24,000 nucleotides of DNA from Azospirillum fermentarium (GTDB lineage Bacteria; Pseudomonadota; Alphaproteobacteria; Azospirillales; Azospirillaceae), in contig NZ_JAOQNH010000002.1 in assembly GCF_025961205.1 (NCBI RefSeq), forward strand, positions 1,024,208 through 1,048,207, read 5' to 3'. How positions within the stretch are numbered: the first letter of the stretch is position 1; the number at the start of each line of letters is the position of its first letter. A program made the translations under genes and the position numbers. Of the stretch, positions 1 through 24,000 are shown in pieces. Below the pieces are notes generated by a model that saw only the letters and a program-made list of their open reading frames with translations, had not been told where the DNA came from and did not search any database.

Positions 1-992
1 TGGGGGGCAAGGGGGCGGGGCTGCGCGACGCCCTGGCGGTGGTGGCGGCGGTGGCGCGGGGGGAACCGTCCACCGCCCTGGTGCTGACGCTGCAATACAT
101 CATCCATCACCAGATGTGGCGCGGCACCCGCTGGCCGGCGGACCTGCGGGACCGCATCGGCCGCACCGCCGTCACCGACGGGGCGGTCATCAACGCCCTG
201 CGGGTGGAACCGGAATTGGGCACCCCCTTGCGCGGCGGGCTGCCGGCGACGGTGGCGCGCAAGGTGGCGGGCGGCTGGCGGATTTCCGGCACCAAGCTCT
301 ATTCCACCGGCGTGCCGGTGCTGGCATGGCTGTCGGTGTGGGCGCGCTCGGACGAGGATGAGCCGCGGGTCGGCGCCTGGATCGTGCCCGCCGGCACCGA
401 CGGGGTGGAGATCCGTCCGGTGTGGAACCACATCGGCATGCGCGCCAGCGGCAGCCACGAGGTGGTGTTCCACGACGTCTTCATCACCGACGATCTGGTG
501 GGCGACATTCGCCCGCCCGCGCAGTGGGCGGCCCCCGACGCTGTGGGCAGTGCGTGGACCGCCGCCTTGTTCAGCGCCGTCTATGATTCCGTCGCCCAGG
601 CGGCGCGGGATTGGCTGTTGGGCTTCCTGCGCACCCGCACGCCGACCACCCTGGGCGGGGCGGCGCTGTCCACGGTGCCGCGGCTCCAGGAAGCGGTGGG
701 CGGGATCGAGGCGCTGTTGCAGACCAACCGCGTGCTGCTGCGGTCACTGGCGGCGTCGGTGGATGCGGGCACCCCGCCGCCGCCCCACGAAAGCCTGCTG
801 GTGAAATACACGGTGACCAACAACGCCATCGCCGCGGTGGCGAAGGCGGTGGAGATCACCGGCAACCCCGGCCTGACCCGTGACAACCCGCTGGAGCGGC
901 ATTACCGCGACGTCCTGTGCGCCCGCGTCCACGCCCCCCAGAACGACATGATCCTGACCGCCGCCGGCCGGGCGGCGCTGGCGGGGCCGTAA
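1..992 (+). CDS. Acyl-CoA dehydrogenase-fold flavoprotein, C-terminal part (5' end outside the window); possibly an SfnB/DszC-type sulfur-acquisition oxidoreductase
   Basis: ORF 39..992 begins at a GTG, and the same frame stays open back to nt 3, so the gene is truncated by the window edge. The translation has the ACAD middle beta-domain and C-terminal helical-domain character (…GMRASGSHEVVFHDVFI…, …ITGNPGLTRDNPLERHYRDVLCARVHAPQNDMIL…). The SfnB/DszC subtype is suggested only by the sulfonate context. Confidence 0.7.
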   Translation, partial: GGKGAGLRDALAVVAAVARGEPSTALVLTLQYIIHHQMWRGTRWPADLRDRIGRTAVTDGAVINALRVEPELGTPLRGGLPATVARKVAGGWRISGTKLYSTGVPVLAWLSVWARSDEDEPRVGAWIVPAGTDGVEIRPVWNHIGMRASGSHEVVFHDVFITDDLVGDIRPPAQWAAPDAVGSAWTAALFSAVYDSVAQAARDWLLGFLRTRTPTTLGGAALSTVPRLQEAVGGIEALLQTNRVLLRSLAASVDAGTPPPPHESLLVKYTVTNNAIAAVAKAVEITGNPGLTRDNPLERHYRDVLCARVHAPQNDMILTAAGRAALAGP

Positions 993-1015
993 CGGCCCCG
1001 CCAGCCGGCGGCGGG

Positions 1016-2320
1016 TCACACCCAGTGCGCCCGCACAGCCTTCAGGATGTTGCGGACCTTGGGAAGGGCGATGGAGAAATTGGACCGGTACCACCCGCCG
1101 CCGAAGTGAAGGGCGAGCACCTGATCCTCGTTTTCGTTGAGCGGCACGACGCACGATCCCGAGTTTCCGCCAAGCGTGCTCGAATCATGGGAAACCACCC
1201 AGTTCCCCTTATCGTCGATGTTGCTGCCGGGAAGGCTGACGATCTGCCCCGGCGACAGGCGTTTCACCCCGAACTTCCCGTTGAAGTAGCGGAGAAGATC
1301 CATGTTCTTTTTGTCGGCCTCCGCGTCCGTCGGCTGGATCACCGTCCGCCCCGGATACCCGACGACGAAAAGATCCTTGCCCTCCACCAACAGGCTTTCC
1401 TGAGACGACAGGCTGAGGGCGGGGGGCAGGGAGCGCCCGTCGGCATTGGTGGTTTCGACCTCGAAGATGGCCATGTCCATATTGGACAGGTTCATGCTCT
1501 GCTTGTATCGGGCGATCTTGATGCGGTCGGGGATCGTCGTGTCCATCAATTCCGGCACGGCCAGGGGGCCGATGAAAAAGGGCTCCTTGACCCGGAATTG
1601 CAGCCGGCCCTGCATCCCATCCCCTTCCTTGAAGTCGATGGAAACACCGGGCTTGACCGCCCACGCCCGATTTCTGCGGAAACCGCTTTCCCCATGGCGC
1701 ACGATGGCATCGTGGGTCGCCTTTTCCGCCAGGAATACGGCGACATGGACATTGGTCATAATCAGGCCGGGGGCGATCACGTACCCGGTTCCCACCTGCT
1801 GGCCATTGAGATTGATCCGCCCCACCGAACCGATGGTTCTCTTGATCTGCCCCATGTTTCTTTCCAGCGTGTCGCGCCACCGGATGGCCTGGGGATCGTC
1901 CAGCAGAATCCCGCCGTTCCTCACCAGCAGCGCGGGGCGGTCGAAGCTGCTGATGATCGCTTCCAGATTGCCCGCGTCCTCATCGTCGGGAACGGCGTCC
2001 GGATCCGAGCGCTCCAGAAGGGCAACCGACTTCTCAAGCCGCCCGATCAGCGCCGACTGCTCATCGTCGGTCAACGCCTCCTCACCGTCCTCCTTGGCGA
2101 TGGTCTGGGCGAATTTCAGGACACTGGCCACATGATCCAACAGGCCGTTGACCGTTCCCCCGAAAACATCAACCGAGGATTTGAGAGCGGGGCTGATGGA
2201 TTCCGTCTGGAACGCCACGCCGTAATCACCGATCCCCAGAACCTCCCGATACTCACCGACTTTGCGGGGGACAAATTCGAGATCATCGAGAACATTATCA
2301 TGTACGATATCGCCATTCAT
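1016..2320 (-). CDS. Cytoplasmic trypsin-like (S1/Trypsin_2-type) serine peptidase with an uncharacterised ~190-aa N-terminal region
   Basis: His, Asp and Ser motifs occur in the canonical order: GTGYVIAPGLIMTNVHV, DMAIFEV, TLGGNSGSCVV. No signal peptide or lipobox is visible. I prefer the start at ATG 2320 because GGAGAA lies 8 nt upstream. ATG 2332 is an alternative. The ORF-track start at 2395 lies in AT-rich, non-coding-looking sequence. My hand count for 2101-2220 is 69/120 G+C, against 85/120 for 2701-2820 in the neighbouring gene. Confidence 0.8.
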   Translation of the reverse strand: MNGDIVHDNVLDDLEFVPRKVGEYREVLGIGDYGVAFQTESISPALKSSVDVFGGTVNGLLDHVASVLKFAQTIAKEDGEEALTDDEQSALIGRLEKSVALLERSDPDAVPDDEDAGNLEAIISSFDRPALLVRNGGILLDDPQAIRWRDTLERNMGQIKRTIGSVGRINLNGQQVGTGYVIAPGLIMTNVHVAVFLAEKATHDAIVRHGESGFRRNRAWAVKPGVSIDFKEGDGMQGRLQFRVKEPFFIGPLAVPELMDTTIPDRIKIARYKQSMNLSNMDMAIFEVETTNADGRSLPPALSLSSQESLLVEGKDLFVVGYPGRTVIQPTDAEADKKNMDLLRYFNGKFGVKRLSPGQIVSLPGSNIDDKGNWVVSHDSSTLGGNSGSCVVPLNENEDQVLALHFGGGWYRSNFSIALPKVRNILKAVRAHWV

Positions 2321-2366
2321 TTTCTTCTCCATAAAAGAATTTGTAAAATTACTCCAAGTCTTAAAA

Positions 2367-2415
2367 TTGATAATTATGCAACATCTCACGGTCAATGATT
2401 TTGCATTGACCGTGA
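2367..2415 (-). promoter_or_regulatory. Putative sigma-70 promoter of the protease gene, overlapped by a perfect 12-bp inverted repeat (operator-like)
   Basis: On the minus strand, TTGACC (2395-2390) is followed by 17 nt and then TATCAA (2372-2367), about 45 nt upstream of the ATG. The inverted repeat is tcacggtcaatg (2386-2397), a 6-nt spacer, then cattgaccgtga (2404-2415). The -35 hexamer lies inside one arm. No T-run follows the repeat on either strand, so it does not look like a terminator. Confidence 0.4.
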
Positions 2416-2526
2416 AATTTCGAGATTTTGATTTATTTGTTGTTTTGAATCAAGGCCATAATATTGTCGGAAAGATTTTCTGGTATACATTTGCATGCCA
2501 GAAAAGGCGGGAAACCCTTCATACTC

Positions 2527-3597
2527 TCAAGAACACAACACCCTGTCCACATCCACCCCCACCTCCCCCCCGATCCGGTGCAGCGCCTGCACGGTACCGG
2601 GGTCGAGCGCGATCCCCTGCGCGGCCACCTTTTCCCGGTGATGCCGTTCGGGCACACCGGGGATCAGCACGCCGGCGCTGCCGGGGGCGGCGGGGGTGCC
2701 GGTGACGTAATCCAGCACGGCGTCGGCCAGCCCCTGCCAACCATCCGCATCGGTGGCGGCGCGGGCGGGGTCGATGACGAAGGCCAGGGCGTTGTTGACC
2801 ACCCGCCCGGGGCGCAGATTTTCCGGGACTGCGGGCAGAGCGGCCCCCAGCGCGCCGGCCAGGATCTCGCAGGCCAGCGCCAGCCCGTATCCCTTGTACC
2901 CGCCGAACGGCAGGATGGCGCCGGTAGGGTCGCGGAACATGGTGCCGGGGTCGCGGGTGGGCTGGCCGTGCTCGTCGATCAGCAGCCCCTCGGCCACCGG
3001 CTCGCCACGGGCGGCGGCGACGCGGCATTTGTTGGCGGCGATGGCGCTGGTGGCGAAGTCCAGCAGAAAGGCGCCATGGCGCGGGGTGGCCGGCACCGCG
3101 ATGCAGATGGGGTTGGTCGCCAGCCGCGGGCGGGCACCGCCGTGAGGAGCGGCCAGCGGGCGGCTGACCACGTTGACGAAGAACACCCCCACCAGCCCGG
3201 CGGCGATGCACTGCTCCCCAAACGCCCCCACCCGCCCGATGTGGTGGGCGTTGCGCAGGGTGAGGATGCAGGCCCCGCCGGCCTGCGCGCGGGCGATGGC
3301 AAGCTCCGTCGCCTCCCGCCCGATCACCTGCCCATAGCCGACATCGCCGTCCACCACCAGAAACGGCGCTTCGTCGCGCAGGATGCGGGCGTGACGGTTG
3401 GGCTGGAGATGGCCCAGCTCCAGGCTTCTCATGTAAACGGGGATCTGGCACACGCCGTGGCTGGCGTGGCCGGTGGCGTCGGCGTCCACCAGATTGGCGG
3501 CGACGATGGCCGCCTCCTCCGGGGTGCTGCCGCTGCGCACGAGAATGGCGTCCACCAGCGCGGTCAGGCGTTGGGGATCGAAACGTCCGGGGAGCAT
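2527..3597 (-). CDS. Ldh_2-family (malate/L-lactate/sulfolactate dehydrogenase type 2) NAD(P)-dependent oxidoreductase
   Basis: The translation shows Ldh_2 hallmarks (…ATGHASHGV…, …NAHHIGRVGAFGE…, LATNPICIAVP, PFGGYKGYGLAL). I chose the start at ATG 3597 (MLPGRFDPQRL…), which has AAGGA about 8 nt upstream and lies 4 nt after the stop of the upstream gene. The ORF-track start at 3642 would overlap the HAD gene. Confidence 0.8.
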   Translation of the reverse strand: MLPGRFDPQRLTALVDAILVRSGSTPEEAAIVAANLVDADATGHASHGVCQIPVYMRSLELGHLQPNRHARILRDEAPFLVVDGDVGYGQVIGREATELAIARAQAGGACILTLRNAHHIGRVGAFGEQCIAAGLVGVFFVNVVSRPLAAPHGGARPRLATNPICIAVPATPRHGAFLLDFATSAIAANKCRVAAARGEPVAEGLLIDEHGQPTRDPGTMFRDPTGAILPFGGYKGYGLALACEILAGALGAALPAVPENLRPGRVVNNALAFVIDPARAATDADGWQGLADAVLDYVTGTPAAPGSAGVLIPGVPERHHREKVAAQGIALDPGTVQALHRIGGEVGVDVDRVLCS

Positions 3598-3601
3598 GGG
3601 A

Positions 3602-4395
3602 TTATCCTTTGGCCTGCAGGATCGCGTCGGCCACCTCGACAAAGCCGGCGCCGCCGGGGCCGCGGGTCACCCAGGTGGGTGGCACCGGCAGGTGGGGGAG
3701 GAAATCGACGACGGTGCTGACGCCGACGCTGTTGCCGAAGAAGGCGAACATGGGGGCGTCGTTGGTGGAATCGCCCACGTACAGAATCTCGTCCCCCCGC
3801 TCGTCGATGGGCAGGCCGTGGGCCTCGGCCATCACCCGCCGGGCCATGGTCAGCTTGTCGTAATCCCCGAACCAGCCCAGCACCCACAGGGAGTTCACGG
3901 TCACCCGCGCGCCGGCATCCCGGAACGCCGCCAGCAGCGCGTCGCGCACCCCCGCATCGGCGGGTGCGTCGTAGGCGAGGCTGGTCAGGCGGAACGGCTG
4001 GTCGGAGGCGACGCGGGCCACCGGCACCCGTTCGGCAATGGCGGCGGCCAGGGCGTCGAGCCGGGCCGCCACCGCCGCCCGCTCCGGGTCCGGGTGCCAG
4101 AAACGGCGGGTGACGGCGCCGCCGCCGGGGCTGTCGAAGTAAAACCCGCCGTTCTCGCCGATCACCCCGCCGATGGGCCACATGCGGGCCATCTGGTCGC
4201 ACCAGCCCGCCGGGGCGGCGGTGACCGGGATCACCGGCACCCCGCCGCGGCGCAGCCGTTCCAGGGCGGTGTATGTCTGCGCCGCCAGCGCACCATGGTG
4301 CGTCAGCGTGTCGTCCATGTCGGTCAGAACGAAGCGGACCCGCCGCAGCCGTTCCGCCGGCGCCCCGGACAGCGGGCGCATCCTCTCCCCCGCCA

Positions 4396-4396
<1 letters not shown>
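3602..4396 (-). CDS. HAD-superfamily phosphatase (HAD-IIB-like)
   Basis: Motif I is DxDxT (FVLTDMDDTLT) and motif IV is YVGDSTNDAPMF. The start, ATG 4396 or GTG 4399, overlaps the TGA stop of the upstream ThrC-like gene (GTGATG). Confidence 0.75.
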
Positions 4397-5637
<1,241 letters not shown>

Positions 5638-5659
5638 GATGGGTGATTCCTTGAAACTT

Positions 5660-5746
5660 TAGCGCACCATGATCCCGGTGCTATCGCACCATACCTCCGG
5701 TGCTATCGCACCATGCCCCAGGTGCTATCGCACCATGCCCCAGGTG
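5660..5746. repeat. Four tandem copies of a 22-bp unit (one 21-bp degenerate copy) duplicating the last 6 codons plus stop of the permease gene
   Basis: The units are 5660-5680 tagcgcaccatgatcccggtg, 5681-5702 ctatcgcaccatacctccggtg, 5703-5724 ctatcgcaccatgccccaggtg and 5725-5746 ctatcgcaccatgccccaggtg. The last two are identical. The unit at 5725-5746 is the real gene end (…TWGMVR*). Confidence 0.9.
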
Positions 5747-6639
5747 CGGACGGTGCGGGCTTCGATCCAGCGGAAGACGAGGTTCTCGACCACCAGACCG
5801 ATCAGGATGACGGTGACCAGACCGGCGAACACCTTGTCGATGTAAAGCTCGTTGCGGTTCTGGAAGATGAACCAGCCCAGGCCCCCCTTGCCCGACGACA
5901 CGCCGAACACCAGTTCCGCCGCGATCAGCGTGCGCCAGGCAAAGGCCCAGCCCACCTTCAGCCCGGTCAGGATGGCAGGGAACGCCGCCGGGATCAGGAT
6001 CGTCACCACATAGCGGATGCCGGTCAGGCCATAGTTGCGCCCGGCCATGCGCAGCGTCTCCGGCACGCCGGTAAAACCCGCGTGCGTGTTGAGCGCCAGC
6101 GGCCACAGCACCGCGTGCACCAGCACGAACATCAGGCTGACCGATCCCAGCCCGAACCACAGCATGGCGATGGGCAACAAAGCGATGGCCGGCAGCGGGT
6201 TGAACATGGACGTCAGGGTGGACAGCACGTCGTTGCCGATGCGGGTGGACACGGCGACGCTGGTCAGCACCACCGCCAGCACCACCGCCACCGCGTACCC
6301 CTTCACCAGCACGGCCAGCGACACCCAGGCCATGGACAACAGCCCGTCGTTCCACACCGCATCCCACAGGGCGGTGACGGTGGCGGAAAAGGTGGGGAAC
6401 ATCAGCGGGTTGTTCTGCACCACCGCCGCCCCCTGCCACGCGGCGGCGAACAGCACCAGCACCAGCAGACGGCGCAGGGCCGTGACGTTGCCCAGCCGCT
6501 CCCACAGGGACAAAGGCCGGGCGATGTCGCCGATGGGGCCGGTGGAGGTCACGGTGCGCTCGTATTCCGGGCGCCAGGGGGGAACCCGCCCGGCCCGGCG
6601 GGCGGGGGACGGGGTGCCGTCATGGGACATCGTGGTCAT
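5725..6639 (-). CDS. ABC transporter permease, NitT/TauT (taurine/sulfonate/nitrate) family, TauC-like
   Basis: The translation is a multi-span hydrophobic protein carrying the EAA-type loop region (…TLRMAGRNYGLTGIRYVVTILIPAAFP…). The start at ATG 6639 overlaps the stop of the ATPase gene (ATGA). The 474-aa ORF-track version is an out-of-context upstream extension. Confidence 0.85.
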   Translation of the reverse strand: MTTMSHDGTPSPARRAGRVPPWRPEYERTVTSTGPIGDIARPLSLWERLGNVTALRRLLVLVLFAAAWQGAAVVQNNPLMFPTFSATVTALWDAVWNDGLLSMAWVSLAVLVKGYAVAVVLAVVLTSVAVSTRIGNDVLSTLTSMFNPLPAIALLPIAMLWFGLGSVSLMFVLVHAVLWPLALNTHAGFTGVPETLRMAGRNYGLTGIRYVVTILIPAAFPAILTGLKVGWAFAWRTLIAAELVFGVSSGKGGLGWFIFQNRNELYIDKVFAGLVTVILIGLVVENLVFRWIEARTVRTWGMVR

Positions 6640-7469
6640 GGGCGGGGAGTCCCGGTGTCTTCCACGCTGTCGGCGAACAGCATGGTGTGGATGCGCTGGG
6701 CGGTATCCTGGAAACCGGGGCTGCCGACGGCGCCGTGGTCGTAGCCGCCGCAGTTGATTTCCGCCTTCACCTGCCCCGGATGGGGCGACAGCACCAGAAT
6801 GCGCGAGCCGACCACCATCGCCTCTTCGATGGAATGGGTGACGAACAGCATGGTGAAGCGCACGTCGTCCCACAGGGCCAGCAATTCCTCCTGCATCTTG
6901 CGGCGGGTCAGGGCGTCCAGCGCCGCGAACGGCTCGTCCATCAGCAGGATGTCCGGCTCCATCGCCATGGCGCGCGCGATGGCGACGCGCTGCTTCATGC
7001 CGCCCGACAGCATGTGCGGGTGGGCGTCGGCGAATTTGGACAGGTTGACCTTGGCGATGGCGGACAACGCCTTCTCCTCCGCCTCCCGCCGGGAGAGGTG
7101 CGCGGCGGTGAGCAGGGGGAACATCACGTTGTCCTTGACCGTCTTCCACGGCAGAAGCTGGTCGAATTCCTGAAACACCATCATCCGTTCCGGCCCCGGC
7201 CCGGCCACCGCGCGGCCGTTGAGGCGGATCGCCCCCTCCACCGGCTGGATGAAGCCGCCCACCGCCTTGAGCAGCGAGGACTTGCCGCAGCCGGACGGCC
7301 CGAGAAGCACGTAGCGTTCGCCCTGGAACACCTGAAAATCCACGCGGTAGGTGGCGGTCACCCGATGGCGGCGGGTCTCGTACTGCAGCGTCACCCCCGA
7401 CACGTCCAGCAACGGACGCTCGGACACGGTTTCCGTGTCGATGTTACCGGGCAGGCTGAGGGCGTTCAT
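6636..7469 (-). CDS. ABC transporter ATP-binding protein, NitT/TauT family, TauB-like
   Basis: Walker A is GPSGCGKSS, the ABC signature is LSGGMKQRVAIARA, and Walker B is ILLMDEPFAALD. The start lies 4 nt after the stop of the substrate-binding-protein gene. Confidence 0.9.
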   Translation of the reverse strand: MNALSLPGNIDTETVSERPLLDVSGVTLQYETRRHRVTATYRVDFQVFQGERYVLLGPSGCGKSSLLKAVGGFIQPVEGAIRLNGRAVAGPGPERMMVFQEFDQLLPWKTVKDNVMFPLLTAAHLSRREAEEKALSAIAKVNLSKFADAHPHMLSGGMKQRVAIARAMAMEPDILLMDEPFAALDALTRRKMQEELLALWDDVRFTMLFVTHSIEEAMVVGSRILVLSPHPGQVKAEINCGGYDHGAVGSPGFQDTAQRIHTMLFADSVEDTGTPRP

Positions 7470-7473
7470 GATC

Positions 7474-8490
7474 TCAGCTCCCGGTTTCGGTGTGGAGATC
7501 GGCGAAGAACAGATCCTTCCACGAGGCGGGCTTGGCCTTGATGGCGCCCACCTTGTGCATGAAATCGGCGTAGACCGCGATGCGGCTGGGGGCGGTGGTG
7601 AACTGAATGTCGGGGTCGTCGAGGATCTTCAGCAGGAACGCCTTGTCCAGGTCGCCCTTGTTCTGGGCCAGATAGATGTCGGCGGCGGCGGAATGGTCGG
7701 CGTTGATCAGCGCGTCCGCCTCCTTCAGCGCGTTCAGGAACGCGGCATAGGTCTTGGGGTTGCCGGTGCGGAACGCGTCCTTGGTCCAGATCAGGTTGAA
7801 GGTGTGCGGGCCGCCCAGCACGTCGTACGAGCTGAACACCTTGCGGATCTTAGGGTCCTGAAGCTGCTGGTACTGGAACGGCGGGCCGGAGATGTGGCCG
7901 GTGATCTCCGCCGCCCCCGACAAAAGCGCCGCCGTGGCGTCGGGGTGGGGCAGCGAGACGGTCAGCGTGTCGAGAGCGTCCGACTTTCCGTCACCGAATT
8001 CCTTTTCGGCGGCGATTTGCAGGGTGCGCGACTGGATCGACACCTTGACCGCCGGCACGGCGATCTTGTCCTTGGCGCTCAGATCCCTCAGCGTTTTGAC
8101 GCTGGGGTTGCTGGTGGTCAGGAACAGCGGCATGTTGTTCAGCGCCGCGATGGCCTTGACGTTGACGCTGCCGCGGGTGCGGTCCCAGATGGTCAGCAGC
8201 GGCCCTACCCCGCCGGACACCAGATCCACGCTGTCCGACAGCAGCGCGTCGTTCATCGCCGCCCCGCCCGACAGTTTCACCCAGTCCACCGCGATGTCCA
8301 CGCCCAGCGCCTTGCCGTGCTTTTCGATCAGCTGGTTCTGCCGCAGCACGTGCAGCGGCAGGTAACCCAGCCCGTATTGCTCGGCGATGCGGATCGTGCC
8401 CTCGGCCAGCACCGGGCCGGCCATGACGACGGCGGCCAGCCCCGCGAGCACGGCGGCAATCCGCCCCGGAAAACGCCGACGATGGCCCAT
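7474..8490 (-). CDS. Periplasmic substrate-binding protein, NMT1/TauA/SsuA-like, of the adjacent ABC importer
   Basis: A signal peptide is present (MGHRRRFPGRIAAVLAGLAAVVMAGPVLAEG), followed by the typical start of this family (TIRIAEQYGLGYLPLHV…). The start at ATG 8490 has GGGAGGG 6 nt upstream. Confidence 0.8.
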   Translation of the reverse strand: MGHRRRFPGRIAAVLAGLAAVVMAGPVLAEGTIRIAEQYGLGYLPLHVLRQNQLIEKHGKALGVDIAVDWVKLSGGAAMNDALLSDSVDLVSGGVGPLLTIWDRTRGSVNVKAIAALNNMPLFLTTSNPSVKTLRDLSAKDKIAVPAVKVSIQSRTLQIAAEKEFGDGKSDALDTLTVSLPHPDATAALLSGAAEITGHISGPPFQYQQLQDPKIRKVFSSYDVLGGPHTFNLIWTKDAFRTGNPKTYAAFLNALKEADALINADHSAAADIYLAQNKGDLDKAFLLKILDDPDIQFTTAPSRIAVYADFMHKVGAIKAKPASWKDLFFADLHTETGS

Positions 8491-8675
8491 GGATGCCCTC
8501 CCGTATTCGCATATATCTAGTATGAAAAAGGAGAACACAAACGGACGGTTTCCGTCAATGTGGAATTGTTGTGGTTATAACGAATTTAAAATGTCAAACA
8601 TGCCGGGAAACCCGGCCATTCCCCATTTCCCAGGCGGGGATAGGGAAAATTAGCCGGATAGGGTCGGTTTTTTCC
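8491..8675 (-). promoter_or_regulatory. AT-rich intergenic region upstream of the TauABC-like cluster; probable promoter/operator region, elements unresolved
   Basis: This 185-nt gap is visibly AT-rich relative to its flanks. It contains a small palindrome, gacggtttccgtc (8544-8556). A perfect minus-strand TTGACA (8597-8592) has no convincing -10 partner. I found no -24/-12 (GG-N10-GC) match here. Confidence 0.3.
8602..8616 (-). terminator. Weak candidate terminator hairpin downstream of ssuB
   Basis: The sequence gccggg-aaa-cccggc forms a 6-bp GC stem. It lies 60 nt after the ssuB stop and is followed on the minus strand by atgtttgacatttta, which is only moderately T-rich. Confidence 0.3.
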
Positions 8676-9539
8676 TCAAATCCCGCTGCCGTCCAATTCG
8701 TGATCCTTGAACAGGCGGTTGAGGATCAGCCCCTCCAGCTCGGCGAAGGCGGCGGAGCCGCGGACCCGCGGGCGGTCCAGGGTAACGGGCAGGTCCAGCG
8801 CGATGGTGCCGTCCTCGATCAGCAGGATGCGGTCGGCCAGCGCCACCGCCTCGCTGACGTCGTGGGTGACCATGACGGCGGTGAAGCCCTGGTTCAGCCA
8901 CACCCGTTCGATCAGATGCTGCATGGAAATACGGGTCAGCGCGTCCAGCGCCCCCAGCGGCTCGTCCAGGATCAGCACCCGCGGGCGGCTGACCAGGGCC
9001 CGGGCCAGCGCCACACGCTGGCGCTGGCCGCCCGACAGCACCGACGGCCAGTCGCGCTCGCGGCCCGACAACCCCACCTCCTGCAAGGCGCGTTCGGCGG
9101 CGGCGCGGCGGTTGCCGGGGCGGCCCGACAGCCCCACCGCCACATTGTCCACCACCCGGCGCCAGGGCAGCAGGCGCGCCTCCTGAAACATGGTGCGGGC
9201 CAGGGGGTTCAGGCCGTCCAGCCGGTCGTCGCCGAACCAGATCTCGCCGCCGTCGGGTTTCTCCAGCCCGGCCAGCAGGCGCATCAGCGTGCTCTTGCCG
9301 CAGCCGGACCGGCCGATGACCGCGATGAACTCGCCGGGCTCGATCTTCAGCCCGACGCCGTTCAGCACCCGCTTGCCGCCGTAGCTCTTGCCCAGGTTCC
9401 ACAGCGACACCGGTACCCCGGCTTCGCCGGTGGATACATGATCGTCGGCGGGCAGTTCGAAGGCGTCGGCGGTCACGTCGGGGATCAGCGGGGCGGCGGC
9501 CATGGGGTTGAGGGAAGCCGCCAGCAGGGACATCAGCAT
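8676..9539 (-). CDS. ssuB: Aliphatic sulfonate ABC transporter ATP-binding protein
   Basis: Walker A is [10 protein letters not shown], the signature is [15 protein letters not shown], and Walker B is [12 protein letters not shown]. The gene is the last in an A-D-C-B arrangement. I prefer the start at ATG 9539, with GGAGA 8 nt upstream. GTG 9545 is an alternative. Confidence 0.85.
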
Positions 9540-9572
9540 CGGCACAGTCTCCGGTCTTCGAAAAGGATAAGC

Positions 9573-10343
9573 TCAGCGGCCCTGAAACGACGGGTGCCAT
9601 TGCAGGCACAGGCGTTCCAGCCCGCGCGCCAGGCTGTCGGCCAGCTTGCCCAGCAGGGCGTAGATGACGATGCTCAGCACCACCACGTCGATCAGCATGA
9701 AATCCCGCGCGTTCATGGCCAGATAGCCGATGCCCGAGGTGGCGGCGATGGTCTCGGCCACGATGAGCGTCAGCCACATGATGCCGAAGGCGTAGCGCAG
9801 CCCCACCAGCACCGACGGCAGCGCCCCCGGCAGGATCACCTGCACGAACAGATCCCAGTTGGACATGCCATAGGTGCGGCCCATCTCGATCAACTGCCGG
9901 TCCACCGTGCGGATGCCGTGGAAGGTGTTGAGGTAGACGGGGAAGAACACGCCCAGCGCCACCAGGAACAGCTTGGCCTCCTCGTCGATGCCGAACCACA
10001 GGATGACCAGCGGGATCAGCGCCAGATGGGGCACGTTGCGGATCATCTGCAGCGTGCTGTCCAGCAGCGTTTCCGACAGGCGCGACAGCCCGTTGGACAG
10101 CCCGAGCACGAAGCCGATGCCCCCACCCACGGCAAAGCCCGCGGCGGCGCGCAGGAAGCTGATGCGGATGTGCTCGGCCAGTTCGCCCGACCACCCCATG
10201 CGCCACCCCGCCTCCACCACGGCACTGGGCGCCGGCAGGACGCGGGAGGAGAGAAAGCCACCCTGCACCGCCACCTGCCACACCGCCAGCAGCAGGGCGG
10301 GAACCAGCCAGGGCAAAAGCGCGCGAAGCCCGGTCTTGATCAT
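9573..10343 (-). CDS. ssuC: Aliphatic sulfonate ABC transporter permease
   Basis: The translation is a hydrophobic 256-aa protein of the NitT/TauT permease type (…LEMGRTYGMSNWDLFVQVILPGALPS…). The start at ATG 10343 (MIKTGLRALLPWL…) is preceded by GGGAGGGGAGAG. The upstream 73 aa of the track ORF overlap ssuD. Confidence 0.85.
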   Translation of the reverse strand: MIKTGLRALLPWLVPALLLAVWQVAVQGGFLSSRVLPAPSAVVEAGWRMGWSGELAEHIRISFLRAAAGFAVGGGIGFVLGLSNGLSRLSETLLDSTLQMIRNVPHLALIPLVILWFGIDEEAKLFLVALGVFFPVYLNTFHGIRTVDRQLIEMGRTYGMSNWDLFVQVILPGALPSVLVGLRYAFGIMWLTLIVAETIAATSGIGYLAMNARDFMLIDVVVLSIVIYALLGKLADSLARGLERLCLQWHPSFQGR

Positions 10344-10365
10344 CTCTCTCCCCTCCCTTTCACCG

Positions 10366-11547
10366 TCAGGACGCCGAGGCCGCCAGCGGGAACCCCTCGT
10401 TGGAGACGTTTCCGTTGTGCGGGGTGAAATACACGCCCCGGGTCGGGCGGGCGCCGCTTTGGCCGTGCGCGCCCAGCCCCAGTTCGGGGAACAGCAGCTC
10501 GGCCACGCGGTAGGCTTCCTCAAGGTGCGGGTAGCCCGACGCCACGATGGTGTCGATGCCAAGATCCTGGTATTCCCGCAGCCGCGCGGCCACCGTCTTG
10601 GGGTCGCCCACCAGCGCGGTGCCGGCCCCGCCGCGCACCAGACCGACGCCGGCCCACAGGTTGGGACTGATTTCCAGCGCGTCGCGGCGGCCGCCGTGCA
10701 GCGCGGCCATGCGGTGCTGGCCCTCCGCGTCGGATTCCTCGCGGAAACGGCGTTGCGCCTCGGCGATGGTCTCGTCGGACAGGTGGCTGATCAGGCGGTC
10801 GGCGGCGGCCCACGCCTCCGCTTCCGTCTCGCGCACGATCAGGTGCAGGCGCAGGCCATAGCGCAGGGTGCGGCCCAGCTTGGCGGCGCGGGCCTTCACG
10901 TCCTCGATCTTCTCCTTCACCTGTTCCGGCGGTTCGGCCCAGGTCAGGTAGGCGTCGAGCTGTTCGGCGGCCAACTGGTGCGCCGCGGGCGACGAACCGC
11001 CGAAATAGAGCGGCGGATAGGGGCGCTGCACCGGCGGAAACAGCAGCTTACCCCCTTCGACCTTCAGGTGCTTGCCGTCGTGATCGACGGTTTCGCCCTG
11101 GAACAGCCCGCGCAGGATGGTCAGGAACTCGCCCGCGTGCTCATAGCGCTCGTCGTGGCTGAGGAACAGCCCGTCGCCGGCCAGTTCCTGCGGCGCGCCG
11201 CCGGCCACCACGTTGATCAGCAGCCGCCCTTCGGACAGCCGGTCGAGCGTCGCCGCCTGACGGGCCAGCAGCGCCGGGCTGGTCACGCCGGGACGCAGCG
11301 CCAGCAGGAAGCGCAGGTTGCGCGTCTGCGGGATCAGCGAGGCGGCGGTGATCCACGGGTCTTCCATCTGCCGCCCGGTGGGGACCAGCACGCCGAAATA
11401 GCCCAGCCGGTCGGCGGCCAGCGCCACGTCGCGCAGGTAGGTGTTGGTGACCGGGCGGTGCCCGATCTCGGACCCCAGATAGGGGCCGTCGCCGCTGGTG
11501 GGCAGGAACCACAGGAAATCCAGAGGCTTGTTGGTATCGGCGGTCAT
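10366..11547 (-). CDS. ssuD: FMNH2-dependent alkanesulfonate monooxygenase (luciferase-like)
   Basis: The N-terminus [18 protein letters not shown] is the characteristic SsuD opening. The length (393 aa) and the position between ssuA and ssuC match the E. coli ssuEADCB order. The start is ATG 11547. Confidence 0.85.
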
Positions 11548-11585
11548 ATGTGCGTGTCCCTTTTTTGAAAGAGGTTGTTGGCCGG

Positions 11586-12572
11586 TCAGGATTTCGGCGG
11601 CGTCCACACCGCGTCGCGGATGGACAGCTTCTTCGGGATCAGGCCCAATTCGGCGAAGGTGTCGGCAATGCCCTGCTGGGTGCGGACGTGCTCCTCCCCC
11701 ACCGGGCCGACGCGGTAGGAGGCGCGGGCGGCGGCCACCTTCTGCACATCCGGGTCGATGCCGTTAACGCGGGCGAAGATCTCCGACACCGCGTCGATGT
11801 TGGCCTCGGCCCACACGCCGGCCTTGTCCAGCTCCTCAAGGACGATGGACAGGATCTCGGGGTTCGCCTGGACGAAGGGGCGGCGGGCCAGGAAGAAGCT
11901 GGAGCTTTCCACGATGCCCTCGGCGGTGGTCAGAACCCGCACGCCCGGCTGGCGTTCGGCCAGGGCGAAGTACGGATCCCAGATGGCCCAGGCGTCGATG
12001 CTGCCGCGTTCGAACGCCGCGCGGGCGTCGGCGGGCGACAGGTTGACCGGCTGGATGTCCTTATAGGACAGGCCGGCACGCTTCAGCACCTCCACCACGA
12101 TGTTGTTGGCGTTGGAGCCCTTGACGAAGGCCAGCTTGCGGCCCTTCAGGTCGGCGATGGTCCTGATGGGGCCGTCGTCGCGCACCAGAACCGCCGATAC
12201 CCGCCCAAGATTGGGCTGGCGCCCCACATACAGCAGGTCCGCACCCGCCGCCTGGGCGAAGATGGGCGGGGTGTCGCCGGTGGTGCCGAAATCCAGGCTG
12301 CCGACGTTCAACGCCTCCAGCATCGGCGGGCCGGACGGGAACTCGGTCCATGTCACGGACACGCCCTTGGCCGCCAGACGCTGTTCCAGCGCCCCCGTCC
12401 CCTTCAGCAGCAGCAGCGGCCCGGATTTCTGGTACCCGATGCGCAAGGTCACCGGATCGGCGGCGTGGGACGGCAAGGACGTCACGCTCGCCGACACGGC
12501 GATGGCCGCCACCGCCAGAACATGGCGGACGAAGGCGCGGCGGCCAAGACGGGAGAAAAAGGCGGACGGCAT
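11586..12572 (-). CDS. ssuA: Aliphatic sulfonate-binding periplasmic protein
   Basis: A signal peptide ends …SLPSHAADP, followed by [15 protein letters not shown] and [12 protein letters not shown], which are typical of SsuA. The start is ATG 12572, with GAGGTG upstream. Confidence 0.8.
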
Positions 12573-12616
12573 CAAAAACACCTCACGCAAATGGAAAAAC
12601 CCGGTGAGGGATGACG

Positions 12617-12634
12617 TTGCACACGCCATGCCAA
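12617..12634 (-). promoter_or_regulatory. Sigma-54 (-24/-12) promoter candidate P1 for ssuADCB
   Basis: The minus strand reads TTGGCATGGCGTGTGCAA, that is TGGCAtG-N4-gTGCA with the invariant GG and GC separated by exactly 10 nt. The consensus is TGGCACG-N4-TTGCW. The predicted start site near 12608 leaves a leader of about 36 nt before the ssuA ATG. Confidence 0.6.
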
Positions 12635-12710
12635 TGTAAAATTCATTCATTCATCGCCAAATTCATGTGGTTTTCGGGCAAAAAAGCACGCCGGCATTGT
12701 TTCGGGTGGT

Positions 12711-12749
12711 GACGGAGCAGCAGGGGCTGTTGCCGCCTGCTGCTCCGTC
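12711..12749. repeat. Perfect 14-bp-arm inverted repeat (gacggagcagcagg-N11-cctgctgctccgtc)
   Basis: I read this directly from the sequence. Its centre lies about 110 bp upstream of the P1 -12 element, so it could be an enhancer-binding-protein UAS. It could equally be a strong RNA hairpin within any transcript started at P2. Confidence 0.8.
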
Positions 12750-12964
12750 AACAGCATGGAAAGCCCGGCGCGTGAAATCCCGTCCCCACCCGCGCGGGGC
12801 CGGCGGCGGGACAGGGCCGGCAGAACCGGCTGTGTTTTGAAAAGCGGCGGTGGGGCCGCAGGGATGCGGGTCCGGCCCTCCCCGACCGGACCCGCGGCGG
12901 CGGCGGCACCCCCGGTACCACCGCCAAAGGACGGCCACGTGTCAGCGGCCTCCTCCCTGGGAAA

Positions 12965-12981
12965 AAGCACACACCGTGCCA
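12965..12981 (-). promoter_or_regulatory. Second sigma-54 (-24/-12)-like element P2, same orientation as P1
   Basis: The minus strand reads TGGCACGGTGTGTGCTT, that is TGGCACG-N4-gTGCT with GG-N10-GC spacing. It is near-identical to P1 (TGGCAyGGyGTGTGCw) and lies 347 nt upstream of it. No convincing ORF lies downstream. Confidence 0.45.
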
Positions 12982-13165
12982 GAGCCAAGCGCTTGATTCA
13001 CAAGAGTTCGCAAATCACCGTCCTGGGCATGGGGCAACACCCCCGCTGCCATGTGTTGCTGTAGAAACATAATATCAACAATTTTATGTGAATGAATTTT
13101 CTGGACTCACATATTCTATACCGTAATTATGGGGAAATGCCGATCCCAGGGGGTGAGAAAGACCG

Positions 13166-14272
<1,107 letters not shown>

Positions 14273-14343
14273 CCTCCGCACATGCTTCTGAAGGTTGGTT
14301 TTCAAAGTAATATCACGTATATGTTTCCTGGCTGAAAGGTGTT

Positions 14344-15507
14344 TTGATTCGGGACGCGGGCGTGAAACAACGTTTTAACTTCTTCTGCATCCTCGTTATT
14401 ATTTTTTTCCTATCAACGGCCCAGGGCCTGTCCTATGTCTTCATCGACCTTTCGTTGAGCCATATGGGCGCCTCACCCGCGGGCATCGGCCTGAACGCCG
14501 CCATGCCGGCCCTGGGATGGCTGGCCGCCGGGCCGTTCCTTCCCTTCCTTCAGCGCCGTTTCGACTTTTCAAAGATCCTGACCTTTCTTCTGGCGCTGTC
14601 GCTGGCATCCGCCGTGGCGTTCCGGCTGGTCCCCGGCGCCGATGCCTGGCTGGCCCTTCGTCTGGTTTTCGGCAGCGGCATCGGCATCGCCCTGCGGCTC
14701 ATCGAGTATTGGATCAACGCCGGCAGCGCGGATGCCCACCGGGGGCGCACCCTGGGGGTTTATTCCGCGGTCTACTGCACCGGGGCCGCGCTGGGGGCGG
14801 CGGCCCTGCCCCTCACCGGATACCAGGGATGGGCGCCGGTCCTGACGATGGCCGGGTTACTGGCGGCGGGGCTGGCCGCCGTCCTGGCGGTCCCGGCCCC
14901 GCCGCCCCGTTTGCAGCACCGGCCGCACTGGTCCCTGTCTCTGGCAACCGGGCCGGCCTTTCCCGCTCTGGCCGGGGCGCTGGCCTGCGGGATGCTGGAG
15001 AGCATCCCCTACACCCTGATGCCGGTGCAGGTGCTGCGGACCGGAGGGGGCGAGACCCTGGCCGCCTGGACCGCCACCGCCTTTCTGCTGGGCGTGCTGG
15101 TCTTCCCCGTCCTGGCGGGAATGCTGGCCGACCGGATCGGACAGTCCCCGGTTCTGGTCCTGTGCGGCGGCGTGGCTCTGGTCATTCCGGTGCTCCTGCC
15201 GCCATCCCTGCCGGAACCGCCTCTGTTCCTGGCTCTGATGTTCGCCTGGGGCGGGGCTGGGGGAACCATCTACGCCCTGACCCTGGCGGTCATCGGCGCA
15301 CGGTTCAGGGATGCCGAGCTGTCCGGGGCCAATGCGCTGTTCGGGGTGGCCAACGGGGCCGGGGCCCTGGCCGGGCCGATCCTCAACGGCACCCTCATGG
15401 AAATCCACCCCACCCATGGATTGACCGCCACCAGCATGCTCCTCCCCCTGCTGTTCCTGGGGGCGATGGCAACCGTGCCGCTGCTGTGGCGGACGAAGGA
15501 GGCCTGA
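14344..15507 (+). CDS. MFS transporter
   Basis: The translation is a 387-aa hydrophobic protein with about 12 predicted spans and an MFS-like loop (…HRGRTLGVYS…). The start is TTG 14344, with AAGGTG upstream, or GTG 14362. The stop overlaps the luxR-type start (TGATG). Confidence 0.75.
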   Translation: MIRDAGVKQRFNFFCILVIIFFLSTAQGLSYVFIDLSLSHMGASPAGIGLNAAMPALGWLAAGPFLPFLQRRFDFSKILTFLLALSLASAVAFRLVPGADAWLALRLVFGSGIGIALRLIEYWINAGSADAHRGRTLGVYSAVYCTGAALGAAALPLTGYQGWAPVLTMAGLLAAGLAAVLAVPAPPPRLQHRPHWSLSLATGPAFPALAGALACGMLESIPYTLMPVQVLRTGGGETLAAWTATAFLLGVLVFPVLAGMLADRIGQSPVLVLCGGVALVIPVLLPPSLPEPPLFLALMFAWGGAGGTIYALTLAVIGARFRDAELSGANALFGVANGAGALAGPILNGTLMEIHPTHGLTATSMLLPLLFLGAMATVPLLWRTKEA

Positions 15508-16256
15508 TGCCCGACACCAAAGACCGTCAGAAATTTTTCGATGCCGTGGACAGCTTCCGTCAGGCGGACAGCATCGATGATCTGTGGAACCGGCTCCATA
15601 GGGTGCTGGCGGATTACGGTGTGGGCGGCATCTTTTACGGTTCGATGGTGCTGCCTTATGTCGGCAACCGCAAGAACCATCAGGCTTTCATCATCAGCAG
15701 CTACCGGCAGGATTACCTGGAAGTGAAACTGAGCCCAGAATACCTCGATCACGACCCATATTACAATAGATTGATTTCTGAAAAAAAAGACATTCTTTGG
15801 TCTAATATTGGAATATTTGATACATTTAGTGAAATGGAGCTGAAATCAACATACATTGATTTTGATTTCAATATAACAACCGGCGTTACGCTGCCGTTCC
15901 AGTTCGCGGGCAACCTGGGGATCAGCGGCTGCTCGCTGCACACCCCCCATCTCTCATGGGGAGAATTCGAGCGTCTCTGGCAGGAGAAGGGACCGCTGGT
16001 CCGTCAGATCGTATCGGCCTTCGATGTCTGTATGCGGGAGCGGCACATCCGCGGCATCTATCCCCTGACCCCCCGCGAAACCGAATGCCTGCAATGGCTT
16101 GCCAATGGCCTCCGCCCCCAGCAGATCGCCTTCCATCTTGGTACCCACGCCAAGACGGTGGAAAAGCAGATCAGCGATGCCCGTGCCAAGCTCCAGGCCA
16201 ACAACGCCGCCCAAGCGGTGGCCAAGGCCCTGATACTCGGCTTGATTGAAATCTGA
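15507..16256 (+). CDS. LuxR-family regulator with an N-terminal autoinducer-binding-type domain (LuxR solo)
   Basis: The C-terminal HTH reads LTPRETECLQWLANGLRPQQIAFHLGTHAKTVEKQI. The N-terminal segment AFIISSYRQDYLEVKLSPEYLDHDPYYNRLISEKKDILW aligns without gaps, by eye and from memory, to LasR [39 protein letters not shown]. The 579-aa track ORF is a frame artefact, because its first ~330 aa lie out of frame over the MFS gene. Confidence 0.8.
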   Translation: MPDTKDRQKFFDAVDSFRQADSIDDLWNRLHRVLADYGVGGIFYGSMVLPYVGNRKNHQAFIISSYRQDYLEVKLSPEYLDHDPYYNRLISEKKDILWSNIGIFDTFSEMELKSTYIDFDFNITTGVTLPFQFAGNLGISGCSLHTPHLSWGEFERLWQEKGPLVRQIVSAFDVCMRERHIRGIYPLTPRETECLQWLANGLRPQQIAFHLGTHAKTVEKQISDARAKLQANNAAQAVAKALILGLIEI

Positions 16257-16354
16257 TCGTCCTTTGGCTATGGGGAAAATCCCCCAGTTGCCCCTTGACC
16301 CCTCCCTTTCTAAGGTCAAGCGGTTTTGAACGAAATCCTCACCGGAACGGGAAC

Positions 16355-16570
16355 ATGAGCGACGGCACAGAAGCGTCTCCGCCACTTTCCAGCCGGGAAA
16401 AAGAATGCCTTTTCCACCTTGCCCAGGGAATGACAACCGCACGTCTCGCCGAGGCATTGGGAATATCGGAGAAAACGGCGGAAAAACACATAACATCCGC
16501 CCGGAAGAAGATAGGAGCGAAAACACGCGAGCATGCGGTTGCTATCGCCATAAGACATAATCTTTTCTGA
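16355..16570 (+). CDS. Small stand-alone LuxR/GerE-type HTH protein (71 aa)
   Basis: The sequence LSSREKECLFHLAQGMTTARLAEALGISEKTAEKHITSARKKIGAKTREHAVAIAIRHNLF is a complete GerE-type HTH with only about 10 residues ahead of it. I prefer ATG 16355 to the track start 16295, which is an alternative start codon. Confidence 0.65.
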   Translation: MSDGTEASPPLSSREKECLFHLAQGMTTARLAEALGISEKTAEKHITSARKKIGAKTREHAVAIAIRHNLF

Positions 16571-16608
16571 ATTAAATACCACACGAAAACGCCAACGAGC
16601 CGTCAAGC

Positions 16609-16640
16609 GGGCAGGATGTCATCCTGCCCGATTACTTTTC
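16609..16640 (+). terminator. Rho-independent terminator candidate after the small HTH gene
   Basis: A 9-bp stem, gggcaggat-gtc-atcctgccc (16609-16629), is followed by gattacttttcc. Confidence 0.45.
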
Positions 16641-16680
16641 CATTGCCTCTGCCATAACGATCAACATAGGAAATGTACGG

Positions 16681-19536
16681 ATGAAAGCTTTGTATGGGAC
16701 GCTGCTGGCGGGGGCATCGACGCTGGCGCTGTCGCTCGCCTGGACCGGCACCGCCACCGCCCAGACCGTCACGCTGGATGGAAGCGCAGGAAAGACGTCC
16801 TACACTCATTCCGGCACCCTGACGGGCGGCAACGGCAAGGCGGGCACCAGCGGGCTTCAGGGGGCCGGCGGCTCCGGGGACTGGAGCTCGGGCATCCGCG
16901 TCACCGGCACCAACATCACGGTCGATGTGGCATCGGGATCGGTCACCGGCGGCGTCGGCGGCAAGGGCGGCGATGCGGCCTCCCCCTACACCGGCGGGTC
17001 CGGGGGCAGCAGCTACGGCATCAACGTGCGGGGCGACCGCGCCTCGGTCACCGTCCGTGGGGGCGCCACCGTGTCGGGGGGCACGTCCGGCGACGGCGGC
17101 AGCGGCGCCAACGGCGGCAACAGCGGGGAAACCGCGGGTCTGCTGGTCTATGGGAACGACACCACCGTCGTCAATCAGGGCACCATCCAGTCCGGCACCA
17201 GCGGCACCGGCGGCAGCGCCCGTACCGCCGGCGGGCGCAACGGGAATTCCCTGGGATCCAACGCCGTGCGCATCGGCCTGGGCCTGAGCGGCACCCCGGG
17301 GTACGTGGGCGACCGCACCACGCTGACCAACGGCGGCAGCATCCTGGGCCGCAGCGGGAGCGGGATCGAGGTCTATTCCGCCGATACGGCGATCACCAAC
17401 ACCGGCACGATCTCGACGGACACCGGCCAGGCGGCCATCCTGCTCGCCCCCGGCAGCGGCCTGACCCGGATCACCAACCGGGGGACCATCGTCAACAGCA
17501 ACGCGTATGACAAGGACAGCCGCTGGGCCATCGGCAATTTCGGCGCCGGGGCCGAGATCACCAACTATGGAACGATCAAGAGCCAATCCTACGACGCTTC
17601 CGCGATTTCCAGCACGGGGAAGACGTCCATCGTCAACTACGGCACGATTCTGGGCGGCATCGACACCTCGGCCCGGGGCGATACCCTGACCTTCGACGGC
17701 AGCCAGGGCGGCGCCGCGTTCAGCGGCGGCGTCTGGGGCAACACCGAGGAGGCGAACCCCACCCACGCCACCATCTCGTTCCGCAACGGCGTGACCGAGT
17801 TCGTTGCGGCGCAGGGGATCGACACGGCCTATGACCGCAGCAACCGCCTGCGCATCGGCGACCAGCCGTCGGTGACCCTGACCGACCTCACCGCGGTGAG
17901 CATCACCTCGTCCAACACGGTGACCATCGAACGGGGCGGCGAACTGGCGCTGTCGTCGGCGAACGCCCTGATCAACAGCGACCGGGGCTTCGTCAACAAC
18001 GGCGTCTTCAATCTGGGCCGCCGCGTCGCCGTGATCGGCGGGTCGGTGCGGGACAACCCCGACGGCACGGTCACCGTCCTGCCCGGCGGTGCCATTTCCG
18101 GCAGCGGCGTCATCACGACCAAGGTCGGCTCGGGCCAGCACGGCTACATCATCGCCACCGCCAACCGGGCCGACGACTTTTCCAAGATGACCGTGGTTCC
18201 GGTGGTGGAAGGGACCGGGGTCAAGAACGGCTCCTCCTATGTGCTGGTCCAGAACTACGCCGGCACCGCCGCCGCCCCGACGGTGAGCAAGGCCGGCGGC
18301 TTCCTGTGGTCCTCGGCCGTCCAGACCGCCAGCGGACAGGTGGACAGCGACGGCGTGTCCTACGGCACCGCCAACAGCAGCATCATCATTTCCGCCTCGG
18401 CCAACGAGCTGATCGCCGGGGCCGCCGGCACCAGCGGCGCCCCGGTTCGGGCCCTGGCCGCCTATATGGGGCCGAACCCCGAACTGGCCGCCCTGTCGCA
18501 GGCGGTCAACAACCTGACCAGCGAAGCGGAGGTGCGCAAGGCCGGCGCCCAGCTCAGCCCCGAAACCAACGGCGCCACGGCCCAGGCGGCCATGGGCGCG
18601 GTCAACCAGGCGCTGACCACCGTCCAGGTCCGCTCCGACGCCGTGCGCACGGCCATGGCCGGCGAAACCGGTGTCGCCACCGGCGACGCACCGCTGACGG
18701 TGGGCGTCTGGGGCCAGATCTTCGGCTCCACCGCCACCCAGGGCCGGCGCAACGGCGTGGACGGGTACGGCAGCGACACCTATGGCGTGGCGTTCGGCGC
18801 CGACGGCATGGTGACGGACGAGGTGCTGACCGGCGTGTCCCTGGCCTATGCCCGCACCGGGGTGGACGCCGCCGGCGCCCGGACCGGCAGCGGCCAGGAC
18901 ATCGATTCCTGGATCGCCAGCCTGTACGGCACCTACAGCGCCCCGTCGTGGTACGTGGACGGCGCCCTGACGCTGGGGTGGCATGCCTATGACAGCACGC
19001 GCGTGGTCAATTTCGCCGGCATCCAGCCGCAGACGGCGCGCGCCTCCTACAACGGCTTCCAGTACGGGGCCAAGGCGGAGGTGGGCGTGCCGCTGGCCGT
19101 GGGCGGCGCCACGGTGACCCCGCTGGCCTCGCTGGCGTTCAGCCGGCTGCGGCAGGACGGGTACAGCGAAACCGGCGCCCCCGGGGCCAACCTGTCGGTG
19201 GAGGGCACCTCCACCAATTCGCTGAGGTCCGGGCTGGGGGCCAAGGTGTCGCTGGGCGCCCTGCCCGCCGACGGCTGGACGCTGACCCCGACGGCGCGGG
19301 CGGTGTGGCTGCACGAATTCAGCAGTTCGGCCCCCGACCAGACCGCCAGCTTCACCGCCGGCAGCACCCCCTTCACCACCACCGGCACCAGCCCGGCCCG
19401 CGACCACGCCAACCTCGGCGTCGGGCTGGACGCGGCCCTGTCGGGGCAGGTCACGCTGTCGGCCCGCTACGACGCCGATCTGGCACAGAGCTACGTGGGG
19501 CACAGCGGTTCGCTGCAGCTCCGCGTGAAGTTCTGA
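16681..19536 (+). CDS. Type Va autotransporter (beta-helical, glycine-rich passenger plus C-terminal 12-strand barrel domain)
   Basis: The signal peptide is MKALYGTLLAGASTLALSLAWTGTATAQ. Rung motifs of the form x-I/V-T/V-N-x-G-T-I recur (VVNQGTIQ, TLTNGGSI, AITNTGTI, RITNRGTI, EITNYGTI, SIVNYGTI). A barrel-type region runs from about nt 18700 (VWGQIFGSTATQ…) to the terminal …LQLRVKF, which ends in an aromatic residue. Confidence 0.85.
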   Translation: MKALYGTLLAGASTLALSLAWTGTATAQTVTLDGSAGKTSYTHSGTLTGGNGKAGTSGLQGAGGSGDWSSGIRVTGTNITVDVASGSVTGGVGGKGGDAASPYTGGSGGSSYGINVRGDRASVTVRGGATVSGGTSGDGGSGANGGNSGETAGLLVYGNDTTVVNQGTIQSGTSGTGGSARTAGGRNGNSLGSNAVRIGLGLSGTPGYVGDRTTLTNGGSILGRSGSGIEVYSADTAITNTGTISTDTGQAAILLAPGSGLTRITNRGTIVNSNAYDKDSRWAIGNFGAGAEITNYGTIKSQSYDASAISSTGKTSIVNYGTILGGIDTSARGDTLTFDGSQGGAAFSGGVWGNTEEANPTHATISFRNGVTEFVAAQGIDTAYDRSNRLRIGDQPSVTLTDLTAVSITSSNTVTIERGGELALSSANALINSDRGFVNNGVFNLGRRVAVIGGSVRDNPDGTVTVLPGGAISGSGVITTKVGSGQHGYIIATANRADDFSKMTVVPVVEGTGVKNGSSYVLVQNYAGTAAAPTVSKAGGFLWSSAVQTASGQVDSDGVSYGTANSSIIISASANELIAGAAGTSGAPVRALAAYMGPNPELAALSQAVNNLTSEAEVRKAGAQLSPETNGATAQAAMGAVNQALTTVQVRSDAVRTAMAGETGVATGDAPLTVGVWGQIFGSTATQGRRNGVDGYGSDTYGVAFGADGMVTDEVLTGVSLAYARTGVDAAGARTGSGQDIDSWIASLYGTYSAPSWYVDGALTLGWHAYDSTRVVNFAGIQPQTARASYNGFQYGAKAEVGVPLAVGGATVTPLASLAFSRLRQDGYSETGAPGANLSVEGTSTNSLRSGLGAKVSLGALPADGWTLTPTARAVWLHEFSSSAPDQTASFTAGSTPFTTTGTSPARDHANLGVGLDAALSGQVTLSARYDADLAQSYVGHSGSLQLRVKF

Positions 19537-19540
19537 TCCC

Positions 19541-20434
19541 ATGCGGACGGGGTTTGCCCTGGCCCTGTCCGCCCTGGCGGTGTGGCCCTCCCTGATGGGC
19601 TGCACCGCCACCGGCCGCCTTGCCGATGCGGACACCATCGCCGCATCGGCGGGGCTGGCGCGCGTGCGGATACCGGCGGCACCGTTCGTGCTGACGGCGT
19701 ATCTGCGCATCGGCGATCCCGCCGCCCCGGTGTCCGTCTATATCGAGGGCGACGGGCTGGCGTGGCTGTCGCGCACCGAACCGTCGCCCGACCCCACCCC
19801 GCGCTCCCCCGTGGCCCTGCGTCTGGCCGCCGCCGATCCCGCGGCCAACGTCGCCTATCTCGCCCGCCCCTGCCAATACACGCCGATGGCGGAGAACCCG
19901 GTCTGCGCCCCCGCCTATTGGACCGGCCGCCGCTTCGCGCCCGAGGTGATCGCCGCCACAGGCCGGGCGCTGGACGCCATTGCCGCCCGCACCACGCGGC
20001 GGGAGCTGCACCTGACCGGCTATTCCGGCGGGGGGGCGGTGGCGGTCCTGGCGGCGGCGGAGCGGGGCGGCGTGGCGTCCATCCGCACGGTGGCGGGCAA
20101 TCTGGACCACGGGGCGGTCAACCGCCTTCACCGGGTCAGCCCGTTGAACGGGTCGCTCAACCCCATCGACGCCGCACCACGGGTGGCCCGCATCCCGCAG
20201 ATTCATTTCAGCGGGGACAAGGACACGGTGGTGCCGCCGTCCATCGCCGCGGGATTCGCCGCCGCCGCCCCGTCGCCGTGCGTGCAGACCCGCACCATCA
20301 CCGGCGCCACCCACGCCGACGGGTGGGTGGAGCGGTGGCCGGAGTTGCTGGCGCAAACGCCGGCCTGCACGGACGGCCTGGCCCTCAGCCGATCCCCAGC
20401 CGCTCCTTCAGCGGCCCCAGGAAACGGCGGCTGA
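19541..20434 (+). CDS. Lipoprotein alpha/beta-fold hydrolase
   Basis: The lipobox is SLMGC. The nucleophile elbow is GYSGGG, and later GDKDTVV and GATHADGW give Ser-Asp-His in canonical order. The start lies 4 nt after the autotransporter stop. The 3' end overlaps the convergent lytT-like gene by 50 nt. Confidence 0.7.
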   Translation: MRTGFALALSALAVWPSLMGCTATGRLADADTIAASAGLARVRIPAAPFVLTAYLRIGDPAAPVSVYIEGDGLAWLSRTEPSPDPTPRSPVALRLAAADPAANVAYLARPCQYTPMAENPVCAPAYWTGRRFAPEVIAATGRALDAIAARTTRRELHLTGYSGGGAVAVLAAAERGGVASIRTVAGNLDHGAVNRLHRVSPLNGSLNPIDAAPRVARIPQIHFSGDKDTVVPPSIAAGFAAAAPSPCVQTRTITGATHADGWVERWPELLAQTPACTDGLALSRSPAAPSAAPGNGG

Positions 20435-21101
20435 CCGGGATCACCGGCCCGCCCGTGGTGTCGATTTCCGCCAGCCCGTCGCCGAGCAGGCGGATTTCAC
20501 GGATGCGGTCGGGGTTGACCAGGAACTGCCGGTGACAGCGCACCAGGGGGGTGCGCTCCTGCAAGATGTGCAGCGACAACTCGGTGAACAGTTCCCGCCC
20601 GTCCGCCGCCAGCACGAACACCCCGCCGGGGCGGGACGCGATGCCCTCCACCTCCTCCAGCTTCAGCAGGACGATGCGGTTCAGGCCGGTGCAGGGGATG
20701 TGGCGCAGGGGATCGGGGCTTTTCAGCGGCGCCATGTCCTGCGGCGCCCGGTCCCGGCGCAGGCGGCCCAGGGTCTTGTCCAGCCGCACCGGGTCCAGCG
20801 GCTTCAGCAGATAGTCGAAGGCGTTTTCCTCGAACGCGCGCACGGCGTAATCGTCGTGGGCGGTCAGGAACACGATGCGCGGCATGCGGCCGGGGTCCAG
20901 CATCCCCACCATCTCCAGCCCGCTGATGCGCGGCATCTGGATGTCCAGGAACACCACGTCGGGGGACAGGCGGTTGATGGCGCCGATGGCCTCCACCGCG
21001 TTGGCCGCCTCCCCCACCACCGCCACGTCGGCCACGCCGTCCAGGGCGCGGCGCAGCTCGCCGCGGGCCAGCGGCTCGTCATCGACGATCAGGATCCTCA
21101 T
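20385..21101 (-). CDS. LytTR-family response regulator (LytT/BtsR-like)
   Basis: The REC domain begins MRILIVDDEPLARGEL and includes …DVVFLDIQMP. The C-terminal part is LytTR-like (…VRCHRQFLVNPDRI…). The start overlaps the kinase stop (ATGA). Confidence 0.85.
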   Translation of the reverse strand: MRILIVDDEPLARGELRRALDGVADVAVVGEAANAVEAIGAINRLSPDVVFLDIQMPRISGLEMVGMLDPGRMPRIVFLTAHDDYAVRAFEENAFDYLLKPLDPVRLDKTLGRLRRDRAPQDMAPLKSPDPLRHIPCTGLNRIVLLKLEEVEGIASRPGGVFVLAADGRELFTELSLHILQERTPLVRCHRQFLVNPDRIREIRLLGDGLAEIDTTGGPVIPVSRRFLGPLKERLGIG

Positions 21102-22810
21102 GGGCGCACCGTTTCGGTCACGGGGGCTTCCTCCAGGGGCAGGCGCAGGGTGACGCGGGTGGACACGTCGGGCACGCAGGCGATGTCCACGCCCCAGCCG
21201 TCGCCGTAGCGGTCGCGCACCCGCCGGTCCACGATGGCCATGCCCAGCCCGTCGCCGCCGGGTTTGGGATCGTAGAGGCCGGCGTTGTCCTCCACCACCA
21301 GCCGCAGGGCGCCGCCGCCGCGGTCCGCGGAGATGCGCACATGCCCCGGCCCCAGAAGCTGGGAGGTGCCGTGCTTGATGGCGTTCTCCACCAGCGGCTG
21401 GAGCGAGAAGGCCGGCAGCATCACCCCGCGCAGTGCGTCGGGCAGGTCGATGTCCACCGTCAGCCGGTCGGCGAAGCGGGCCAGTTCGATCTGGAGATAG
21501 GCGTTCACATGCTCCACCTCGTCCGCCAGGGTCACCAGTTCGCTGGGGCGCTTCAGGTTCTTGCGGAAGAAGGTGGACAGGCTCTGCACCAGCGTGCGCG
21601 CCCGTTCCGGGTCGATGCGGATGACGGCGGAGATGGTGTTGAGCGCGTTGAACAGGAAATGCGGGTTGACCTGGGCGTGCAGCAGCTTGATTTCCGACTG
21701 GGCCAGCAGCGTCTTTTGCCGCTCGTAGCGCCCGGCCAGGATCTGGCCCGACAGCAGCTTGGCGATCCCCTCCCCCAGCGTGCGGTTGATGGTGGAGAAG
21801 ATGCGGGTCTTCGGCTCGTACAGCTTGACGGTGCCGATCACCTGCCCGCCGTCGCCGGCCAGCGGGATCACCAGCGCCGCCCCCAGCCGGCAGGCCGGGC
21901 TGAGGGAGCAGCGGTAGGCCACCTCGTTGCCGTCGGCGTAGATCACGCGGTTCTCGGCGATGGCCCGGTGGGTCATGGGCGAGGTGATGGGGGTGCCCGG
22001 CACATGGTGGTCGTCGCCCAGCCCGATGAAGGCCAGGATCTTGTCACGGTCGGTGATGGCCACAGCCCCCACCCCGGTTTCCTCGTAGATGATGCGGGCG
22101 ACGCGCATGGAGTTTTCCTGGTCGAAGCCCTGGCGCAGCACCCCGTCGCAGCGGGCGGCGATCTGCAGCGCCTTGGCGGAAAAGGCGCTGGACTGACGCT
22201 CGGCCAGCGCCCGCCGGTCCACCAGGATCAGCATGAACAGGGCGGCACCCAGCGTGTTGGCGATGATCATGGGGGCGGCCACCACCTGCACCACATGCAC
22301 CGCCGCCGGGAACGGGCGGGCCACCGCCAGGATGATCAGCATCTGGGTGATTTCCGCCACCAGCGTCACCGCGGCGATGCGCCAGGGGTCGAACAGCGGC
22401 TCCACCGTGCCGCGGCGGACGTAATGGCGGTGGACCATGCCGCCGATCAGCCCCTCCGCCACCGTGGACAGGGCGCAGGCCACCGCCGAGATGCCGCCCA
22501 GCGACCAGCGGTGCAGCCCCCCGGTCAGCCCCACCGCGAACCCCACCGATGGCCCCCCGAGGATGCCCCCCAGCACGGCGCCGATGGCGCGGGTGTTGGC
22601 GATCGAATCGTCGATCTGCAGCCCGAAATAGGTGCCCATGATGCAGAAGATGGAAAAGATGCCGTAGCAGGCCAGCTTGTGCCGCCACCGCACCGTCACC
22701 CGCATCACCGGCAGGAACAGCCGGGTGCGGCTGAGCAGATAGGCGATCACCAGATAGACGCACATCTGCTGAAGCAGCGACAGAACCAGGGTCAACGGTT
22801 CGGGCGTCAT
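21098..22810 (-). CDS. LytS/BtsS-type sensor histidine kinase (5TM-LYT, GAF, HisKA_3-like and HATPase domains)
   Basis: The N-terminal hydrophobic module is followed by a GAF-like middle region. The H-box region reads LLHAQVNPHFLFNALNTI, and the ATPase N and G boxes read VENAIKHG and DNAGLYD…GDGLGM. Confidence 0.85.
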   Translation of the reverse strand: MTPEPLTLVLSLLQQMCVYLVIAYLLSRTRLFLPVMRVTVRWRHKLACYGIFSIFCIMGTYFGLQIDDSIANTRAIGAVLGGILGGPSVGFAVGLTGGLHRWSLGGISAVACALSTVAEGLIGGMVHRHYVRRGTVEPLFDPWRIAAVTLVAEITQMLIILAVARPFPAAVHVVQVVAAPMIIANTLGAALFMLILVDRRALAERQSSAFSAKALQIAARCDGVLRQGFDQENSMRVARIIYEETGVGAVAITDRDKILAFIGLGDDHHVPGTPITSPMTHRAIAENRVIYADGNEVAYRCSLSPACRLGAALVIPLAGDGGQVIGTVKLYEPKTRIFSTINRTLGEGIAKLLSGQILAGRYERQKTLLAQSEIKLLHAQVNPHFLFNALNTISAVIRIDPERARTLVQSLSTFFRKNLKRPSELVTLADEVEHVNAYLQIELARFADRLTVDIDLPDALRGVMLPAFSLQPLVENAIKHGTSQLLGPGHVRISADRGGGALRLVVEDNAGLYDPKPGGDGLGMAIVDRRVRDRYGDGWGVDIACVPDVSTRVTLRLPLEEAPVTETVRP

Positions 22811-22830
22811 GGCGTTCCCCTGAAAGCGAA

Positions 22831-22870
22831 AAGGGGGAGGAGGGGACCGGGCGGCCCCCTCCTCCCCCTT
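22831..22870 (-). terminator. Rho-independent terminator of guaB
   Basis: A perfect 15-bp stem, aagggggaggagggg / cccctcctccccctt, carries a 10-nt loop. It begins 13 nt after the guaB stop and is followed on the minus strand by TTCGCTTTC. Confidence 0.6.
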
Positions 22871-22883
22871 CAGAACGCGGAAA

Positions 22884-24000
<1,117 letters not shown>

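What the first reader, a model, noticed from the sequence alone, without database searches (positions are those of the whole stretch)
1016..2526. Lower-GC, signal-less trypsin-like protease with an unassignable N-terminal region, wedged between sulfur-metabolism genes
**Seen in the sequence.**
- The gene is clearly less GC-rich than its neighbours. My hand counts are 69/120 G+C for 2101-2220, against 85/120 for 2701-2820.
- It is preceded by an AT-rich 5' region of about 200 nt (2321-2526).
- It has an intact His/Asp/Ser triad.
- It has no signal peptide.
- The first ~190 residues are acidic and helical-looking (…DDEQSALIGRLEKSVALLERSDPDAVPDDEDAGNLEAIISSFDRPALLVRNG…) and match nothing I recognise.
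- It is convergent with the ACAD-like gene across a 23-nt gap.

**Established knowledge.** Intracellular trypsin-fold proteases fused to uncharacterised N-terminal modules recur as effectors in prokaryotic conflict and defence systems.

**Inference.** This looks like a horizontally acquired single-gene insertion. It could be a self-contained or orphaned effector of that type, with the N-terminal region as a sensing or inhibitory module. No partner NTPase or sensor gene is visible, which weakens the defence-system idea.
Basis: partly seen in the sequence, partly recalled or inferred. Interest (0 to 1): 0.6.

Follow-up and report, generated by a model that had tools for sequence, protein, structure and literature searches.

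The report
Orphan conflict-system serine protease in Azospirillum
This is an intact, foreign-looking, cytoplasmic trypsin-fold protease whose relatives elsewhere work alongside second proteases, latent effector enzymes and STAND ATPases in bacterial conflict systems, but which sits here alone in an Azospirillum metabolic operon, so it is a stranded member of a known but biochemically untested family.

Summary
A 434-aa gene lies at 1016-2320 (-), starting at the ATG at 2320.
- Its GC is 0.60 against a genome mean of 0.68.
- A 206-nt leader at 33% GC precedes it.
- It has no signal peptide.
- The His192/Asp282/Ser387 triad is intact.
- A 23-nt gap separates it from the convergent ACAD-like gene.

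The organism is an Azospirillum. The gene is single-copy, and I found no orthologue in 40 other species of the genus.

Across 1.84 billion representative proteins, the best relative other than the gene's own record is 41% identical. By sequence, the protein belongs to the trypsin-like peptidase family that Kaur et al. (2020) placed in peptidase/NucA/STAND conflict systems. PADLOC also models this family (PDLC03010).

Relatives are either fused to S8 subtilase, NucA or lipase domains, or sit next to a metallophosphoesterase, a second trypsin-like protein and a STAND NTPase. No such partner exists in this 99.9%-complete genome.

Only about the first 115 residues are truly unassignable. They are acidic and helical, with no Pfam, PDB-sequence or PDB-fold match, and partner proteins do not share the region. 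Residues 116-165 are a conserved part of the protease module.

Verdict: an orphan, horizontally acquired member of a known kind. Its function here is unknown. Interest is modest.

The parts
1016..2320 (-). Protease gene: 434 codons plus the TGA stop at 1016-1018. The start is the ATG at 2320-2318.
   Evidence: ORF. GGAG at 2330-2327 lies six bases before the ATG. Pfam Trypsin_2 scores 37.8 bits against a 27.6 cut-off. PADLOC PDLC03010 gives 1.3e-31. The family HMM gives 4.8e-97 over positions 28-384 of 388.
1976..2320 (-). Residues 1-115: an acidic, helical N-terminal region specific to this lineage and still unassigned.
   Evidence: pI 4.1. Helices at 57-77 and 85-104 have pLDDT of about 90 in the full-length model, and residues 1-13 and 34-42 fall below 50. 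No family, PDB-sequence or PDB-fold match. Top relatives mostly align only from residue ~92-119 onwards.
1826..1975 (-). Residues 116-165: the conserved pre-core segment of the protease module (helix, strand, two helices), carrying the E120, A121, R128, P129 and W148 motifs.
   Evidence: R128, P129 and W148 are invariant and E120 nearly invariant in the 101-sequence alignment. A121 is invariant in the 43-sequence alignment and present in 90 of the 101. Secondary structure.
1019..1825 (-). Residues 166-434: chymotrypsin-fold catalytic domain. Catalytic codons are H192 (1745-1747), D282 (1475-1477) and S387 (1160-1162). The S1-pocket candidates are T382 and H405.
   Evidence: Triad invariant in 101/101, T382 in 100/101, H405 in 101/101. 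Foldseek top matches are the Esp and V8 Glu-specific endopeptidases (E 2.6e-10, TM on target 0.75). The phmmer alignment to Esp covers the GGNSGS and H-F/Y-G-G motifs.
2321..2526 (-). AT-rich (33% GC) leader and promoter region between the Ldh_2 stop and the protease start.
   Evidence: Composition. Only weak sigma-70-like consensus matches. No Rfam family.
2383..2418 (.). Operator-like palindrome: perfect 12-nt arms with a 6-nt spacer at 2386-2415, with imperfect extension to 15-nt arms. It lies 66-95 nt upstream of the ATG.
   Evidence: Inverted repeat I4. The full palindrome occurs only here in the genome.
2476..2505 (.). Imperfect 14-nt inverted repeat just after the Ldh_2 stop. It may be the end of the upstream operon's transcript.
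   Evidence: Inverted repeat I7, 86% complementary. The consensus scan did not call it a terminator.
977..1005 (.). Perfect 14-bp GC-rich hairpin spanning the ACAD-like stop and the 23-nt convergent gap. It looks like a terminator for both genes but has no T-run.
   Evidence: Inverted repeat I2, 100% complementary with a 1-nt loop. No terminator call.

Best explanation
The gene encodes a stranded, partner-less copy of the peptidase module used by a known class of bacterial protease-effector conflict systems.

**What the family looks like elsewhere.** The module is a short helical N-region followed by a V8-like trypsin-fold domain. It is either fused behind an S8 subtilase, a NucA nuclease or a lipase, or encoded directly after a metallophosphoesterase. 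It is commonly followed by a second trypsin-like protein and a STAND NTPase. Published work proposes that such proteases act in a proteolytic cascade that licenses latent effectors.

**What is here.** In this Azospirillum, the module alone was acquired by horizontal transfer and landed at the variable 3' end of a conserved transporter/ThrC-like/Ldh_2 operon.

**Shown**
- Family membership by sequence and fold.
- An intact catalytic apparatus.
- A cytoplasmic-type sequence.
- Absence of every known partner from the genome.
- Foreign composition.

**Inferred**
- The enzyme is still an active endopeptidase that prefers acidic (Glu) P1 residues.
- It is held latent by its acidic N-terminal region, and at the transcriptional level by a repressor bound to the unique palindrome in its AT-rich promoter.
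- With no cognate effector or sensor, it no longer runs the ancestral pathway in this host. What it cleaves here, if anything, is unknown.
For: **Family and fold**
- Trypsin_2 scores above the Pfam cut-off.
- The PADLOC model PDLC03010 matches at 1.3e-31. It matches a 389-aa homologue end to end at 1.1e-44, so it models this family.
- The AlphaFold model has pLDDT 84 and pTM 0.86. Its best PDB matches are the Esp and V8 Glu-specific endopeptidases.
- H192, D282, S387 and H405 are invariant and T382 is present in 100 of 101 members. All are present in this protein.

**Context of relatives**
- Metallophosphoesterase followed by the protease, plus EAD1-trypsin and STAND genes.
- Protease followed by a 619-aa trypsin-like protein and a STAND NTPase.
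- Among 90 family proteins in 80 genome loci, 50 have a recognised fusion or partner, including 12 of the form S8-fusion + second trypsin + STAND.
- NucA-fused homologues also occur.
- This matches 'System 3' of Kaur et al. 2020, PMC7159879. It also matches the protease-effector logic, including metallophosphoesterase modules, in Evans et al. 2025, doi 10.1101/2025.11.14.688446.

**Orphan status**
- Single copy in its genome.
- No EAD1 domain and only generic P-loop hits.
- No family-specific metallophosphoesterase, second trypsin-like protein or STAND gene in a six-frame search of the 99.9%-complete genome.

**Foreign origin**
- Low GC and GC3.
- No orthologue in 40 congeners.
- A. ramasamyi has the same operon without it.
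- The best relative other than its own record anywhere is 41% identical.
- It sits on a long branch at the base of a clade supported 100/99 that holds the S8+STAND and metallophosphoesterase types.

**Cytoplasmic**
- No hydrophobic N-terminus and one Cys. 104 of 105 stand-alone relatives also lack a hydrophobic N-terminus.
Against: - No expression or activity data exist.
- The long terminal branch (1.31), two private insertions (about residues 199-215 and 255-275) and a degenerate copy of the family's G-L-E-S motif could reflect relaxed constraint.
- 40 of 90 family proteins had no partner that my reference set recognised. Partner-less life may therefore be normal for part of the family rather than a sign of stranding. 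That count is an overestimate, because some of these loci carry ~1000-aa STAND-like genes my references missed.
- Glu specificity rests on residue equivalence with V8, ETA and SGPE recalled from memory, not on an assay.
- The latency role of the N-region is untested. I could not read model coordinates to see whether it covers the active site.
Confidence: 0.7

Rival explanations
1. It is a self-contained single-gene defence or abortive-infection protease. The N-terminal region senses a phage cue or is removed upon it, and the freed protease degrades host or phage proteins.
For: - The catalytic and S1 residues are intact.
- The N-region is acidic while the catalytic domain is basic, pI 4.1 against 9.1.
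- A disordered loop at residues 34-42 lies where relatives carry a conserved G-L-E-S motif.
- A unique operator-like palindrome suggests tight repression.
- Many relatives show no recognised partner within 10 kb.
Against: - The N-region is short and poorly conserved, with no fold match and nothing resembling a sensor domain.
- The gene lies among metabolic genes, not in a defence island.
- Its nearest relatives by score are S8-fused proteins from three-gene operons with STAND sensors.
- There is no PHROG or other PADLOC match.
Confidence: 0.12
2. It is a functionless relic. The last surviving gene of a degraded conflict system, it drifts neutrally and has not yet been broken.
For: - It has no partner.
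- Its terminal branch is long.
- It carries private insertions with low model confidence, with residues 207-212 below pLDDT 50.
- Its G-L-E-S motif is degenerate.
- The gene is known from a single genome only.
Against: - The 434-codon frame is open and has a good ribosome-binding site.
- All 19 invariant and all 25 nearly invariant family positions are kept.
- GC3 is 0.79, well above the leader's 33% GC, which suggests long residence with the coding frame maintained.
Confidence: 0.13
3. It is a domesticated cytoplasmic protease working with the adjacent operon, co-transcribed with the transporter/ThrC-like/HAD/Ldh_2 genes.
For: It lies on the same strand, directly downstream of Ldh_2. The scan called no terminator between them.
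Against: - A 206-nt spacer at 33% GC, with an inverted repeat after the Ldh_2 stop and its own promoter-like and operator-like elements, separates the two genes.
- The same operon in A. ramasamyi and other Azospirillum species lacks the protease.
- The composition differs from that of the operon genes.
Confidence: 0.04
4. It is an ordinary secreted V8-like protease, and the N-terminal region is a secretion signal plus propeptide.
For: The best structural and sequence matches are secreted staphylococcal Glu-specific proteases that are made as pro-enzymes.
Against: - There is no hydrophobic segment in the first 70 residues and only one Cys.
- 104 of 105 stand-alone relatives also lack a hydrophobic N-terminus.
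- In fused relatives the same helical region sits in the middle of 900-2100-aa cytoplasmic-type proteins alongside NTPase domains.
Confidence: 0.01

Closest known systems
[quoted passage not shown] The same protein family is modelled as PADLOC PDLC03010.
   Same: - It matches the family profile over its full length.
- Relatives show exactly the architectures described: NucA fusions, S8 + trypsin in one polypeptide, EAD1-trypsin paralogues, STAND NTPases and peptidoglycan hydrolases nearby. They are frequent in Alphaproteobacteria.
   Different: - This genome has no NucA, S8, second trypsin-like protein, EAD1 or STAND partner.
- Identity to the closest relative other than its own record is at most 41%.
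- The first ~100 residues are private to this protein.
Protease-effector modules of antiviral defence, in which a trypsin-, caspase- or subtilisin-like protease licenses a latent effector. The effectors include MBL nuclease, alpha/beta-hydrolase, Pepco, EACC1 and metallophosphoesterase (Evans et al., bioRxiv 2025, doi 10.1101/2025.11.14.688446).
   Same: Eleven of the 90 sampled family proteins are encoded directly after a ~425-aa metallophosphoesterase gene, with gaps of about 20-90 nt. This is the layout of a protease-effector pair.
   Different: - In the characterised modules the protease is fused to, or accompanied by, a large sensor. This protein has neither a sensor nor an effector.
- That paper names the metallophosphoesterase module but does not characterise it.
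Glu-specific endopeptidases of the S1B subfamily: S. aureus V8 (GluV8), S. epidermidis Esp, and the exfoliative toxins.
   Same: - These are the best PDB matches by sequence (E 0.03) and by fold (E 2.6e-10, TM on target 0.75).
- The Thr and His at the positions of chymotrypsin 190 and 213 are conserved across the family. Their role in Glu recognition is my recollection of the literature.
   Different: - Those enzymes are secreted with a signal peptide and a short propeptide. This protein has no signal peptide.
- It also carries a 165-residue helical N-extension that those enzymes lack.
- Identity is only 17-19%.
Effector-associated domain (EAD)-tagged trypsin effectors of STAND, vWA-MoxR and GTPase conflict systems (Kaur et al. 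2020).
   Same: It has a short helical N-terminal region in front of a trypsin-like effector. EAD1-trypsin proteins occur in the same operons as some relatives.
   Different: - There is no EAD1 match in the protein or anywhere in the genome.
- The N-region profile finds only family members.
- The N-region shows no profile-profile similarity to the N-termini of partner proteins, with probability below 1%.

Membership tests
PA-clan S1 serine peptidase (Pfam Trypsin_2) | Profile match above the curated cut-off | tested here: met
   PF13365 scores 37.8 bits against a cut-off of 27.6, E 3.9e-9.
PA-clan S1 serine peptidase (Pfam Trypsin_2) | His, Asp and Ser catalytic triad in that order | tested here: met
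   H192, D282 and S387 fall in columns invariant in 101/101 family sequences. The codons were checked in the DNA.
PA-clan S1 serine peptidase (Pfam Trypsin_2) | Double beta-barrel chymotrypsin fold | tested here: met
   The AF2 model has pLDDT 84 and pTM 0.86. Foldseek gives 808 PDB matches at E <= 0.001, and all of the top 50 listed are trypsin-fold proteases. The best match has TM on target 0.75-0.77.
Kaur 2020 'System 3' peptidase family / PADLOC PDLC03010 | Full-length similarity to the family protein, including the pre-core motifs (E120, A121, R128, P129, W148) | tested here: met
   PDLC03010 gives 1.3e-31. The family HMM built here gives 4.8e-97 over positions 28-384 of 388. The motifs are present.
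Kaur 2020 'System 3' as a system | Linked NucA endonuclease and/or further peptidase domains (S8, second trypsin) in the same protein or operon | tested here: not met
   The neighbours are ACAD-like and Ldh_2 genes. No paralogue or family-type second trypsin-like protein exists in the genome.
STAND/NLR-type defence system (Avs, bNACHT and similar) | A STAND NTPase in the protein, the operon or the genome that matches the partners of relatives | tested here: not met
   The nSTAND1 search of the genome gives only weak generic P-loop hits. A STAND profile built from 21 partner proteins gives only a hit at E 4e-4 over the P-loop region.
Protease-effector module (metallophosphoesterase type) | An adjacent latent effector gene, the ~425-aa metallophosphoesterase, upstream of the protease | tested here: not met
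   The upstream gene is Ldh_2, across a 206-nt spacer. A profile built from 12 partner metallophosphoesterases gives only a partial hit at E 1e-3 elsewhere in the genome.
EAD-tagged effector | An N-terminal effector-associated domain also carried by partner proteins | tested here: not met
   No EAD Pfam hit. No EAD1 in the genome. The N-region HMM hits only family members. hhalign against partner N-termini gives probability below 1%.
Glu-specific endopeptidase (S1B, V8-like) | S1 pocket Thr190/His213 equivalents and P1-Glu cleavage | tested here: inconclusive
   T382 (100/101) and H405 (101/101) lie 5 residues before and 18 residues after the catalytic Ser, and they align with Esp's S-T-V-G-G-N-S-G-S and I-H-Y-G-G motifs. 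The specificity itself needs an assay.
Glu-specific endopeptidase (S1B, V8-like) | Secreted pro-enzyme with a signal peptide | tested here: not met
   There is no hydrophobic N-terminal segment.

The most novel reading that the evidence does not exclude
The whole family may be a self-processing, Glu-directed 'release' module.

- The conserved G-L-E-S motif lies in a disordered linker, exactly at the junction between the variable N-terminal enzyme (S8, NucA, lipase) and the helical region.
- That motif could be the site where the protease cuts itself, or is cut by the paired trypsin-like protein, to free and license the effector.
- The Azospirillum orphan would then be a naturally minimised version that works alone: a protease under transcriptional control whose acidic N-region is its own removable inhibitor.
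Probability: 0.15. Interest if true: 0.6.

Novelty: new member of a known kind. Interest (0 to 1): 0.3.

Why it matters
The family is widespread. An exhaustive search found 1090 cluster representatives at E <= 1e-10, spread across Actinomycetota, Acidobacteriota, Pseudomonadota, Chloroflexota and other phyla. The papers I read describe it only computationally, and I found no biochemical work on any member.

A naturally isolated copy with no fused domain and no partner is a convenient minimal object for three questions:
- Does the module have activity on its own?
- Does it prefer Glu at P1?
- Does the helical N-region inhibit it?

Beyond that, the finding is ordinary. It is one more stranded fragment of a mobile conflict system in a metabolic locus, with no evidence that it does anything for its host.

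Tried and rejected
1. **Exact empty-site comparison.**
   - The flanks are only 77-81% identical in the other Azospirillum species.
   - The ACAD-like and Ldh_2 genes lie 4-30 kb apart in those species.
   - Gene order differs: transporter genes lie between them in G022, and the HAD gene is missing from the A. ramasamyi and A. brasilense operons.
   - No clean with/without pair exists.
2. **Mobile-element scars.** No flanking direct repeats were convincing, and the ORF and family scans of the first 6 kb showed no transposase or integrase. I did not run the tRNA scan.
3. **N-region as a shared EAD-like adaptor.** Rejected. Four metallophosphoesterase N-termini gave weak HMM hits (E 0.14-2.6), but profile-profile comparison gave 0.7% probability.
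4. **N-region fold.** Residues 1-168 were modelled alone (pLDDT 72) and gave no PDB match better than E 0.81.
5. **Palindrome regulon.** The full palindrome occurs nowhere else in the genome.
6. **Other libraries.** Rfam, PHROGs and NCBIfam returned nothing useful. BFVD gave only generic viral trypsin-fold proteases.
8. **PADLOC model name.** The model that matches is labelled 'nacht' with no description. It is 378 positions long and aligns end to end with the protease family, so I read it as a model of this protease, not of a NACHT NTPase. I could not find out which system it was taken from.
9. **Model coordinates.** These were not available to me, so I could not check contacts between the N-region and the active site.
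Full report
**The gene.**
- The longest ORF on the minus strand runs from 2395 to 1016 (TTG start, 459 aa).
- The family alignment and the sequence favour the ATG at 2320. GGAG lies six bases upstream of it, and homologues start at the equivalent place, one of them also with M-N-G-D.
- This gives a 434-aa protein, P0001.
- The public gene call uses a GTG at 2389 and gives 457 aa.

**Checking the observation.**
- Both hand counts are exact, and the convergent gap is 23 nt.
- Gene GC is 0.603 against a genome mean of 0.68, the 5.7th percentile of equal-length windows. GC3 is 0.786 against 0.876-0.921 in the neighbouring genes.
- The 206-nt leader is 33% GC, in the lowest 0.13% of such windows.
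- There is no hydrophobic N-terminal segment. Residues 1-115 are acidic (pI 4.1), the rest is basic (pI 9.1), and the protein has one Cys.
- The H192/D282/S387 triad is present and invariant across the family.

**Organism and locus.**
- The plasmid collection identifies the genus as Azospirillum. The window is 84-85% identical to chromids of A. brasilense, A. argentinense and A. ramasamyi over the Ldh_2, ThrC-like and permease genes.
- The window lies on a 1.24-Mb contig of a 5.89-Mb, 99.9%-complete genome.
- In A. ramasamyi the operon runs substrate-binding protein, ATPase, permease, threonine-synthase-like, Ldh_2, and ends against a different convergent gene. It has no protease and no HAD gene.
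- In other species the ACAD-like and Ldh_2 genes are 4-30 kb apart.
- The protease therefore sits at a variable operon end. An exact empty site cannot be shown.
- It is single-copy.
- None of 40 other genomes searched has an orthologue. One congener, G001, has distant relatives inside ~950-1000-aa proteins next to a second trypsin-like gene, which looks like a fuller version of the system though no STAND gene was seen in the fetched stretches.

**What family it is.**
- Pfam sees only Trypsin_2.
- PADLOC model PDLC03010 matches at 1.3e-31, and matches a 389-aa homologue end to end at 1.1e-44. It is a model of this protein family, whatever its label 'nacht' means.
- The word-indexed search of 5.8 billion proteins found the gene itself once and otherwise nothing above 35% identity.
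- The exhaustive HMMER search of 1.84 billion representatives found 2027 relatives at E <= 1e-3, 1090 at E <= 1e-10 and 51 at E <= 1e-30. The best hit apart from its own record is 41% identical, in a 957-aa protein. Most top hits align only from query residue ~92-119 onwards.

**Context of relatives.**
- Three look-ups showed these layouts:
  - a metallophosphoesterase followed by the protease, with a 32-nt gap;
  - EAD1-trypsin proteins, STAND NTPases (AAA_16, nSTAND1) and peptidoglycan hydrolases nearby;
  - the protease followed by a 619-aa trypsin-like protein and a 1092-aa STAND NTPase.
- In 80 loci from named genomes, 90 family proteins fall as follows:

| Architecture | Proteins |
|---|---|
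| N-terminal fusion of any kind (mostly S8 subtilase in ~940-aa proteins; one GDSL lipase; one 2108-aa AAA_16-S8-trypsin protein) | 24 |
| of which, N-terminal fusion followed by a second trypsin-like protein and a STAND NTPase | 12 |
| Directly after a metallophosphoesterase | 11 |
| No partner recognised by my reference set | 40 |

- The 40 is an overestimate. Some of those loci carry ~1000-aa STAND-like genes that my references missed.
- Homologues fused to Endonuclease_NS (~750 aa) also exist.
- This is the picture Kaur et al. 2020 describe as 'System 3', for which they propose a proteolytic cascade that deploys the nuclease.
- Evans et al. 2025 show experimentally, for other protease-effector modules, that site-specific cleavage licenses latent effectors. 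They list a metallophosphoesterase module among the uncharacterised ones.

**Position in the family.**
- On a maximum-likelihood tree, the window's protein is a long branch (1.31 substitutions per column).
- It sits at the base of a clade supported 100/99 that holds both the S8+STAND type and the metallophosphoesterase type.
- It has no near neighbour. Its donor lineage is unsampled.

**Orphan status.**
- The genome has no EAD1 domain and only generic P-loop hits to nSTAND1.
- I built profiles from the relatives' partner proteins: 12 metallophosphoesterases, 19 second trypsin-like proteins and 21 STAND NTPases. They find nothing family-specific in a six-frame search of the whole genome.

**Structure.**
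- The full-length AlphaFold model is confident (pLDDT 84, pTM 0.86).
- Its elements are helices at 21-28, 44-53, 57-77, 85-104 and 113-126, a strand at 131-134, helices at 143-165, and then the double beta-barrel.
- The best PDB matches are Esp and V8, then SplA, the exfoliative toxins, MarP (Rv3671c) and HtrA-type proteases.
- BFVD gives only generic viral proteases.

**The N-terminal region.**
- The family HMM covers the helical region in fused proteins as well, where it lies between the N-terminal enzyme domain and the trypsin domain. It is therefore part of the module, not an add-on.
- Residues 116-165 are well conserved.
- Residues 1-115 are not, at 7-24% identity in an N-region alignment. 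The only recurring feature there is a basic patch followed by G-L-E-S, with frequencies G 62, L 80, E 76 and S 49 out of 101.
- P0001 has a degenerate version of this motif, with a four-residue insertion, in a loop of pLDDT below 50.
- A profile of the N-region hits only family members.
- hhalign against the N-termini of the metallophosphoesterase, second trypsin-like, STAND and S8-fused proteins gives below 1% probability. The region is therefore not a shared EAD-like adaptor.
- Modelled alone, residues 1-168 give pLDDT 72 and no PDB fold match (best E 0.81).

**Specificity inference.**
- T382 and H405 lie 5 residues before and 18 residues after the catalytic Ser. These are the positions of chymotrypsin 190 and 213.
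- They are conserved in 100/101 and 101/101 sequences and align with the same residues of Esp.
- From my memory of the V8, exfoliative-toxin and Streptomyces SGPE literature, this pair marks Glu-specific S1 pockets.
- Together with the conserved G-L-E-S junction, this suggests cleavage after Glu at the junction, by the protease itself or by a partner. This is a hypothesis, not a result.

**Regulatory region.**
- The leader holds a perfect 12-nt palindrome with a 6-nt spacer at 2386-2415, unique in the genome.
- It also holds an imperfect inverted repeat just after the Ldh_2 stop.
- The consensus scan found only a weak sigma-70-like match, one that overlaps the start codon.
- There is no Rfam family.
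- A perfect 14-bp hairpin spans the convergent gap.

**Verdict.**
The sensing or inhibitory role of the N-region remains unproven.
- The protein is a new, divergent, partner-less member of a known, computationally described family.

Noticed in passing
window 2383-2418: There is a perfect 12-nt palindrome with a 6-nt spacer in the protease leader, 66-95 nt upstream of the ATG. It occurs nowhere else in the 5.9-Mb genome, so if it is an operator its regulator controls only this gene.
   Followed up: partly
window 3602-4399: The HAD-hydrolase gene between the ThrC-like and Ldh_2 genes is missing from the otherwise collinear operon in A. ramasamyi, and the A. brasilense matches also skip it. Its GC is native (0.73, GC3 0.92). 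It looks like an older, separate insertion into the operon.
   Followed up: partly
L002-L005 (G001, contig C3, about 705-711 kb): Another Azospirillum species carries two divergently oriented family members inside ~950-1000-aa proteins, one followed by a second trypsin-like gene. It looks like a fuller version of the system whose protease is stranded in the window.
   Followed up: partly
L032-L111, family N-regions: A conserved G-L-E-S motif sits in the linker exactly between the variable N-terminal enzyme domain and the helical region of the protease module. The protease's S1 pocket carries the Thr/His pair typical of Glu-specific enzymes. Together these suggest a self-cleavage or cascade site.
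   Followed up: partly
L033:4661-10987: One relative, in Candidatus Ideonella, has the AAA_16 NTPase, the S8 subtilase and the family trypsin module in a single 2108-aa ORF. It may combine sensor and two proteases in one polypeptide, although the ORF call could be over-extended.
   Followed up: no
window 977-1005: A perfect 14-bp GC-rich hairpin with a 1-nt loop overlaps the ACAD-like stop codon and fills most of the 23-nt convergent gap. It has no T-run on either strand.
   Followed up: no
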